A stretch of 62,587 nucleotides of DNA, the filler included, from a bacterium (GTDB lineage: Bacteria; JAMOTN01), in NCBI GenBank assembly GCA_027062325.1. It is 7 parts of 7 records of this genome, joined end to end, with 100 filler letters (N's around TTAATTAATTAA, not from the genome) between each part and the next. Parts side by side here need not be neighbours in the genome. Positions count along the whole stretch, not along the records: positions 1 to 10,450 come from JAMOTN010000021.1; 6 more parts are not named here. One strand, 5' to 3'. The translations under genes were made by a program, and so were the position numbers. How positions within the stretch are numbered: position 1 is the stretch's first letter; the number at the start of each line of letters is the position of its first letter. The notes under the pieces were generated by a model. That model searched no databases. It saw only the letters and a list, made by a program, of their open reading frames with translations, and was not told the origin of the DNA. Positions 1 to 62,587 of this stretch are shown here, one piece after another.

Positions 1-155
1 GTGTGAAAAAATTTGAAAAGTTGCTCAAATACTTTATCAGCAAGCGATTATACAGTGGTTTTTCACCAATTATTAAATTTATGGAAAATGCAGAGCTTCC
101 ACTTCAAGGAGCTGCACTTTACCCTGCAGTTTTAAAAGTAGAACAAGGAGAGTGA
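1..155 (+). CDS. ROK family sugar kinase, C-terminal fragment (continuation of 37857..38697)
   Basis: nt 1-27 are identical to 38671-38697. Frame 3 reads VKKFEKLLKYFISKRLYSGFSPIIKFMENAELPLQGAALYPAVLKVEQGE* (TGA 153-155), with the ROK C-terminal GAA motif. Not in the ORF track. Confidence 0.85.
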   Translation, partial: VKKFEKLLKYFISKRLYSGFSPIIKFMENAELPLQGAALYPAVLKVEQGE

Positions 156-160
156 TAAAG

Positions 161-2203
161 ATGGATAAGCTCAAGTTGGTTTTGGTATTTCATTGTCATC
201 AGCCGGTTGGGAACCATGATCACGTATTTGAAGCGGTTTACCGTGTATCTTACGGCCCCCTTCTTGATGTATTGGCAAAGAGTGGAATAAAATTTGGAAT
301 TCACTATACTGGGCCGCTTCTACTTTGGCTTGAGAAGAATAAGCCGGATTACTTAGAAAGGTTGAAAGAGGTTGTTGAATCAGGAAGAGCTGAAGTACTT
401 GGGGGTTCATTTTGGGAGTCTATACTTTCAGTTTGGCGGGAGAAGGACAGTTTATTTCAACTTGAGCGCATGAATTCTTACCTTCAAGATAAATTTGGGA
501 TTAAGCCACGTGGTATGTGGCTTGCAGAAAGAATTTGGGAGCAATTTTTGCCGGCGTGGATTGTTAAAGTTGGAATTGACTACACGTTAGTTGATGATTG
601 GCACTTTAAAATGGCTGGTTTGAAGCAAGAGGATTTAAAAAGTTATTTCTTAACAGAGCACGAGGGAGAAAAATTGGCAGTTTTCCCTATTGATCAGAAT
701 TTGCGTTACATGATACCTTATGCAACTCCTGATGAAATAGCCTCTTATTTGAAGCAACTTTACGATTCTGGTGTAAAGGTGGCTCTTATGGGAGATGACG
801 GAGAGAAGTTTGGGGCATGGCCTGGAACTTATGAGCATGTTTATGAAAACGGGTGGTTTATGCAGTTCTTTGATAAGGTAAATTCGCTGGACTTTGTTGA
901 GTTTGCCACTCCTTCTGAGGTTTTGGATACGGTGAGTGCTGCGGGATATGTTTACCTTCCAAATGCAAGTTACTATGAGATGACAGAATGGGCTCAACCT
1001 GCACCTGTTCAGAGGAAACAGGAGGAGTTTCAGGATAAATTAAAGGAGATTGGTTTATGGGAAGAGTATAAGACTTTTGTAAAGGGCGGTTTTTGGCGTA
1101 ACTTCTTTGTTAAGTATCCAGAGAGTAATGATATTCACAAGCGAGTGATTCAAGTTTCGAAGTTATTGGATGAGGTAGGGGTTGAGAGATTTGAAAGGGA
1201 TGATTTGTTAGCAGCTCAGTGTAATTGTGCCTACTGGCACGGGTTGTTTGGTGGGGTTTATGTGACCCACTTGAGAAATGCGCTGTGGCAGAATTTGGCG
1301 CGTGCTGAGAAGCGCTTGGCTGTACGCCAGGTTGAGGAGGATATAGATTGCGATGGAAAAAAAGAGGTGCAGGTGAAGAGGGAAGATTACGTTGCTACTT
1401 TGAAACCTGCGCGTGGAGGAGCAATGTTTGAACTTTTGGATTTAAATGGAGAGAAGAATTGGTTTGGAGTGGTTTCAAGACGCTATGAAGCGTATCACGA
1501 CAAGGTTAGCCGAGCTGTTCTTGCTTCAGAAGCAAGGGAGGTCAAAAGCATACACGATCTTGTGCTTGCTAAGGAAAAGGGATTAGAACGCTACTTAACT
1601 TATGATTGGCACAGAAGAGTTGGTTTTGTGGATCATGTTTTGCATCCTTCTACAACACTTGATACGTATGCTGCTGTTTCGTATGGAGAGCAGAGTGATT
1701 TCACAATTGAGCCTTTTGAGTATGAATTTAGGGGTAATGAGTTAATATTATGGAGAAATGGGCATGTTTGGGTTGATGATAAGTTTTTACCTACGCTTAT
1801 TGCCAAACATTTCAAATTTAATGATGGCGGATTTGAAGTGGAGTATAAGCTGCAAAATACTTCTAATCAGCCTATAGAGTATTGGTTTGGAGTGGAGACT
1901 ACACTCTTTATACTGTGGGATATGCCGCTTATTGCTGGGGAAAATTCTTATCCAAGAAATCAGAAGTGGGAGGTTAGAACGACAGAGCTAAAAGCCCAAG
2001 ATATTGGGGGCGAAGCTGAGCTAAAGTTTAGACTCTCTCAGGAAGCACTTTTATGGCACTTCCCAGTATGGGTGGTTTCGATGTCTGAAGCTGGATTTGA
2101 AAAAAACTTGCAAGGAAATAGTTTATTGTGGTCATGGCGTTTCATGTTGAATCCTTATGAGGATTGGAAGGTGCGGTTTGAGGTGGGGTTGAAAGGGAGT
2201 TAG
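161..2203 (+). CDS. GH57 family 4-alpha-glucanotransferase/alpha-amylase
   Basis: GH57 motifs HCHQP, GMWLAERIW (Glu nucleophile), DDGEKFG (Asp acid/base), AQCNCAYWHG. AAGGAG at 145-150 favours ATG 161 over GTG 152. Confidence 0.92.
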   Translation: MDKLKLVLVFHCHQPVGNHDHVFEAVYRVSYGPLLDVLAKSGIKFGIHYTGPLLLWLEKNKPDYLERLKEVVESGRAEVLGGSFWESILSVWREKDSLFQLERMNSYLQDKFGIKPRGMWLAERIWEQFLPAWIVKVGIDYTLVDDWHFKMAGLKQEDLKSYFLTEHEGEKLAVFPIDQNLRYMIPYATPDEIASYLKQLYDSGVKVALMGDDGEKFGAWPGTYEHVYENGWFMQFFDKVNSLDFVEFATPSEVLDTVSAAGYVYLPNASYYEMTEWAQPAPVQRKQEEFQDKLKEIGLWEEYKTFVKGGFWRNFFVKYPESNDIHKRVIQVSKLLDEVGVERFERDDLLAAQCNCAYWHGLFGGVYVTHLRNALWQNLARAEKRLAVRQVEEDIDCDGKKEVQVKREDYVATLKPARGGAMFELLDLNGEKNWFGVVSRRYEAYHDKVSRAVLASEAREVKSIHDLVLAKEKGLERYLTYDWHRRVGFVDHVLHPSTTLDTYAAVSYGEQSDFTIEPFEYEFRGNELILWRNGHVWVDDKFLPTLIAKHFKFNDGGFEVEYKLQNTSNQPIEYWFGVETTLFILWDMPLIAGENSYPRNQKWEVRTTELKAQDIGGEAELKFRLSQEALLWHFPVWVVSMSEAGFEKNLQGNSLLWSWRFMLNPYEDWKVRFEVGLKGS

Positions 2204-2252
2204 AATAGGTGTTTGGGTTGTAGAGAAGCAAAAAAAATGGATTTTCGTTAAA

Positions 2253-2522
2253 ATGGAGTTAGATATGGTGGAAAGAAGAGTATTTGTGGGTAAAGCAATC
2301 CACGCGCGTCCAGCCATGATGATTGTGGAGTTGGCCAATACTTTTTTGTCTCAGATTTGGTTAAGAAAAGGGGATATAACTGTAAATGCAAAAAGTGTGC
2401 TTGGGGTGTTGATGCTTGCGGCGGCTGAGGGAGATTATCTAGATGTAATTGCTGAAGGACCGGATGAAGAGAAGGCTGTTGAAGCTTTAAGTGATTTTAT
2501 TGCTACATTGGAGGTGGAGTGA
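2253..2522 (+). CDS. ptsH: HPr family phosphocarrier protein
   Basis: 89 aa; IHARPA (His15 site), NAKSVLGVLML (Ser46 site), AEGPDE. Confidence 0.9.
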   Translation: MELDMVERRVFVGKAIHARPAMMIVELANTFLSQIWLRKGDITVNAKSVLGVLMLAAAEGDYLDVIAEGPDEEKAVEALSDFIATLEVE

Positions 2523-3347
2523 ATGGGTGGAATGATAGTTGTAGTAATTCTAGGATTGTGGATTTTAAGCAGCATGATAAAAATTGTTCCCGAATATGAA
2601 AGGATGGTTGTTTTTAGACTGGGACGCTACATTGGGGTTTCAGGACCTGGGTTGGTTTTTTTACTTCCTTTTATAGATGAGGGAAGAAGGATCGATATGC
2701 GTGTTTTAGCAATGGACGTTCCTCAGCAGGATATTATTACCAAGGATAATGTTAGTGTCCGTGTTGATGCAGTTGTTTATATGAAAGTTGTGGATCCTGC
2801 TAAAGCAATTTTGCAAGTTGAAGATTACGACTATGCAACCAGCCAGCTTGCTCAAACAACTTTGAGAAGTGTAATAGGTGAGATGGAACTTGATGAAGTT
2901 TTGGCAAATCGTGAGAGGATAAACAGCCGATTGCAGGAAATACTTGACAGAGAAACTGATCCTTGGGGGATAAAGGTTATCTCTGTTGAGGTTAAAAAAG
3001 TTGATTTGCCGGAGAGTATGCAACGCGTTATGGCGCGTCAGGCTGAGGCAGAGCGTGAAAGAAGGGCAAAGATATTGGCTGCAGAAGGAGAGCTTCAAGC
3101 TGCGGATAAGTTGAAGAAGGCTGCAGAGATGTTGAAAGATCCTGTGGCCATGCAGATTAGGTACTTGCAAACTCTTACTGCTATTGCTAATGAAGTGAAA
3201 AGTCAGCTTATAGTATTTCCAATTCCTATAGAGCTACTTACAATGTTTAAGAAAAATGCGGGTGAGATAAAATCTGGAAAGGTCGTCAAAGTGGTTCACA
3301 AAAATAATAATACTACTCAAAGTCATCAAGATCATTCTGAATCGTAA
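2523..3347 (+). CDS. SPFH/Band 7 stomatin-like (slipin) protein
   Basis: N-terminal [53 protein letters not shown]. Confidence 0.92.
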
Positions 3348-3392
3348 GGAAGACTTTTAAGGCGTTTAAACTGCTTAAAGAACTCTTTAGGA

Positions 3393-4442
3393 GTGGAGGT
3401 TATGGATGCTAAGATTGGGCAAACTGTAAAGGGATTTGATGAGGTATTTAAAGAAGGTAATGAAATTATATTGAGAATGTATCCTCTTAGAATGTGGGGG
3501 TTGTGTAGTGTTATTTTGGGAGTAGGGTTAATGATTCTTGCAGGTTCCTATTTGTTTGGAGGAATAATAACGGCATTGGGGGTATGGCTTTATACTATAA
3601 CTCATGAGTGGAGGGTGGATATTAATCAAAGGGTAGTTAAATTGCCTGATGGAAGGGCTTTGAGAATAGAACCTCCTATAAGGACAATTCACATATCTGG
3701 ATCTGTTGAATATAAACAAAGTTGGTTGTCAGAAAGGGAGTATGCTGTTTTTTGGTTTGATGTTGTTTTAGTGGGGGAGACTCCAGCTTACCAATATAAA
3801 GTTGGTACCTTTGAAGGTTTTTTACAAGCTAAGCAGATTGCAGAGGTCATTGCAAAAGTTGGAGGATTGACCCTTTATGTTGTGATGGAAGATGAGGAAG
3901 TCGAGGTTCCCCCGCAGTATCTTGATGCAAATATCATAGAGAGATTAAAGTTGGGAATAGTGGAAGTAGATGAAAGTGTGTTAGCTACAGTAGTTCCTGA
4001 TAATGTAACTGAAGATCACAAGATGCTTGAGATAACTCTACATCCTTATGCGGGACACAAAGAAGTTTTGGATATGCTGAGTTTGGCTTCTATTGGAGTT
4101 GGAGTCTTGAGTTGTATGGACAATGGTCTGCCAGGTTTATTCATAGCGGGGCTTGGATTCAGTTTGATTTTCAAGGGATTGGGCTACATTGCAGCAGGGT
4201 GGAAGGGAATAGTGTATGTTGATGTTGTGAATAAAGAGATTGGCTTGAAGGGAGCTTTTGGAAAGAAGAGTTTAAAACTGGATGAGGTGGAAGAAATTTG
4301 GGTTACTCCTTTTGAAAATAATTGGATACTTATAACTTCTGATTTTGATGCTATATACGGTTATTTTACTACAGAGAATGAGGCTCAATGGGTTGTTGAG
4401 AAGATTAAACATTACATATTAAATTATGTTGTTAAAGGATGA
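3393..4442 (+). CDS. hypothetical membrane protein (two TM-hairpin + beta-domain modules)
   Basis: 349-aa ORF with RBS. Two pairs of hydrophobic helices, each followed by a beta-rich segment. Stop overlaps the next ORF. Confidence 0.7.
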   Translation: MEVMDAKIGQTVKGFDEVFKEGNEIILRMYPLRMWGLCSVILGVGLMILAGSYLFGGIITALGVWLYTITHEWRVDINQRVVKLPDGRALRIEPPIRTIHISGSVEYKQSWLSEREYAVFWFDVVLVGETPAYQYKVGTFEGFLQAKQIAEVIAKVGGLTLYVVMEDEEVEVPPQYLDANIIERLKLGIVEVDESVLATVVPDNVTEDHKMLEITLHPYAGHKEVLDMLSLASIGVGVLSCMDNGLPGLFIAGLGFSLIFKGLGYIAAGWKGIVYVDVVNKEIGLKGAFGKKSLKLDEVEEIWVTPFENNWILITSDFDAIYGYFTTENEAQWVVEKIKHYILNYVVKG

Positions 4443-4471
4443 TGAAAAGTCAAAATGATGGAGGGATTTTT

Positions 4472-5707
4472 ATGAAGAGAATGGCTGATATCGTTTTTGT
4501 ATGTGATTTGACTATTTCTATGAAAGCTTTTTTAGATGCATTTGTAAAAAGAATTCCAGTGTTGGCTCAGAGAATGACAGCAGATGGAATAGATTGGCAG
4601 ATAGGATTTGTAGGGTATGGAGATTTGAAAAAGGGAGATCCATTCATTGTTCACCCGCTGACTCGAGATATTAATTCAGTTGTATCAAAGATTGTCAGTG
4701 CTCCAACCTTTGAGGGAGGAGATATACCTGAGTCAACTTTAGATGCAATTCAAGAAGCTGTAAAACTTTTTAATGTAAATGATGACTTAAGAGATTTTAA
4801 GCCTGTGCGTCCGGAGGCGGATAGAGTTCTTATAGTGTTTACTGATTCACCTCCACACTTACCTGATGAAAATGGGTTCTGGGAGGATTTCACCGTAGAT
4901 GTTTTGAAGTGGACTAGGACTGCGTGTTTCATAGTGGGGCCGCATGTTAGTGCTTATGAGAAAATTGCGAATGAGACAGGTGGTAAGCTTTGGCCTATTA
5001 AAGAAGGTTTCTCAGTTGAAGAGATATTGCAAGTTGTTGATGGTTTACCTGAAACCGTGGGAACTATCAAGCTTCCTTGGTTTGGTAGTAAAGAGATTGA
5101 GAATCCATTTATAAGATTGGGCAAAAAGGTTAAGGTTGATGACATAGAGGCAAAGGAGGGGATAGATGTTGTAATTCTTTTTGATACGTCAGGAAGTATG
5201 GGAGAAGTTTTAGAAAATGTCAAGAAAAGTGCAGCAGCTTTTGTGCATAAGTTGTCTGAAAAAGCTAAGAAGTGGAGGATAGGAATAGTCGAGTTTTTCA
5301 ATTGGAATGGAATAAGATGGAGAGTTTATCCAATGGTTGACAACGAAGAAGATTTTCTCAAGAACTTTAAAAAGGTTACTCTTAAGATAAAAAGTGTATT
5401 CTGGGGAGAGAAGGGAAGTACCAAAATTCTTGAAGAGGCAATAAAACTTGTAAAAGATAGCAACGCTACCAAGGTTTTTATTCTGATAACAGATGGTCCT
5501 GATCTTGATAAGCCGCACGAAAGAGAAGAGGAGATACCCCTGATGGAGAAGCTGCTGAAAGAGAACAACATTGTTTTATTTGCAGTTGCTCCAAATGTGC
5601 CGCGTTATCACAGACTTTGTGAAGCTACGGGTGGCAAATTCTACGATTTGTATGAGGCTCAGGGTAGAGTTGATCTGGTAGCAATTGCAGATGCTATAAA
5701 GCAGTAA
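4472..5707 (+). CDS. tandem von Willebrand factor A (vWA) domain protein
   Basis: Two vWA units: DIVFVCDLTISM...FTDSPPH and DVVILFDTSGSM...ITDGP, each ending in TGG. Start at ATG 4472 after GGAGG; the ORF track starts at 4439. Confidence 0.85.
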   Translation: MKRMADIVFVCDLTISMKAFLDAFVKRIPVLAQRMTADGIDWQIGFVGYGDLKKGDPFIVHPLTRDINSVVSKIVSAPTFEGGDIPESTLDAIQEAVKLFNVNDDLRDFKPVRPEADRVLIVFTDSPPHLPDENGFWEDFTVDVLKWTRTACFIVGPHVSAYEKIANETGGKLWPIKEGFSVEEILQVVDGLPETVGTIKLPWFGSKEIENPFIRLGKKVKVDDIEAKEGIDVVILFDTSGSMGEVLENVKKSAAAFVHKLSEKAKKWRIGIVEFFNWNGIRWRVYPMVDNEEDFLKNFKKVTLKIKSVFWGEKGSTKILEEAIKLVKDSNATKVFILITDGPDLDKPHEREEEIPLMEKLLKENNIVLFAVAPNVPRYHRLCEATGGKFYDLYEAQGRVDLVAIADAIKQ

Positions 5708-5713
5708 GGGGGC

Positions 5714-6151
5714 GTGTTGATGGTTGCTTTCAAAAGTTTTAAGAAGAGCTATAATGTTTTCATAGATGGTAAGGAGGGTTTTTTAGATATAACGCCTCAA
5801 ATTGAAGAGGCTATAAGAGAGAGTGAGGTTAAAGAGGGGTTTGCGGTTGTTTATAACATGCATACTTCATCTGCCATATTTATTACAGATTCGGATAGAG
5901 AACTTGTGCTTGATATTATGGATGCTTTAAGAGAGGCAATTCCTGATTTAGCTTACCGTCACGATGAAGTTGATTATAAGAAAAATGCATTGGGACACAT
6001 TAAAAGTGCTCTGTTGGGAGTGTCTATTTTGTTGCCTATTACTGATGGAAAGTGGGATAGAGGTCATTATCACCGTGTATATTACGTTGATTTTGACGCG
6101 GGAAGAGAGAAAAGTTACTTTGTAAAGGTTGTTGGGAGTATTGAAGGATAA
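5714..6151 (+). CDS. YjbQ/UPF0047 family protein
   Basis: DITPQI, HTSSAI, YRHD, NALGHIKSALLG, DFDAGR match the YjbQ pattern. Confidence 0.85.
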   Translation: MLMVAFKSFKKSYNVFIDGKEGFLDITPQIEEAIRESEVKEGFAVVYNMHTSSAIFITDSDRELVLDIMDALREAIPDLAYRHDEVDYKKNALGHIKSALLGVSILLPITDGKWDRGHYHRVYYVDFDAGREKSYFVKVVGSIEG

Positions 6152-6193
6152 GGAGAGTTTGAAATGCAGAAATTTGAAGAGGGGGGAGGATTT

Positions 6194-7318
6194 ATGAAGA
6201 AAATTTTTACCTTGGCTTTAGTGGGAATTTTATGCGTTTATTCATTGGGATTTGCTTTTGATATTGTGATTTTTGGAGATAATCGTCCACATAATCAAGG
6301 AGAGCCGCAGCGTCCAGTGTTTAAACAGATATTGAAGGAGACTAATTACTGGAGACCTGACTTTTGCATAAATGTTGGAGATATTGTTCAAGGTTACACT
6401 AGGGATGATGCTCTTTTTGAGTGGGAGTATCGCGATTATATTGGCACTATAGCAAATTTAAAGGTTCCTATATATCATGTTGCTGGAAATCACGAAATTT
6501 GTTGGGGAGCAGGTAGAAGACTTTACAGCAAGTATATTGGTCAAACTTACTATTACATTGATCACAAGGGTTTTAGATTTATATTTTTATTCACAGATGA
6601 TGCTAACAAATGCAATTATGTATCAATAGAGCAGTATAAATGGTTAGTTGATACTTTGAATGAAGCCCAAAAGAAAAGTTTGACCCCGGTCGTTTTTATG
6701 CACAGACCTATTTTTACTCCGCTTCGTGGAGAGAAAAAAGGTTATGGTGCTAGTGGAGGCATAGAAGGATCTAGTTGGGGGATAGGATGGAAGGATAAAG
6801 CTATGGCAAAGGCCATTCATAAACTTTTTGTTAAATATGGAGTAAAGCATGTATTTGCGGGACATGAACACATGTTTGCTCACGCAGTTATAGATGGTGT
6901 TAATTACTGGATAACAGGTGGTGCTGGAGCTCCATTATATCCTACTCCAGAGAAAGGAGGATTTTTCCATTATCTACTTGCCAAGTTTGATGAGAAAACG
7001 AAAAATGTTGATGTAACAGTGATTCTTCCGTGGAGTTTGAATGCTACGGTAAAACAAGTTGGGAACGTAGCAGAGATAAATTTTGATAACAGGCTAAATG
7101 AACAGGCTTTCAGCAAGTTGCATCCATCTTTCTATGTTGATGTTGAAATGCCACCGTTTGAAAAATATGTTGTAAAAAGTGCAACTTGTGATGCTAAAAT
7201 AGTGAACATTAAAGATTCTCCAACTCAAAACGGGAAGATATTGACAGTAAGAATTACGCCAAATCCAGGACGTTGGTTCCAGAAAGTGGTGGAAAAAGTG
7301 GTGGTCGTAGGTAAGTGA
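6194..7318 (+). CDS. exported calcineurin-like metallophosphoesterase
   Basis: Signal peptide MKKIFTLALVGILCVYSLGFA; metal motifs FGDNR, VGDIV, GNHE, MHRP, AGHEH. Confidence 0.88.
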   Translation: MKKIFTLALVGILCVYSLGFAFDIVIFGDNRPHNQGEPQRPVFKQILKETNYWRPDFCINVGDIVQGYTRDDALFEWEYRDYIGTIANLKVPIYHVAGNHEICWGAGRRLYSKYIGQTYYYIDHKGFRFIFLFTDDANKCNYVSIEQYKWLVDTLNEAQKKSLTPVVFMHRPIFTPLRGEKKGYGASGGIEGSSWGIGWKDKAMAKAIHKLFVKYGVKHVFAGHEHMFAHAVIDGVNYWITGGAGAPLYPTPEKGGFFHYLLAKFDEKTKNVDVTVILPWSLNATVKQVGNVAEINFDNRLNEQAFSKLHPSFYVDVEMPPFEKYVVKSATCDAKIVNIKDSPTQNGKILTVRITPNPGRWFQKVVEKVVVVGK

Positions 7319-7361
7319 TAATTTTACTACTGCCTAAACACTTTTTTGAGGAGGGTTTCAG

Positions 7362-8078
7362 ATGCCAGGGCGTAGAAGAACCATAGTAGTAAAGCAAGAG
7401 TTCCAATTTAGATTCGCAATTATGTTGATAGTATTAGTAGTTATAGTTGCCAACTTGATGGGGGGAATGGTGTATCTGTTTTTAACAAATAAGCCGTTTC
7501 TTAGGTGGTTAGCTGACATGTTTTACCTTGTTGATGAAGAAGATGCAATACTACCTGCTATTTTGCTTGTTGAGGCTATATGTATACTCGTAGTTGGTTT
7601 CATAAGTATCTATGTTTCTCATGCAATGGCGGGGCCTGTATATCGTTTAGAAAAAGAGATAAAGGCTATAGCAGAAGGAGACTTGTCACACTTTATTCGT
7701 TTGAGAAAAGGAGATGAGTTTGTAGAGCTTGCCGATGCCCTTAACTACTTAATAGAACAGTATAGAGAAAGGTTGATGTTTATAAAAGAAAAGGTGGATT
7801 CTATTCTCAACTCGTCTAATCTTGAGGAGGCAAAGGATTTTGCAGGAGATGTAGCGGCAATTTTGGAAACATTCGTGTTTGAGAGAGAAGAGGTTAAGGA
7901 GGAAACAACTTTGGAAGAAAATGCTGTTAAAGTAAGCGGGGATTCAAAGAGAAGTGATGATGTGATGTTGGAGAAAGAAGCTGAAGAGAGTAAGATTAAG
8001 GAAAATGGTAGGGGTAGGTCGAAAAAGTCTGGCAAAAGTTCTAGAAGGGGTCGTAAAAGTAGGAAAAAGAAGAGCTAA
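7362..8078 (+). CDS. two-TM HAMP domain protein without output domain
   Basis: Two TM helices, SHAMAGPVYRLE...GDLS..IRLRKGDEF.ELADALN (HAMP), basic C-terminal tail. Paralog of 50690..51337. Confidence 0.8.
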   Translation: MPGRRRTIVVKQEFQFRFAIMLIVLVVIVANLMGGMVYLFLTNKPFLRWLADMFYLVDEEDAILPAILLVEAICILVVGFISIYVSHAMAGPVYRLEKEIKAIAEGDLSHFIRLRKGDEFVELADALNYLIEQYRERLMFIKEKVDSILNSSNLEEAKDFAGDVAAILETFVFEREEVKEETTLEENAVKVSGDSKRSDDVMLEKEAEESKIKENGRGRSKKSGKSSRRGRKSRKKKS

Positions 8079-8124
8079 AATTTATAAAATTTGTGGTTTT
8101 TAATATGAATAGGAGAGGATAGGT

Positions 8125-8874
8125 ATGAACTGTCCGGTGTGTGGTAGATTCATTGGAAATTATGTCAGATGTCCTTACTGTGGAGCATACGTACAGGATA
8201 GGAAACCTGTGTTTTGGTTAAGGATTTTGAGCATACTTATGATTTTGGTTGGATTTGCAGGAGTGCTGTACTTTTATCAGAACACTCCTGTGAAGTTGGT
8301 TAAGGCCTCTGAGTTAAAAGAAGTTATGAATTTTGCTTATGCTAGATTGAAGGGAAGGATTGTCAGAGTTGGATTTTATTCTGGAAGTGCTACTATATTA
8401 CTCGACGATGGTTCTGGAAGAATAATAAGGATAAATGCCTACTCAAATGTTGCGAATAAACTAAAAGCTAAGGGAATTGATGTTGGTTGTGAGGTGGATG
8501 TTGTAGGGCAAGTCAGATGGATGTCTGGAGATGTGAGGCTTTACCTTACTAATGCTGATGACTTTAAAATTTTGAGTTGCCCAGAAAAAAGTTACGTTAC
8601 TCTTTCTGAAGTTTTTAAAGAGAAAATTGGAAGTCGAGTTTTGGTGAAGGGGAAACTGAAGTTTGAGAGAGATTTAGCTGGAAAAGGTTTTGCCTATAGT
8701 CTCTATGAAGAAAACTCTGCGGCTTCTCCTGTTGCCTTGAAGGTTATATTTTGGAAAAATAGCTTTGATATTGGAAAAAGTTTAGATGGAAAAATTGTTG
8801 AGATAAGTGGTGTGATTAAGGATTATAAGGGAGAACGTGAAATCATAGTTTCTGACTTTAAGATTTTGGAGTAA
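8125..8874 (+). CDS. Zn-ribbon/TM/double OB-fold nucleic-acid-binding protein
   Basis: CPVCG...CPYCG, one TM helix, then two OB-like units (RLKGRIV...LLDDGSGRII...VDVVGQV and VLVKGKL...VEISGVIKDYKGEREII). Confidence 0.75.
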   Translation: MNCPVCGRFIGNYVRCPYCGAYVQDRKPVFWLRILSILMILVGFAGVLYFYQNTPVKLVKASELKEVMNFAYARLKGRIVRVGFYSGSATILLDDGSGRIIRINAYSNVANKLKAKGIDVGCEVDVVGQVRWMSGDVRLYLTNADDFKILSCPEKSYVTLSEVFKEKIGSRVLVKGKLKFERDLAGKGFAYSLYEENSAASPVALKVIFWKNSFDIGKSLDGKIVEISGVIKDYKGEREIIVSDFKILE

Positions 8875-8930
8875 AGTTTGAAATTTTTGGTTTATGAGTG
8901 TCAGAGGTTTAACAGCGAGGGGGAAGATAA

Positions 8931-10238
8931 GTGGAAGTGCTGCATTATTTGGGAGCTTGGTTGGCTGGCATGCTCATAGGAATAGCCTCAGGGGTTTTCC
9001 CAGCACTACACGTTTACAACATATTCGGTTTTGTGGTGCTAGTAATACTCAAATTCAGTCTCAGTTGGAAGTTGATCTTGACTTTTGCAGTTGCACTGAT
9101 AACTGCTTACTGTTTTTCAAATACGATTTCTAGCGTATTTTTTTCGCTGCCTGATGAAAGTACAGCATTCATGGTTTTACCTGCTGCTAAAATGTTGGCG
9201 CGGGGAAGAGGTTATGAGGCTGTTGTCATGACTAATATTGGAGCTTTGTTAGGGCTTGCTTTTTTTGCAGTTGTGATATATCTTGCTACTCCTCAATTGT
9301 ATTTACTCCACGGAGTACTTAGGGATTTAACTCCTGAAATACTTCTGGTAATTTTAGTTTACTTGGTTGTTCAAGAGTGGCCCAAGTTTTTTGAAGGGAG
9401 AAAAACGGGATTTGCTTTGTTTTTAGAGGGGATGAAGTCGATACTTGCAGGAATATTTGTATGGATTGCGTCTGGACTGCTTGGGTTTTACATTCTAAAC
9501 AAGACACTTGTGCCTTCAGAATGGGCATTTCAAGGATTGATGCCGGCTTTTGTAGGATTTTTTGCTGTGCCTTGGTTGATATTCAACATAGTAGCTCCGC
9601 ATTTGAAAAGTGAACAGTATGTACCTGATGATGTTGAAGTTGATGGTGAAACTATGGGGGCTTCAGTAGTAGCAGGGACTTTAGCTGGTTCACTAGCAGC
9701 GTATTTGCCAATTATTACAGGGGGAATGGCGGGAGTGTTGGCTGGGCACACTTTAGCTTCGCGTTCAAGTCGCGTTTTTATGGTTTCTTATGGAGCTAGT
9801 AAAACTATATACTACGTAGGAGCTTTGATTGTCTCTCTTGTTCCAACCATTTATCTTACGAGAGGCGGTCTTGCTTGGATGTTAGCTCCTTTTAAAGTTG
9901 AGTACAGTCCTTCAGACTTTGGTTTTGCTCTTGGTCTAATGCTTTTGACTGCTGGATTTTCATTTTTAATAGTTGATTATTTGGCTCGTTTAATTGCCAG
10001 GATATACCATAGGTTAAATATAAGTTTGATCTCTGTTATTTTATTGGTTTTAATAACAGGGGTTGTTTACTTTATTGCTTCAGTACAGGGATTGGTAATA
10101 ATGATTGCAGCAACTGGTATTGGAATATTTGCTGTAGTGTTCAATACTCGACGACTTAACTGTATGGGAGTTTTGTTAATACCGGTTGTTTTCAATATGT
10201 TTGGGTGGACAGATTATTTGAGAGAATGGCTGTTTTAA
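8931..10238 (+). CDS. TctA-like (archaeal-type, COG1784-like) polytopic permease
   Basis: 435 aa, about 12 TM helices; GIASGVFPALH, SVFFSLPDESTAFMVLPAAKMLARGRGYEAV resemble the short archaeal TctA family. Confidence 0.75.
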   Translation: MEVLHYLGAWLAGMLIGIASGVFPALHVYNIFGFVVLVILKFSLSWKLILTFAVALITAYCFSNTISSVFFSLPDESTAFMVLPAAKMLARGRGYEAVVMTNIGALLGLAFFAVVIYLATPQLYLLHGVLRDLTPEILLVILVYLVVQEWPKFFEGRKTGFALFLEGMKSILAGIFVWIASGLLGFYILNKTLVPSEWAFQGLMPAFVGFFAVPWLIFNIVAPHLKSEQYVPDDVEVDGETMGASVVAGTLAGSLAAYLPIITGGMAGVLAGHTLASRSSRVFMVSYGASKTIYYVGALIVSLVPTIYLTRGGLAWMLAPFKVEYSPSDFGFALGLMLLTAGFSFLIVDYLARLIARIYHRLNISLISVILLVLITGVVYFIASVQGLVIMIAATGIGIFAVVFNTRRLNCMGVLLIPVVFNMFGWTDYLREWLF

Positions 10239-10255
10239 GTTGTGGGGGGATTTAA

Positions 10256-10450
10256 TTGAAAGGAATTGCACACTTTACTACGGGAGTTGCAGTTGCCGCG
10301 CTGTGGCCTGGTGTTATGCAAGAGGCTTTGAGTACCCAGACTTTTTGGTTGGCTTTTGGTGGCTTAGCAGGAATACTACCTGATACTTTGGACTTTAAGT
10401 TGGCTCGATTTTTCTATAAACCAGATGTTTTCATAGACCCATTTGATGTT
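10256..10450 (+). CDS. YdjM-like membrane metal-dependent hydrolase, 3' truncated by contig end
   Basis: MKGIAHF...G.LPDTLD matches the N-terminal H and LPD motifs of the family. Confidence 0.65.
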
Positions 10451-10550
10451 NNNNNNNNNNNNNNNNNNNNNNNNNNNNNNNNNNNNNNNNNNNNTTAATT
10501 AATTAANNNNNNNNNNNNNNNNNNNNNNNNNNNNNNNNNNNNNNNNNNNN
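10451..10550. other. artificial contig linker
   Basis: N44-TTAATTAATTAA-N44; stops in all six frames. Confidence 0.99.
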
Positions 10551-12728
10551 TCTGAAATTTTGGATTCGTACAATGTTTATTCTAAGGCAGGTCAGAATTT
10601 AATAGAAGAGGCTTATGAGTTTGCAATTAAAGCTCATGCAGGGCAGAGGCGTCAGAGTGGCGAGCCATACTTTTCACATCCTTTTGAAGTGGCGAAAATC
10701 TTGACAGATTTAAAAATGGATGCCGTAACCATTGCAGCTGGACTTCTTCACGATACTATTGAGGATTGTGAAGAGGTTACGTTTGATCTTTTGAAAGAAA
10801 AATTTGGGCTTCCTGTTGCAGTGATTGTAGAAGGTGTGACCAAGCTTTCAAAGATAGCGGTTCCGGAGAAAAAAGTGCGGGATGCGGAGAGTATAAGAAA
10901 AATGTTACTTGCGATGTCAAAGGATATAAGGGTGGTTATAGTTAAGTTAGCAGATCGCCTCCACAACGTGCGCACTTTAAAAGGTGTAGGAGAAGAAAAA
11001 GAGAAGAGGATAGCTGCCCAAACACTTGAAATTTTTGCCCCTCTTGCTCATGCACTTGGAATGTACAAGATACAGCGTGAAATGGAAGATCTTTGTTTTG
11101 AAATTTTGTATCCAGCGGAGTTTAAGCGCATAAAAGCATTGATTGATGAATTATATGAGAAAAGGAAGGAGACTTTACATCAAGCAGTGGAGAAGATAGA
11201 ACGTGCTTTAAAGGGTAATGGGATAAATGCTCGAACTTCCTTTCGCGTTAAACATGCTTACAGCGTTTGGAGAAAGATGCATCTTAAGAGAAAGGATGCT
11301 TCTGAGATTTATGATTTGTTTGGAGTGAGGATTATAGTCAAGACGGTTGAGGAGTGTTATGCAGCGTTAGGAATTGTGCATACGTTATTTGTTCCGGTGC
11401 AGGGGCGCTTTAAGGATTATATTGCTATGCCAAAGAGTAACGGTTATCAGTCACTGCACACAACTCTGATGTTGAAGGGGGGAATTCCGTTCGAAGTTCA
11501 AATTAGAACTGAGAGGATGCACTACATTGCGGAAGAGGGAATTGCAGCTCATTGGCGTTACAAAGAGGGTGGAAGTGATGATGTAGCGGAGAAGATTCGG
11601 TGGATAAGACAACTTATTGAGTGGCACAAGGATGTCAAAGTTGAGAATCCTCTTGAGTATATTGAATGGATAAAGGTTGATTTGTTTCAGGAAGAGGTAT
11701 TCGTATTTACTCCGGCAGGAGATGTGGTAAGTCTTCCTGAGGGGGCGACGGCTCTTGATTTTGCTTACTACATACATACTGAAGTTGGGAATCATGCTAA
11801 GGTTGCCCGTGTAAATGGAATTGCAGTGCCATTGGACTATCGATTAAAAACTGGTGACATTATAGAGATAATCACTTCGAAAGAGGTTGAGCCGACTCGC
11901 GAGTGGCTGAATTGGGTTGCTACTTCTAGAGCAAAGAGTAAAATTCGTGCTTATATAAGGACAAAAGAGAGGGAGTTGTATCTTGAAGACGGCTTGAGAA
12001 AACTATTTGAGGTTATAAGACAATTCAAAATGAAACTACAAACATTTCCAGAGGAAACTTTAAAGGAAAAAAATATTGATCTTTCGATACCTGAGGCTGA
12101 ATCACCAGAAAAGTTGAGGCAAAGTCCGCTTCTTGAAAAAGCAGCTGTTGAATTGAACAAGGAGAGTATTGAGGAATTGCTGCTAGCTGTGGGGAGGGAT
12201 GAGATCAAACCTAAAAGAGTTCTAGAATTTATAGTGCCAGCTTGGTTGGAGCTTGCTGCTTTGAAGGTCAAAAGGGAAGGTCAAACTTTGCGAAAAAGTA
12301 TGGGATCTGTTGTTAAGATCTCTGGAAAGAGTGGTATTGCTTATAAGATTTCAAAGTGTTGTTGTCCAATACCAGGAGATGATGTTGTAGGAGTTGTCAC
12401 CAGGAAAGGATTTATATCAATTCACAGAAAAAATTGTGCTAATGTTAATGGCGTTTTGCCGGAACGATTGGTTGATGTTGAGTGGACTGACTGGAAAGGA
12501 AAATTTGAAGTTTATGTTTTGGTTGAAGCTGTAGACAGAGAAGGGCTTTTGATGGATGTAGCTGCAGCATTGCGTGATATGTCAATAAATTTAAAACATG
12601 TGGAGGCATGGACTGAGGGGACACGAGCCTTTATAAAATTACGTTTTGAAGTTAAATCTAGGCAAGAATTGGAGAACGTTTTAAAGAAGATAAGGGGAGT
12701 AAAAGGGGTGGTTAATGTTAGTCGTTAA
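10551..12728 (+). CDS. rel: bifunctional (p)ppGpp synthetase/hydrolase Rel (5' end at contig edge)
   Basis: LLHDTIED (HD), KLADRLHN, RFKDYIAMPKSNGYQSLHT, EVQIRT, TGS (ALDFAYYIHTEVG), KCCCPIPGD, C-terminal ACT. Confidence 0.96.
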   Translation, partial: SEILDSYNVYSKAGQNLIEEAYEFAIKAHAGQRRQSGEPYFSHPFEVAKILTDLKMDAVTIAAGLLHDTIEDCEEVTFDLLKEKFGLPVAVIVEGVTKLSKIAVPEKKVRDAESIRKMLLAMSKDIRVVIVKLADRLHNVRTLKGVGEEKEKRIAAQTLEIFAPLAHALGMYKIQREMEDLCFEILYPAEFKRIKALIDELYEKRKETLHQAVEKIERALKGNGINARTSFRVKHAYSVWRKMHLKRKDASEIYDLFGVRIIVKTVEECYAALGIVHTLFVPVQGRFKDYIAMPKSNGYQSLHTTLMLKGGIPFEVQIRTERMHYIAEEGIAAHWRYKEGGSDDVAEKIRWIRQLIEWHKDVKVENPLEYIEWIKVDLFQEEVFVFTPAGDVVSLPEGATALDFAYYIHTEVGNHAKVARVNGIAVPLDYRLKTGDIIEIITSKEVEPTREWLNWVATSRAKSKIRAYIRTKERELYLEDGLRKLFEVIRQFKMKLQTFPEETLKEKNIDLSIPEAESPEKLRQSPLLEKAAVELNKESIEELLLAVGRDEIKPKRVLEFIVPAWLELAALKVKREGQTLRKSMGSVVKISGKSGIAYKISKCCCPIPGDDVVGVVTRKGFISIHRKNCANVNGVLPERLVDVEWTDWKGKFEVYVLVEAVDREGLLMDVAAALRDMSINLKHVEAWTEGTRAFIKLRFEVKSRQELENVLKKIRGVKGVVNVSR

Positions 12729-12792
12729 GTGGTAAAATATCCATAGGTAGATGATGCATCTTGCAAACTGTTTTTTCAAGGAGGGATTTTCG

Positions 12793-13266
12793 ATGAGTAT
12801 TGTTTATGCAGCTTCTACGGCAGAGCAAGCGGTAAATCTCTTAAACAAATTAAACCCTTTAACTCTTGCAATTATTGGTTTGGTTGTTGTAGCAGTAGTA
12901 CTTGCTATGATGGCTTCTTCGCGTGCTCCAATTTCAACAGGAGTTGCGGGTTCTGGAAGGGTTAGAAGTGGGAGGTCAAGTTCAATAAAGGATGAGTATA
13001 ATGAGGACAAGTTGGGAGAAGAAAAAGAAGGAGAGGAGAAGGATAAGAAAGAAGAGGGAGAAGAGAAGAAAGAAGGAGATGCCAAAGAGGGAGAAGAAGA
13101 TAAGGAAGATGCTACTGATAGAGAGGATATGGATTTTAGTTATGATGAAGATGATGAGGATGAGAAAGAAGATGATGAGGAGGAAGAAGAGGAAGAAGAT
13201 GCCACGGATGAAGATGATATGGATTTTGACTATGATGACGACGATGATGATGATGATGATGAGTAA
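12793..13266 (+). CDS. single-TM protein with highly acidic tail
   Basis: GGAGG upstream of ATG 12793; one TM; Asp/Glu-rich C-terminus with an internal duplication. Confidence 0.7.
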   Translation: MSIVYAASTAEQAVNLLNKLNPLTLAIIGLVVVAVVLAMMASSRAPISTGVAGSGRVRSGRSSSIKDEYNEDKLGEEKEGEEKDKKEEGEEKKEGDAKEGEEDKEDATDREDMDFSYDEDDEDEKEDDEEEEEEEDATDEDDMDFDYDDDDDDDDDE

Positions 13267-13274
13267 TTGAAGAG

Positions 13275-14354
13275 ATGGGCGTTTGGAGGTATGTGGTAAA
13301 GACAACTCATAAAACTCCCAATTTTTGGACGGGACGCGAAAGGTTTTGTTCAGGGGACAGGTTACTGCTGAACCCTTACGTAGGCTGTGAGGTGGCTTGT
13401 CCCCTTTGTTATGCCGCGAATTATCCTTTTAAACTATTCAAGGAGGCAAAAAATAACAGACTTGTATTTTGTTATATAAACTTACCAAGGGATTTTGACT
13501 TGTTTTTAAAAAAAGTTAACTATGCTTTTACTATTTATCTATCTCCTGTTGCGGATCCATTGCAGCCAGCAGAAAAAGAGTTTGGTTTGACACGCCAAAT
13601 TGTTGAAGTAGCAAAGCGCTGGGGTTTACCAGTTTCTATTACTACACGTTGTGAAGTTGATAGCTTTTTACTATCTTATGTGGATCACTTTCAGTTCAGC
13701 TTGAATACACTTGATAATAGAAAATGGCGACTTCTCTCTCCAAATGCAATGGAGTTGACTTCTTACCTTGAACAAATCAAAGAGGTTTCCCGAGTTAAAC
13801 CAGTAACTTTAAGAATTGATCCGATAATTTGGCCTTACACGTGGAATGAAGTGGATGACTTGATCGCGTTTGCACATGAGGCTGATGTAGCTCACGTGAC
13901 TTTTAGCATTTTGGATTTACCCTCTGGAGGTAGAAGTTTTCTGAGAGGACTGATAGGAAATAAAGTTGATTATTATAGCGAGTTTTTTAGAGGACGTTAT
14001 CAGCTGTATGAGAATATGAGAAATAAACTATTACTTGAGTTGTGGGAAAAGACGAGAAGTTTGCGAGAGGCAGGGATAGAAATTGGATTTTGTATGGAAA
14101 AAGTTGAAGGAATAGATGCAAATCTTTATTTTGCCAAGCTTTCTAATTCGGCGCCACTCCACTGTGATGGTGTGAAATGGGGAGTTTTTAAAAAAGAAAG
14201 AGATGTTTTTAGGCCGTTAGTTTATTGTTCTGGTAATTGTCTTTACTGTTATAAAGCAAGTTGCGGCTTAAATTGGCTTGCCATGAGAGGAGAGGGACGT
14301 TTTTTGAAAGTAAGTGATTTAAAAGCTAATTCAGAAGAAGCACTATTTAATTGA
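13275..14354 (+). CDS. radical SAM protein, spore photoproduct lyase-like family
   Basis: LNPYVGCEVACPLCYA (CxxxCxxC), SPVADPLQPAE, LRIDPII; second Cys cluster near the C-terminus. Confidence 0.82.
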   Translation: MGVWRYVVKTTHKTPNFWTGRERFCSGDRLLLNPYVGCEVACPLCYAANYPFKLFKEAKNNRLVFCYINLPRDFDLFLKKVNYAFTIYLSPVADPLQPAEKEFGLTRQIVEVAKRWGLPVSITTRCEVDSFLLSYVDHFQFSLNTLDNRKWRLLSPNAMELTSYLEQIKEVSRVKPVTLRIDPIIWPYTWNEVDDLIAFAHEADVAHVTFSILDLPSGGRSFLRGLIGNKVDYYSEFFRGRYQLYENMRNKLLLELWEKTRSLREAGIEIGFCMEKVEGIDANLYFAKLSNSAPLHCDGVKWGVFKKERDVFRPLVYCSGNCLYCYKASCGLNWLAMRGEGRFLKVSDLKANSEEALFN

Positions 14355-14460
14355 TGATCAAGCTATTGGCAACTTTTTTGTGATAGACTAACATTATGAT
14401 GGGGAAGAAAATGAGTAAAAATCTGACTGTTTAAAATTACTTTTAACAGGAGGGCCATAT

Positions 14461-15387
14461 ATGGCTGATAAGGTAAAAAAGGTTTTTTGGGAGAAGTTGA
14501 AAAAATTCTTAGTTCCAGCAAGTTTTGCTTTTGTAATTGGAATTTTGCTATTTGTTTCTTTAAGAATTTATTCAGGTTTAAAAATAACAGCTCAAATTGA
14601 CAGATGCAATAGTGAATTGAAGTCTATTGCAAAAAAAGTTTTGACTTTTGTTCAAACTCAAGGAGAGGATCCAGAAAGTTGGCAGGATTTAATAAAGGCG
14701 GGAATACTTTCGGAAATTCCATACGATCCATGGGGGAGAGCTTACGAGCTTCTAGTAGATGCTTGCAAGGTTGTATCAGCTGGTCCTAACGGTAAATTTG
14801 GTGATGGGGATGATATAGGTGAGTACTGGATAAAAGATTTGGTTTTGATGCAGGCATATTTAGATGATGGTGGTACTTACAATGATAGATCAGATGATCT
14901 GCTAGTACTTGTTTTTTCTAAAAAAGTGGGCTTTTCTAAAGATAATGTTACTGCTGATGATATACTGCAAGATTTTAAGCTAGTAACAAAATATGGGCAG
15001 CCTTTGGATATAGCGCAATACATTCCTGTAGATTCCCAAACAGAGTTTTTCATTGATGCAGATGATGAAAAGACGTTGGTTATCCATCTTCCTCCCAACC
15101 ATCAGTTGGATGTTTTTAAATATGCAATAAATATTAAGGCTCCCCATGCGAATGTGATAATGGCCAGAGATGGTGTTCCTGCAGTTCCATCTGGGACCCC
15201 AATAGAGATAGAATCTGGGACTTACAATAAATATGCCAATGTTATGAAAAATTTGGGAGTTGGAGAAGAGAGTGGGGAAGATAGTGATACTGAAGGTGGA
15301 GAAGTGCTCAATTGTAAGAGCGGGACTGTGAAAGCTGCAGATGAGGAAAATTCTTCTGAAGAAAATGGGCTTGAAGGAGCTGAATAG
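14461..15387 (+). CDS. GspG-like pseudopilin domain protein with C-terminal extension
   Basis: N-terminal TM, then DPWGRAY...VVSAGPNGKFGDGDDI typical of T2SS G-domains. Confidence 0.7.
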   Translation: MADKVKKVFWEKLKKFLVPASFAFVIGILLFVSLRIYSGLKITAQIDRCNSELKSIAKKVLTFVQTQGEDPESWQDLIKAGILSEIPYDPWGRAYELLVDACKVVSAGPNGKFGDGDDIGEYWIKDLVLMQAYLDDGGTYNDRSDDLLVLVFSKKVGFSKDNVTADDILQDFKLVTKYGQPLDIAQYIPVDSQTEFFIDADDEKTLVIHLPPNHQLDVFKYAINIKAPHANVIMARDGVPAVPSGTPIEIESGTYNKYANVMKNLGVGEESGEDSDTEGGEVLNCKSGTVKAADEENSSEENGLEGAE

Positions 15388-15396
15388 TTATAAAAT

Positions 15397-16347
15397 ATGA
15401 AAAGATTTACTTTATTATTCGTGCTTCTGCTTGGATTTGGTTGTGTTAATTTCAAAGCTTGGGCTTTTTATATAGGAGATGTTTATTTTTCAACAGAAGA
15501 ATTCTATTTGTATGTTAGAGATGAGCTTGCTGATCCAGAACTGGCTTCTAAATTTTTAAAAGAAGCTTTGTCAGCTGGGGAAAAGTGGGCTGCTAATTAT
15601 ATGCGTCCAAAGAATAAGTTTGAGGAGTTCAAGAGAATTATTGTAAGTGGAGATTTGAGTAAAGCAATTGAATTTTTAAAAGAAATTCCCGCAACTAAAT
15701 TGAAAAGAGCATATTGGTTATTGGTTAACTATGCTTTGACTCAGCACAGAAATGATATTGTGTTTGCTTACTTACCGCGGCTTAATTTAGAAGATAAAAA
15801 ACGACTGCTGATTTTAGCCCGCTCTATGGGTAATACGGAGGTTGTTGAAAAAGTTGTGAAGTTTTTAGAAGGAAGTGATGAAGAGGTTGCTTTAGCCAAG
15901 GCATCTGTTTTGTGGAGAAAGGGACAAAGAGATAAAGCTATAGATATTTATAAAAATGCCTATCGTAAATTTTCTTCCCGGAAGGCGTTTGTGAATTTAA
16001 TAAGTGGATTACTGGAGCTTGGTAGGATTTCGGAGGCTGAGTCTCTAGTGGAGGCAGATGCTTTTTTGAACGGAAAGGATGCAGCTTACTATTATTGTGC
16101 TGCCATAGTGAAGGTTAAAAAGGGAGATTTTAAAGGGGGTTTGAATTTGCTGAATAAAAGCCTAAATTTTTCATGGTTTGGTAGAGATAAGGTGTTGGAG
16201 TTAAAGAAAAAAATTGAAAAGCTGTTGTTGAATTACAATGTGAGCAAGTCTGAGGGTTCTTCTAATACTTCTGATTTTAAAGCATCTAAGATTGACTCCT
16301 CTAAGTCGGTTGAACTTGATCGAGAAATTAATGAGATATTGAAATAA
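15397..16347 (+). CDS. exported TPR-repeat protein
   Basis: Signal peptide; TPR-like helices (KGQRDKAIDIYKNA, LGRISEAESLV, KGDFKGGLNLLNKSL). Confidence 0.65.
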   Translation: MKRFTLLFVLLLGFGCVNFKAWAFYIGDVYFSTEEFYLYVRDELADPELASKFLKEALSAGEKWAANYMRPKNKFEEFKRIIVSGDLSKAIEFLKEIPATKLKRAYWLLVNYALTQHRNDIVFAYLPRLNLEDKKRLLILARSMGNTEVVEKVVKFLEGSDEEVALAKASVLWRKGQRDKAIDIYKNAYRKFSSRKAFVNLISGLLELGRISEAESLVEADAFLNGKDAAYYYCAAIVKVKKGDFKGGLNLLNKSLNFSWFGRDKVLELKKKIEKLLLNYNVSKSEGSSNTSDFKASKIDSSKSVELDREINEILK

Positions 16348-16384
16348 ATCATGAGTATAGCTTTATTTAACTGGAGGGAAGCTG

Positions 16385-19006
16385 ATGGATATTGCGTATG
16401 CTATAAGCCTCCTCAAAAGTGCCGATGAATCAGAAAGAATTCGTGGAGTTATGGCTCTTTCCAATTATCGCGTTGATAAAGTAGCAGCCCAGCATCTAAT
16501 AGATGTGTTAAAGGGTGATCCTTCTTTTTATGTGCGTCTTCAAGCAGCTAAAGTTTTAAGAATGTTCAAAATTCAAATAGATACAGCTTCTCTTTACGAG
16601 TTGCTGGATTCCGAGAAAGAGATTGTTGAAGTTGTCATAGATATTATTGCAAATCACGCAAATAAGAAAATATTCAAAGTCTATGCTGAGAGGTTTAGTA
16701 AAGATACATCTGTTTCCTCCACGGCCTTAGCTAATTTTGTGGAACTTGCAGGGAGAATGGGCCAATGGGATGTAGTTATGAAATTTTTGGACAGCCGTTT
16801 TTGGAATGTGAGAGATAAAGCAGCCAATGTTTTAGCTTCAGCTGTTAAAGAAGATACTCAAGTGTTCAAATCACTTTTAGAAATGGTTAGAAGAGATGGA
16901 GAAAAAGCGTGGTGGTCCTCTGTTGCTATTTGGAAGGCTTTTAGAAATTTGGATGATGATATGTTGAATGAATTGGAGCGTTTTCTAAAAGATGAGGGGG
17001 AGCTTGGACGGATAGGAGATCGTTCTGTATTTTTGAAGTGGGCTTTATTTATGAATGAAAAGTGGAAACTTGATGAGTTTGATAAAGAGTTAACTGCACG
17101 CTACTTTGGTTTTGTTTTTAGAGAGTTATTGCCGCAGGAAATTGTTGCTAAGTTTTCGTTTTTATTAGATGATGCGAACAGAGATGTTAGATATTCAGTA
17201 GCTTTCTATTTAAAAGATGCATTGAAAGATCCAGTGTATGATACTTTGCTTGAAAAGTTGTTTGAAAAAATTGGAATTGAGGGTAAACTCGCTCTTTTTT
17301 GTGCCTTTGTTAATGATGGGATTTTTTACGATAGGTGGTTTGAGAAAATAGTTGAGTTATCAGAACAAAAGGGAAATATTGATGTGTTGAGAAAGTTGTT
17401 TTCTGAAAGTGCTAAAAATTTTCCAGAAATTTTAGTTTCCTACATGGAAAAGTTGAGCTTAGAAGGTCAAGATTTGTTGATGGTGGAGCTTGCTCATAGG
17501 AGGTATGAACCTGTTAAAGGTATTTTGCTAAAACGTTTTGATGAAAAGATAACAGTTGAATTTTTTAGGGCTCTTGCGAATTTCGCCCAGGACTTAGAAG
17601 TGGCTTCTAAACTTTTGGAAGTATTAAAAAAATTACCTTTGAAGTTTTGGGAAAGAGTGTATGAGGCAATTGTAAGTTTGGCAAGAAGTCAACCGGAGCT
17701 CATTTTGGATACGTATAATCATTGTGATTGGGCTAAAAGAGCACTTTTGAAAAAAATCATTAAGCAAGTTACTTCTGAAATTACAGGTACTTTGATAGAA
17801 GCTTTGTCTTCTAAAAATGGCATAGTTACTTCAATGGTCATGGAAGTTTTATCTTCAAGTAAGGAGGCCATACTTTCTTTGATAGGACTTTTCAAGAGCG
17901 AAAGTTGGATAATGCGTCGACGAGCATATGAAGCTTTGAAAATGGCAGATCCTTATTTTACGGCCGAAAAACTTTTTTTTGTAGTTAAGTCTGATCCTGA
18001 TGAGAATATAATGTATTGGGCTGAAAGATTACTTGCATACTGGTCCGAGAGGATAGTAGACAAGTTGTCTGAGGCTCTGAATGAGCGAAATTTACATCTT
18101 AACATATTAGTTGTTAGAGTTATAAGGCATTTGAATTCGCTTGAGATAAAAGAGTTGCTCTCTCATGCTTTGCGAGATGAGTTTGATGAGGTTAGACTTG
18201 AGGCTCTCAGGGCTTTAAAAAATCATCCGTTTGTGGAGTTTTTAGATTTATTGAAGAAATCGTGGGGAATGGAGTCGCGGGCGTGGAAGGTAGAAGCGTT
18301 GAAAATAATGGCTTTTCTAGGAGAAGTTGAGTTGTACGATGAGGTTGCTAAGTCAGGAGACTTTGAGATTTTAAGCGCACTTCTAGAGGGGCTTTTAGAA
18401 GCGATAGAGGTAGGGGTAAATAAGGTAGAATATATGAGAATAATAAAGGGAGTATTAGAGAAAAGTTCTATTTTGGGAGAGCAATATTTTGAAGATTTGG
18501 TATTGGTTTTTCATGAGGAGGAGTGGTTTGCCAAATTTTTTGAAGAGGTGAAAGAAAGGCTTTTGGAAAATCAATTAAAGTTAGCAGAATTACTTATGAA
18601 TAATCGTAAGGAAATTCTGGAGGATAGAGAATTTAGCAAGTGGCTTCATGCGACGGGATTTTATTCTAAAGTGCTGACAGTTGTTGGAGTAGATTTTGAT
18701 AAGTTGTTGTCTAGTGAGAAACTGTATGATTCTGATGAAAGGGTAATTGGCTTTAAAGTTCCAATTATAAAAGGTTACGAAAAAATTTCTGCCGAACTTA
18801 TTAAAAATCCGGAGAAAGCGCTTCAGTTGCTGAGGGGGGATAAAAGTTTTATAGGAAGTTTTTACAAAGTGTTGGCTCTAAAGCTTGCAGGTTATGATGA
18901 TAAGGCTTCCCAGTTGTTTTGTAAGATGAGAAATTTAGTTAGCAGGGTTGAAAAAGGGACAGCTGTGAAGTTGATAATGTACCTTGAGAAGGTGTTGCAA
19001 AAGTGA
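16385..19006 (+). CDS. HEAT-repeat protein
   Basis: Repeated HEAT-like units (DPSFYVRLQAAKVL, WNVRDKAANVL, DEVRLEALRAL). Confidence 0.75.
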   Translation: MDIAYAISLLKSADESERIRGVMALSNYRVDKVAAQHLIDVLKGDPSFYVRLQAAKVLRMFKIQIDTASLYELLDSEKEIVEVVIDIIANHANKKIFKVYAERFSKDTSVSSTALANFVELAGRMGQWDVVMKFLDSRFWNVRDKAANVLASAVKEDTQVFKSLLEMVRRDGEKAWWSSVAIWKAFRNLDDDMLNELERFLKDEGELGRIGDRSVFLKWALFMNEKWKLDEFDKELTARYFGFVFRELLPQEIVAKFSFLLDDANRDVRYSVAFYLKDALKDPVYDTLLEKLFEKIGIEGKLALFCAFVNDGIFYDRWFEKIVELSEQKGNIDVLRKLFSESAKNFPEILVSYMEKLSLEGQDLLMVELAHRRYEPVKGILLKRFDEKITVEFFRALANFAQDLEVASKLLEVLKKLPLKFWERVYEAIVSLARSQPELILDTYNHCDWAKRALLKKIIKQVTSEITGTLIEALSSKNGIVTSMVMEVLSSSKEAILSLIGLFKSESWIMRRRAYEALKMADPYFTAEKLFFVVKSDPDENIMYWAERLLAYWSERIVDKLSEALNERNLHLNILVVRVIRHLNSLEIKELLSHALRDEFDEVRLEALRALKNHPFVEFLDLLKKSWGMESRAWKVEALKIMAFLGEVELYDEVAKSGDFEILSALLEGLLEAIEVGVNKVEYMRIIKGVLEKSSILGEQYFEDLVLVFHEEEWFAKFFEEVKERLLENQLKLAELLMNNRKEILEDREFSKWLHATGFYSKVLTVVGVDFDKLLSSEKLYDSDERVIGFKVPIIKGYEKISAELIKNPEKALQLLRGDKSFIGSFYKVLALKLAGYDDKASQLFCKMRNLVSRVEKGTAVKLIMYLEKVLQK

Positions 19007-19944
19007 GAAGAGAGAATATTTTTTTAAAGAGAGGAGTGCCGTTGATTTGTACGGGGAAAACTGATGATGCTTTAGAATTGGCTTCCTACCTTGAAAGTAA
19101 AGGAATTGAAGCTGAAATTATCAACGTTGATTCCAAGGGAGTTTATAAATACCTCAAAGCTTTGTGCGCCATTCCTGAAAGGAAGCATCACCTTGTGGAA
19201 TTTTTACCTCCTGACAAAAGAATAAGTGCTGTTTTTTTTGCAAAGCTTATGAATTACTGCTTATATTCGATGTTTAACAAGGGCATTTTTCCAATTTTGT
19301 GTGGAGGGACTGGCTTTTATTTTGAAGTTTTCTTCTATGGTGTTGATAATATACCGGCTGATGGTGAACTTAGAAATTTGATTAGTGTTGCTCTAGAAGA
19401 TGATGAGTTACGTTTTAAAATATGGCGCTATTTAAAGAAAGTATATGAATATCAGATTCACTTCAATGATAAAAAAAGATTGAGCCGATGGATAGAGAAT
19501 TATGTTTTGGTGGGTTCAAAGGTGAGAAAAAAAAGATTTATGAGTTTGTTTTTTCCTGTCTTTTTTCATAAGAGGATAGATTTTGATGAAAGATTGAAAG
19601 AGAGATATAAAACTCGTTATTTAAAGATGTTGGAAGAAGGAGCCTTAGAAGAGGTGAAGTTTGTAGTTGAAAATTACGGAGTAGATGCGCCTGCTTGTTA
19701 TGATGTTATATCTTTCGATGATACTTACGATATTTTATTGGGAAAGATAGATGAGGAAAAGGCTGCTTTTAATTATTCTAAAAAAGCATGGCGTTTTGCT
19801 AAAAAGCAGGAGAGGTGGTTTAATAGATATGAACGTTATGCTCAGCAAGAGCGATGTTATTATCAGAGATACGGTAATGTAAAAGAGCTATTTGAGGTGG
19901 CAGATAAAATTTTGGATTTTTACAGAGATACAGAATTACTTTAA
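19003..19944 (+). CDS. miaA: tRNA dimethylallyltransferase-like protein (divergent)
   Basis: TGKT, IINVDS..VY, HHL, CGGTGFY, IH.ND.KR..R..E, FAKKQ..WF follow the MiaA motif order; P-loop and TAKP motif are degenerate. Confidence 0.72.
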   Translation: MRRENIFLKRGVPLICTGKTDDALELASYLESKGIEAEIINVDSKGVYKYLKALCAIPERKHHLVEFLPPDKRISAVFFAKLMNYCLYSMFNKGIFPILCGGTGFYFEVFFYGVDNIPADGELRNLISVALEDDELRFKIWRYLKKVYEYQIHFNDKKRLSRWIENYVLVGSKVRKKRFMSLFFPVFFHKRIDFDERLKERYKTRYLKMLEEGALEEVKFVVENYGVDAPACYDVISFDDTYDILLGKIDEEKAAFNYSKKAWRFAKKQERWFNRYERYAQQERCYYQRYGNVKELFEVADKILDFYRDTELL

Positions 19945-19982
19945 GATATTGATTAATGTAAGTATGTAGGGGGCGGTATTTA

Positions 19983-20946
19983 ATGGAAGGTGCTTTTGTT
20001 AGAAAGTGGAGAAGGATAGGAGAAATACTTATTGAAATGGGAGTTGTTACTAAGGAACAATTGGATGAAGCATTGACGGTTCAAGAAGAAAATCCTACTA
20101 AGAGAATAGGAGAAATATTGATTGAGCTTGGTTATGCGAAAGAAGAAGATATAGCTAGAGCTTTAGCAAGACAATACGGTGTTATGTACACCGACTTTAA
20201 AGATTTAACATACGACACTTCGTTAAAAGAAAACTTGCCTCAGCAGTTGTTTAAGAACTTTGAGTTTGTACCAGTTGATTACCAAGAGGGTGTTTTGACA
20301 ATTGTAGTATGGGATCCGACAAATGCTGAGATGTTTGAATTGATAGAGGCCTTGACTGGCTATACTGTCAAATTTTTGGTTTCAACCCGTGAAGCTATAA
20401 GAAAACAGTTGTATGGTGGTGGGGATGAAGAGGGAGGAGCCTTAGATAAAGTAAAAGTTGAAGAGGTTTTACAAGAGGTTGAGATGGAAGCAGGAGAAGG
20501 TGAAGGTGGAGAAGAAGGTGGAGAGCGTGCTGCTATAGATATATTGAAGCAAAGTGCTAATCAAAAGCCAATAGTGATGCTCGTTAATAAAATTATCCTA
20601 GATGCTTTGAAAAAAAAGGCAAGTGATATTCATATTGAGCCTGAAGAAAAGTACGTGCGTGTACGCTACAGAATAGATGGGATTTTATTTGAGCAAGCCA
20701 AGGTTAGTAAAAAGGCTCAAGATGCTATAATTTCTCGTATCAAAATTATGTCTAACCTGAATATTGCAGAGCGAATGATTCCTCAAGATGGAGCTTTTTC
20801 TATAAAAATGAGGGGTAAAAAAGTTGATTTTCGTGTATCAATATTGCCGGCGGTATGGGGCGAGGTCATAGTCATACGTGTTCTCGCAAAAGATAATTTG
20901 AAACTTGATTTGAGAGAGCTTGGTTTTGAAGAAGATGATTATAAAA
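19983..20946 (+). CDS. pilB: PilB/GspE family assembly ATPase with MshEN domain, 3' truncated
   Basis: Tandem RIGEILxxxG...Q (MshEN c-di-GMP motif), ASDIHIEP, RYRIDG, NIAER.IPQDG, DFRVS.LP. Confidence 0.9.
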
Positions 20947-21046
20947 NNNNNNNNNNNNNNNNNNNNNNNNNNNNNNNNNNNNNNNNNNNNTTAATTAATT
21001 AANNNNNNNNNNNNNNNNNNNNNNNNNNNNNNNNNNNNNNNNNNNN
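20947..21046. other. artificial contig linker
   Basis: N44-TTAATTAATTAA-N44. Confidence 0.99.
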
Positions 21047-21402
21047 TCCCTTATCCTTGGGATAATGTATCGGCCATGGTGTTTTATCCGGTTAACAACA
21101 CAGATTATATTGAGTATTACTTGGATTTGGATGTAAACAGCACTTATACATTTGATTTTTACTTTATGGGAATGCCGGACTCTTCAACTTTTGAAATAGA
21201 ACTGGATGGCGGTGGTTTGACAGTAGCAACAGGAGTGTTTGATACATACTCGGAAAGTCCCAAGCCTATAAAGGGTAGTTTGACAGTTGATGTTGGCGCA
21301 GGTTTTGGAGTTACGCGTTCCGTGAAGATGACAATAAGAAGTGGTTTCTCAATGGGAAACGTGTATCTTGACAAAATAGTCATAAGAAAGATTTCAGGAT
21401 AA
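21047..21402 (+). CDS. hypothetical protein, C-terminal fragment (beta-sandwich-like)
   Basis: Frame is open to the contig edge; beta-rich sequence ending VYLDKIVIRK. Confidence 0.6.
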
Positions 21403-21471
21403 GGGTTAAACATGAGAAAGAAGAACCTGTAGAGAGACTTGGATAAAGGTTTAGAGAGGTGATAAGCACTA

Positions 21472-21762
21472 ATGCGAGTTGAACCTGTAATGGTTTACAG
21501 TTTGAGTAGTCCAGGGATAAAAGATGTGAGATTAGAGGTAAACCCCTTAGGTGCACCACATGTGGGAAGAGGAGAAGCTAAGGTAGAATTTGAGAATACA
21601 GATATAGAGAGTCAAAAAATGACTGAAGGAGATATTAAAAATCAAGCTATTTACGCAGCTAAGTTGCACGAGGTTGGTGGACACTTTAATGTATCTAAGT
21701 TGAAAGAGATGGCGTTACAAAGTGGTATGACTCAAGGAGTATTTGTGGATATGACTTTGTGA
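21472..21762 (+). CDS. hypothetical protein
   Basis: 96 aa, GAGGTG RBS, typical coding-strand composition. Confidence 0.6.
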   Translation: MRVEPVMVYSLSSPGIKDVRLEVNPLGAPHVGRGEAKVEFENTDIESQKMTEGDIKNQAIYAAKLHEVGGHFNVSKLKEMALQSGMTQGVFVDMTL

Positions 21763-21799
21763 TTGCGTTGGTAAATTCGGAAAGTATCGCAAGTGTTGA

Positions 21800-22459
21800 A
21801 TGAAAAGGGGAGGAGAATTGGTGAGGAGAAAACAGCAATTTGTTTGGCGGGAATTTAGGCGAATTGGAAAGCTGTTGAGTGTAGATGGCCAGATTGCTGG
21901 TGGAAGTGGCAACATGAGTATGTGCAAGTTTGGACGCGTTTGGTATACAAAAAGTGGAGCTTTGCTAGGGGATTTGAAATTTTACGATATTGTGAGTTGT
22001 AAGTTGGAAAAAGCATTTACTTTTGAAAATGTGTGTAACAAGCGTGCAACGCGTGAGTCAATTGTTCACAATGCAGTATATGCTCATTGTTTTGGGGGTG
22101 GTATAAAGGCTATTGTTCACACTCATGCTTCAGAGGCAGTAGCTTTGAGTTTTCAGAGGCATGAAGCGAAAGGAGGTGTAGAGAGGTTAAAGCTTGTTGA
22201 TGCAGAAGGAGTTTATCTTTTTCCTGAAGGAGTTGAAATTATAAGAGTAAAAGAAAAAATTGGATCCAAGGATTTAGCAAGGGCGGTAGCAAGAGCTTTT
22301 GAAAGGCAGCTTAAGGAATACGAAAATTATGCCAGTTTTGCTGCTGTAATTGTAGCAGAGCATGGAGTATTTGCTGGAGCTAAAAATTTAGAAGAGGCTT
22401 ACATAGTGGCTAGCACAGTTTATAAAAGTGCAAAGCTTATATTCAATGGTTTGAAGTAA
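21800..22459 (+). CDS. class II aldolase/adducin family protein
   Basis: GNMS, TKSG, ESIVHNAVY, VHTHAS, EHGVFA (Zn-binding His set). Confidence 0.85.
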   Translation: MKRGGELVRRKQQFVWREFRRIGKLLSVDGQIAGGSGNMSMCKFGRVWYTKSGALLGDLKFYDIVSCKLEKAFTFENVCNKRATRESIVHNAVYAHCFGGGIKAIVHTHASEAVALSFQRHEAKGGVERLKLVDAEGVYLFPEGVEIIRVKEKIGSKDLARAVARAFERQLKEYENYASFAAVIVAEHGVFAGAKNLEEAYIVASTVYKSAKLIFNGLK

Positions 22460-22478
22460 TGTTAAAATTTTCATTGAG

Positions 22479-23186
22479 GTGTGTTTAATGTTTAAGTATC
22501 GCCCAATTTCAAGAAAATTTTCATTAGGTCTTGTAAAGTGCTTAGTTTTAGTGCTTGTTTTGATATTTATGCGTAATTGGGCGTGTTCATTTCACGATTG
22601 GAGTTCTTTAACTGTTCAAAAGTTTGATTTTGTTCCAAGAGATGTTGATATAGATGTTGCGTGGTGGTTAAAGCAACAACTTCAAACAGCTGGATTCAAA
22701 AAGGTGGTTATGGCTAAGACTGAAGGGGTAGATAGCAAATTAATTGCCAAAGTTTTAAAGTGGGCCTCTTTTGAAGTTAGATTTAGTCAAATGCCTTGGC
22801 GTCCTAGTGCGCCGCTTGAAATTTCTTCAGATGAAGTGGCAGTTTTTATCAAGTCAGTTGAGTACTTTGTTACTGATGAGTTTTACAAGGATAAGGCGAA
22901 TCCAGGAGTTTATTCGGTAATTGCAAAGTCTTCTAAAACTGTACGTTTAAAAGTCTTGTTAAAAGATGGTAGGATAGCTCTTATAGATGAAATATACCCC
23001 TATCACGAAGTAAATCTTGTTTTGCAACAGGAGGATGCAAAAGAGTGGTGGAAGCTTTTAGAGATGGAAGATAACTGGGGTTATTTTCCAGATTGGAGTT
23101 GGTATTCGCACGATTATGTGGAGATGGGGGCAACTTGTCCTACAACTTCTACTCAAGAGGTTGATAGGCCAGTTTTCAAATATTGA
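22479..23186 (+). CDS. hypothetical exported/membrane-anchored protein
   Basis: 235 aa, N-terminal hydrophobic segment, GAGGTG RBS. Confidence 0.6.
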   Translation: MCLMFKYRPISRKFSLGLVKCLVLVLVLIFMRNWACSFHDWSSLTVQKFDFVPRDVDIDVAWWLKQQLQTAGFKKVVMAKTEGVDSKLIAKVLKWASFEVRFSQMPWRPSAPLEISSDEVAVFIKSVEYFVTDEFYKDKANPGVYSVIAKSSKTVRLKVLLKDGRIALIDEIYPYHEVNLVLQQEDAKEWWKLLEMEDNWGYFPDWSWYSHDYVEMGATCPTTSTQEVDRPVFKY

Positions 23187-23277
23187 AGAGATATAGTTGC
23201 TTTTCGTTTAGTTTATTTACTGTGTTTTTACCTTATATTTTCACTAGCATTGATGTGTCCAATTTAAATACTTTAAG

Positions 23278-23286
23278 TGCTATAAT
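23278..23286 (+). promoter_or_regulatory. putative extended -10 promoter (TGcTATAAT)
   Basis: Exact TGnTATAAT in the intergenic gap upstream of the MoxR-smc-lptB run. Confidence 0.45.
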
Positions 23287-23331
23287 GAAGTATTGGAGGA
23301 TTGGAGTTTAATTTGGTGTTAGAATTTCGGT

Positions 23332-24165
23332 TTGAAAAGGTGGATGAATATGTTTCATAGAGGGAATCGCTTTTTTTCGAAAAGTGTATTTGCTTTATTC
23401 ATTTTTGTTGTAGTGATTGTGGTGAAGGCAGATACTTTGACTTACAGAGTTATTGGAAAGGCAGAGCCATTTGAAAAAGCCACGTTGGAAGTTATATTTA
23501 CTTTGTCTAACGTCAAAGATTTAAAGGACTTTTTAAAGTCCAAATGTGAAGTCACATTTAGTACCCCTGTGGATGTTTCTAATAAGCACTACTCTGGTGT
23601 TGATGTGGTTGTTGAGAATGGAAAGGAGATAGCAAGAAGAAGATGCTTCGTTGGGTTTGAGATACAAACTCCTGATACATGCGAGGTTTACATAGAGTGG
23701 TTTGGTTATTCTACAAAAGCTGTTTTATTTACTGGGTTGAAGGAGCCGGAGCCTGTAAAAATTGTACTGTTTGAGGATCCTATTAATAAGTTGCTGAAGT
23801 TTTCTTTTGTCATATTACTTTTATTAGCGGTGTGGTTGCTTTTCAGATATTTGGCTCGCCCCAAAATTGTTGAAGCTCGTGATTTGTTGAATCAGGCAAA
23901 AGAACTTTATTACTCTAATCCTCAGGATAAGGAATTGATCAAATTATTAAAAGAAGCGGTGAAATTAAAATTAACAGAATTGGGACATAGTTCTGCATGG
24001 TCTTTTACTTATAGAGATGTTAAAAAGTTTTTACCTGAGTTTTCCCGCACATGGCTTGAGATGGATAGAGTGTACTTTACAAACGAAAAATTGACCAAGG
24101 AGAGTGCGCAAAGGTTTTTGAAGGAGGTTGAAAATTTATTAGAGCGGCTTAATAGAGAAAAGTGA
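23332..24165 (+). CDS. membrane protein associated with MoxR operon (BatD-like architecture)
   Basis: Signal/TM, beta domain, TM, helical C-terminal domain; directly upstream of MoxR and DUF58. Confidence 0.55.
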   Translation: MKRWMNMFHRGNRFFSKSVFALFIFVVVIVVKADTLTYRVIGKAEPFEKATLEVIFTLSNVKDLKDFLKSKCEVTFSTPVDVSNKHYSGVDVVVENGKEIARRRCFVGFEIQTPDTCEVYIEWFGYSTKAVLFTGLKEPEPVKIVLFEDPINKLLKFSFVILLLLAVWLLFRYLARPKIVEARDLLNQAKELYYSNPQDKELIKLLKEAVKLKLTELGHSSAWSFTYRDVKKFLPEFSRTWLEMDRVYFTNEKLTKESAQRFLKEVENLLERLNREK

Positions 24166-24180
24166 TGGGAGGCGAAAGCT

Positions 24181-25149
24181 ATGGAGATGAATTTTGAAAA
24201 AGCTGCAGAGTTGGTTGAGGCTATAAAAGCAGAGGTTCACAAACGCATAGTGGGACAGGAGGAGTTTGTAGAGTTAACACTTGTTGCGTTGGTAGCAAAC
24301 GGTCACATATTAATAGAAGGTGTTCCGGGATTGGCTAAAACTTTTTTGGTTAGAACTTTGTCAGAGGTTTTAAATTTGGAGTTTAAAAGGATTCAATTTA
24401 CACCTGATATGCTTCCTTCCGACATAATAGGAGGTTTAATGTACAATCAGAAAAGTGGCGAATTTACTGCACAGAAAGGACCAGTATTTACCAATATGGT
24501 ATTGGCAGATGAGATAAACAGGGCTCCTGCTAAGGTTCAGAGTGCGTTGTTGGAAGCTATGCAGGAGAGAGAAGTGACAATTGGTGGGAACACATATCCG
24601 CTCCCTAAACCATTTTTAGTTATGGCAACTCAGAATCCTATAGAGCAAGAGGGGACGTATCCATTGCCAGAGGCTCAAGTTGATAGATTTTTAGTTAAGG
24701 CTGTTGTTACTTATCCATCCTTTGAGGAAGAGGTGGAGATAATAAACAGAGTTGCATTTGGAAGAAACATTCCTGTTAAGAAAGTTTGTTCGGGTGATGA
24801 GATTTTGGCTGTTAAAGAGCTACTTTCTAAGGTTGAAGTAAAAAGGGATATAAAGGAATATGTGGTTAGATTAGTTGATGCAACAAGAAATCCGGAAAAG
24901 TACGGGTTGGAGTTTTTGAAAGAGTATATAAAATGGGGAGCTTCTGTTAGAGCTTCAATAGCTATGATAGAGGTGGCCTCTGCTTTTGCTCTTATAGAGG
25001 GGAGAGACTTTGTGCTTCCTGATGATGTTAAGAGAGCTGCGCTTCCGGTTTTGCGTCACAGGGTTGTGCCAACATTTTTGGCAGAGGCTGAGGGAAAGAA
25101 TGCTGACTGGATAGTTGAGAATATTTTGAGGACAGTGAAATCTGCTTAG
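24181..25149 (+). CDS. MoxR family AAA+ ATPase
   Basis: GVPGLAKT, RIQFTPDMLPSD, LADEINRAPAKVQSALLEAMQE, ATQNPIEQEGTYPLPEAQ.DRF. Confidence 0.95.
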   Translation: MEMNFEKAAELVEAIKAEVHKRIVGQEEFVELTLVALVANGHILIEGVPGLAKTFLVRTLSEVLNLEFKRIQFTPDMLPSDIIGGLMYNQKSGEFTAQKGPVFTNMVLADEINRAPAKVQSALLEAMQEREVTIGGNTYPLPKPFLVMATQNPIEQEGTYPLPEAQVDRFLVKAVVTYPSFEEEVEIINRVAFGRNIPVKKVCSGDEILAVKELLSKVEVKRDIKEYVVRLVDATRNPEKYGLEFLKEYIKWGASVRASIAMIEVASAFALIEGRDFVLPDDVKRAALPVLRHRVVPTFLAEAEGKNADWIVENILRTVKSA

Positions 25150-25177
25150 TAGCACTTTTAGCATTGGAGGAGGAGCT

Positions 25178-26017
25178 ATGGAGCTTTTCACAGCTCAGAG
25201 AGCTGAGAGTATAGTTAGAGAAGTTTTTAAACGCCTGGGTTATCTTGAACTTAAATGGAAGGAAAAAATAGGAGAGAACTATCAAGGGGCTTGGAGAAGT
25301 AGATTTAAGGGAGAGGGGTTGGAGTTTGAAGAGCTTAGGAAATGGGATCCGGCTGATGATGTGAGAAAAATTGATTGGAGGGCAAGTGCTAGAAAAAATG
25401 AGTTGTACGTCAAGGTTTTTTCTGAAGAGAGAAGGGCAAATGTTGTGATATGGATGGATTCAGCGGAGAGTATGCGGTGGGGTACTAATGAAGTTAAGTA
25501 TGATAAGGCTTTTGAGGTTGCATCATTCTTTGCAATGCTTGCCTTAAAGTCCCAAGATAGAGTTGGTGTATTTGCAGATAGGTTTTATAGGCCCTCATCG
25601 AGGCGAGATGAGGTTATGGCTTTTTTACAAAAGATGTATTTGAGTGGAAGGTATTCATTAGAAGAGGCTGTACTGGAGTTGATGAAGTGGGGGCGAAGGT
25701 GTGTATTTGTGATAATTTCTGATTTCAATAACTTTGGAGCTTGGCGTAAGTTGATGGCAGTGTCAGTATTTGCAAAAGTTGTACCTGTGTTTGTTTACGA
25801 TAAGATAGAGGCGGACCTTCCGGTGTGGAGAGTTGTAGAGTTTTCAGGTAAGTGGAGATTTATTACCCCGTGGTATGCTGAAAGTTACAGAAAAAGATGG
25901 GAAGAGCTACTTTCTGTTTTAAGAAGAAATTTTTTGATATTAGAGACGGATTTGATAGAGTTATCAACAGCAGAAGATGTGGCTTTGAAAATTGGGAATT
26001 ACCTTGTAAGGAGTTGA
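25178..26017 (+). CDS. DUF58 domain protein
   Basis: GEGLEFEELR.W...DDVRKIDW.ASAR, EERR, IISDF. Confidence 0.9.
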   Translation: MELFTAQRAESIVREVFKRLGYLELKWKEKIGENYQGAWRSRFKGEGLEFEELRKWDPADDVRKIDWRASARKNELYVKVFSEERRANVVIWMDSAESMRWGTNEVKYDKAFEVASFFAMLALKSQDRVGVFADRFYRPSSRRDEVMAFLQKMYLSGRYSLEEAVLELMKWGRRCVFVIISDFNNFGAWRKLMAVSVFAKVVPVFVYDKIEADLPVWRVVEFSGKWRFITPWYAESYRKRWEELLSVLRRNFLILETDLIELSTAEDVALKIGNYLVRS

Positions 26018-26023
26018 AGTATT

Positions 26024-29000
26024 TTGCGCCTGGAGAGTTTGAACATTAAAAACTTTAAAAATATTCCTTCTTTATACCTTGAATTTAGTGAAGGAATAAC
26101 GGTTTTAACGGGCCCTAATGGAGTAGGAAAGAGCAATATTACAGATGCGATACTTTGGGTTATGGGAGAGAGAGCTGGTAAAAGATTAAGAGTTACGGAT
26201 AATGCTATGTTAGTAAGGCGTGGAGCTAGAAAGAGTGAAGTTGAGGCTGTTTTTGCAGGGGTTGAAAACGTTGGGTTACTGAAGGTGAGAAGGGTAGTTA
26301 CAGCTACTGGTGATCACACAGTTGTTGTTAATGGACGAGTTACGAGTGTTAAGAATCTTTCAAGAATTTTCTACGATACGGGATTGGGAGTGACTGGTTA
26401 CGGAATAGTTAACTTTCCCTTCATGATGGAAATAGTGTTCAATGAAGATAAAATTCAGCAGCTTTTAAAAGAGAGTGCAGGGGTTTGGGGATATTTAAAT
26501 AGAAAGGGTGAAGTTGAGGCTCAGATAGAGGATATAGCTTCCAAAATGCAAGATATTGCTCTAATTGTTGAAGAGAGAAAAAGTGTATTGAGTGAGGCAA
26601 GAAAGGAAGCAGCAGCTTTGAGACTTTACAGAATTTACCGGCGAAAATTTGAAGGGAGTTTAAAAGAGAGAAAAATTGTTGAACTTTCCTCTGTCCGTAG
26701 GGAGATTGAAGAATTGGAGAAAAGTTTAGATGAAAAAAGGAGAGAAAAGACTCGTTTGATTGAAGAGATTTCAAAAGTAGAGGAGAGAGTTGCTGTACTT
26801 GAGAATAGGTACAAAATGTTGTCCGAATGGCGTGGAAAAATTTATGAAGAGTTTGAAGGAAAAAGGAGAGAAATAGCAGAAAGAGTGGTTCACTCTGCCA
26901 ATTTGAAAGAAAAAATAGAGATACACAAGCATACTCTTTCTAGTTTAGAAAGAGAATTTGAAAGTTTAGAAAAGATGATAAATGAGTATCGAAAGGAGAA
27001 GGAAGAGATACTGAGTGAGTTAGAGAAGCTGCAGAAGGAATTTGATAAAGTTGTAGCTCTTTTAAATGAAGCGGGAGCTGTAGATGTGGATAGCTTGGTT
27101 AAAGAGGAGGCAAATTTAAGTGCTCGTTTGATGATGCTTGAGAAAAATATTGAATATGCTATGGCTGAGAAAAAGCGATTAGAGGAAGAGAAAAAAGAGA
27201 TAAAAAGAGAATTAGAGTTTTTGGAGGCTAGGTTAAAAGCTTTGGTAGAAGATAAGAAAGCTTTGTCAGATGAATTTGAAGCTGTTAAGGCCAGGTTGAA
27301 TGAGCTAGAGAAAGAATATGAGGAATTGGAAAGAGAAGAAGCTTCGTTGAAGAGTAAAAGTATGACGCTTGAGGCTAAGTTGAGTGAAATTAAGGGAGCT
27401 GTTTCTGCCAATGAAAGGCGATTGGAAGAATTGAGAGAAGAGCTTGAGAGAAGAATACCAGAGGCTGTGAGGTTTATTGAGGGGGATGGAAGAGTTGTTG
27501 GTGTAGTTGCTAGGATGATTGAGGTGCCATCTGAATACAGAGCAGCTATCTGGTCGGTTTTGGGAGCACGCCTCAACTATATCATAGTTCCGACTTTAAA
27601 AGATGCTTCTTTTCTTGCCAAAGTGGTGAAAAGTAGGGGATATGGAGGAGTGAGCTTTATAGCTCTTGAAAGGTTAGAGGAGATGAACTTTAGAAAACCG
27701 CCGTTGAAAAAGGGCATAGTGTGGGCGGTGGATGTTGTAGGTGGATTGCCTGAAAAGGTTGCACTATTTTTGCTTGCAGATGTGTTGATTGTGCCGACTT
27801 TAGATGAGGCTGTAGAGATTGCAAAGGAGTATCCTCGTTATCAAATAGTGACTTTAGATGGTGACAGGATTCAAAGGGCAGTTTTGACTGTGCCATCAAA
27901 GCGTGAAAATTTAATGTTGGATTTAGAGCGGGCTGAACGTACCCTTTTTGAATGGCAAGAGTTGGCAAGTTCTTATGAGTCGGAGTTGGAAAAAATTTCA
28001 GAGCGGTTAAGAAGTGTTGAGAGAAGAAAGGAAAAGTTGATTGAGGAGCTTGTAAATTTAAGGGGAGAATATGAGCGACTTCGTAGAGAGGTAGTTGAGA
28101 AAGGGGAAGATGAGGAAGATATAAGAAGTATGATAGATAGGTTGTCCGAGAAGTTGTCTTCGACCGTTGATTTTGACCTGCAAGAAATGGAGAAAGAGAA
28201 GAAAGAAGTAGAAGAAAAGTTGAGTCGAATTAAAGAGAAATTGGCACTTGTTGATGTTGAAAGGTTAAAAGAACTTTCAGAGCAAAAAATTGTTTTACAG
28301 CATAGAATTGAGAGGTTGGAGGATAAGTTGTCTGAGTTTGAAAAGAGTATTCAGTTTTACACAAATAAAAGGGATGAACTTTTGAAACAGATAAAAGAGA
28401 TTGAGGAGAAAGTTTCTGAGTGGATGGGTGAATTGGGGGAGATTGAAGAGAGAGATGAAAATTTAGATGAGGTAGAAGGGATTTATAAGTTGAAGTTGAC
28501 AAGATTGAAGGAGATTACTGAGAGAGTTGTTGAGATGAGAGATTACTATTTGCAAAAGCACCTTGATCAGCAAAAGATGTATGCTTCGTTGAAGTTTGAG
28601 TTGGAAGAGCTTGAAAGAAGGTTAAAGGTGCTGATTGAAAAAGAAAAGAAATTATCCGAGGAGATAAAATCTCTTTCTGACTTTTTTGGTGAAGGAGAGA
28701 AAAACCCAGAATTTTGGAAGTCTAAGATGGGTGAATTGGAAGCAAAAGGAGTAAACTTTGCAGCTGAAAGGCGTTACCTGACCCTGTTGGAGGATTTTTC
28801 AAAGACATATAGCAGATGGTTGGAGTTAGAAAGAGCTCAAAGGAGAGCTCGTAGTTTACTAAAAGAGATAGAGGGTGTTATAAATGAGAGAATCAAAGAA
28901 GTGAAAGAAAAGTTTTTGGAAAGTTTGCAAAGGTATCTCAGACATTTTTCCTTGAATTACACTCCAGAGTTTGAAGATGAAAGGTTAATATTGAGAAAGA

Positions 29001-29323
29001 GAGGTAATCGTATTGATCCGATGAGTTTATCTTCAGGTGAGAAGAATCTTTATGCTTTGTCGTGTTTATTTGCCCTTTTTTCCATAAAAAAACCTAACTT
29101 TATAGTTTTAGATGAGGTAGATGTGAATCTGGATTTTAGAAATTGCAGACGTCTTACTGCTCTGTTGGAGGAGCTGAAAGCTGATGCTCAACTAGTGGTT
29201 ATAACTCATAACAAAGATGTTATGCTGTGTGCCGACAAAATATACGGATTGACTAGTTCGAAAGGAAAATTAATGCTGCTAGAGATGGACATGAAAAAGC
29301 TTGAAGTTAGTAGAGTTAGTTAA
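26024..29323 (+). CDS. smc: chromosome segregation protein SMC
   Basis: Walker A GPNGVGKSN, long coiled coils, hinge (GVVARMIEV...AI..VLG..L), LSSGEK signature, LDEVD..LD, ITHN. Confidence 0.93.
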   Translation: MRLESLNIKNFKNIPSLYLEFSEGITVLTGPNGVGKSNITDAILWVMGERAGKRLRVTDNAMLVRRGARKSEVEAVFAGVENVGLLKVRRVVTATGDHTVVVNGRVTSVKNLSRIFYDTGLGVTGYGIVNFPFMMEIVFNEDKIQQLLKESAGVWGYLNRKGEVEAQIEDIASKMQDIALIVEERKSVLSEARKEAAALRLYRIYRRKFEGSLKERKIVELSSVRREIEELEKSLDEKRREKTRLIEEISKVEERVAVLENRYKMLSEWRGKIYEEFEGKRREIAERVVHSANLKEKIEIHKHTLSSLEREFESLEKMINEYRKEKEEILSELEKLQKEFDKVVALLNEAGAVDVDSLVKEEANLSARLMMLEKNIEYAMAEKKRLEEEKKEIKRELEFLEARLKALVEDKKALSDEFEAVKARLNELEKEYEELEREEASLKSKSMTLEAKLSEIKGAVSANERRLEELREELERRIPEAVRFIEGDGRVVGVVARMIEVPSEYRAAIWSVLGARLNYIIVPTLKDASFLAKVVKSRGYGGVSFIALERLEEMNFRKPPLKKGIVWAVDVVGGLPEKVALFLLADVLIVPTLDEAVEIAKEYPRYQIVTLDGDRIQRAVLTVPSKRENLMLDLERAERTLFEWQELASSYESELEKISERLRSVERRKEKLIEELVNLRGEYERLRREVVEKGEDEEDIRSMIDRLSEKLSSTVDFDLQEMEKEKKEVEEKLSRIKEKLALVDVERLKELSEQKIVLQHRIERLEDKLSEFEKSIQFYTNKRDELLKQIKEIEEKVSEWMGELGEIEERDENLDEVEGIYKLKLTRLKEITERVVEMRDYYLQKHLDQQKMYASLKFELEELERRLKVLIEKEKKLSEEIKSLSDFFGEGEKNPEFWKSKMGELEAKGVNFAAERRYLTLLEDFSKTYSRWLELERAQRRARSLLKEIEGVINERIKEVKEKFLESLQRYLRHFSLNYTPEFEDERLILRKRGNRIDPMSLSSGEKNLYALSCLFALFSIKKPNFIVLDEVDVNLDFRNCRRLTALLEELKADAQLVVITHNKDVMLCADKIYGLTSSKGKLMLLEMDMKKLEVSRVS

Positions 29324-29352
29324 AAGTGATAAAGTAAATAAGAGGTGAAGGC

Positions 29353-30069
29353 ATGCTTTGGGCTGAGAACTTGGTGAAGATTTACGGTGGGAGAAAAGTA
29401 GTAAATGGTGTTAGTTTAAGTGTGACTCCGGGAGAAGTGGTGGGATTACTTGGGCCGAATGGAGCTGGTAAGACGACCACTTTTTACATGATAGTTGGTT
29501 TGATAAGGCCAGATGATGGGCGTGTTTTTTTGGAGGGATTTGATCTCACAAAGCTTGCAATGTATGAAAGGGCACGTTTGGGGATCGGTTATCTTGCTCA
29601 GGAGCCCAGCATTTTTCAAAAGTTAACGGTAGAAGAAAATATAATGGCTATACTTGAATTTTTGCCTCTTTCTGGGGAGGAAAAGGAGCAGCGGCTCAAC
29701 AAACTTATAAGTGATTTGAATCTGGAGCATGTTAGAAAAAGTTTTGGTTATTCTCTTTCAGGAGGAGAAAGACGTCGTGTTGAAGTGGCCCGCGTCTTGG
29801 CTATAGAGCCCAAATACATACTTTTGGATGAACCATTTGCAGGTGTGGATCCTATAGCTGTTGGTGAAATTCAAAGTATTGTATTGAAGATGAAAGAGCT
29901 TGGTTTAGGTATATTAATAACTGATCACAATGTTAGGGATACTCTGAGGATTACGGACAGAGCGTATATAATGAGTGAAGGACGCATATTAATTTCGGGA
30001 ACACCAGAGGAGATAGCTGCCTCAGAGGTGGCAAGGAGGGTTTATCTTGGAGAAAATTTCGAGCTTTGA
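29353..30069 (+). CDS. lptB: LPS export ABC transporter ATP-binding protein
   Basis: [62 protein letters not shown]. Confidence 0.95.
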
Positions 30070-30111
30070 TATATCTTCTTTTTCTATTGTGTTAATAATA
30101 GTTTTGGTGTT

Positions 30112-30211
30112 NNNNNNNNNNNNNNNNNNNNNNNNNNNNNNNNNNNNNNNNNNNNTTAATTAATTAANNNNNNNNNNNNNNNNNNNNNNNNNNNNNNNNN
30201 NNNNNNNNNNN
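30112..30211. other. artificial contig linker
   Basis: N44-TTAATTAATTAA-N44. Confidence 0.99.
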
Positions 30212-30226
30212 AAAGAGGGTGATGGG

Positions 30227-30943
30227 ATGAAGGGAAAAACTTCTCGAAAAGTGCGCCTTGATAAGGCTTTGGCTTTGGCAGGATATGGAACTCGCAGACA
30301 GGTAAAAGAGCTTATTAAAGAAGGCTTGGTTTCTGTGAACGGAGAGATTGTTAAGAGAGTGATTGATGTTACACCTGATGACTTTATTGAAGTTGATGGA
30401 GAGGTATTCCATCCCCGACATAACATATATGTTGTTTTGAATAAGCCAGCAGGTTACAGCTCAAATGCGAAAGAGTACAACAGTTGCTATCAGTTATTGG
30501 ATGTTCCCTATGCTTCGCGCCTTAAAGTGGCTGGGAGATTGGATGTTGATGTTGAAGGATTGCTACTTCTCTCTACAGATAATGAGTTCATTCATCGCAT
30601 AACTCATCCTAGGTGGAAGGTAGAAAAGGAGTACTGGGTGGTGTTGGATAAGCCTTTGGATGAAAGGGCTGTGAGGCGTATAGAGAGGGGAGTTTACATA
30701 GGTGGTGGAGAGAGGGCAAGGCCGGCGAAGGTTTTTGAAGAGGATGGATTTGTGAGAATAGTTGTTACAGAGGGGAAATATCATCTGGTTAAAAGAATAT
30801 TCTTAGCTGTTGAAAGGCGTGTTTTAAAAATGAAGAGAGTTAGGATTGGAAGCTTTAGACTAACGGACCTTGAGCTTGGAGAGTGGAGAGAGCTTACAGA
30901 TGATGAGATAACTATTCTAAAGTCAGATGTGGGTTTGAGTTAG
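30227..30943 (+). CDS. rsuA: RsuA family rRNA pseudouridine synthase
   Basis: S4 domain RLDKAL, LNKPAGY, AGRLDVDVEGLLLL, EGKYHLVKR. Confidence 0.85.
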   Translation: MKGKTSRKVRLDKALALAGYGTRRQVKELIKEGLVSVNGEIVKRVIDVTPDDFIEVDGEVFHPRHNIYVVLNKPAGYSSNAKEYNSCYQLLDVPYASRLKVAGRLDVDVEGLLLLSTDNEFIHRITHPRWKVEKEYWVVLDKPLDERAVRRIERGVYIGGGERARPAKVFEEDGFVRIVVTEGKYHLVKRIFLAVERRVLKMKRVRIGSFRLTDLELGEWRELTDDEITILKSDVGLS

Positions 30944-30946
30944 GTA

Positions 30947-31474
30947 TTGAGTCTGGCAGAGGTGGATTTGGTGTTGGAAAACTTTGTTCACAATTTGATC
31001 TATTCAACTTATAAGTTTATAGACAGTTGGGGATTATGGGCGTTGTTTTTATTTTCAATAACAGAAAGTATTGTGAATCCTGTGCCGCCCGATGTTTTCT
31101 TACCATTTGCTGCCTCTAAGTTTGGAGTTTTGAAAGTTACTTTTGCTGCTTTAGCTGGAAATTTGATTGGTGCCATCATATCTTATGTAGCTTTTTATTA
31201 CTTTAAAGATCACTTTTCCAGTATGTTGCTTAGAAACAAATATTATTTAAGAGCAAGGCAACTTTTGGAAAAGTGGGAAGTAACAGCTGTTATTGTGGCT
31301 GCTTTGACACCCATTCCTTACAAGTTGATGTGTTGGAGCGCTGGTTTTTTGGAATTGAACTTTGTAAAATTTATAGTTGCTTCAATTTTAGCAAGGGGAT
31401 TGAGATTTTTTGTGGTTGCCTCTGTTGGGAGATGGAGTTTGGAAGCTTTTATGACTATTTTGAAGGAGGGATAG
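30947..31474 (+). CDS. YqaA/DedA (VTT domain) membrane protein
   Basis: ES...PVPPD, LTPIPYK, ARGLRF. Confidence 0.85.
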   Translation: MSLAEVDLVLENFVHNLIYSTYKFIDSWGLWALFLFSITESIVNPVPPDVFLPFAASKFGVLKVTFAALAGNLIGAIISYVAFYYFKDHFSSMLLRNKYYLRARQLLEKWEVTAVIVAALTPIPYKLMCWSAGFLELNFVKFIVASILARGLRFFVVASVGRWSLEAFMTILKEG

Positions 31475-31477
31475 AAT

Positions 31478-32026
31478 GTGCCGCTTAGAGTTACTGCGGG
31501 GCTTTTTAGAGGGAGAAAATTGGAAGAGTTCAAGGGAAGGGATATAAGGCCTGTTACAGCTGTGGTAAGAGAGGCATTTTTCAACATTGTTGATGTTTTT
31601 GGATTAACTTTTCTAGATTTGTTTGCGGGAACGGGAGTGATGGGAATAGAAGCATTGAGCAGAGGGGCAGAGTTTGTAGTTTTTGTGGATGCAAATCTTG
31701 ATGCTGTAAAGCTTATAAAAAGCAATTTAAATCGCTGTAAAGTAAGCGAAGATAAGTACACCATATTGAAGATGAGTGTTTCAGATTTTTTGGCTTCACC
31801 GGTAAGAAAAAAATATGATGTTGTATTTTTTGATCCTCCTTTTCCTGTTGGAATGTGGTATTCTGAATTGGCTTCTTGTGCGAGGGTTGTTAACAATGAT
31901 GGAATTGTAGTGGTTAAGAATCATAAGACCGAGTATTTGCCTGATAAGTTAGGGCTTTTGGAAAAAGTTGATGCTCGAAAGTATGGAAGTAGTGGTTTGA
32001 CATTTTATAGATTGATTGGACAATAA
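31478..32026 (+). CDS. rsmD: 16S rRNA m2G966 methyltransferase
   Basis: RVTAG.FRGRKL, RP...VREAFFN, LDLFAGTG..GIEALSRGA, FFDPPF, YG. Confidence 0.92.
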   Translation: MPLRVTAGLFRGRKLEEFKGRDIRPVTAVVREAFFNIVDVFGLTFLDLFAGTGVMGIEALSRGAEFVVFVDANLDAVKLIKSNLNRCKVSEDKYTILKMSVSDFLASPVRKKYDVVFFDPPFPVGMWYSELASCARVVNNDGIVVVKNHKTEYLPDKLGLLEKVDARKYGSSGLTFYRLIGQ

Positions 32027-32054
32027 ATAAAGATAGCTGTTTTGGAGAGAATAT

Positions 32055-32561
32055 GTGGGGGTGAGTTCAGTGCCGACGGTTGTATATCCAGGAAGTTTTG
32101 ATCCAGTCACACTGGGGCACCTTGACATAATGAAACGCGCGGTGAAGATATTTGGCACTCTTGTGGTTTTAATAGCTAATAATCCATCTAAGAAATATAC
32201 TTTCTCTGCTGAAGAAAGGGAAAAATTTATAATTAAAGCTTTAGAGGAAGAGGGGATGAGCAATATTGTTAAGGTTGAAGTTTTTAACGGCCTACTGGTT
32301 GATTATGTGAGAAAATTTGGAGATGTGGTTATTATAAGAGGTTTAAGAGCTGTGACAGACTTTGAATATGAGTTTCAGATGTTGCTTGCTAATAGAACAC
32401 TTTGTAAAGAATTCGAGTTGATATTTCTACCAGCCAGTAATCGTTATCTTTACCTTAGCTCTTCTATTGTTAAGGAGATAGCAAGGTTTGGTGGTGACAT
32501 AAGTAGGTGTGTACCTGCTTCTATAATAGATTTTGTTATGGAGAAATTGAGAATTAATTAG
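32055..32561 (+). CDS. coaD: pantetheine-phosphate adenylyltransferase
   Basis: YPGSFDPVTLGH, IRGLRAVTDFEYE, LSSSIVKE. Confidence 0.96.
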   Translation: MGVSSVPTVVYPGSFDPVTLGHLDIMKRAVKIFGTLVVLIANNPSKKYTFSAEEREKFIIKALEEEGMSNIVKVEVFNGLLVDYVRKFGDVVIIRGLRAVTDFEYEFQMLLANRTLCKEFELIFLPASNRYLYLSSSIVKEIARFGGDISRCVPASIIDFVMEKLRIN

Positions 32562-32562
32562 T

Positions 32563-33951
32563 ATGATGAAGGTGCTGCTTATGGGCACTAGATTGAGTAA
32601 TTTTATTTTGCTTTTTTGCTTTTTTATTTCAACTTATGTTTTTGCTCAAAGCTTAAAATATCGGGAAAGTTTTGTATTGTGGGATACTTTTATAAAAGTT
32701 GGAGCTAGTTTTAAGCCAGCTTTTGATGTTGAAAGTTTTTTGAAAAAATGGGAAAATGAGTTTTCCCCGGAAAAATTTAAAGCTCTTGCAGCTACAAAAG
32801 AGATATTGCTTAGTACTTCTGAAGCTAGAGTTTTCAAAGAGGCTGGAGGCTTTGTTGATTTAACAAACGGCTACTTCGATCCGACGGTTGGAGTGCTGTC
32901 TCAACTTTGGGGATTTTGGAGTGGTAATTACAGAGTTCCTAGTGCTCATGAGATAAAAAAGGCTTTGAGTTTTGTTGGATGGCGTAAATTGGTAAAGATT
33001 GAGAGAGTATCGTCAGGTTTATGGAAGGTTGTCAAGAAGAGAGGGGTGATTTTTGATTTTGGTGGAATAGCAAAAGGTGCTGGGATTGATATGCTAGTTG
33101 ATAAGTTGAAAGAAGATATGCGTTCCTATGATGTGTTTTTTGTTGATGCTGGTGGGGATGTGGTAATTTGTGGAAAAAAATTGTGGCGGGTGGGAATAAA
33201 GAATCCCCGAGGAAAAGGTATTGCAGGAGTTTTGGAGTTTGACTTGAGTGAAAAGGAGTGTGTAGCAATTGCAACGAGTGGGGACTATGAGCGTTATTTT
33301 GAAAAAGATGGTAAGCGATACTGTCACATATTTGATCCTCGAACGGGATATCCTGTGATAGGACCTGAGAGTGTAACAGTTATAGCTAAAAATCTAACAA
33401 AAGCAGATGCTTTAGCAACGGCTTTTTTTGCAATGGCTAGCTGGGAAGTTGTAAAGAGAGTAGCTGATAAACTTAAAGTAGGAGTGGTGTGGATAGGAAG
33501 TGATGGTAAGATGATTGAAAATAATTTTGCAAAACCCTACTTGAAAGGAGTAAAGTTTTACACCTCTAAAGATTGGATATTGATAGTTATATTGGCAGTA
33601 TTTTTATCGGTGGTGTTATTTTTATCTTGGAAAGCTGGAAAGTTTGGTGGCGTTGGGAAGATGAAGCCTTCTAGAGCGGTGATTTTGACGCCTTATGGAA
33701 AAAAGGTATTTGAACTTCCTCGAGAGGGGAAAGTTGTAATTAAAGGTAAGTTAGGTGATGTTAAGCTCAAATTTGATGGTTATAGGGTTAGGGTTATAAG
33801 TAGTAGTTGCCCGGATAAAATATGTATGAAACACGGTTGGCTTGAAGATGTTTTTCCGCGTGATTCTATAATATGTGTTCCTAATGAAGTGGAGATTAGA
33901 TTGGAAGGTGTAGGCAAGGATATAAATGATGTTGATTTAGTGGTTAGATAA
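32563..33951 (+). CDS. apbE: ApbE FAD:protein FMN transferase fused to NusG domain II-like module
   Basis: FDPTVG.L..LWG, DFGGIAKG, DAGGD, ATSGDYERYF, HIFDPRTG.P, ADALATA; then a TM and SCPDKIC..HGW...IICVPNEV.I. Confidence 0.88.
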   Translation: MMKVLLMGTRLSNFILLFCFFISTYVFAQSLKYRESFVLWDTFIKVGASFKPAFDVESFLKKWENEFSPEKFKALAATKEILLSTSEARVFKEAGGFVDLTNGYFDPTVGVLSQLWGFWSGNYRVPSAHEIKKALSFVGWRKLVKIERVSSGLWKVVKKRGVIFDFGGIAKGAGIDMLVDKLKEDMRSYDVFFVDAGGDVVICGKKLWRVGIKNPRGKGIAGVLEFDLSEKECVAIATSGDYERYFEKDGKRYCHIFDPRTGYPVIGPESVTVIAKNLTKADALATAFFAMASWEVVKRVADKLKVGVVWIGSDGKMIENNFAKPYLKGVKFYTSKDWILIVILAVFLSVVLFLSWKAGKFGGVGKMKPSRAVILTPYGKKVFELPREGKVVIKGKLGDVKLKFDGYRVRVISSSCPDKICMKHGWLEDVFPRDSIICVPNEVEIRLEGVGKDINDVDLVVR

Positions 33952-33960
33952 TTTGGAGGA

Positions 33961-34416
33961 TTGCAAGATTTGGATTTTAAGTGGAAGCGATTAAGTTTTG
34001 CAGCGATTGTTTTGATGTTGTTGGTTATTTTAGATAGATTTACTTCATTCTATATGCTGAGATTTGGTTTATCAAATCTTGTGATTTACTTGTATTACGA
34101 TGTGTTTTGGCAACTTGTTTTATTCAAAGCACTGGTGGTTTTTATTTTTAAAGGGCCTTTTGTCTCATTTGTTTCTTTTCTTGCTACTTCTATTTCTGCT
34201 TTTGTAGTTGTCAAATTGTTGCAGGCAGGTTATGGTTCAGTTGTGAGTTGCGTTACAGGTAGTGTTTTGCATACATATGTTCAAATATTAGTTTTTCAAA
34301 TTTTTTTGTTCAAGTTAGGGTTTTATATTGAACTTTTAGCGTTTGGAATGTCAATTTTGACAGGGATATTGACTGGTTTAATATTGCCTAGGCTGGAGTT
34401 GTATTTACAAAGATGA
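33961..34416 (+). CDS. Gx transporter family (heptaprenyl-PP synthase component I-like) membrane protein
   Basis: Very hydrophobic; RFGLSN, S..G...H...Q, GILTG motifs; usual neighbour of NusG-II genes. Confidence 0.7.
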   Translation: MQDLDFKWKRLSFAAIVLMLLVILDRFTSFYMLRFGLSNLVIYLYYDVFWQLVLFKALVVFIFKGPFVSFVSFLATSISAFVVVKLLQAGYGSVVSCVTGSVLHTYVQILVFQIFLFKLGFYIELLAFGMSILTGILTGLILPRLELYLQR

Positions 34417-34496
34417 TTGGAGTGGAACGTGGAGCAGTTTTTTTAAGAGAGGTTATAATAAAACTTGGAGTTTTTATATGTTTTGGGGGTATTTTT

Positions 34497-37400
34497 ATGA
34501 AAAGTGTACTTCTGAGAGTCATGGCGTTGACTTTTACGATTTTTGTTATTTTTAGTTTTTCCGAAAGTTTGGATGAACTTTATAAGAGATATACCTATTT
34601 AGTTAACAAGGCTTCAGAGGCTGTGGGTGAAGAAAAAGCAGAATTGGATGAGCAAATACAGGAAGTTTTGAAGAAGATAAATGGCGTCACTCGTGGAGTA
34701 AGTAGAGTGGCTACTGAAAGTGTAAGAATACAGCAAAAAGTTTCGAAGTATGGCAAGGTTGGTAAGAAAGTTGGGGAATTTTTAGGGCAAGTTAGTGTTT
34801 TTGCAGGAAATCTTACCAATATTTTGAATAATGTTCAAAATGTTATAAGTCAGGCAACTTTGGAAGTTGAAGATGCAATTGCATCTGTTGACGTTTCAAG
34901 TTTTGGAGATGTGAAAAATTTAGCGAATTTGATACTTCAAAGTAAGTTGTCAGAGGATATTATTGGGAAAATAGTTGATCAGCTATCCAGTCCAAGAGGG
35001 AAAGAAATCCTTGCTAAATTACCCCCCTCCCTAAAGAAAAGAATAGAAAAGAGTTTGAAAAAGGAGATAAGAGAAAACTATACTTCTTACATTGGAATAG
35101 AAAGACCTTCTTTTTTCAAAAAACTTTACCTTAAAGTGAAAGAAAAATTGGGCAAGCTTACGAATGAAGATAAGTTAATCTTGGCCAAAGAAGCATTTGA
35201 TAAAGGTGAATTAGACAAAGCTATGAAATATTTGAATGAACTAGAAAAGGCAGGTTACGATGCTCCTCAGCTTTACTATTTGAAAGCCTTGATATATGAA
35301 AAGCAAGGGAGAACGGAAGATTCCATTATATACTTAGCCAAGTTTATAAAGTATGCAATTACTAAAAAGAGTGCAATGGTTGCGGCAGCTATTAAAGATG
35401 AGAGTTTGTTTGATAAGTTGATGGAGAAGCTGTTTGCGTATAAATCCAAGTATGATAAGTACATAAAAGATCCTAAGTTGTTTAAGGTAGCTGTTCAGCG
35501 TTTCTTAAAGTCGGGAGATAAGAAGAGTTTTAGAAGATTAATAGCTCATTTAGGTAATAAGAATGATATAAGAAAGACGTGGAAATATATTGCTCAAATG
35601 TACAACGATTTTAAAGCTCAGGTGCGTTCCAACCAAGTTCCACCTCAGCTGAAGGAAGAAGTAAATTGGGCAATAAACAATTTGAGAGTACTAAAATACA
35701 GGGTTGAGAAGGCAGTTTTCTATACAGAGGAAAATGTTACAAAGGATCGCTATGTTGTATTTGTATTGTTTGATGGTTTGAGCTGGCCTCTTTTAAAACG
35801 TTTAATGAGGGAAGGAAGGTTGCCGTTCCTAGCGAAATTAGTGAGAAATGGAATGTATTCTGATAACTGTTTGACAGTGGTTCCTTCCATGACAGGGCCG
35901 GGACATATTGCATTTTACATGGGGGTATTTAACGATAGAATGGGAATACCGAATTTGCGCTACTTTGACAGAACTTCGAAATCTTTGAGAAACTACATTG
36001 GATTGGATATGACTACTAGCAATGTAGATGCTTACAGATATGTGCCAACAATATTTAGGCAGCTTGGTTATCAGGCAGGAGTAGTAGGTGAGATGTTTGC
36101 GCCGGGGGTTAAAGTATTCAGGAATATTCCAAAGGTGGAGTTTATTTTGGCAGCTGCTCACACATACAAGGCTTTCTTGATAATGGATAAGGTTAGTTTG
36201 AATGTGTTTAAAAATTTGGTAAAGGTTGGGGTGGCATTTCATAATTTACCCCACTTTATAGTGCTTTACTTGCCGGGAATTGATGAGACTAGCCATAATT
36301 ATGGATGGGGAAGTAAGGAATGTATAGATCACTATACGAATATAATAGAGCTAACTGCGAAAACAATTTATGATTTGTTTAATGAATCCGGGTTATGGGA
36401 TAAGACCATAGTTATTTTCTCTGGTGATCATGGACAGCAGAGGAGTAAGGAAGAGTTACCAGCTCATAAGTTTTTTGAAAAGTTTGGTTTAAAAGGTTTG
36501 AACCCGAGCCTTACAGATGATTTAAAGGTTAAGTTCATGCTTGATAAGTATGATGTGGTTCAACTACCTACTGGAAATGCATGTATGAATTACTACTTCA
36601 AAGATCCGGTGACTGGAAAATGGGACAGCATAGTTATGGGTAAGCAGTTGAGAAATTACCCCACTCCTAAAGGAAATACTGATTTGGTAAAAGCGGTAGT
36701 TGATGCTTATAAAGATGCGATAGTGTGTGCAGTTTACAAGATATCACCTGTTAAGTTCGGGGTTGTTTCGTATAAAGGTGAGGCTGTTATAAAGGTGAGA
36801 TGGGCGTTTGGTAAGACCTTAATCAAATACGAGCCGATTACTGCTAATGTTTTGGAAATACCAAGTGAGTACTGTGGACGTTGGATGACAGATGATAGCT
36901 GGTTAAAGGCTTCTTTGAGATTGAAATGGCCGGGAGCTGTTGAAGGAATTGCTCATTACATGATGAATGCATATTCGCCTGATTTGGTACTATTTGCCAA
37001 CTACCGTTCTTTTGGTTGGCAGCATTACAAAGGAAATCACGGATCTGTTGATCCTGAGAGTATGAGGGTTCCAATGCTAATATTCGGTGGGGCTCCAGAA
37101 GTGAAGCGTGGTGTAAAGATAAAGTATTGTCGCACAATTGATGTCTATCCTACAGTTTGCAAATTGCTAGGTGTAACAGTGCCTTCTGGTATTGATGGAA
37201 GGGATATATTTAAGCGTCCGCTTGAAAAGGCAACGGATTTCTTTGCTACTCAAGAAGCGTCAGTAGGTGATGGGTTAGAGGCGACGGTGGTTCGTGTGGT
37301 AGATGGTGATACCCTCATAGTTAGATTGGCTAATGGGAAGGAGGAAAGAGTGCGACTTTTGGGGGTTGATACACCTGAAAAGACTCAACCTATGGGCCAA

Positions 37401-37700
37401 CTTGCAAAAAAATTTACAGAGGATATGGTATTGGGCAGAAGAGTTGTTTTGGAGTTTGAAAAGAATAAAAGGGGGCGTTATGGTAGGCTTTTGGCTTATG
37501 TTTGGATAGATGGGGTGCTTTTGAATGAAGAGTTATTGCGTGCTGGTATGGCTTATCTTTACGTGTTTACTAGAAAGATGAAGTATTACAGTCGTCTTGT
37601 TGAGGCTCAAAAGTTTGCAAAAGAAAATAAGCTTGGTGTATGGGGAGGAGATTACGAGAAACCTTGGGAGTATAGGAAGAGAATTAGAGGGGCAAGGTAG
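34497..37700 (+). CDS. secreted TPR + alkaline-phosphatase-superfamily phosphodiesterase + thermonuclease fusion
   Basis: Signal peptide from ATG 34497; TPR; FDGL, PSMTGPGH, IDETSH..G, SGDHG, GNHG; C-terminal VVDGDT, RLLGVDTPE, RYGRLLAYV, AK..KLG.W. The ORF track starts at 34413. Confidence 0.88.
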   Translation: MKSVLLRVMALTFTIFVIFSFSESLDELYKRYTYLVNKASEAVGEEKAELDEQIQEVLKKINGVTRGVSRVATESVRIQQKVSKYGKVGKKVGEFLGQVSVFAGNLTNILNNVQNVISQATLEVEDAIASVDVSSFGDVKNLANLILQSKLSEDIIGKIVDQLSSPRGKEILAKLPPSLKKRIEKSLKKEIRENYTSYIGIERPSFFKKLYLKVKEKLGKLTNEDKLILAKEAFDKGELDKAMKYLNELEKAGYDAPQLYYLKALIYEKQGRTEDSIIYLAKFIKYAITKKSAMVAAAIKDESLFDKLMEKLFAYKSKYDKYIKDPKLFKVAVQRFLKSGDKKSFRRLIAHLGNKNDIRKTWKYIAQMYNDFKAQVRSNQVPPQLKEEVNWAINNLRVLKYRVEKAVFYTEENVTKDRYVVFVLFDGLSWPLLKRLMREGRLPFLAKLVRNGMYSDNCLTVVPSMTGPGHIAFYMGVFNDRMGIPNLRYFDRTSKSLRNYIGLDMTTSNVDAYRYVPTIFRQLGYQAGVVGEMFAPGVKVFRNIPKVEFILAAAHTYKAFLIMDKVSLNVFKNLVKVGVAFHNLPHFIVLYLPGIDETSHNYGWGSKECIDHYTNIIELTAKTIYDLFNESGLWDKTIVIFSGDHGQQRSKEELPAHKFFEKFGLKGLNPSLTDDLKVKFMLDKYDVVQLPTGNACMNYYFKDPVTGKWDSIVMGKQLRNYPTPKGNTDLVKAVVDAYKDAIVCAVYKISPVKFGVVSYKGEAVIKVRWAFGKTLIKYEPITANVLEIPSEYCGRWMTDDSWLKASLRLKWPGAVEGIAHYMMNAYSPDLVLFANYRSFGWQHYKGNHGSVDPESMRVPMLIFGGAPEVKRGVKIKYCRTIDVYPTVCKLLGVTVPSGIDGRDIFKRPLEKATDFFATQEASVGDGLEATVVRVVDGDTLIVRLANGKEERVRLLGVDTPEKTQPMGQLAKKFTEDMVLGRRVVLEFEKNKRGRYGRLLAYVWIDGVLLNEELLRAGMAYLYVFTRKMKYYSRLVEAQKFAKENKLGVWGGDYEKPWEYRKRIRGAR

Positions 37701-37734
37701 TTTTTAAATTAGTTATTTCAATAAGGTATTTAGT

Positions 37735-37762
37735 AGGGGGCTTTTAAGCCCCCTTTTGTTTT
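37735..37762 (+). terminator. rho-independent terminator
   Basis: AGGGGGCTT-tt-AAGCCCCCT hairpin followed by TTTGTTTT. Confidence 0.85.
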
Positions 37763-37856
37763 ATTCAGATTTTTTGTTCAATTTACAGCGGCCTTTTTTA
37801 TTGGTTAGAATAGATAAAAGTTCGATTTTGTATGAGGCTTATGGAGAGAGATAAAT

Positions 37857-38697
37857 ATGGATAGTGTAAAGGTAGCGGCTTTTGACATTGGAGGCACGTT
37901 TGTAAAGTGTGCAAAAGTTGAGGTAAATGTTAAAGATTTTACTTTTAAAGTGACTGAGTACAAAAAGATTAGAAGCACTGTTATGTTTCTTGGTGAGGTT
38001 GAAGTGCTTATTGATAAGTGGAAAAGTGATGTTGATGTTGTGTCTTTTAGTGTTGCAGGTGCTGTGCGTGATCCAAAAGGTGTTGTATTTCTTCCCAATA
38101 TGGGATTGAGAGTAAATTTTTACGAATTTGCTCAAAAAGTGGCTCCGGGCCACCAAGTATTTATTTTAAATGATGCAGATGCTGCAGCAATTGCCTGTTG
38201 GCAAGAGGCGGAGAAGCTTGGTGTTTCAAATTACGCGACAGTTGTTTTGGGGACAGGAGTTGGAGCAGGGATTATTCATGGAAAGAAATTGCTTTCTACA
38301 GGAGCTGGTGAAATTGGGCATATTGTGGTGGAGAAGAACGGTTCTAATTGTAGTTGCGGAGGTAAAGGTTGCCTGGAGACTGTATGTTCTACAAGGTTCT
38401 TGGAAAGAGAGGCATTTGCCAGATTTGGTGTTAGGTTGACTCCTAAAGAATTATTTGAAAGTGATATGGCTTATAATTTGGCTAATGAGATGGAAAAGAT
38501 TTTAGACGATAACGTTTTGATTTCTCCTTATGAATTGAAAAGAAGACTTACTGTTAATAGATTGGCAAGCATTATTTTAAAGTATATAGAAAATTTAGCA
38601 ATTGCTATGGCTTCTACTGTAAACTTGCTGGCACTTGAGGCTGTGTTTTTAGCAGGTGGGATAGCCAGAGGTGTGAAAAAATTTGAAAAGTTGCTCA
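37857..38697 (+). CDS. ROK family sugar kinase (glucokinase-like), continues at 1..155
   Basis: FDIGGT, LNDADAAA, LGTGVGAG, AGEIGH, CSCGGKGCLET, LAGG. Confidence 0.92.
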
Positions 38698-38797
38698 NNN
38701 NNNNNNNNNNNNNNNNNNNNNNNNNNNNNNNNNNNNNNNNNTTAATTAATTAANNNNNNNNNNNNNNNNNNNNNNNNNNNNNNNNNNNNNNNNNNNN
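38698..38797. other. artificial contig linker
   Basis: N44-TTAATTAATTAA-N44. Confidence 0.99.
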
Positions 38798-39036
38798 TTC
38801 TTATCAAAACTTTTAATAGTTCTTTCTGCCATGAATCTTTCTATTTCAGAAACTGCTATATCTAACGCAAAATTTCTAAAACGTGCAACAACATTCTGTC
38901 TCTCTGTTGAGTATATTACTCTAACAACATAGAAACCCACAGTAAATAAAATTATTGCTAAAACCATCGCCCACACTATAAAAATAGCTCTCTTTTTAAC
39001 TCGGCTCTTTACTCTCATAAGTCTCATAAACAGCAA
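38798..39036 (-). CDS. PilX-like/pilin-like protein, 3' truncated
   Basis: Basic leader KKRA, hydrophobic helix, then A..IA..EIE amphipathic segment. Confidence 0.5.
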
Positions 39037-39047
39037 ACACTACCCTC

Positions 39048-40691
39048 CTATTTGAATCTCATTGAAGAAAATCTACAACTGAAAGCTCCTATAACAGAAT
39101 TGTTTTTTTGAAATTTAATATGTATATTACCGTCAAATTTTTTAGCCTTTCTCTCAATTATCAAACTCCCCAAGACTGATAAATTCTTTCCAAAAATATC
39201 TCCATTACAAAAAACATCTCCTTCAATATCCGCATTTTCAAAAAAAACCTCCTGTTTAACATACAACCCCAAAAGCTTACTTTTTCCTTTAACCACAGCT
39301 CCCTTACACGCTATTAACCAATCTTTTTTATTTACCCCATTTACACCTGCTTTTTCGTAAGCAAGCACTCCACTCACATTTTCCAAATACCAGCTGTATC
39401 TGCCAGGTAAAAATTTATATCCTACAAAAACTGCTCTCCTTCTAAGCTCTTTCCATCCCATAAGTTTTAAAGGAGATACAGCAACAGATTCTTCTCCCCT
39501 CTTTGCCCCAAACCTATACGGCCTAGCTTCCCACTTCTGAGCATCATATTCAATCATTTTAGCCCCAAGGGGCTCAAAAGAAACCTTATGGTAAAAAGGA
39601 GCTTTTTTCTCAGTACCAACAGGTCCCGAAATTTTAAGAGGTCTAAAAAGCATGTAAATTTTTCCCTCAACCATACCTGCTAAAATACCAGAATAATTAG
39701 GGATAGTTATAGAAGGTAGTTGAAATCCTCCTTCCGGAATATTTATAGAAGGCAAACTAACAGCTACAGTTGAAACTTCAGCCTCCACTCCACCCACAAC
39801 TATTGTAGAAAGTACAGAGGGCTTTCCAAACGGCAAAAAATACGATGCTCCTCCCTCAAAATATTCAACATCCCACTTCTTAGCTTTATTTTTCAAATTA
39901 GAAAGTTTTCTATAAACCAGCGCTTGATTACTAGGATCCGCTGCAAGTGCAAGAATTTCCGCCCAATCTTTGTTAAGTTCAAATACTCTCTTTAAACCAA
40001 CTGGAACATACGGTTGTTTAGGTAACCACGACACGTAAAATCGCGGCAGCACAGCATAAACACTTCCTGTGGACTCAATTCTGACTTTTCCCTTATCAAC
40101 TCCGTAGTCAATTTGTATTAATGGAGGTTTACAGAGATCAAAAGCCTCACAATTTCTTAATAAAAATGCATAACCAGGAGCAAAACCTTTCCACTCTATC
40201 ACCTTGAAATCAACTGTAAATTTCAAATTTACTTTAAAGTGGCGTGAAGAAAGACAAAGCTGAACCAAATAAAAACCATATTTATCTCCAAATCCATCCA
40301 ATTTAGCTTCTGAATAAAAAACAGCTTCTGCCTCTTCCACCTCTAAAAACGGCAAAATTTCCTTAAATTTCGAAAATAGCTTTCTAAATTCTTTATCTTG
40401 GGTAAAATCTATACATTCTTTCTTAAGAAGCGCACATTTGTAAAAATTCATACGTTGCAAAATCAAATTCTTAAAACTTAAAGCCGCATATTTCAAACGG
40501 TAATACTCCTCTTCATATCTAGTCTTCTTTGAAAATGTAAAAACTGTATTGTAAACATAAGTTACAATTACTAAAACAAAGAATACAAAAGACAAAAGCC
40601 ACAACCACGTAGCTGCTTTTTTAGTATCTTGGAAAGTAGTAGTATTAAAACTGCATTTTTTTAATATTAACCCTTCGCCAAAATTCATCAA
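39048..40691 (-). CDS. large hypothetical protein with PilX-like N-terminus
   Basis: 547 aa; KKAA + TM + amphipathic helix; C-terminal I.G.V..NG...GSLI beta repeats. Confidence 0.55.
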   Translation of the reverse strand: MMNFGEGLILKKCSFNTTTFQDTKKAATWLWLLSFVFFVLVIVTYVYNTVFTFSKKTRYEEEYYRLKYAALSFKNLILQRMNFYKCALLKKECIDFTQDKEFRKLFSKFKEILPFLEVEEAEAVFYSEAKLDGFGDKYGFYLVQLCLSSRHFKVNLKFTVDFKVIEWKGFAPGYAFLLRNCEAFDLCKPPLIQIDYGVDKGKVRIESTGSVYAVLPRFYVSWLPKQPYVPVGLKRVFELNKDWAEILALAADPSNQALVYRKLSNLKNKAKKWDVEYFEGGASYFLPFGKPSVLSTIVVGGVEAEVSTVAVSLPSINIPEGGFQLPSITIPNYSGILAGMVEGKIYMLFRPLKISGPVGTEKKAPFYHKVSFEPLGAKMIEYDAQKWEARPYRFGAKRGEESVAVSPLKLMGWKELRRRAVFVGYKFLPGRYSWYLENVSGVLAYEKAGVNGVNKKDWLIACKGAVVKGKSKLLGLYVKQEVFFENADIEGDVFCNGDIFGKNLSVLGSLIIERKAKKFDGNIHIKFQKNNSVIGAFSCRFSSMRFK

Positions 40692-40860
40692 ATCGGCACC
40701 TCAATAACACGAAAAATCAACTGAAGCATAAAAAATCTTTAATGATATTTTACACCATAAGCCAACTCCATAAAAAACTTTAGGAACCAACTGAGCAAAT
40801 AAAACATTGTTTCAAGGATAAAACAAATAAAATAACCAAAAAATTAACACAAATTAAAAA

Positions 40861-40936
40861 TGGTGGACCGTGCAGGACTTGAACCTGCAACCCGCGGATT
40901 AAGAGTCCGCTGCTCTACCAATTGAGCTAACGGTCC
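40861..40936 (-). tRNA. tRNA-Lys(CTT)
   Basis: GGACCGT/ACGGTCC acceptor, anticodon loop CT-CTT-AA, TTCAAGT T-loop, encoded CCA. Confidence 0.96.
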
Positions 40937-40959
40937 ACCCACTTATCTTTTATCTCCCA

Positions 40960-41036
40960 TGGTGGACGATGCAGGGCTCGAACCTGCGACCTCTGGCGTG
41001 TGAGGCCAGCGCTCTAGCCACCTGAGCTAATCGTCC
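40960..41036 (-). tRNA. tRNA-Val(CAC)
   Basis: GGACGAT/ATCGTCC acceptor, loop CT-CAC-AC, TTCGAGC T-loop, encoded CCA. Confidence 0.96.
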
Positions 41037-41054
41037 ACCTACTTATTTGCAAAA

Positions 41055-41127
41055 TGGCCCTACCGGGATTTGAACCCGGGTCTGATGGTTGAGAACCACC
41101 TATCCTAGACCCCTAGACGATAGGGCC
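41055..41127 (-). tRNA. tRNA-Glu(CTC)
   Basis: GGCCCTA/TAGGGCC acceptor, loop TT-CTC-AA, TTCAAAT T-loop; CCA not encoded. Confidence 0.94.
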
Positions 41128-41146
41128 ATACTTATTTACTATTTCC

Positions 41147-41221
41147 TGGCTGAGGGGGAAGGACTCGAACCTTCACTACGGGATCCAGAGTCCCGCGTCC
41201 TGCCGATTAGACGACCCCTCA
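41147..41221 (-). tRNA. tRNA-Gln(CTG)
   Basis: TGAGGGG/CCCCTCA acceptor (U1-A72), loop CT-CTG-GA, encoded CCA. Confidence 0.96.
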
Positions 41222-41277
41222 GCGTCCATTTTTTCCGACTTAACTTCTGAAAGATTGGACTCCAATATCCGCTTTTT

Positions 41278-41307
41278 ATTTTAAAACCAGCCTCTTCAAT
41301 TTGTCAA
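41278..41307 (-). promoter_or_regulatory. sigma70-type promoter of the tRNA cluster
   Basis: Minus strand TTGACA-N18-TAAAAT, about 55 nt upstream of tRNA-Gln. Confidence 0.6.
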
Positions 41308-41479
41308 GGCCTTTCAAAACTTTCCTAGTACTGACGTGTTTCTCTCATATTGAAACATGGAATTCAATTTTAAGGGCCCTTCTAGAATAAACCTGCTAAA
41401 AATCGGGAATAGATTTTGCACTTTCCTCTATAAAGCCAATTAACACTCTAACTAATCTTTTTTCAAAGGAGGGAGAAAG

Positions 41480-42067
41480 ATGAGCAGAAAAAATTCTAAG
41501 GTTGCTACTAGAAAACCGAAAGAGACTCTTCAAAACAGAACTGTAAATTCAGCAACTGAAAACCAAGAGGCAAAACCAGTTGAGGAACTTCTTGATCAAC
41601 CTATCGAAATTCTAATAAATGGATCACCCTCTGATTTGAGGGTAGATAAAAAAGTTAATGATAATTCTGGTAAGGTTAACAACATTAACCAGCATTCAAA
41701 TCAGCCAGAAACTGAAACATTAAATTCTTTTGTAAGAGTAAATCCCTCAACCGCAGATGAATCAAGCAATAATTTTTTATCCTACTTCAAAAATCTTGAA
41801 AACATGTTGAATGTATTTGAAAACATGAACTCAACTTTAAACAAAATTGGAAAAGTATTACTGGAGCTTTTAGAACAAGACAGATGGATCTCTTTTCACC
41901 TAAGCCAAATTAAAAAAAGGATCTCCTTTTCAAACCTTAAGTTTCCACAATATAAAACATGCAAAAATCTATCCACTGGTAACCCACATTTCAATAGCAA
42001 CTCAACAAAATTTTTTAGAAGCACCAACAAAAATCATCACCAAAATTATAAATTTAAGCATGGATAA
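41480..42067 (+). CDS. hypothetical Asn/Lys-rich protein
   Basis: Strong AAGGAGG RBS, 195 aa, largely low complexity with a central helical segment. Confidence 0.6.
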   Translation: MSRKNSKVATRKPKETLQNRTVNSATENQEAKPVEELLDQPIEILINGSPSDLRVDKKVNDNSGKVNNINQHSNQPETETLNSFVRVNPSTADESSNNFLSYFKNLENMLNVFENMNSTLNKIGKVLLELLEQDRWISFHLSQIKKRISFSNLKFPQYKTCKNLSTGNPHFNSNSTKFFRSTNKNHHQNYKFKHG

Positions 42068-42088
42068 TACATAATTAACTAAAACAAC

Positions 42089-42118
42089 AAAAAGCCCGCA
42101 GGCTTAATACCTGCGGGC
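42089..42118 (-). terminator. rho-independent terminator of the fimbrial-like operon
   Basis: GCCCGCAGG-7nt-CCTGCGGGC stem with a U-tract on the minus strand, between convergent genes. Confidence 0.8.
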
Positions 42119-42148
42119 CAAACTTCTTATAACAACAGCGGTTTATAC

Positions 42149-42640
42149 TTATTGATAATTAGCAACCACCCAGAAGCTTCCGTAGTAATCTCCAGGAGCC
42201 TGAGTTTCCGGAACAGTCACATCTCCACCTATTCTAAAATAAAATGGAGACCATGAACCTGCTGACAGAGAAATTTGCCCACCATTACTAACAATACCCT
42301 GATTATCAGAAAGATTTACAGTAAGAGTATTGGTTCCATCAGATATATCTACAGAAGTAATTGGAGTCGTCAAATCTCCAACAGCAGTAAACATTATAGT
42401 CACGCCCAACAAATTAGAACCAACAACTTCTACACTTGCAGAAGTTGCATCTCCAGGAGTGACAGTAGCGCTATCTCCCTGGACGACATCTCCAAACTCA
42501 ATAGTTGCATAGTTAGAATCTACGATAACTTGAAGAGCTTGAATAACACGACAGTGAATGTGGACCTCTCCTGTTGCCGCTGCAAAAGCATATCCTGCAC
42601 CAACCAACACGAACAAAAGCGCAAACAATACTTTCTTCAT
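42149..42640 (-). CDS. DUF4402/Csu-like fimbrial major subunit
   Basis: GGAGGTG RBS, signal peptide MKKVLFALLFVLVGAGYAFA, IEFGDV, C-terminal IGG.VTVP..QAPGDYYGSF.V.ANY. The ORF track starts at 42724. Confidence 0.75.
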   Translation of the reverse strand: MKKVLFALLFVLVGAGYAFAAATGEVHIHCRVIQALQVIVDSNYATIEFGDVVQGDSATVTPGDATSASVEVVGSNLLGVTIMFTAVGDLTTPITSVDISDGTNTLTVNLSDNQGIVSNGGQISLSAGSWSPFYFRIGGDVTVPETQAPGDYYGSFWVVANYQ

Positions 42641-42767
42641 ACTCCGCACCTCCCTCATTGTCCTGTATCCACTCTTAGCGGACTTTTCATAAAATATTCT
42701 ATTAAACTTATACTTTTTCGTCAACTGTTCGCAACTTTCACCACTGCCTTTCTCCTAAATTAACTAA

Positions 42768-43568
42768 TTACAATTCCACTTCCTTTAGTAAAACCTTATT
42801 CTTTAAATCGTACAATTTTTTATAGTAATAAACCTTAAATATAACCTTCTTATTTTTCAATTTTAGTTTCTTCTTCAACCACGCTAAATCAACTACTAAA
42901 ACCTTCTTAGCAAAAACTCTCTTGGTATAAACTATCTTTTCGGCATCATTATTCACAAGATAGATACCTATTCTCACATTTCTGGTGCCCGTATTCTTGA
43001 AAGTTAACATTCCTTTTGAGTAAATACAATCAATGTTATACTTTGACTTTTCCGGAATATAGTATATCGGCATAGTTGTGAGAAAACCTATGGAAATTGA
43101 AACCCCTACATTTTCCTTACCAGCATTTCTTCTACCAGAGCTCAAACGTGATTTCAAGTTTTGTATAACCAATCTACACTTTGCTTCCTCATTATCCTTT
43201 TTCAATTTGGATAAATACTTTTCTTTTATTCCAATACGCACTTTGAACTTTCCTTTTGGGGGAATAACAACAACTTTAGGAGATAAATAAAGAGATTTCA
43301 AAAAAGTTATATCTTTCTGATTATCAGTTTTCCCAAGAATAAGTTCTCCTGTGGAAGAATAGGTATATGGAATCAGCCACAGCTTGTATCTAACTACTCT
43401 ATCACTTGCTCCATATAAAGTTATATAACCTCTTGGCTTTTTATCTGACAACTTTATCCACGTAGGGACAACTTTGGCAAAATATGGTTCTGCTAATACT
43501 CTATAAGATAAAACAAGCAATACAAACAGCCACAACTTAAACCCCTTTAAGATTCTCACCACAATCAC
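42768..43568 (-). CDS. fimbrial chaperone-like protein (PapD-like)
   Basis: Signal peptide, V.PT.I.L, LSPKVVVIPPKG...VRI, MPIYY, FKNTGTRNVR. Confidence 0.7.
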   Translation of the reverse strand: MIVVRILKGFKLWLFVLLVLSYRVLAEPYFAKVVPTWIKLSDKKPRGYITLYGASDRVVRYKLWLIPYTYSSTGELILGKTDNQKDITFLKSLYLSPKVVVIPPKGKFKVRIGIKEKYLSKLKKDNEEAKCRLVIQNLKSRLSSGRRNAGKENVGVSISIGFLTTMPIYYIPEKSKYNIDCIYSKGMLTFKNTGTRNVRIGIYLVNNDAEKIVYTKRVFAKKVLVVDLAWLKKKLKLKNKKVIFKVYYYKKLYDLKNKVLLKEVEL

Positions 43569-43578
43569 TCCCCCTAAA

Positions 43579-46365
43579 TCAATAAAATTCTATCCACTCT
43601 CCCCCCTTCAAAATCTTTACCCCATCATCATCAACTAAAACTTGTGCTTTACTCCCTATATCAGATTTTAGAGTATATTTTCCAGCTGGCAACCTAACAT
43701 AAAAATATCCACCCTCATAAATTTCAGCCTTTTCCTTATAAGAATCCGAAACAAACTCTAAGGTAGAGCTCTCATTCTTAACTTCTCCTTCCACATCCAC
43801 AACTTTTATCAACCTATATACATACTCATACCTACTTTTATCAACCACGTATATGTTTTGTGGTCCTTCCAAAATCTTATAATTTTCCCCTAAATCAATA
43901 AAAATTGAGTAAAAACCACTGCTTAAAGCTGTTATCAATCTTCCACTCTTAACTTTCCCCAAAACTTTATCATTTGCCAAAACTTCCACATTATTAAGGA
44001 GAATATCTCCTTTGTCATACTTCCCATTTAAATTTCTATCAACGTAGAAGAAGAAATCAACCACACTGCTTCCCAATCCTTCCCCAGCATTGAATTTGAT
44101 ACTTTTTTTCGAAGCCAGCATGCCTATCCTGTGATAAAAGTTCAGACTCCAGTCTAACTTTTCTTTATACTTAGCATCCAACCTACATCTCAAACCCTTA
44201 AATACAAAATTTGTTGTGAAAGATGGAAGAAACTTAGAACCATCTCTTACAAGGTTAAAAGAGTAAACATCCTTTCCCACAAATTTTCTATAGGAAAATC
44301 CCACTAAACTACCAGTTGAGGAAAAATCAAAATCAAACTTCCCTCTATGTAAAGCATAAAGCGAAACTCCATAAACAAAATTTGAAAAAAAGTTTGATGA
44401 GTATATGAACTTACCTCTTACATTCAAAGACATTAATCCAGGTACCAGAGCCAAAGCCAAATTATTTCTCAAAGTCAGGCGCCAATCTTCACGCTTCTCC
44501 AAGTCCACAGCGAGGTAGTACCTGTCATTTCTAAATAAAACTCCGCTCATATATCCATCAACATGCTCAAAATCCGTATTTAGCATGAGTTTAAATCTCT
44601 TACCTAAAAACTTAATAGTTGTATCCAACATTCCACTAGCCTCTCCCTCAGAAAAACCGAACAAAGCTTTAGTAAGCTTGGTATTATACTCTACTTCTCC
44701 CTTCCAATCGTCACTAATTTTAAAAAACCTCAAACTCAAATTCGTCAGCGGGGCAACTCCATACGAAAATTCAAACTTTGAGTTTGAAAAGCCAGGATTC
44801 AAAGCTATATCAAATATCCCTTTCTTATAAGGAGCAATACGGACACTTGGTCTAATATTTTTTTCTATTATTTTTACAGCTCCGTATTTATCAACAATTA
44901 CAACCTTCAGCGGAGAACTCTGATAATAAACTTTTATTTTATAACTGGCAGGAATATTCCCTTCTTTGAATTCTTTCAACATTTTCCCATTGTAAAAAAT
45001 ACTTACTCTCCTCGCATCCCCATACTCAGATAAATCAATTGTATAGTATCCATACTCATCAAAATCAGAGGGATAATTATTAAAACTAACAATCATTTTT
45101 CTATTTTGAGTATAATATGAAAATTTCAACTTTCCACTTGGTCTGAACTTAACCGATCCTTCTATCAAATTCCCAACTTCAAAACCTCCTTCATTTAAAT
45201 TCGATGAAAACGAAAGGTTAAAGACGGAAAACCCAACATCATAGTTAGCCTGCGAAGAAAAGTCCACTTTACCATTTTTAACAGAAAAATATATGTTATT
45301 ATTGGCAACCAAGGAACTATACTGAGCCTCTCTTTTTTGAGAAGCCAGGGCCACTTCCCTCAAATCAAAATTTTTATTATCTCCATCTCCCATTCTTTTA
45401 AATAAAGCATTAATAATGCTTTGATCCTCTGTTTTTAAAAATACTGCTCCATTTGAAGGAACATAGAACAACTTAATAACATTAAAAGCTTTGTTAAAAT
45501 CATCCAAACTTAATACGCGACTGCGCACACCTAAACCACTTTTCAACAAATCCTTTTCAGAAACAAACTCAATTTTACACAACTCCTTACCGTCCTTAAT
45601 AACAACTGACTTTCTCTTATTAAAATCAAAAAAATCCTTAAACTTAAGCACTTTATCTTTACTAAATAAAAAAACTTTTAAATCCTGCCCTTCTTTTTCA
45701 TAATAAATTCCAACTCTTTTAAAAAACGGAAGTAAATCTAAAAAAACCTTTATCTCCTCTCCACCCATATAAGCACCTAGAAACCTGACTTCTTTCAGCA
45801 AAATCATTCTTCTAAAAAATACCGGCATATACATTTCAAATAATTCTACAGAAACATTTTCCTCGTTTATTCCATCTACTTCATAAAGTGTTGGTGTACA
45901 GAACTCATCGGGAGCAACATTTTTTACAACCACATTTGAAGACTTCAACATTTTAACAATGGGAGTTTTTACAGTAAAAAAGCGTCTTTCAATCGGCATT
46001 GAAACAACATATAAATTTTCATCTTTTGAAACACGTCTATACACTTTCTCATCCAAATCAAGTAAATATCTGATGCCAGAAGGAAGATTTTTTAAATCAA
46101 AATTATTATTAGCTAGGATTGTATTAAATAACCTAGAATGATGTCTAGAGGATTGGGAAACCATACCAAACTTTTTGCTAAGCCTCACATCCAAATTTAC
46201 AATTTGAGAAGGAGGCTCTTTTTCTACTTTTATAAATACAACATTCAAAAACAACAACAGAACGAATATCAATCCCAAAAAAAGCAATACTTTAAAGCGA
46301 TTACTTTTAGAAATTTTTAAATTTTCAAATTTCATTTTAGCTAACCTCTGCTTATAAAGCAGCAT
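43579..46365 (-). CDS. divergent fimbrial usher-like outer-membrane protein
   Basis: 928 aa with long alternating beta-strand pattern; plug-like VSIFYNG...LKVVIVDKYG; C-terminal F.VDRNLNGKYDKGD and GYFYVRLPAGKYTL; lies between subunit and chaperone genes. Confidence 0.62.
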   Translation of the reverse strand: MLLYKQRLAKMKFENLKISKSNRFKVLLFLGLIFVLLLFLNVVFIKVEKEPPSQIVNLDVRLSKKFGMVSQSSRHHSRLFNTILANNNFDLKNLPSGIRYLLDLDEKVYRRVSKDENLYVVSMPIERRFFTVKTPIVKMLKSSNVVVKNVAPDEFCTPTLYEVDGINEENVSVELFEMYMPVFFRRMILLKEVRFLGAYMGGEEIKVFLDLLPFFKRVGIYYEKEGQDLKVFLFSKDKVLKFKDFFDFNKRKSVVIKDGKELCKIEFVSEKDLLKSGLGVRSRVLSLDDFNKAFNVIKLFYVPSNGAVFLKTEDQSIINALFKRMGDGDNKNFDLREVALASQKREAQYSSLVANNNIYFSVKNGKVDFSSQANYDVGFSVFNLSFSSNLNEGGFEVGNLIEGSVKFRPSGKLKFSYYTQNRKMIVSFNNYPSDFDEYGYYTIDLSEYGDARRVSIFYNGKMLKEFKEGNIPASYKIKVYYQSSPLKVVIVDKYGAVKIIEKNIRPSVRIAPYKKGIFDIALNPGFSNSKFEFSYGVAPLTNLSLRFFKISDDWKGEVEYNTKLTKALFGFSEGEASGMLDTTIKFLGKRFKLMLNTDFEHVDGYMSGVLFRNDRYYLAVDLEKREDWRLTLRNNLALALVPGLMSLNVRGKFIYSSNFFSNFVYGVSLYALHRGKFDFDFSSTGSLVGFSYRKFVGKDVYSFNLVRDGSKFLPSFTTNFVFKGLRCRLDAKYKEKLDWSLNFYHRIGMLASKKSIKFNAGEGLGSSVVDFFFYVDRNLNGKYDKGDILLNNVEVLANDKVLGKVKSGRLITALSSGFYSIFIDLGENYKILEGPQNIYVVDKSRYEYVYRLIKVVDVEGEVKNESSTLEFVSDSYKEKAEIYEGGYFYVRLPAGKYTLKSDIGSKAQVLVDDDGVKILKGGEWIEFY

Positions 46366-46371
46366 GGTATA

Positions 46372-46884
46372 TCACAACAAATTTGCAACTACATAAAGAG
46401 TACCGTAGTAATCTCCTTCTATTGCCTTTTTAGGAACTTTAATTTTTCCACATATCTTAATTCGCAATCTTTTTTTAAAAAAGAATAAGTTACTCCCTCC
46501 ATTTTTGACAATTTCCTGGTTATCCCTTAGTTTTACTACTAATGGTTTTACATCCGTAATAGGTGTAGGCATAAAACCATCCCAAAAAAGCTTCACCTTA
46601 GTAGTAGGTGATAAGCTCGAATCAGAAGCATCTACAAACCTAACTTCAAAAATAACATTTCCCGAAGTTCGAACAATCACCTTAGCTGCATCAGTAGAAT
46701 TACAAGGCACTTTTTTAGAATCACCTATAACAACATCTCCAAATTCTAGTAGATCATCCCTAACTATAACTTTTACAAAATTCCTCCTTCCAGGAAATGG
46801 AAAAGGAAAAAAAGTTCCACTATAATTTTCACTTAAAAACATGAAAAGAAATAATATTATTGTAAATACCAATACTTTCCCCAT
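46372..46884 (-). CDS. DUF4402/Csu-like fimbrial minor subunit
   Basis: Signal peptide; LEFGDVV, L.V.L.DNQ.IV.NGG and GDYYG...VVAN shared with 42149..42640 (paralogs). Confidence 0.7.
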   Translation of the reverse strand: MGKVLVFTIILFLFMFLSENYSGTFFPFPFPGRRNFVKVIVRDDLLEFGDVVIGDSKKVPCNSTDAAKVIVRTSGNVIFEVRFVDASDSSLSPTTKVKLFWDGFMPTPITDVKPLVVKLRDNQEIVKNGGSNLFFFKKRLRIKICGKIKVPKKAIEGDYYGTLYVVANLL

Positions 46885-47030
46885 ATCTATATGATATTAC
46901 ACTTTACAATCAATATCAAAATAGCAAGACTTAATCACAAATAGGTAAAAACAATAAAAAAACTAACTATTAAATGGGTGATAAAACTCAAACGAGTCAA
47001 AAATAAAAAAAATGAAAAAAAAATAAAAAA

Positions 47031-47128
47031 GGGCTGGCGGACACCTATTTTTCCACCCCTTCCCGGCGGGGCAGTATCGTCGGCTGTAGGGGGCTTAACT
47101 TCCGGGTTCGGCATGGCTCCGGGTGTTT
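47031..47128 (-). rRNA. rrf: 5S rRNA, 5' truncated by contig end
   Basis: Minus strand ACACCCG..CCATGCCGAACCCGGAAGTTAAGC...GCCGACGATACTG...TAGG..CCGCCAG. Confidence 0.93.
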
Positions 47129-47228
47129 NNNNNNNNNNNNNNNNNNNNNNNNNNNNNNNNNNNNNNNNNNNNTTAATTAATTAANNNNNNNNNNNNNNNN
47201 NNNNNNNNNNNNNNNNNNNNNNNNNNNN
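47129..47228. other. artificial contig linker
   Basis: N44-TTAATTAATTAA-N44. Confidence 0.99.
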
Positions 47229-47304
47229 AGGCAAGAGCACTTAAAGTTAAGGCACGTTAATTGAGATTAATTTATATTAGCCGGTTTGGGCAATTTTACT
47301 CAGT

Positions 47305-47934
47305 TTGAATTCGGGGGTAATAAAGGTGGTATTTCTAGAGCCCATTTTTAAGCTGTTTCAATTCTTATGGTGGGTATTGGTTGAGATACCAATCGGTGGA
47401 GTAGCGTGGGTTGTAAGCAAAATTTTGGAATTTTTATTTGCCCCCTTTGTAAAGCTTGCAAACTTATCAAAAGTTAAAAAGTTGGAAGAAGATACAAACA
47501 AGTGTACTCCTACAAAGCATCTTGGAGAGCCAACAGGAACGTGTGTTGTGTGTGGAAAGTCTGTTTGTGATGTGTGTGAAATAAAGATAAGGGGTGTGCG
47601 ATATTGCTATGATTGTTATAGGAAACTCTACTTTGCGGCAGAGGAATGGGAGAAGCAGAAAAAAGAGCAATTCAAAAGGAATATAATAGCGTTGATTGAC
47701 TTTATGGCAAGGTTTGTTCTTTTTATGGTTATGGTTGCAATGGTATCTTATATAGGCTTGTGGTTTTTTGCTATAGTGTGGAGTTTTTATAGGCCAGGAG
47801 ATGTTTATAACTTACTTCAAGAGCTGCAAAGATTTCACATCAAGGGAGTTATACACCAGTTGGGACCGACGTGGAGTAGTATAAAGGGAAGTATAAATGA
47901 ATTCTTCTACGGAAGTAGAGAAGTGGAATTTTGA
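47305..47934 (+). CDS. membrane protein with B-box-like zinc finger
   Basis: C-x4-H...CVVCGKSVCDVC...YCYDC flanked by hydrophobic helices. Confidence 0.65.
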   Translation: MNSGVIKVVFLEPIFKLFQFLWWVLVEIPIGGVAWVVSKILEFLFAPFVKLANLSKVKKLEEDTNKCTPTKHLGEPTGTCVVCGKSVCDVCEIKIRGVRYCYDCYRKLYFAAEEWEKQKKEQFKRNIIALIDFMARFVLFMVMVAMVSYIGLWFFAIVWSFYRPGDVYNLLQELQRFHIKGVIHQLGPTWSSIKGSINEFFYGSREVEF

Positions 47935-47986
47935 TGGTTTCAATCTTTAATTTACTTAGCTTCGACTATAAATCTGGAGGTAGGAG

Positions 47987-48676
47987 ATGGGAGAAGGAAG
48001 GGAAAAAGAAAAGGTTAATAGTTCAGAGATGGTAGAGGAGTATACCTTTCTTGATAAAGTAAGATGGCATCTTGCATGGGCTGCTATGTATGGATTCTAT
48101 CTTCTAGTTTGGCCAATATATGCCTTGTTGCATCCTGTTTACACATACAAAAAAGTAATAAAGCCTTTCTGTGCTTGGTTGTGGAAAAAGTGCTGGTTTT
48201 ATCTTGTAGTATTTGGGGTATTTGCTATTGATCAGCTTTCAAAATTGTGGGTAACTAGTTACGTGAAAAAATATGGACAAATTCCAGTTATAAAGGATGT
48301 TCTACATCTAGTATTTGTTATGAATCCAGGAGCTGCCTTTGGAATACTTCCAAATAAAAAGTGGTTGTTTGTGGGGATATCTCTTATTACGATTGGTTTA
48401 ATAATGTATTATGAGAAAAATATAAAAAGTTGGTGGTTAAAAACAGCCTTAGCTTTTTTGATGGGCGGTGGACTTGGCAACCTTTACGATAGAATAAAAT
48501 ATGGAGCGGTTATTGATTTTATAGATGTCAGATTTATAGATTGGCCGGTGTTTAACCTTGCTGATGTTTTTATAGACATAGGAGTCGGCATGTTTATAGC
48601 TGAGATAATATTTGGAAGTGAAGAGGATTTTGACAATATACTAAAAGAGGATGATGAAAATGGTGAACTTTCCTAA
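47987..48676 (+). CDS. lspA: lipoprotein signal peptidase II with N-terminal extension
   Basis: DQLSK, NPGAAFG, GGLGNLYDR, VIDFID, FNLAD. Confidence 0.93.
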   Translation: MGEGREKEKVNSSEMVEEYTFLDKVRWHLAWAAMYGFYLLVWPIYALLHPVYTYKKVIKPFCAWLWKKCWFYLVVFGVFAIDQLSKLWVTSYVKKYGQIPVIKDVLHLVFVMNPGAAFGILPNKKWLFVGISLITIGLIMYYEKNIKSWWLKTALAFLMGGGLGNLYDRIKYGAVIDFIDVRFIDWPVFNLADVFIDIGVGMFIAEIIFGSEEDFDNILKEDDENGELS

Positions 48677-49469
48677 GCCGCACCCTTATGGGATAATGGT
48701 TTCTTTGGGATTTCTTTCTGGCTGGGCAATGGCGGTGTGGCGTTTTAAGCGCCATTTTTTTAGAGGAGATCCTGAGGCTTCCCAAAAGGCTTTTGATAAG
48801 GCAACGGATGTGGCACTTGTCGGGGGAATGTTCGGATTTTTGGGAGCTAAACTCATGTTTTTGTGGGCACACAGGCATGAATTGGACAGCTTATGGAGAG
48901 CGTTCCTTTCTTCTGGAGGGTTTGTGTTTTTTGGTGGAGTAATTGGTGCAATTTTAGCGTTATTTGTATATGCGCGCTACACTGGTATTCCATTTTTATA
49001 TCTTACGGATTTGCTCTCCCCTTCTTTAAGTTTAGGGCATGCTATAGGAAGAATAGGTTGTTTTTTGAATGGATGTTGTTACGGTATACCTGTTGGAAGT
49101 TGTTGTGCATTTTTAGGAGCTTACTGTGCGCACACAGGAAATCCTGCTATAGATATGGTGAAGCGCTATCCAACTCAGTTATTTGAGAGTACCTTTCTTT
49201 TTATCCTGACTTATATACTTGTTAAATTTGGCAATGTAGAAAAACGGGGGCATACTACGGGGTTATACTTTGTAAGCTACGGAGTTTGGAGGTTTTTGAT
49301 TGAATTTATAAGAGGGGATGATAGAGGAACATATTTTGCAGGATTATGGATATCGCAGTGGATTGCTCTGGCAGTGGCGATAATGGGATTGGTTCTGCTT
49401 TTTAGGGCAAAGGTTGATGATAAACAGGAAAAGATGAAAAAAGCGATGGAGGACAGAGATGATAGTTGA
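48651..49469 (+). CDS. lgt: prolipoprotein diacylglyceryl transferase
   Basis: YG.M, GG.VFFGG, AIGRIGCFLNGCCYG, PTQLFES, RFLIEFIRGD. Confidence 0.93.
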   Translation: MMKMVNFPKPHPYGIMVSLGFLSGWAMAVWRFKRHFFRGDPEASQKAFDKATDVALVGGMFGFLGAKLMFLWAHRHELDSLWRAFLSSGGFVFFGGVIGAILALFVYARYTGIPFLYLTDLLSPSLSLGHAIGRIGCFLNGCCYGIPVGSCCAFLGAYCAHTGNPAIDMVKRYPTQLFESTFLFILTYILVKFGNVEKRGHTTGLYFVSYGVWRFLIEFIRGDDRGTYFAGLWISQWIALAVAIMGLVLLFRAKVDDKQEKMKKAMEDRDDS

Positions 49470-50367
49470 GCTTGAGGGAAGAGAAGGTTTGAGATTGGAT
49501 ATGCATTTGCTTGAAGAATTGAAGAAGAGGGAAGTTAGTGCTATAACGCGAAGTAAAATACAGAAGCTAATAAGGGATGGAAAAGTTGAGATAAATGGTG
49601 TTGTTGTGAAAAAAGGAGGTTTAAAGTTAAAGGGAAAAGAGAAGATAACGGTGAATTTTGAATTTGATGAGAATGAAGAAATTGAGGCAGAAAATATACC
49701 TCTGGATATAATTTACGAAGATAACGTGATATTAGTTGTAAATAAGCCTGCTGGGATGGTGGTGCATCCCGCTGCAGGGCACAGAAAAGGTACTTTAGTC
49801 AATGCAATCTTATACCATGTGAAAGATTTAGATTTTCCCCAAGGAAAGGTTGGATTGGTTCATAGATTGGACAAGGATACCTCAGGATGTCTGGTTGTAG
49901 CTAAGAATGAGGAAGCACTTTTAGAGCTTAGGAGGCAGTGGCAAAATAGAGCGGTAGAAAAAGAGTATGTTGCTGTAGTGGAAGGGCATATTCCAGATGG
50001 TATAACGGTTTTAAAAGGGCCGATAGGTAGACATCCTAAAGACAGAATCAAAATGGCTGTTGTTTCATATGGTAAGGAGGCTGAAACTTGGGTTGAGCCG
50101 ATTGAATATCTTAAAGGAGCTACTTTGTGCAAAGTTTTGATTAAAACTGGTAGAACTCACCAGATAAGAGTACATCTATCAAGATTTGGACATCCCATAG
50201 TTGGAGATAAGGTTTATGGTAAGGGAAGTAACTTAATAAATAGAGTTGCTTTACATGCGAAAAAGTTGGGTTTTTATCATCCTATTACGAGAGAATGGCT
50301 AGAAGTGGAGGCACCTTTAGCAGACGATATCAAGAGTTTGATAAATACTCTCAGACAAGGTAATTAG
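49459..50367 (+). CDS. rluD: RluA family (RluD-like) pseudouridine synthase
   Basis: S4 domain, NKPAGMVVHPA, VHRLDKDTSG, TGRTHQIRVH, GD..YG, LHA. Confidence 0.9.
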   Translation: MIVELEGREGLRLDMHLLEELKKREVSAITRSKIQKLIRDGKVEINGVVVKKGGLKLKGKEKITVNFEFDENEEIEAENIPLDIIYEDNVILVVNKPAGMVVHPAAGHRKGTLVNAILYHVKDLDFPQGKVGLVHRLDKDTSGCLVVAKNEEALLELRRQWQNRAVEKEYVAVVEGHIPDGITVLKGPIGRHPKDRIKMAVVSYGKEAETWVEPIEYLKGATLCKVLIKTGRTHQIRVHLSRFGHPIVGDKVYGKGSNLINRVALHAKKLGFYHPITREWLEVEAPLADDIKSLINTLRQGN

Positions 50368-50378
50368 GAGGGAGGCGT

Positions 50379-50705
50379 TTGAGAGTTCTTTTAAAGTATT
50401 TGTTCCTGTCATTTTTAGGAGTTGGAGCAGTTGTATTTGTAGTATCAGAAATTGGTATGTTTTACGAAACTGTTGCTTCTATATCGTGTGCGAGTAGTGT
50501 ACGAAAAATTCAAGAGGCGGTTGATAAAGCCATTGTTGATGGAATGCGCATTCCGAAGTTTTATCCAATACCACTTGAGGAGTTGGAAAGAGAGGGATAT
50601 TTAAAGTATCATTTAAGTTGTAAGATAGGAACGTTCTTTTTTATAGATGCTGAAAACAGGGTGCGCTGTTCTTATCATGGGGCAGATAAGTGGCTTGTGA
50701 GGTGA
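50379..50705 (+). CDS. small type IV pilin-like (ComGC-like) protein
   Basis: N-terminal TM, C...VRKIQEAV, LEELEREGYL, C...VRCSYHG. Confidence 0.6.
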   Translation: MRVLLKYLFLSFLGVGAVVFVVSEIGMFYETVASISCASSVRKIQEAVDKAIVDGMRIPKFYPIPLEELEREGYLKYHLSCKIGTFFFIDAENRVRCSYHGADKWLVR

Positions 50706-51337
50706 GTGGAGTGTTTAGGAGAAAAAAGTACCTTGTGAAGGTGGGTTTGCAGTTAAGATATATGATGCTTGTTTTGTTGGCAATGCTAGCAGTTCTTGTG
50801 GTTGTTGGTTGGACAGTATACTTTACTATATGGAAAGAAATTACGGCAGACCCGAATCTTACGATGGATAAATTGGTATTAATATTTGAAAAGGGAAATG
50901 CAGAGTTGCTGAAAAAACTTGCCATAATTGTGTTGTTTGTGGGTGTGCTAAGCATATTTGTTTCTCATAGAATTGCGGGACCAGTTTATAGATTTGAAAA
51001 AAGTGCAAAAGTGATAGCGGAAGGAGATCTATCTTTGCGAATAAGGTTGAGAAAAGGTGATGAATTGCAAGAGCTTGCAGATGCTTTTAATCAAATGACA
51101 GAGAGTTTGGAGAGTATGGTGTTTAACGATAGGCGTGTTCTCAAAAGATTAGAAGTCGTATTAAAGACTTTGAAGGAAAAGTTAACTACTAAAAAGGCTT
51201 GGAGTGAGGAAGATAAAAAACACCTGTTAAATGAGATAGAGAATGCTTTGGAGGCTTTGGATAAAGTTAGTTCTTCCTTTAAGTTGAGTGAGGAGAAGGA
51301 AAAGTTGTTGGCTGTATATGAGGAAGAAGCCAAGTAA
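50690..51337 (+). CDS. two-TM HAMP domain protein without output domain
   Basis: RRKKYLV, two TMs, SHRIAGPVYRFE...GDLS.RIRLRKGDELQELADAFN. Confidence 0.8.
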   Translation: MACEVSGVFRRKKYLVKVGLQLRYMMLVLLAMLAVLVVVGWTVYFTIWKEITADPNLTMDKLVLIFEKGNAELLKKLAIIVLFVGVLSIFVSHRIAGPVYRFEKSAKVIAEGDLSLRIRLRKGDELQELADAFNQMTESLESMVFNDRRVLKRLEVVLKTLKEKLTTKKAWSEEDKKHLLNEIENALEALDKVSSSFKLSEEKEKLLAVYEEEAK

Positions 51338-51374
51338 GAAGCAATTGAGTTGCTGTTCTGGAGGATAAATTGTA

Positions 51375-52457
51375 GTGTTGAGTGGCTATGCGTTGGGTGA
51401 TAGGAAGGGTTTGATATATGATATGCTCTTTAAGGTGCTTAAATTTTATCTTTTGTTGATTTTTTTTAGCTCATCTATTTATGCAGAAGTGAATAGAGAC
51501 AACCTCATATCTATTGCTAGAAAACTTAACAGTTTGTTTGAAATTATAGAGAATTTTCCAGCTCCTATATCTCAAGGAATACTGGAAAGTGTTGTGGATA
51601 TGCTTTACTACTCCTTGGGTGCTAAATGTTTGGCAGTTGTTGAGAAGGGGTGGATGTACGTTGTTCCGGCAGGGTGTAAAGTAGATTTAAGACTCATGGC
51701 TTCTGTAAAAAGGGGGCATATTTATTTTCAGAATAAGAATGGAGTAATGGTGTGGGCTGTTCCTATGAGGAATGGGGGAATGTTTTGGGTAAAGCTCAGA
51801 AATAATACAGGAGAGACTGGAAATTTAGGGAAAGCTTTGACTTATTCTGTAATTGGAATTGGTTTGGTTGTTTTATTAGGTGTAGTTGTGGCTTTATGGG
51901 CTTTTTCTCTTCTCCACAAAAGAAATGCAACTTTTTCTAGAGTTGTTCCTGAGAATCGTGATGTTGATAATAATGAGATAATAGTAAGGGTTTGGCATGA
52001 GCTGAGTGGAATACCGCTTCCGCCAGAAGCGGAAGAAAGGATAAAGATACTTGCTGGGTTTTACAGGCCTTTAAAGGTAACAAAATTTTCGGTGAAAGAG
52101 ATTGTTCTAGAGTGTATTATGAGGCAGTCTGAAAAGTTCGATAATGTGGAGTTTGCAATTGAGGGTGATGACTTTGAAGTTGAAAGTGACAGCTTGCGGT
52201 TGGAAATTATACTGGATAATCTTTTAAAGAATGCGGCAAGGGAGAGTAGAAGTGTTGTTGTTGAGCTTAACAGTGATGAAAAGAGAATCTTTGTGAAGAA
52301 TGCGGTTGATTGTTTAAAAGTTGACTTTTCGCGTTATAAAGGGACTGGTATTGGGTTGAAACTGGTGAGAGAGATGTGCTTTAAACTTGGAGTAAAGTTT
52401 GATATTGAGTGTAAAGATGGCTTTGTGATTGCAACTTTGTCTTTTGAGAATAAGTAG
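51375..52457 (+). CDS. degenerate sensor histidine kinase
   Basis: Two TMs, WHEL (H-box), NLLKNA (N-box), GTGIGL (G2); no DxGxG G1 box. Confidence 0.7.
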   Translation: MLSGYALGDRKGLIYDMLFKVLKFYLLLIFFSSSIYAEVNRDNLISIARKLNSLFEIIENFPAPISQGILESVVDMLYYSLGAKCLAVVEKGWMYVVPAGCKVDLRLMASVKRGHIYFQNKNGVMVWAVPMRNGGMFWVKLRNNTGETGNLGKALTYSVIGIGLVVLLGVVVALWAFSLLHKRNATFSRVVPENRDVDNNEIIVRVWHELSGIPLPPEAEERIKILAGFYRPLKVTKFSVKEIVLECIMRQSEKFDNVEFAIEGDDFEVESDSLRLEIILDNLLKNAARESRSVVVELNSDEKRIFVKNAVDCLKVDFSRYKGTGIGLKLVREMCFKLGVKFDIECKDGFVIATLSFENK

Positions 52458-52479
52458 GATTTAGAAAAAGTGAAATGGA

Positions 52480-53970
52480 TTGGGCAGTGTGGAGGTGGAG
52501 ATAATGGAGAGGTTGGTAAGCCTTATCGGATTGGTAGTGCTTATGTTGATCGCATGGGTTTTGTCTGAGAATCGTAGGAAGGTTGCTTGGAAGACAATTT
52601 TGTGGGGAGTAGCTTTACAGCTGTTTTTTGCAGTTATAGTGCTTGCAACTAAACCTGGTAGAGAGTTTTTTGAATGGACGAACGACATAATTAAGAGATT
52701 GTTGTCATTTACTGATGAGGGTTCAAAATTTTTATTCGGCTCTCTTATAACCAGAACGGATACCTTTGGATTTATATTTGCGTTTAAAGTTTTGCCCACT
52801 ATAATATTCTTCTCTTCTTTTATGGCGGTTATGTATCACTTAGGTGTTATGCAGACTGTGATCTTATTTATGGCTCGCATAATGTCAAAGACTATGGGGA
52901 CAAGCGGTGCAGAGAGTTTATCTGCTGCTGCTAATATATTTGTTGGACAAACAGAAGCTCCTTTAGTGGTAAGGCCATATGTTCCGATAATGACAAGAAG
53001 TGAGCTTATGGCTGTTATGACTGGGGGAATGGCTACTGTTGCAGGTGGAGTTATGGCTGCTTACGTGGGAATGTTGTCTGGATATTTTCCAGATATTGCG
53101 GGACATCTGCTTGCTGCTTCTATAATGAGTGCACCTGCGGCATTAGTTATTGCAAAGATTATGGTGCCAGAGACTGAGGAGCCACTTACGAAAGGAGAGG
53201 TTAAGTTTGAGGTTGAAAAAATAGATGCAAACGTGATAGATGCTGCGGCACGCGGAGCAGGAGAAGGTATGAAGTTGGCTTTGAATGTTGGTGCTATGCT
53301 TCTGGCTTTTATAGCTTTAGTTGCTATGATTAATACTCTTTTGATAAGTATTGGTGACTTCATAGATAGAGCGATTGGTAAGGATCCAAATTTTGTATAC
53401 ACAACTGCAAAACTTGAACCGGGAACTCAAATTGAGATACTCGATACCCGCAAAATGAGAACTTATAAGGCTAAGGTTGTTGCTATTAAAGAAAAGGGGT
53501 TGGAAATTACAGCAAAAGTATACGGTTCTAACAAATTGGAGATTAAGGATGTAAAAACGGGTAAAGTTTACGAGGCTACTGGATCAGGGGCATTTGAAAT
53601 GAGTATGCAAAATATTCTTGGAATTCTCATGGCTCCTCTTGCGTGGATCATGGGGGTTCCTTGGAAAGATGCGAAGTTGATTGGCGCTTTGATAGGAGAG
53701 AAGACTGTCTTAAATGAGTTTGTTGCTTACGCCCATCTTGGTGAGTATTTAAAAATGGGCGTAAAGCTTGATAAGAGGAGCATAATAATAGCGACTTATG
53801 CCCTTTGTGGATTTGCTAACTTTGGATCGATTGCTATACAGCTTGGTGGAATTGGTGGAATGGCTCCTGAAAGAAGAAAGGATTTAGCAGAGCTTGGTTT
53901 AAAAGCCATGATTGCAGGAAGTTTAGCAGCTTTCATGACTGCAACAATTGCCGGAATTCTCGTTCCATAA
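52480..53970 (+). CDS. nupC: CNT family nucleoside transporter with inserted domain
   Basis: FAFKVLPTIIFFSS, GTSGAES, NIFVGQTEAPL, GMATVAG, NEFVAY, LCGFANFGS. Confidence 0.93.
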   Translation: MGSVEVEIMERLVSLIGLVVLMLIAWVLSENRRKVAWKTILWGVALQLFFAVIVLATKPGREFFEWTNDIIKRLLSFTDEGSKFLFGSLITRTDTFGFIFAFKVLPTIIFFSSFMAVMYHLGVMQTVILFMARIMSKTMGTSGAESLSAAANIFVGQTEAPLVVRPYVPIMTRSELMAVMTGGMATVAGGVMAAYVGMLSGYFPDIAGHLLAASIMSAPAALVIAKIMVPETEEPLTKGEVKFEVEKIDANVIDAAARGAGEGMKLALNVGAMLLAFIALVAMINTLLISIGDFIDRAIGKDPNFVYTTAKLEPGTQIEILDTRKMRTYKAKVVAIKEKGLEITAKVYGSNKLEIKDVKTGKVYEATGSGAFEMSMQNILGILMAPLAWIMGVPWKDAKLIGALIGEKTVLNEFVAYAHLGEYLKMGVKLDKRSIIIATYALCGFANFGSIAIQLGGIGGMAPERRKDLAELGLKAMIAGSLAAFMTATIAGILVP

Positions 53971-53984
53971 TTTGAGGTGAAGAG

Positions 53985-54980
53985 TTGAAGGCGATGAATG
54001 TGTCAGTTGTTTCTAGCAAGATTAAAAACGATGGTAAATTTTATCGAGTGGTTATTGCTGAGGATAATCCAACAGTAAGGCATGCTCTTGGTGTATTTTT
54101 AAAGGAAAACTACGGTTTTGAAGTTGTAGAGGTGGCAAGTGTTGAGGAGCTAAAGGGAGTGGAGGCAGACTTTTATGTAACGGATCTTTTTTTGAAGGAT
54201 GGATGTGCATTCGAGGTTGAGTTTCCTAAAAATAGATGGATAGTGATAACAGGACGTGGAGGTGTAGATGAGGCGGTAGAGGCAGTGAAGAAAGGTGCGT
54301 ATGATTTTCTGTTGAAACCGGTTGATTTGAAAAAATTAAAGGTTGCTTTTGAAAATATGATAAATTTTGTGGAGATGGAAAAAGAACTGGAGAAGCGAGG
54401 ACATGTTTTGGTGTCTTTCTCTGATAAGGTAATAGTGGGTGTTTCTGAAAATTTGAAAAGAGCTGTTTCTGCAGCTAAAGAGTTTGCAGTGAATAATAAA
54501 AGATATATTACAGTGTTCGGAGAAACAGGTGTTGGCAAGAGTTTACTGAGCGATTATATAGCTTATTTGTTTAAAGGAGTGATAAAGAGGCTTTCTTTAG
54601 CAGCAGTTGATCCTGACTTTGCTCATATGGTTTTGTGTGGCACAAGTGAAAGAAAAGGGATGTTTTGCGTAGGTGGGGATGAGCTTTTGATAGTTGAGGA
54701 TATGCATGCTGTTGATGTGAAAGTTGGGAGATTGTTGGTTAACATATTGGATGAGTGGAGTTGCAAAGTAGCTGATACTGGGAGAGAAGTTCCTATTAAG
54801 GGAAAGGTAATTTTTAATGTTACGCGTTTAGAGGATACCAAACTTCCACAAGAGCTTATGAGTAGATTGGAGACAGAAGCTGTTGAGATACTACCGCTTA
54901 GGGAGAGGAAGGAAGATATAATTCCAATTTTTGACTATCTTTTGAATAAGCATTCAAAAGAGGCTACTTCGACAACTTAT
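53985..54980 (+). CDS. NtrC-like response regulator with degenerate AAA+ domain, 3' truncated
   Basis: Receiver (AED, TDL, ITG, GAYDFLLKP), GETGVGKS, PLRERKEDI; GAFTGA absent. Confidence 0.8.
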
Positions 54981-55080
54981 NNNNNNNNNNNNNNNNNNNN
55001 NNNNNNNNNNNNNNNNNNNNNNNNTTAATTAATTAANNNNNNNNNNNNNNNNNNNNNNNNNNNNNNNNNNNNNNNNNNNN
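54981..55080. other. artificial contig linker
   Basis: N44-TTAATTAATTAA-N44. Confidence 0.99.
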
Positions 55081-55356
55081 GTCATTACCCTCTATGATGC
55101 CTTCTCTACATCCTTAAAGAAAGCACGTGCTTTTCAAGAAGAGGTTGGTTCAAGAAAGAGAATTTTAAGGGATTACAAGATGATGTATCAAACTGGGAAA
55201 GCAACAATTACTGATGTTTTAAAGCAATTAGTTGCTTATAAGGCAAGTAAATTAGCTTTTTATTCTTCAATGTATCAATCTTTAAATGACGCCTTTGAAA
55301 TTTTTAAGGAGGTAGAAATAGATGAGAGAAGTGAGCTTATCAAAATCTTATTCTAA
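55081..55356 (+). CDS. TolC family outer-membrane efflux protein, C-terminal fragment
   Basis: Frame from 55081 reads ...YKMMYQTGKATITDVLKQ... (Y..G.....DVL motif), stop 55354-55356; upstream of MFP and RND. Not in the ORF track. Confidence 0.7.
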   Translation, partial: VITLYDAFSTSLKKARAFQEEVGSRKRILRDYKMMYQTGKATITDVLKQLVAYKASKLAFYSSMYQSLNDAFEIFKEVEIDERSELIKILF

Positions 55357-56398
55357 ACTTTTTTCAGTAAAAGGTTGTAAACGGAGAGTGTTTTTAGCAG
55401 TATTGGTGTTAGTGTTGATGTTTATTTTGGAAAGTATATGTACTGCTACCTCAACTCAAAACATATTTTTCTATAAACTAAAGCGTGAAATATTTTCTCC
55501 TTATATTCAAACTTATGGAATAGTTGTGCCGGATGAGGTGAAAGCTGTTGTAGAAACACCGGGAAAACTCATATTTACAGTGCCAGAAGGAACTCACTTT
55601 AAAAAAGGAGAGTTGATTGCCAAGGTTGATACTTCTACACTTCAGAAGAAACTTGAAGCGCTACGTTTTCAGAGAAAATCTTTGGAATCTAACTTTGAGT
55701 ATTTGACTCGAGAATTGAAAAGAGCTGAAAAATTGTTCAAAAAGAAAGTTATAGCTAAAAGCGATTATGAAAAAATTCTCTATCAATTTCAGGCAACCCA
55801 AGCTCAATTGGATGCTATTGCCAAACAAATTGAAGAGTTAGAGATAACTATACGGAAAGGATCTCTGTTTGCTCCTTTTGATGGGTTTGTCTTGAAAAAG
55901 TTACTTCAAACCTACGACTTTGCAAAATCTCCTGTATATATTCTAGCGAAGGATAAGGCAAAGTTTAACTTCTGGGTGCCTGTAGATAAACTTGAATATT
56001 TTAAGAAGGCAGTTGCGGTCAAAACAGAAGATTTTGTGATAAAGCTAGCACACACCACAGTTGAATCTTCTTTCAGGCCCATTCCCTACACGGGGCAGAT
56101 AAGCATTTTGTGTCCAGTAGATTCAAAATACATAGGAAAGTCTTACAAAACCTATATACTACTGCCAACAACAGAGGTGATCAGAGTTCCTCTGGGGGCA
56201 GTTTTAATGGTTAAGGATAAAATGTTCGTATTGAAAAAAGAAGGAGACAAATACATAAGACAAGAAATTGAGCCGTGGTTTGTGTATGAAGATTCTGTTT
56301 TGGTTAAACGTGGGATCTCAGAGGGAGATGAAATACTGCGAGTTGGAATTTACAGCACAACGTTTGACAAAACTGTTTATTTGGACAGAAAAAAATAA
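55322..56398 (+). CDS. RND efflux membrane fusion protein
   Basis: EG..FKKGELIAKVD, coiled hairpin, LFAPFDG.V, VPLGAV, GISEGD. Confidence 0.88.
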   Translation: MREVSLSKSYSKLFSVKGCKRRVFLAVLVLVLMFILESICTATSTQNIFFYKLKREIFSPYIQTYGIVVPDEVKAVVETPGKLIFTVPEGTHFKKGELIAKVDTSTLQKKLEALRFQRKSLESNFEYLTRELKRAEKLFKKKVIAKSDYEKILYQFQATQAQLDAIAKQIEELEITIRKGSLFAPFDGFVLKKLLQTYDFAKSPVYILAKDKAKFNFWVPVDKLEYFKKAVAVKTEDFVIKLAHTTVESSFRPIPYTGQISILCPVDSKYIGKSYKTYILLPTTEVIRVPLGAVLMVKDKMFVLKKEGDKYIRQEIEPWFVYEDSVLVKRGISEGDEILRVGIYSTTFDKTVYLDRKK

Positions 56399-56424
56399 AA
56401 ACAGCAATTTTGTCTTAAAGAGAG

Positions 56425-59400
56425 GTGGGTAGGTTGAATATATCGCGGTTTGCTGCGTATCACCCGGTTCCAGTAGCGGTTTTCGCATTGGTTGCAGTTA
56501 TATTGGGATTTTGGGCATGGTTTTATATGCCTGTGGATTATATGCCGGAAATGGATATTCCCATAAGCATAGTGGTTATTCCGTGGGAAGGAGCAGATCC
56601 GGAAACCATAGAGGAAGAAATAGTAAAACCTCTTGAAAGTTTTCTGGCTGGAGCTAAAAATGCCAAAAAAGTTAAAGCAATGAGTATGGACAATGCAGGA
56701 GTTGTCATTGTTGAGTATCACTCCTTTGTCACCAAAAGGGAGGCAATGCAGAATACAAGAGAAGAAATTGAAAAGTTTAAAGCGGTTTTTCAACTTCCCA
56801 AAGGAGCAAAGGAACCGGCAATATTTCAGATGGATCCTGCAATGATGCCAATTTTATTTATGGGATTTACAAGCACTAAACTCACACCCCGTCAGCTTTA
56901 CTCCTTTATTGATCAGAATATAAAGCCGGAGCTGGAGAGCGTTGAAGGTGTTGGAAATGTCATGATATTTTCTCCGAATAAGCGTGAAATACATGTTATC
57001 CCAAATGTTGAGAAGTGTTTGGCTTACGGAATAACTTATGCGGACGTAATTACAGCTTTGCAAACTCATCTTAAGAATCTTCCTGCAGGAGATGAAGAGA
57101 TTGGAAAAGGATTGCGGAGGATTAAGGTTTACTTAAAGCCGTATTTTGTCCCTAAAATAGGAAAAATTCCTGTGAAAAAGTTAAAAGATGGGAACGTGAT
57201 TTATCTAGAAGACGTGTGTAAAATTGAAGATGCTGTTGCTAAGAAACAAGGAGAAGTTAGTATAGAGGGGATTCCAGCAGTTTTCGTGGCAATCAGGAAA
57301 CAGCAGGGAGCCAACATAGTCAGCACTACTGATGCTGTTAAAAGAAAAATTAAAGAGATTTTGGAAAAGTATCCTCATATAAAAATTGCTTTGAGTTTTG
57401 AAGTCGCAAAGTTCATAAAGCAGTCAATTAGCAACTTAACCCAAAATGTGATAACGAGTATCATCATTGTTTCAATTACAGTTTGGCTGTTTTTGAAAAG
57501 ATTTTCTGCTGTTATGGCGGTAATAACGACTATTCCCATAGCTTTCATATTTACCCTGTTCCTTATGTATTTGAAGGGAATGACATTGAACATGATATCT
57601 TTGGGTGGATTGGCAATAGCAATTGGAATGCTTGTTGACAATGCAGTTGTTGTAACTGAAAATACTGCCCGCCTTGTTACCGAGAAAAAGTTTTCCTCTT
57701 TAAAAGAAGCAGCTATTCAGGGTGCATCCGAGATGATTTTGCCCATAATTGCAAGCACCTTGACAAGTGTAATCGTTTTTTTACCCATAGCTTTTTCAAG
57801 GGGGCTCGCTTCAAAGTTCTTTGGGCAGTTGGCGGCGACTATAACGTTTTCTCTGACTATTTCAATCATCACAAGTTTTACGGTTGCAGTTTCCATACTT
57901 GCTAAATATGCCAAACCAATTCCTGAAGGCTGGTTTGTGAAAAGCTTGCAGACTGCCTACACAAAACTTGTAAGTGTGATTGCTAGGAGCGGATTCGTGG
58001 CTTTTGTAATAATAGGCGGACTGGTATTACTGACAGTTGGTGGGTTAGGAGTGGTTAAGCACATGAATGCCACTTTCATCTCTGAAGCCGATGCCGATGA
58101 TTTTGGAGTGGTAGTAAAACTTCCGATAGGAACAAACTGGCAGGCTTCAAAACAGGTGGCAGATTTGCTTTTGCATGAGATAGAGGATAGAATTCCGGAA
58201 GTTGAATACATTTTACAACAAGTTGGTGTAACTCAAGCTTCTGCTTTGGAAAGTGCTGCCTTTGGGGGAGAATCGGGAGAAGAGGTTATAAGTTTGTATA
58301 TAAGGTTGAAATCCGACAGAAAGAGGACAGCTCCTCAAATAATGGACGAAATAGCCAAAATCGTTAACGATCCAAAGTGGCACTTTACAAGTGTTAAGTT
58401 TCAAAAGATTACACAGGCAACTATTGGAGCAGGAGACGAGTTTGTGGTTGCTCTATATTCAAACGATGAGGATACTCTCGAAGATTACGCCAGCTTTTTA
58501 AAGAAAGAACTTTTAAAGTTACCCGAGATAAAAAGCATAGTTTCCACCTTGGAAGATAAAAAGCCTGAGGTAAAATATACGATTAAAAACGACGTATTAA
58601 AACATTTTGGAATACCTGAAGAGTTCATAAGAGCAGCCTTGTGGATGTCCACCACTGGACTTGAAACTGGAAGAATTTTTCTTGACGGAGAAAGCATTAA
58701 GGTTAGAGCCAAGCTGAAACCTAAAACTCATGAACTTTTTCTTCCTTTGGGGGAAATTGCGATCCCTATTGACAACTTTGTAAACAAGGAATACAGGCTT
58801 GTCCCGCTTGTCAGAAACAGATACAAGAAAAGAAGTGTGGTATATCTAAAATGTACACTAGAACCTAACACTCCATTGAAAACTTTGAAAGAAAAAACGA
58901 TAAAGCTCATAGAAAAGAGCAAACCACAAAGCATCCTGTTTGACTTTGAAGGTAGTGTTGAAAAAATGGAAGAGGTATTTTCAGACTTGGGAAAGATGTT
59001 TATTTTAAGCACCATACTGGTTTACCTTACAATGGCTGCGCAGTTTGAAAGCTGGATATTGCCGTTTTTGATTGCACTCTTGGTTCCAACAGATATAATT
59101 CTGGCAATGTCTGTTTTTCCGATAATAGGCAAAAGTTTTGACGTGACAGCCTTCCTTGGTATGATAGTTTTGGCAGGAATCGTTGTTAACAACGGAATAG
59201 TCTTCATAGACGTGTTTAAAAACCACTATTCAGAACTTGGTGCGGATGCAATAACCCTTGCTGCGTCTCAGCGTTTAAGACCCATTCTGATAACTTCACT
59301 CACAACGATCGTTGGGATGATACCGCTGGCACTTGGAATGGGGAAAGGTGCAGAGTTGAGACAATCCATGGGAATAATGGTTGGAGGGGGTATGACGATT

Positions 59401-59493
59401 GCCACATTGGTAACACTCTTTGGTTTACCTGCACTTTTGAAGATTTATACTTTAATAACCGGCACTGTTGGCAGAGGTGGAGAGAAAAAATGA
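56425..59493 (+). CDS. RND family efflux permease (AcrB/CusA superfamily)
   Basis: 1022 aa; GMLVDNAVVV.EN, AAQFES, GIVVNNGI, RLRPILITSLTTI.GMIPLA. Confidence 0.95.
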   Translation: MGRLNISRFAAYHPVPVAVFALVAVILGFWAWFYMPVDYMPEMDIPISIVVIPWEGADPETIEEEIVKPLESFLAGAKNAKKVKAMSMDNAGVVIVEYHSFVTKREAMQNTREEIEKFKAVFQLPKGAKEPAIFQMDPAMMPILFMGFTSTKLTPRQLYSFIDQNIKPELESVEGVGNVMIFSPNKREIHVIPNVEKCLAYGITYADVITALQTHLKNLPAGDEEIGKGLRRIKVYLKPYFVPKIGKIPVKKLKDGNVIYLEDVCKIEDAVAKKQGEVSIEGIPAVFVAIRKQQGANIVSTTDAVKRKIKEILEKYPHIKIALSFEVAKFIKQSISNLTQNVITSIIIVSITVWLFLKRFSAVMAVITTIPIAFIFTLFLMYLKGMTLNMISLGGLAIAIGMLVDNAVVVTENTARLVTEKKFSSLKEAAIQGASEMILPIIASTLTSVIVFLPIAFSRGLASKFFGQLAATITFSLTISIITSFTVAVSILAKYAKPIPEGWFVKSLQTAYTKLVSVIARSGFVAFVIIGGLVLLTVGGLGVVKHMNATFISEADADDFGVVVKLPIGTNWQASKQVADLLLHEIEDRIPEVEYILQQVGVTQASALESAAFGGESGEEVISLYIRLKSDRKRTAPQIMDEIAKIVNDPKWHFTSVKFQKITQATIGAGDEFVVALYSNDEDTLEDYASFLKKELLKLPEIKSIVSTLEDKKPEVKYTIKNDVLKHFGIPEEFIRAALWMSTTGLETGRIFLDGESIKVRAKLKPKTHELFLPLGEIAIPIDNFVNKEYRLVPLVRNRYKKRSVVYLKCTLEPNTPLKTLKEKTIKLIEKSKPQSILFDFEGSVEKMEEVFSDLGKMFILSTILVYLTMAAQFESWILPFLIALLVPTDIILAMSVFPIIGKSFDVTAFLGMIVLAGIVVNNGIVFIDVFKNHYSELGADAITLAASQRLRPILITSLTTIVGMIPLALGMGKGAELRQSMGIMVGGGMTIATLVTLFGLPALLKIYTLITGTVGRGGEKK

Positions 59494-60152
59494 TAGATAA
59501 GTTGATAGCAGAATTTGGTGCGATTGAAGATGAAAACTCCACGAAAACGAGACTTGTAAAGGCAGCACTTGAGATTCTGGAAAATGAGGGAATAGCAGGT
59601 TTTACTCTTCGCAAAGTTGCTTCTAAAGCTGGTATTACTGTGTCTTCAATTTACAATCATTTTAAAAGTAAGCAGGAGTTACTGACGCATTTGATAGTTT
59701 TTTCATTCGTGGAAGTTATCTATTCTGCGGTAGTAGAAAGTTTGGTAGAATCGGGAGACAATTTGCCTCAGAAGTTGAAAAACTTTCCAGTCGTATTTTT
59801 CAAAAAAATTAGAGAAAAGGCGCAGTTTCACGATTTTAAGACACAAACCGCGGTTTTAGAATTAAAATACTGGCTTGTGAAGTTTGAAGAGGGGAAGGAG
59901 CTTTACCGTAAATTGCACGAAAAATTGTCGGAACTTTTAACCCAAAGACTTCCCCTTGAATATGAGAAGGCAGAAGCATTGCTTGCGACGGTGATTGGAA
60001 TGGCAGAGGCATTGTTGTTTAAAACTTTTTTTCAAAATTATTCTGGTTCAGATAGTGCAAGTACAACTAAATCTTTCCCATTATCAGTTGATAATTCCAA
60101 AGTAGTTTTGCATTGCGAAAAATTTTTACAGACAATCGGCGAAATTTTGTAG
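59490..60152 (+). CDS. TetR/AcrR family transcriptional regulator
   Basis: TLRKVASKAGITVSSIYNHFKSKQEL HTH. Confidence 0.92.
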   Translation: MIDKLIAEFGAIEDENSTKTRLVKAALEILENEGIAGFTLRKVASKAGITVSSIYNHFKSKQELLTHLIVFSFVEVIYSAVVESLVESGDNLPQKLKNFPVVFFKKIREKAQFHDFKTQTAVLELKYWLVKFEEGKELYRKLHEKLSELLTQRLPLEYEKAEALLATVIGMAEALLFKTFFQNYSGSDSASTTKSFPLSVDNSKVVLHCEKFLQTIGEIL

Positions 60153-60161
60153 TTTTTTACA

Positions 60162-60336
60162 CAACTCTTTTTCCAAGTTTCAGTAATAATTTGTTAAGCT
60201 AATTATAGGAATTTAAAGAAATAGCAGGATTTTGGGTGGTTGGTTGGGGTAACTTTAAATGAGATCCTACCAGTAATAAATTACTACAACCTCTTCTGAG
60301 TTGAAGCAGGTGATATTGAATTTGGAAAAAGAGTTG
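60162..60336. repeat. 175-bp segment bounded by perfect 15-bp inverted repeats
   Basis: CAACTCTTTTTCCAA at 60162-60176 and its reverse complement TTGGAAAAAGAGTTG at 60322-60336. Confidence 0.7.
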
Positions 60337-60443
60337 AAAAAATTTGAGGTGTAGAGAGAAGTGTTATGGTCTAAAGAAAATAAACGAAGTTCAGGATTAA
60401 ACGATTCCGACAATAAAATAAACTCAATAGGAGTGAGCAAAAG

Positions 60444-61790
60444 ATGGAAATGATTTGTATTATCTTACTTTTTTTGTTATTAGCGTGTGCATTGTGGTTG
60501 GGGCATAGGTATAAGAGATTAAGCGCTGTTGTTAACAGCTTTCTAGACAAACTTTGTCGCTTTGACTTTAGGGTAACAGAAGTAGAGAAAAGAGAATTTA
60601 GAGGGATATTAAGATCCAAGTCGTTGGGTGAAGTAGAAAAGCTGGCTTTATCAATGGATGAAATGATTATGAAAAAAAGAGCGGCAATAGGAGCTGCCTT
60701 TTACAAGGCATTTTGGATTAAAGAAAATATACTGCAATTGAAAGAAAGAGTAATTGCTATTTCTAAAATTTTGGCAGATTCACTGTTCCTTGAGAGAGAA
60801 CATACATTACGGGAAAATTTTGAGTCGGCAAAAACAAAGTTGGAGCTTTCTAATGCAAATTCTGATAAACAAATGGAGGAAACAATCCAACATGTATTGT
60901 TGTTTTTAGATGAACAAATGGACAACATTAATCAAGGAACAATTCTTTTAGCGAATGCCATGAAGGATTTGGAGAGCACAATTAACCTTATTTTTCCCAA
61001 ATCTCAATTTATCAAGAAGTTGACAACAAGGGTAGATTTACTTGCCTTGAACTCTTCAATTGAGGCTGCCAGAGCGGGAAATGCAGGTAGAGGATTCGGA
61101 GTAGTTGCTTTTGAAATCAAAAAACTTGCCGAGGATACTCAAAAAAGTGCTGAAGATATAGAATCTGCTCTGAAAGAACTGTTAGATAGCCTACAGAAAA
61201 CTAAAAAAGTTTTTCAGAGGTTTGAAGACTCAGTTCAAAATTCTACAGAAAGAGTAGAGAAAGCTGCTCTCAATATAGAAAAATATGTTAAGAATTCCCA
61301 GAATGCCTTGGACAATATAAAGAAGAAAGTGGAAGGTTTGGTAGAAGAGTTAATTACTCATCTGGATGGAATTCTAGAATTTATTGAAAGTATCATTGAT
61401 AGTTTTAAGAAGTTTGCTCAAACGGTAAACTTGTTTTCTGTCAACTCGTTAGTTGAACCAGAGGAGGCGTTTAGTGAGATAAAAGATGGGAAAGCTATTT
61501 TGGTTTGCACTATGCCTCAATGGTTAATTCCTGATGAAGTGGCTTGTTGTAGCTTCTATTTAAACCCTGAGAAATTTGAAAAGGTTGTAGAAAAACTCCC
61601 CAAAGATAAGAAGTATTTTCTACTTTGCTTGTCTGGTCACATAGCTAGCTGGCTATTTGAACTTTTAAAAGAGCATAGTTTTAGAAATGTATTTGTTGTA
61701 AAGGGTGGCTTAATAGGCTGGAAAAAAGCCAAGTTGCCTTTACAGCCCAAGTCTAAACTGATAGAAGTAGAAAAATACTTTAGAGGTTGA
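60444..61790 (+). CDS. methyl-accepting chemotaxis signalling domain fused to a C-terminal rhodanese-like domain
   Basis: [33 protein letters not shown]-terminal LPKDK...LCLSG..A...L...[11 protein letters not shown]....LP. Confidence 0.85.
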
Positions 61791-61966
61791 TAAAAAGTTT
61801 ATTTACAAATTCGATTTGCCAGATGTTAATGGAGTGCTGTTCGTGCATGTATAGTGAGGAAGGTAAAGAGCTATTACTGTCATGACTAAGAAGGTAATAT
61901 GTATGGAATTAGTGAGGAAATTTAAATTGTGAGAACTGTAAACAATGTTGAGGATAGGTACTTTGC

Positions 61967-61995
61967 TTGCTTTTAATAGAATTTAAGGATATACT
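61967..61995 (+). promoter_or_regulatory. putative sigma70 promoter for the riboswitch-sucC transcript
   Basis: TTGCTT-N17-TATACT. Confidence 0.5.
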
Positions 61996-62061
61996 CACTA
62001 ACAAGCAGTATTGGAAAAGTGCTATAAACAGGAGGCGAGGAAGTAAAAATCCTGTCATAGT

Positions 62062-62249
62062 CGTTCGGGTGTTAGGGAAGCCGGTGCAAAACCGGCGCTG
62101 CCCGCGCAGCTGTAACCGGGGAGCCGAGCTCCATTGGCTTGCTCCTCATGGGGTGTCAAGCCGGTCACTGGGATGGATTCGTGCAAGCGGCCATCCTGGG
62201 AAGGCAGGAGGTCGGTGATGATCCGGGAGCCAGAAGACCTGCCCGAACG
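62062..62249 (+). promoter_or_regulatory. cobalamin (B12) riboswitch
   Basis: AGGGAAG-CCGGTGCAAAACCGG-C-GCTGCCCGCGCAGC-TGTAA, CACTGGG...CCTGGGAAGG, B12 box GAGCCAGAAGACCTGCC; closing helix CGTTCGGG/CCCGAACG. Confidence 0.93.
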
Positions 62250-62278
62250 CGAAAACGCGCGAGGCGGAGGTGTCACTT

Positions 62279-62587
62279 ATGAAATTGCACGAGTGGCAAG
62301 GAAGGAAGCTTTTTCAAAAATTTGGAATACCTGTTTCTAACTTTTTTGTTGTTAGTTCTGCTGATGAAGCCTACAAAGCCGCCAAACAACTCAAAGCAAG
62401 CGATAAATTCCCAGTTGTTGTAAAAGTTCAGGTGCATGCTGGCGGTCGTGGAAAAGCAGGTGGAGTAAAACTTGTTAAAAGTCCTGATGAAGCTTATGAG
62501 GTAGCTAAAAACCTTTTGTCTTCCCCATTCAAAACTTCTCAAACTCCTATCCCCTTACCAGTTAACAAACTGATTGTTGCAGAAGCT
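62279..62587 (+). CDS. sucC: succinyl-CoA synthetase beta subunit (or close acyl-CoA ligase paralog), 3' truncated
   Basis: My translation: MKLHEWQGRKLFQKFGIPV...VVVKVQVHAGGRGKAGGVKL...VNKLIVAEA; RBS GGAGGTG at 62266-62272. Not in the ORF track. Confidence 0.9.
   Translation, partial: MKLHEWQGRKLFQKFGIPVSNFFVVSSADEAYKAAKQLKASDKFPVVVKVQVHAGGRGKAGGVKLVKSPDEAYEVAKNLLSSPFKTSQTPIPLPVNKLIVAEA

Follow-up and report, generated by a model that had tools for sequence, protein, structure and literature searches.

What does a permease of the TctA family do when a membrane-anchored OB-fold protein occupies the place of its usual partners and a YdjM-like hydrolase follows it? This question is raised by three genes of an uncultured vent bacterium, whose genome is 83.9% complete and is the only one representing the host's phylum in the genome collection. 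The window analysed here, a stretch of 62,587 nucleotides joined from parts of this genome, had been described in an earlier note, which suggested a non-ComEC, archaeal-style module for the import of DNA or oligonucleotides.

Three genes at the end of a contig

Three tightly spaced genes in the same direction had been claimed for the region 8125-10450, and the OB protein, the TctA-like permease and the start of the YdjM-like hydrolase were all recovered there on the plus strand, separated by gaps of 56 and 17 nt (Table 1). No terminator-like sites were detected in either intergenic gap, a promoter and terminator scan of the region gave site counts at chance level, and an NCBIfam search yielded no model matching any of the three proteins. 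Sequencing data were listed in 3 DNA entries and in none for RNA.

Table 1. Features of the three-gene locus, with positions counted along the window.
Feature	Position	Strand	Basis
Membrane-anchored tandem-OB protein, whole gene, 249 aa	8125..8874	+	ORF; PF01336; AF2 model; 460 relatives
Cys4 zinc ribbon, residues 1-25, predicted cytoplasmic	8125..8199	+	CxxC at residues 3 and 16
Single transmembrane helix, residues 29-53	8209..8283	+	AF2 helix; hydropathy peak 2.29
OB fold 1, residues 72-151, predicted extracytoplasmic	8338..8577	+	AF2 secondary structure; Foldseek tandem-OB ssDNA/dsDNA binders
OB fold 2, residues 171-247, predicted extracytoplasmic	8635..8865	+	AF2 model; Pfam PF01336 stretch
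TctA-like (DUF112-type) permease, 435 aa, GTG start	8931..10238	+	PF01970 at 110 bits; tree branch; structure cluster
Insert-bearing YdjM-like membrane hydrolase, N-terminal 65 aa, TTG start	10256..10450	+	PF04307; A2 profile
Assembly spacer, N runs around ttaattaattaa; not biology, another contig beyond	10451..10551		

The OB protein matches PF01336 (8.8e-7, 29.2 bits, cut-off 27), best over residues 206-248, and its AF2 model (pLDDT 92.8) comprises the helix and the two OB folds delimited in Table 1. The four cysteines of the zinc ribbon (C3, C6, C16 and C19) are near-invariant in the OB-family alignment (A3), and the N-terminal segment carries a net positive charge in 29 of 32 family members. 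The OB domains are predicted to lie outside the cytoplasm, as had been proposed. Comparing the model with the PDB by Foldseek returned Teb1 AB, RPA, D. radiodurans SSB, RPA70 DBD-AB, HIN-200 and POT1 as best matches (E 6e-10 to 1e-5), and the modelled fold agrees with that of the tandem-OB nucleic-acid binders RPA, SSB, Teb1 and POT1. Full HMMER searching of 1.84 billion representatives identified 460 relatives at E<=1e-3, compared with one relative found by a word-based search. A double CxxC is present in 30 of 48 OB partners and a transmembrane helix following the CxxC or at the N-terminus was detected in 44 of the 48; in some relatives the OB repeats number 3-5 or more. Across the family, ectodomain net charge runs from -49 to +38, and a uniform basic surface is therefore absent. 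Ectodomain net charge had also been considered as a test for DNA binding, and was dropped as too variable.

The permease matches Pfam TctA (PF01970) at 1.3e-31 and 110 bits and is the sole TctA-family match of the 83.9%-complete genome. The permease shares its Pfam family and its fold (TM 0.65 to a canonical TctA structure) with the large subunit of TctABC, the citrate system of Salmonella (PF01970, PF07331 and PF03401); however, canonical TctA copies from 13 genomes score 422-560 bits on PF01970 and are longer, with ~500 aa versus ~435 aa for the TctA-like proteins. In a quick tree, the 12 canonical and 23 TctA-like rows were split by a long branch (3.07+2.6) with full support (SH-aLRT 100), so that the phylogeny, one of the checks suggested earlier, clearly places the permease outside canonical TctA. 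The partners TctB and TctC, said to be missing from the vicinity, were indeed not found, either in the locus or, by searches with PF07331 for TctB and PF03401 for TctC, in the 83.9%-complete genome, whereas both were located directly upstream in 12 of 12 canonical TctA loci used as controls. Their slot is taken in the TctA-like loci by the anchored OB gene. The permease is thus not a canonical TctA. Alignment of its family (A1) revealed 49 invariant columns; a hydropathy scan gave overlapping segments, from which the helix count is unreliable. Fused forms of the permease were not seen among proteins of 763-2175 aa, which is weak evidence.

The nearest Atlas structure cluster is an archaeal 'DUF112' of 409 aa (TM 0.85/0.90), 100% archaeal and assigned to Methanobacteriota, which we regard as a lead only. 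Short proteins of this type had been thought mainly archaeal; this view did not hold, as 392 relatives were found in the species-genome collection and the best 80 of these 392 all bear titles of bacterial MAGs. The description as an archaeal-style system in a bacterium was likewise not borne out, the single archaeal-labelled sequence of the tree being nested among bacterial ones. An archaeal-labelled relative, P0042, is 38% identical to the permease.

The hydrolase gene is truncated in the window because contig C21 ends at 10450. Its 65-aa piece falls below the cut-off for PF04307 YdjM (7.9e-4, 19.4 bits, cut-off 29), whereas the remaining 252 aa, situated on the minus strand at the end of contig C52 (G000:C52:25751-26506), score 36.1 bits and thus exceed it. 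The two pieces abut end to end on full-length homologues, and the A2 profile matches both (2.3e-26 and 3.9e-87); the overlap between the contig ends is in frame but, at 5 nt, insufficient as proof of a join. Near-invariant His/Asp motifs run through alignment A2 (MKGxTHF, LPDTLDFK, WHRxWSHS and HxxEDQxGxMGSN), and by these motifs and the score of the C52 piece the protein can be assigned from its sequence to the YdjM/DUF457 family (PF04307). A soluble alpha/beta insert of ~120 residues splits the hydrolase between profile positions ~53 and ~55 of PF04307, and the YdjM-like hydrolases reach ~316-430 aa compared with the 176 positions of the Pfam model. Family and motifs are shared with E. coli YdjM, a LexA-regulated inner-membrane protein, to which the insert is an addition. 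Foldseek with the hydrolase model returned nothing from the PDB at E<=1e-3 (top match CusF, 0.034), a wide structure search (VIA) gave helical hairpins with a top Z of 6.8, and the hydrolase profile had 0 matches among PDB sequences at E<=1.

Conservation of the gene neighbourhood

Linkage of the three genes was analysed in 80 loci around permease relatives (the best 80 of 392). A custom OB profile matched a co-directional ORF upstream of the permease in 61 of these loci, and the YdjM-like profile a co-directional one downstream in 29; in 20 loci both profiles matched and in 10 neither, and no match fell on the minus strand. With Pfam alone, OB domains were recognised in 46 of the 66 ORFs lying upstream, and YdjM in 14 of the 55 lying downstream, the matches of the OB partners including the nucleic-acid-binding families PF01336 and PF13742. 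The linked genes often overlap or lie a few bases apart, and the record titles of their loci name Chloroflexota, Spirochaetes, Muiribacteriota, Planctomycetota, Verrucomicrobiota, Wallbacteria and Myxococcales.

Co-occurrence was determined in a sample of 201 diverse genomes of the same domain. The TctA-like class is present in 11 of them, and all three parts in 10, which derive from different families. Insert-type YdjM-like proteins were found in 10 of the 11 genomes with a TctA-like permease and in none of the 190 others, and OB matches that include the zinc-ribbon/transmembrane start occurred exclusively in the same 10 genomes (n=201). The single exception lacking the hydrolase is the divergent permease of G099. 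In contrast to E. coli YdjM, the insert-type hydrolase occurs in strict association with the TctA-like gene. The linkage on which the earlier proposal depended is therefore strongly conserved in bacteria, and with adjacency far beyond chance the three genes clearly represent a genuine conserved unit.

The exported metallophosphoesterase described 0.8 kb upstream is present (6164-7318, PF00149 at 2.5e-12, hydrophobic N-terminus), and homologues of it occur in 0 of the 80 related loci. Together with the HAMP, UPF0047, VWA and three other upstream genes, it was rejected as a part of the system because none had a match in the 80 loci.

A possible fourth partner came to light downstream. An LTD-PLDc_2 gene is located directly 3' of the YdjM-like gene in 5 of the 80 loci; of three further metagenome loci, two have it as well, the PLDc_2 gene of the third showing no LTD. 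PLD-type partners were thus seen in 8 loci in all, none of which is the cassette of the window, and the only solved sequence relative of the PLD partner is a phospholipase. Two of these metagenome loci, L116 and L117, are 83-84% identical to P0042, which bears an archaeal label, and combine OB, TctA-like, YdjM-like and LTD-PLD genes; L117 has two OB genes, and the single one of L116 is truncated at the start of its contig. L118 is 39% identical to P0042 and has the same gene order, its PLD gene being without LTD.

The methanogen transformation pair and ComEC

The earlier note mentioned a TctA-like transporter reported as needed for natural transformation in methanogens. The report exists and, in the part of the article accessible, is closer to the present locus than had been stated: Fonseca et al. 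2023 describe in M. maripaludis the single-TM OB-fold protein MMJJ_13020 adjoining the TctA-like protein MMJJ_13030 with 11 TM (PMC10133366). In-frame deletion of either gene abolishes natural transformation and was complemented, and a TctA-like homologue is also essential for transformation in Methanoculleus thermophilus, for which the accessible text gives no clear BLAST homologue of MMJJ_13020 (PMC10133366). As far as that text goes, the pair shares with the window's locus a co-directional anchored OB gene and TctA-family permease without TctB/TctC, of the same Pfam families and in the same order, a likeness that rests on Pfam families, architecture, gene order and the Atlas lead; the OB partner appears to be fast-evolving in both. 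In contrast to the M. maripaludis pair, the system described here has a bacterial host and a coexisting ComEC-type gene and is known from sequence alone. The YdjM-like partner of the bacterial trio is likewise absent from the accessible text of that paper, in which the terms hydrolase, YdjM and DUF457 have 0 occurrences (PMC10133366). Assays of any bacterial member were not found in the searchable literature.

ComEC/Rec2 combines an N-terminal OB domain (DUF4131), a Competence domain and a metallo-beta-lactamase nuclease. A comparable logic is distributed in the cassette over three genes, in which the OB part is external and directly follows a membrane helix, the translocator is polytopic and the hydrolase metal-dependent, all by prediction; in contrast to ComEC/Rec2, the cassette is devoid of a Competence (PF03772) or Lactamase_B domain. 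Similarity of the OB parts is slight: the OB protein matches DUF4131 (PF13567) at 2.8e-3 and 17.8 bits, under the cut-off of 31.6, weak matches in 9 of the 66 OB partners scanned were all under the cut-off, and hhalign of the OB protein family against 12 ComEC N-termini was weak, with a probability of 59% over 69 columns. The designation as a non-ComEC module could not be maintained for the host. Its genome contains a PF03772 Competence match in a separate 298-aa ORF on contig C16 beside a pilin gene, and a ComEC-type match was found in 11 of the 11 TctA-like-bearing genomes of the 201-genome sample. As a ComEC-type domain is present in all 11 carriers, a complementary distribution is absent. 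A search for DprA in the 83.9%-complete genome did not find it.

A candidate system for nucleic-acid import

Taken as a whole, the data might be explained by one operon encoding a three-part inner-membrane system for capture and import of nucleic acids, a reading to which we give an even chance. The first part would be a type-II anchor whose Cys4 zinc ribbon faces the cytoplasm and is joined through a single helix to two external RPA/SSB-type OB folds; the second, a divergent DUF112-type permease of the TctA family working without TctB/TctC; and the third, a membrane metal-dependent hydrolase of the YdjM/DUF457 type. At the membrane surface, single-stranded nucleic acid or oligonucleotides from outside the cell may be captured by the OB array and handed to the permease for import, while the hydrolase would process the substrate or the partner strand. 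Counting against this reading, a TctA fold with its compact conserved site belongs to a solute transporter, and passage of a polymer through it is left unexplained. Given that the trio occurs alongside ComEC-type genes, its role in bacteria may be scavenging of nucleic acids or a second import route, and not the sole way to transformation. A bolder version, which we consider tentative and on balance doubtful, would be a ComEC-independent second nucleic-acid import machine found in many bacterial phyla and shared with archaea. It would have three obligatory parts, with OB folds outside for capture, the TctA-like protein as translocator and the YdjM-like protein as membrane nuclease, would repeat the OB/channel/nuclease logic of ComEC with unrelated parts, and could even provide the main route of DNA entry in the vent bacterium, whose own ComEC-type match is the weakest of 195.

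OB folds bind oligosaccharides too, and the trio might instead import a small molecule. The TctA-like protein would then carry an organic anion, a nucleotide or another solute, the OB protein, in place of TctB/TctC, would serve as tethered receptor or as scaffold for a ligand other than nucleic acid, such as an oligosaccharide, and the hydrolase would free the unit to be transported from a larger molecule. We regard this as unlikely, if still the strongest competitor. It accords with the TctA fold kept by the permease, with many invariant Gly, Pro and charged positions typical of a defined site, with the OB gene in the canonical tctC-tctB place, with ectodomains that are not uniformly basic and with ComEC coexisting in all carriers. 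Nevertheless, the OB domains match the nucleic-acid families PF01336 and PF13742, their fold neighbours are all DNA or RNA binders, runs of OB repeats, 3-5 or more in number, fit a polymer better, and the sole genetics on an OB/TctA-like architecture, in the accessible part of the methanogen study, concerns DNA uptake.

A role in maintenance of the envelope or its lipids appears less probable still. The YdjM-like protein, and in larger versions the PLD enzyme, would act on membrane phospholipids or surface polymers, the permease would move the product, and the transformation defect in archaea would be a secondary effect, arising for instance from changes in the integrity of the surface or the pili. 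Such a role would suit the position of LTD-PLDc_2 directly after the YdjM-like gene and the phospholipase relative of the PLD partner, but the PLD superfamily includes nucleases too, the cassette of the window is without a PLD gene, and RPA/SSB-type OB folds arrayed at the surface are left unexplained. Proteins with the YdjM motifs have been described, in the accessible portion of one source, as predicted membrane metal-dependent hydrolases, 'possibly phospholipase' (PMC11442139); however, regulation of YdjM by SOS/LexA in E. coli and S. aureus, also taken from partly accessible text, points to DNA rather than lipid. That the genes are neighbours by chance or local synteny without joint work, which the uninformative promoter and terminator scans would allow, is highly improbable given the trio in 10 genomes of different families, a YdjM-like and full-length OB protein never found outside permease genomes (n=201), and co-directional, often overlapping genes across several phyla.

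[quoted passage not shown] The same architecture is widespread in bacteria and clearly apart from citrate-type TctABC, so that the current label of such permeases, 'tripartite tricarboxylate transporter permease', is probably misleading. Added here is the strictly co-occurring third component, which does not appear in the accessible text of Fonseca et al. The outcome is a defined three-protein parts list for bacterial hosts, which are easier to handle, and, if nucleic acids are indeed imported, possibly a ComEC-independent route of their uptake or scavenging.

Gene layout and permease class

The anchored OB protein, the TctA-like permease and the YdjM-like protein are encoded by three co-directional reading frames with intergenic gaps of 56 and 17 nt. 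Positions 1–10450 of the window represent a single contig (C21) of the source genome, followed at 10451–10551 by an assembly spacer (N runs around ttaattaattaa) with a different contig beyond. Since this spacer separates contigs, a RelA/SpoT gene (10560–12728) is not a physical neighbour of the trio, and its adjacency to the YdjM-like gene was rejected as a concatenation artefact. The OB protein matched PF01336, a nucleic-acid OB family, with 29.2 bits (Pfam cut-off 27), and gave sub-threshold Pfam matches to Zn_ribbon_3, RMI2 and DUF4131, the ComEC N-terminal domain. The YdjM-like piece showed a weak match to the start of PF04307 (19.4 bits, below the Pfam cut-off). Contig C52 carries its remainder at one end, on the minus strand: a 252-aa frame with an open 5′ end and a PF04307 match above cut-off (36.1 bits). 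Both pieces align consecutively on 12 full-length homologues. The two contig ends overlap in frame by 5 nt, not enough to prove that they join; the joined gene would encode a 316-aa YdjM-like protein. Downstream of the YdjM-like gene, C52 encodes RpoZ-like and HD_3/YfbR-like proteins in this order.

The source genome (1.65 Mb, 81 contigs, 83.9% complete) is the sole species of its phylum in the genome set searched, and the DNA runs in which the stretch occurs bear the label hydrothermal vent metagenome. The window has a GC content of 33–41% and a very strong GC skew of +0.3 to +0.47 across most of its length and −0.09 to −0.36 at 38–46 kb, following the coding strand.

Coordinates of the trio and other features (window positions, or extracted gene loci where an L-number is given)
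Feature	Position	Strand	Remarks
GH57 amylase/4-alpha-glucanotransferase	152-2203		upstream of VWA gene
SPFH/Band-7 gene	2523-3347		upstream of VWA gene
VWA protein	4439-5707		two VWA domains
UPF0047 (YjbQ-like) gene	5714-6151		starts 6 nt after VWA gene
OB protein	8125-8874	+	249 aa; CxxC at residues 3 and 16, then hydrophobic helix
TctA-like permease	8931-10238	+	435 aa, GTG start; PF01970 TctA end to end, 110 bits
YdjM-like gene, N-terminal piece	10256-10450	+	TTG start, 65 aa, stops at contig end
Membrane-anchored ORF	12751-13266		171 aa; extremely acidic Asp/Glu-rich C-terminal tail; no Pfam match
RpoZ-like protein (C52)	L084:809-1411		200 aa; extremely acidic Asp/Glu-rich C-terminal tail
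Prepilin-type gene (C16)	L002:141-911
ComEC-like ORF (C16)	L002:1123-2019		298 aa; partial Competence domain, 31.7 bits, model 13-138 of 270
Secreted PLDc_2 (double HKD) after YdjM-like gene	L005:6375-9278		lamin-tail domain
Secreted PLDc_2 (double HKD) after YdjM-like gene	L032:5327-8212		lamin-tail domain
Secreted PLDc_2 (double HKD) after YdjM-like gene	L117:6435-8528		lamin-tail domain
Secreted PLDc_2 (double HKD) after YdjM-like gene	L118:7355-10447		no lamin-tail domain
Tandem-OB loci	L006, L011, L013-L015, L020, L035, L041, L043, L051, L052, L080

PF01970 scores were compared in a sample of 201 genomes from the same domain (about 193 genera) and proved bimodal. Thirteen genomes formed a high class (422–560 bits, ORFs of about 500 aa or longer) and 11, including the source genome, a low, TctA-like class (56–131 bits, frames of 435–556 aa); two more carried sub-threshold fragments only. 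TctC and TctB were encoded directly upstream in all 12 canonical control loci, the thirteenth (L087) being left out of this count because a spurious frame had been picked as ORF. Profile searches of the 83.9%-complete source genome yielded no match to TctC or to TctB. In a 35-row tree, which is a quick tree rather than a careful search and omits the truncated locus L108 as well as additional canonical copies (L087 and L112–L115), 12 canonical and 23 TctA-like rows were split by a branch of 3.07+2.6 changes/site (SH-aLRT 100), with the window permease as sister to the relative P0004 (51% identity). The window permease had no match among NCBIfam models. In the ESM Atlas, which provides a lead and not a test, its nearest neighbour was a fully archaeal 'DUF112' structure cluster of Methanobacteriota (TM 0.85/0.90), compared to 0.65/0.42 for a bacterial canonical cluster. 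Judged by sequence comparison, the window permease is not a canonical TctA; bit scores, tree split and genome searches bear out the earlier note, which had described it as TctA-like with no TctB or TctC partner nearby.

Linkage of the three parts

A scan with a 31-sequence permease alignment, run on a single genome for each species, yielded 392 confirmed relatives. The best 80 of these 392 loci carried bacterial MAG titles throughout, mostly Anaerolineae or Chloroflexota, besides Spirochaetes, Muiribacteriota, Brocadiia/Planctomycetota, Wallbacteria, Verrucomicrobiota and Myxococcales. Within the best 80, Pfam detected PF01336 in 46 of 66 upstream ORFs (minimum length 100 aa), in up to four stretches (14 loci offered no such ORF), and PF04307 in 14 of 55 downstream ORFs. 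In a second survey, profiles from our own alignments were run against all stop-to-stop frames of the same best 80. An OB gene was present upstream on the same strand in 61/80 loci, in many cases overlapping the start of the permease or lying 0–20 nt away from it, and a YdjM-like gene downstream on the same strand in 29/80. Both partners occurred in 20 loci and neither in ten, of which some are truncated; no OB or YdjM-like match fell on the opposite strand in any of these best 80. Some Anaerolineae loci among them carry a tandem pair of anchored OB genes upstream of the permease (see table). In 14 loci, the gene ahead of the OB gene encodes a GNAT acetyltransferase.

Co-occurrence in the 201 genomes is a stronger test of linkage than the locus survey. 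An insert-type YdjM-like profile (E ≤ 1e-20) matched ten genomes, all among the 11 TctA-like carriers, and none of the other 190. The OB profile (E ≤ 1e-15) matched 15 genomes including all 11 carriers, and matches spanning the zinc-ribbon/TM start were confined to the same ten genomes as the YdjM-like protein. The exception, genome G099, is the only one of the 201 with a permease and without the YdjM-like partner; its permease has a long branch and 56 bits, and no OB or YdjM-like neighbour was found at its locus (L109). An ABC ATPase gene follows the TctA-like gene there. On the strength of this co-occurrence, the three parts behave as one system. A part in it for the upstream metallophosphoesterase, which the earlier note had listed beside the trio, is not supported: like the HAMP protein, UPF0047, VWA and three more window genes, it had homologues in none of the best 80 of the 392 loci.

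Predicted properties of the OB and YdjM-like proteins

A full HMMER search recovered 460 representatives of the OB protein at E ≤ 1e-3 (192 at E ≤ 1e-10), compared to one by word-based search, and the family therefore evolves fast. Many relatives have 500–1000 aa with three to five OB stretches. The alignment begins with a nearly invariant CPxCG...CPYCG ribbon, followed by a basic juxtamembrane stretch, a single TM and the OB folds; the double CxxC was present in 30 and the TM in 44 of 48 OB partners, and the N-terminal segment was net positive in 29 of 32 family members (mean +2.7). On the grounds of the positive-inside rule and of the need of Cys4 ribbons for a reducing compartment, the ribbon is predicted to be cytoplasmic and the OB folds to lie outside. 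On an AF2 model (pLDDT 92.8), the best PDB neighbours are tandem-OB nucleic-acid binders, led by Teb1 AB (6e-10), with Pyrococcus RPA, Deinococcus SSB, RPA70 DBD-AB with ssDNA, HIN-200 domains with dsDNA and POT1 among the further top matches; TM scores are low (0.25–0.37) because domain orientations differ. When compared by profile with 12 ComEC N-termini (240 aa each), OB1 paired with the ComEC OB (59% probability, 69 columns), which is compatible with nothing beyond generic OB similarity. In the ESM Atlas, again a lead and not a test, bacterial clusters were nearest to the OB protein, with archaeal ones further down.

The YdjM-like alignment contains the conserved motifs MKGxTHF, GILPDTLDFK, FLPWHRxWSHS and HxxEDQxGxMGSNLFWP. 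The AF2 model of a Spirochaete homologue (pLDDT 85) shows three N-terminal membrane helices, a soluble alpha/beta insert (58–185) and four more membrane helices; structure and PDB-sequence profile searches found no solved relative. The review PMC11442139 places YdjM-motif proteins under LexA control in both E. coli and S. aureus and describes them as predicted membrane metal-dependent hydrolases that may be phospholipases.

Some loci hold enlarged forms of the cassette. Among the best 80 of 392 loci, the gene after the permease encodes a LysM+LTD protein in seven (Anaerolineae/Thermoflexia), and the gene after the YdjM-like one encodes an LTD-DUF11-PLDc_2 protein of about 960 aa in five. A metagenome scan with the archaeal-labelled relative P0042 ('Candidatus Natronoplasma') yielded three loci (L116–L118). 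L117 and L118 have the order two OB genes, permease, YdjM-like gene, PLDc_2 protein; L116 starts within its single OB gene, and its PLD protein carries LTD, as in L117. The only solved sequence relative of the PLD partner is a phospholipase.

ComEC and the archaeal transformation pair

The trio had been proposed as a candidate non-ComEC module. A ComEC-type match was present in 195 of the 201 genomes, a near-universal occurrence that identifies their domain, and with it the source organism, as bacterial. All 11 TctA-like carriers are among the 195, and consequently the trio is not a general substitute for ComEC. The source genome itself has a ComEC-like ORF directly after a prepilin-type gene; this ORF is without OB or beta-lactamase domain and represents the weakest match among the 195 positive genomes. 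ComEA-type HHH_3 matches were present in the 83.9%-complete genome, in which DprA and a significant match to DUF4131 were not found.

The earlier note's statement that a TctA-like transporter was reported as needed for natural transformation in methanogens was correct. In the available text of Fonseca et al. 2023 (PMC10133366), who screened transposon mutants of M. maripaludis, the OB-fold and TctA-like genes are both essential for natural transformation, in-frame deletions abolishing and complementation restoring it, and in Methanoculleus thermophilus the TctA-like homologue is likewise indispensable. The published system is thus more than a lone TctA-like protein and pairs it with an OB protein, as the trio does; hydrolase, YdjM and DUF457 are, however, absent from that available text, whereas the trio has a YdjM-like third part. 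No publication on bacterial counterparts of the archaeal pair was found in the literature searched.

The trio may capture and import nucleic acid, a reading to which we give about even chances. It is based on the families and folds of the OB domains, on the genetic results from archaea and on a ComEC-like division of labour. Against it stand the permease, whose fold is that of a solute transporter, the presence of ComEC in the same genomes, and the hydrolase partners with their leaning towards phospholipases. Best supported is a structural and evolutionary conclusion, namely that the trio is a conserved three-component membrane system with an architecture in common with the archaeal transformation pair.
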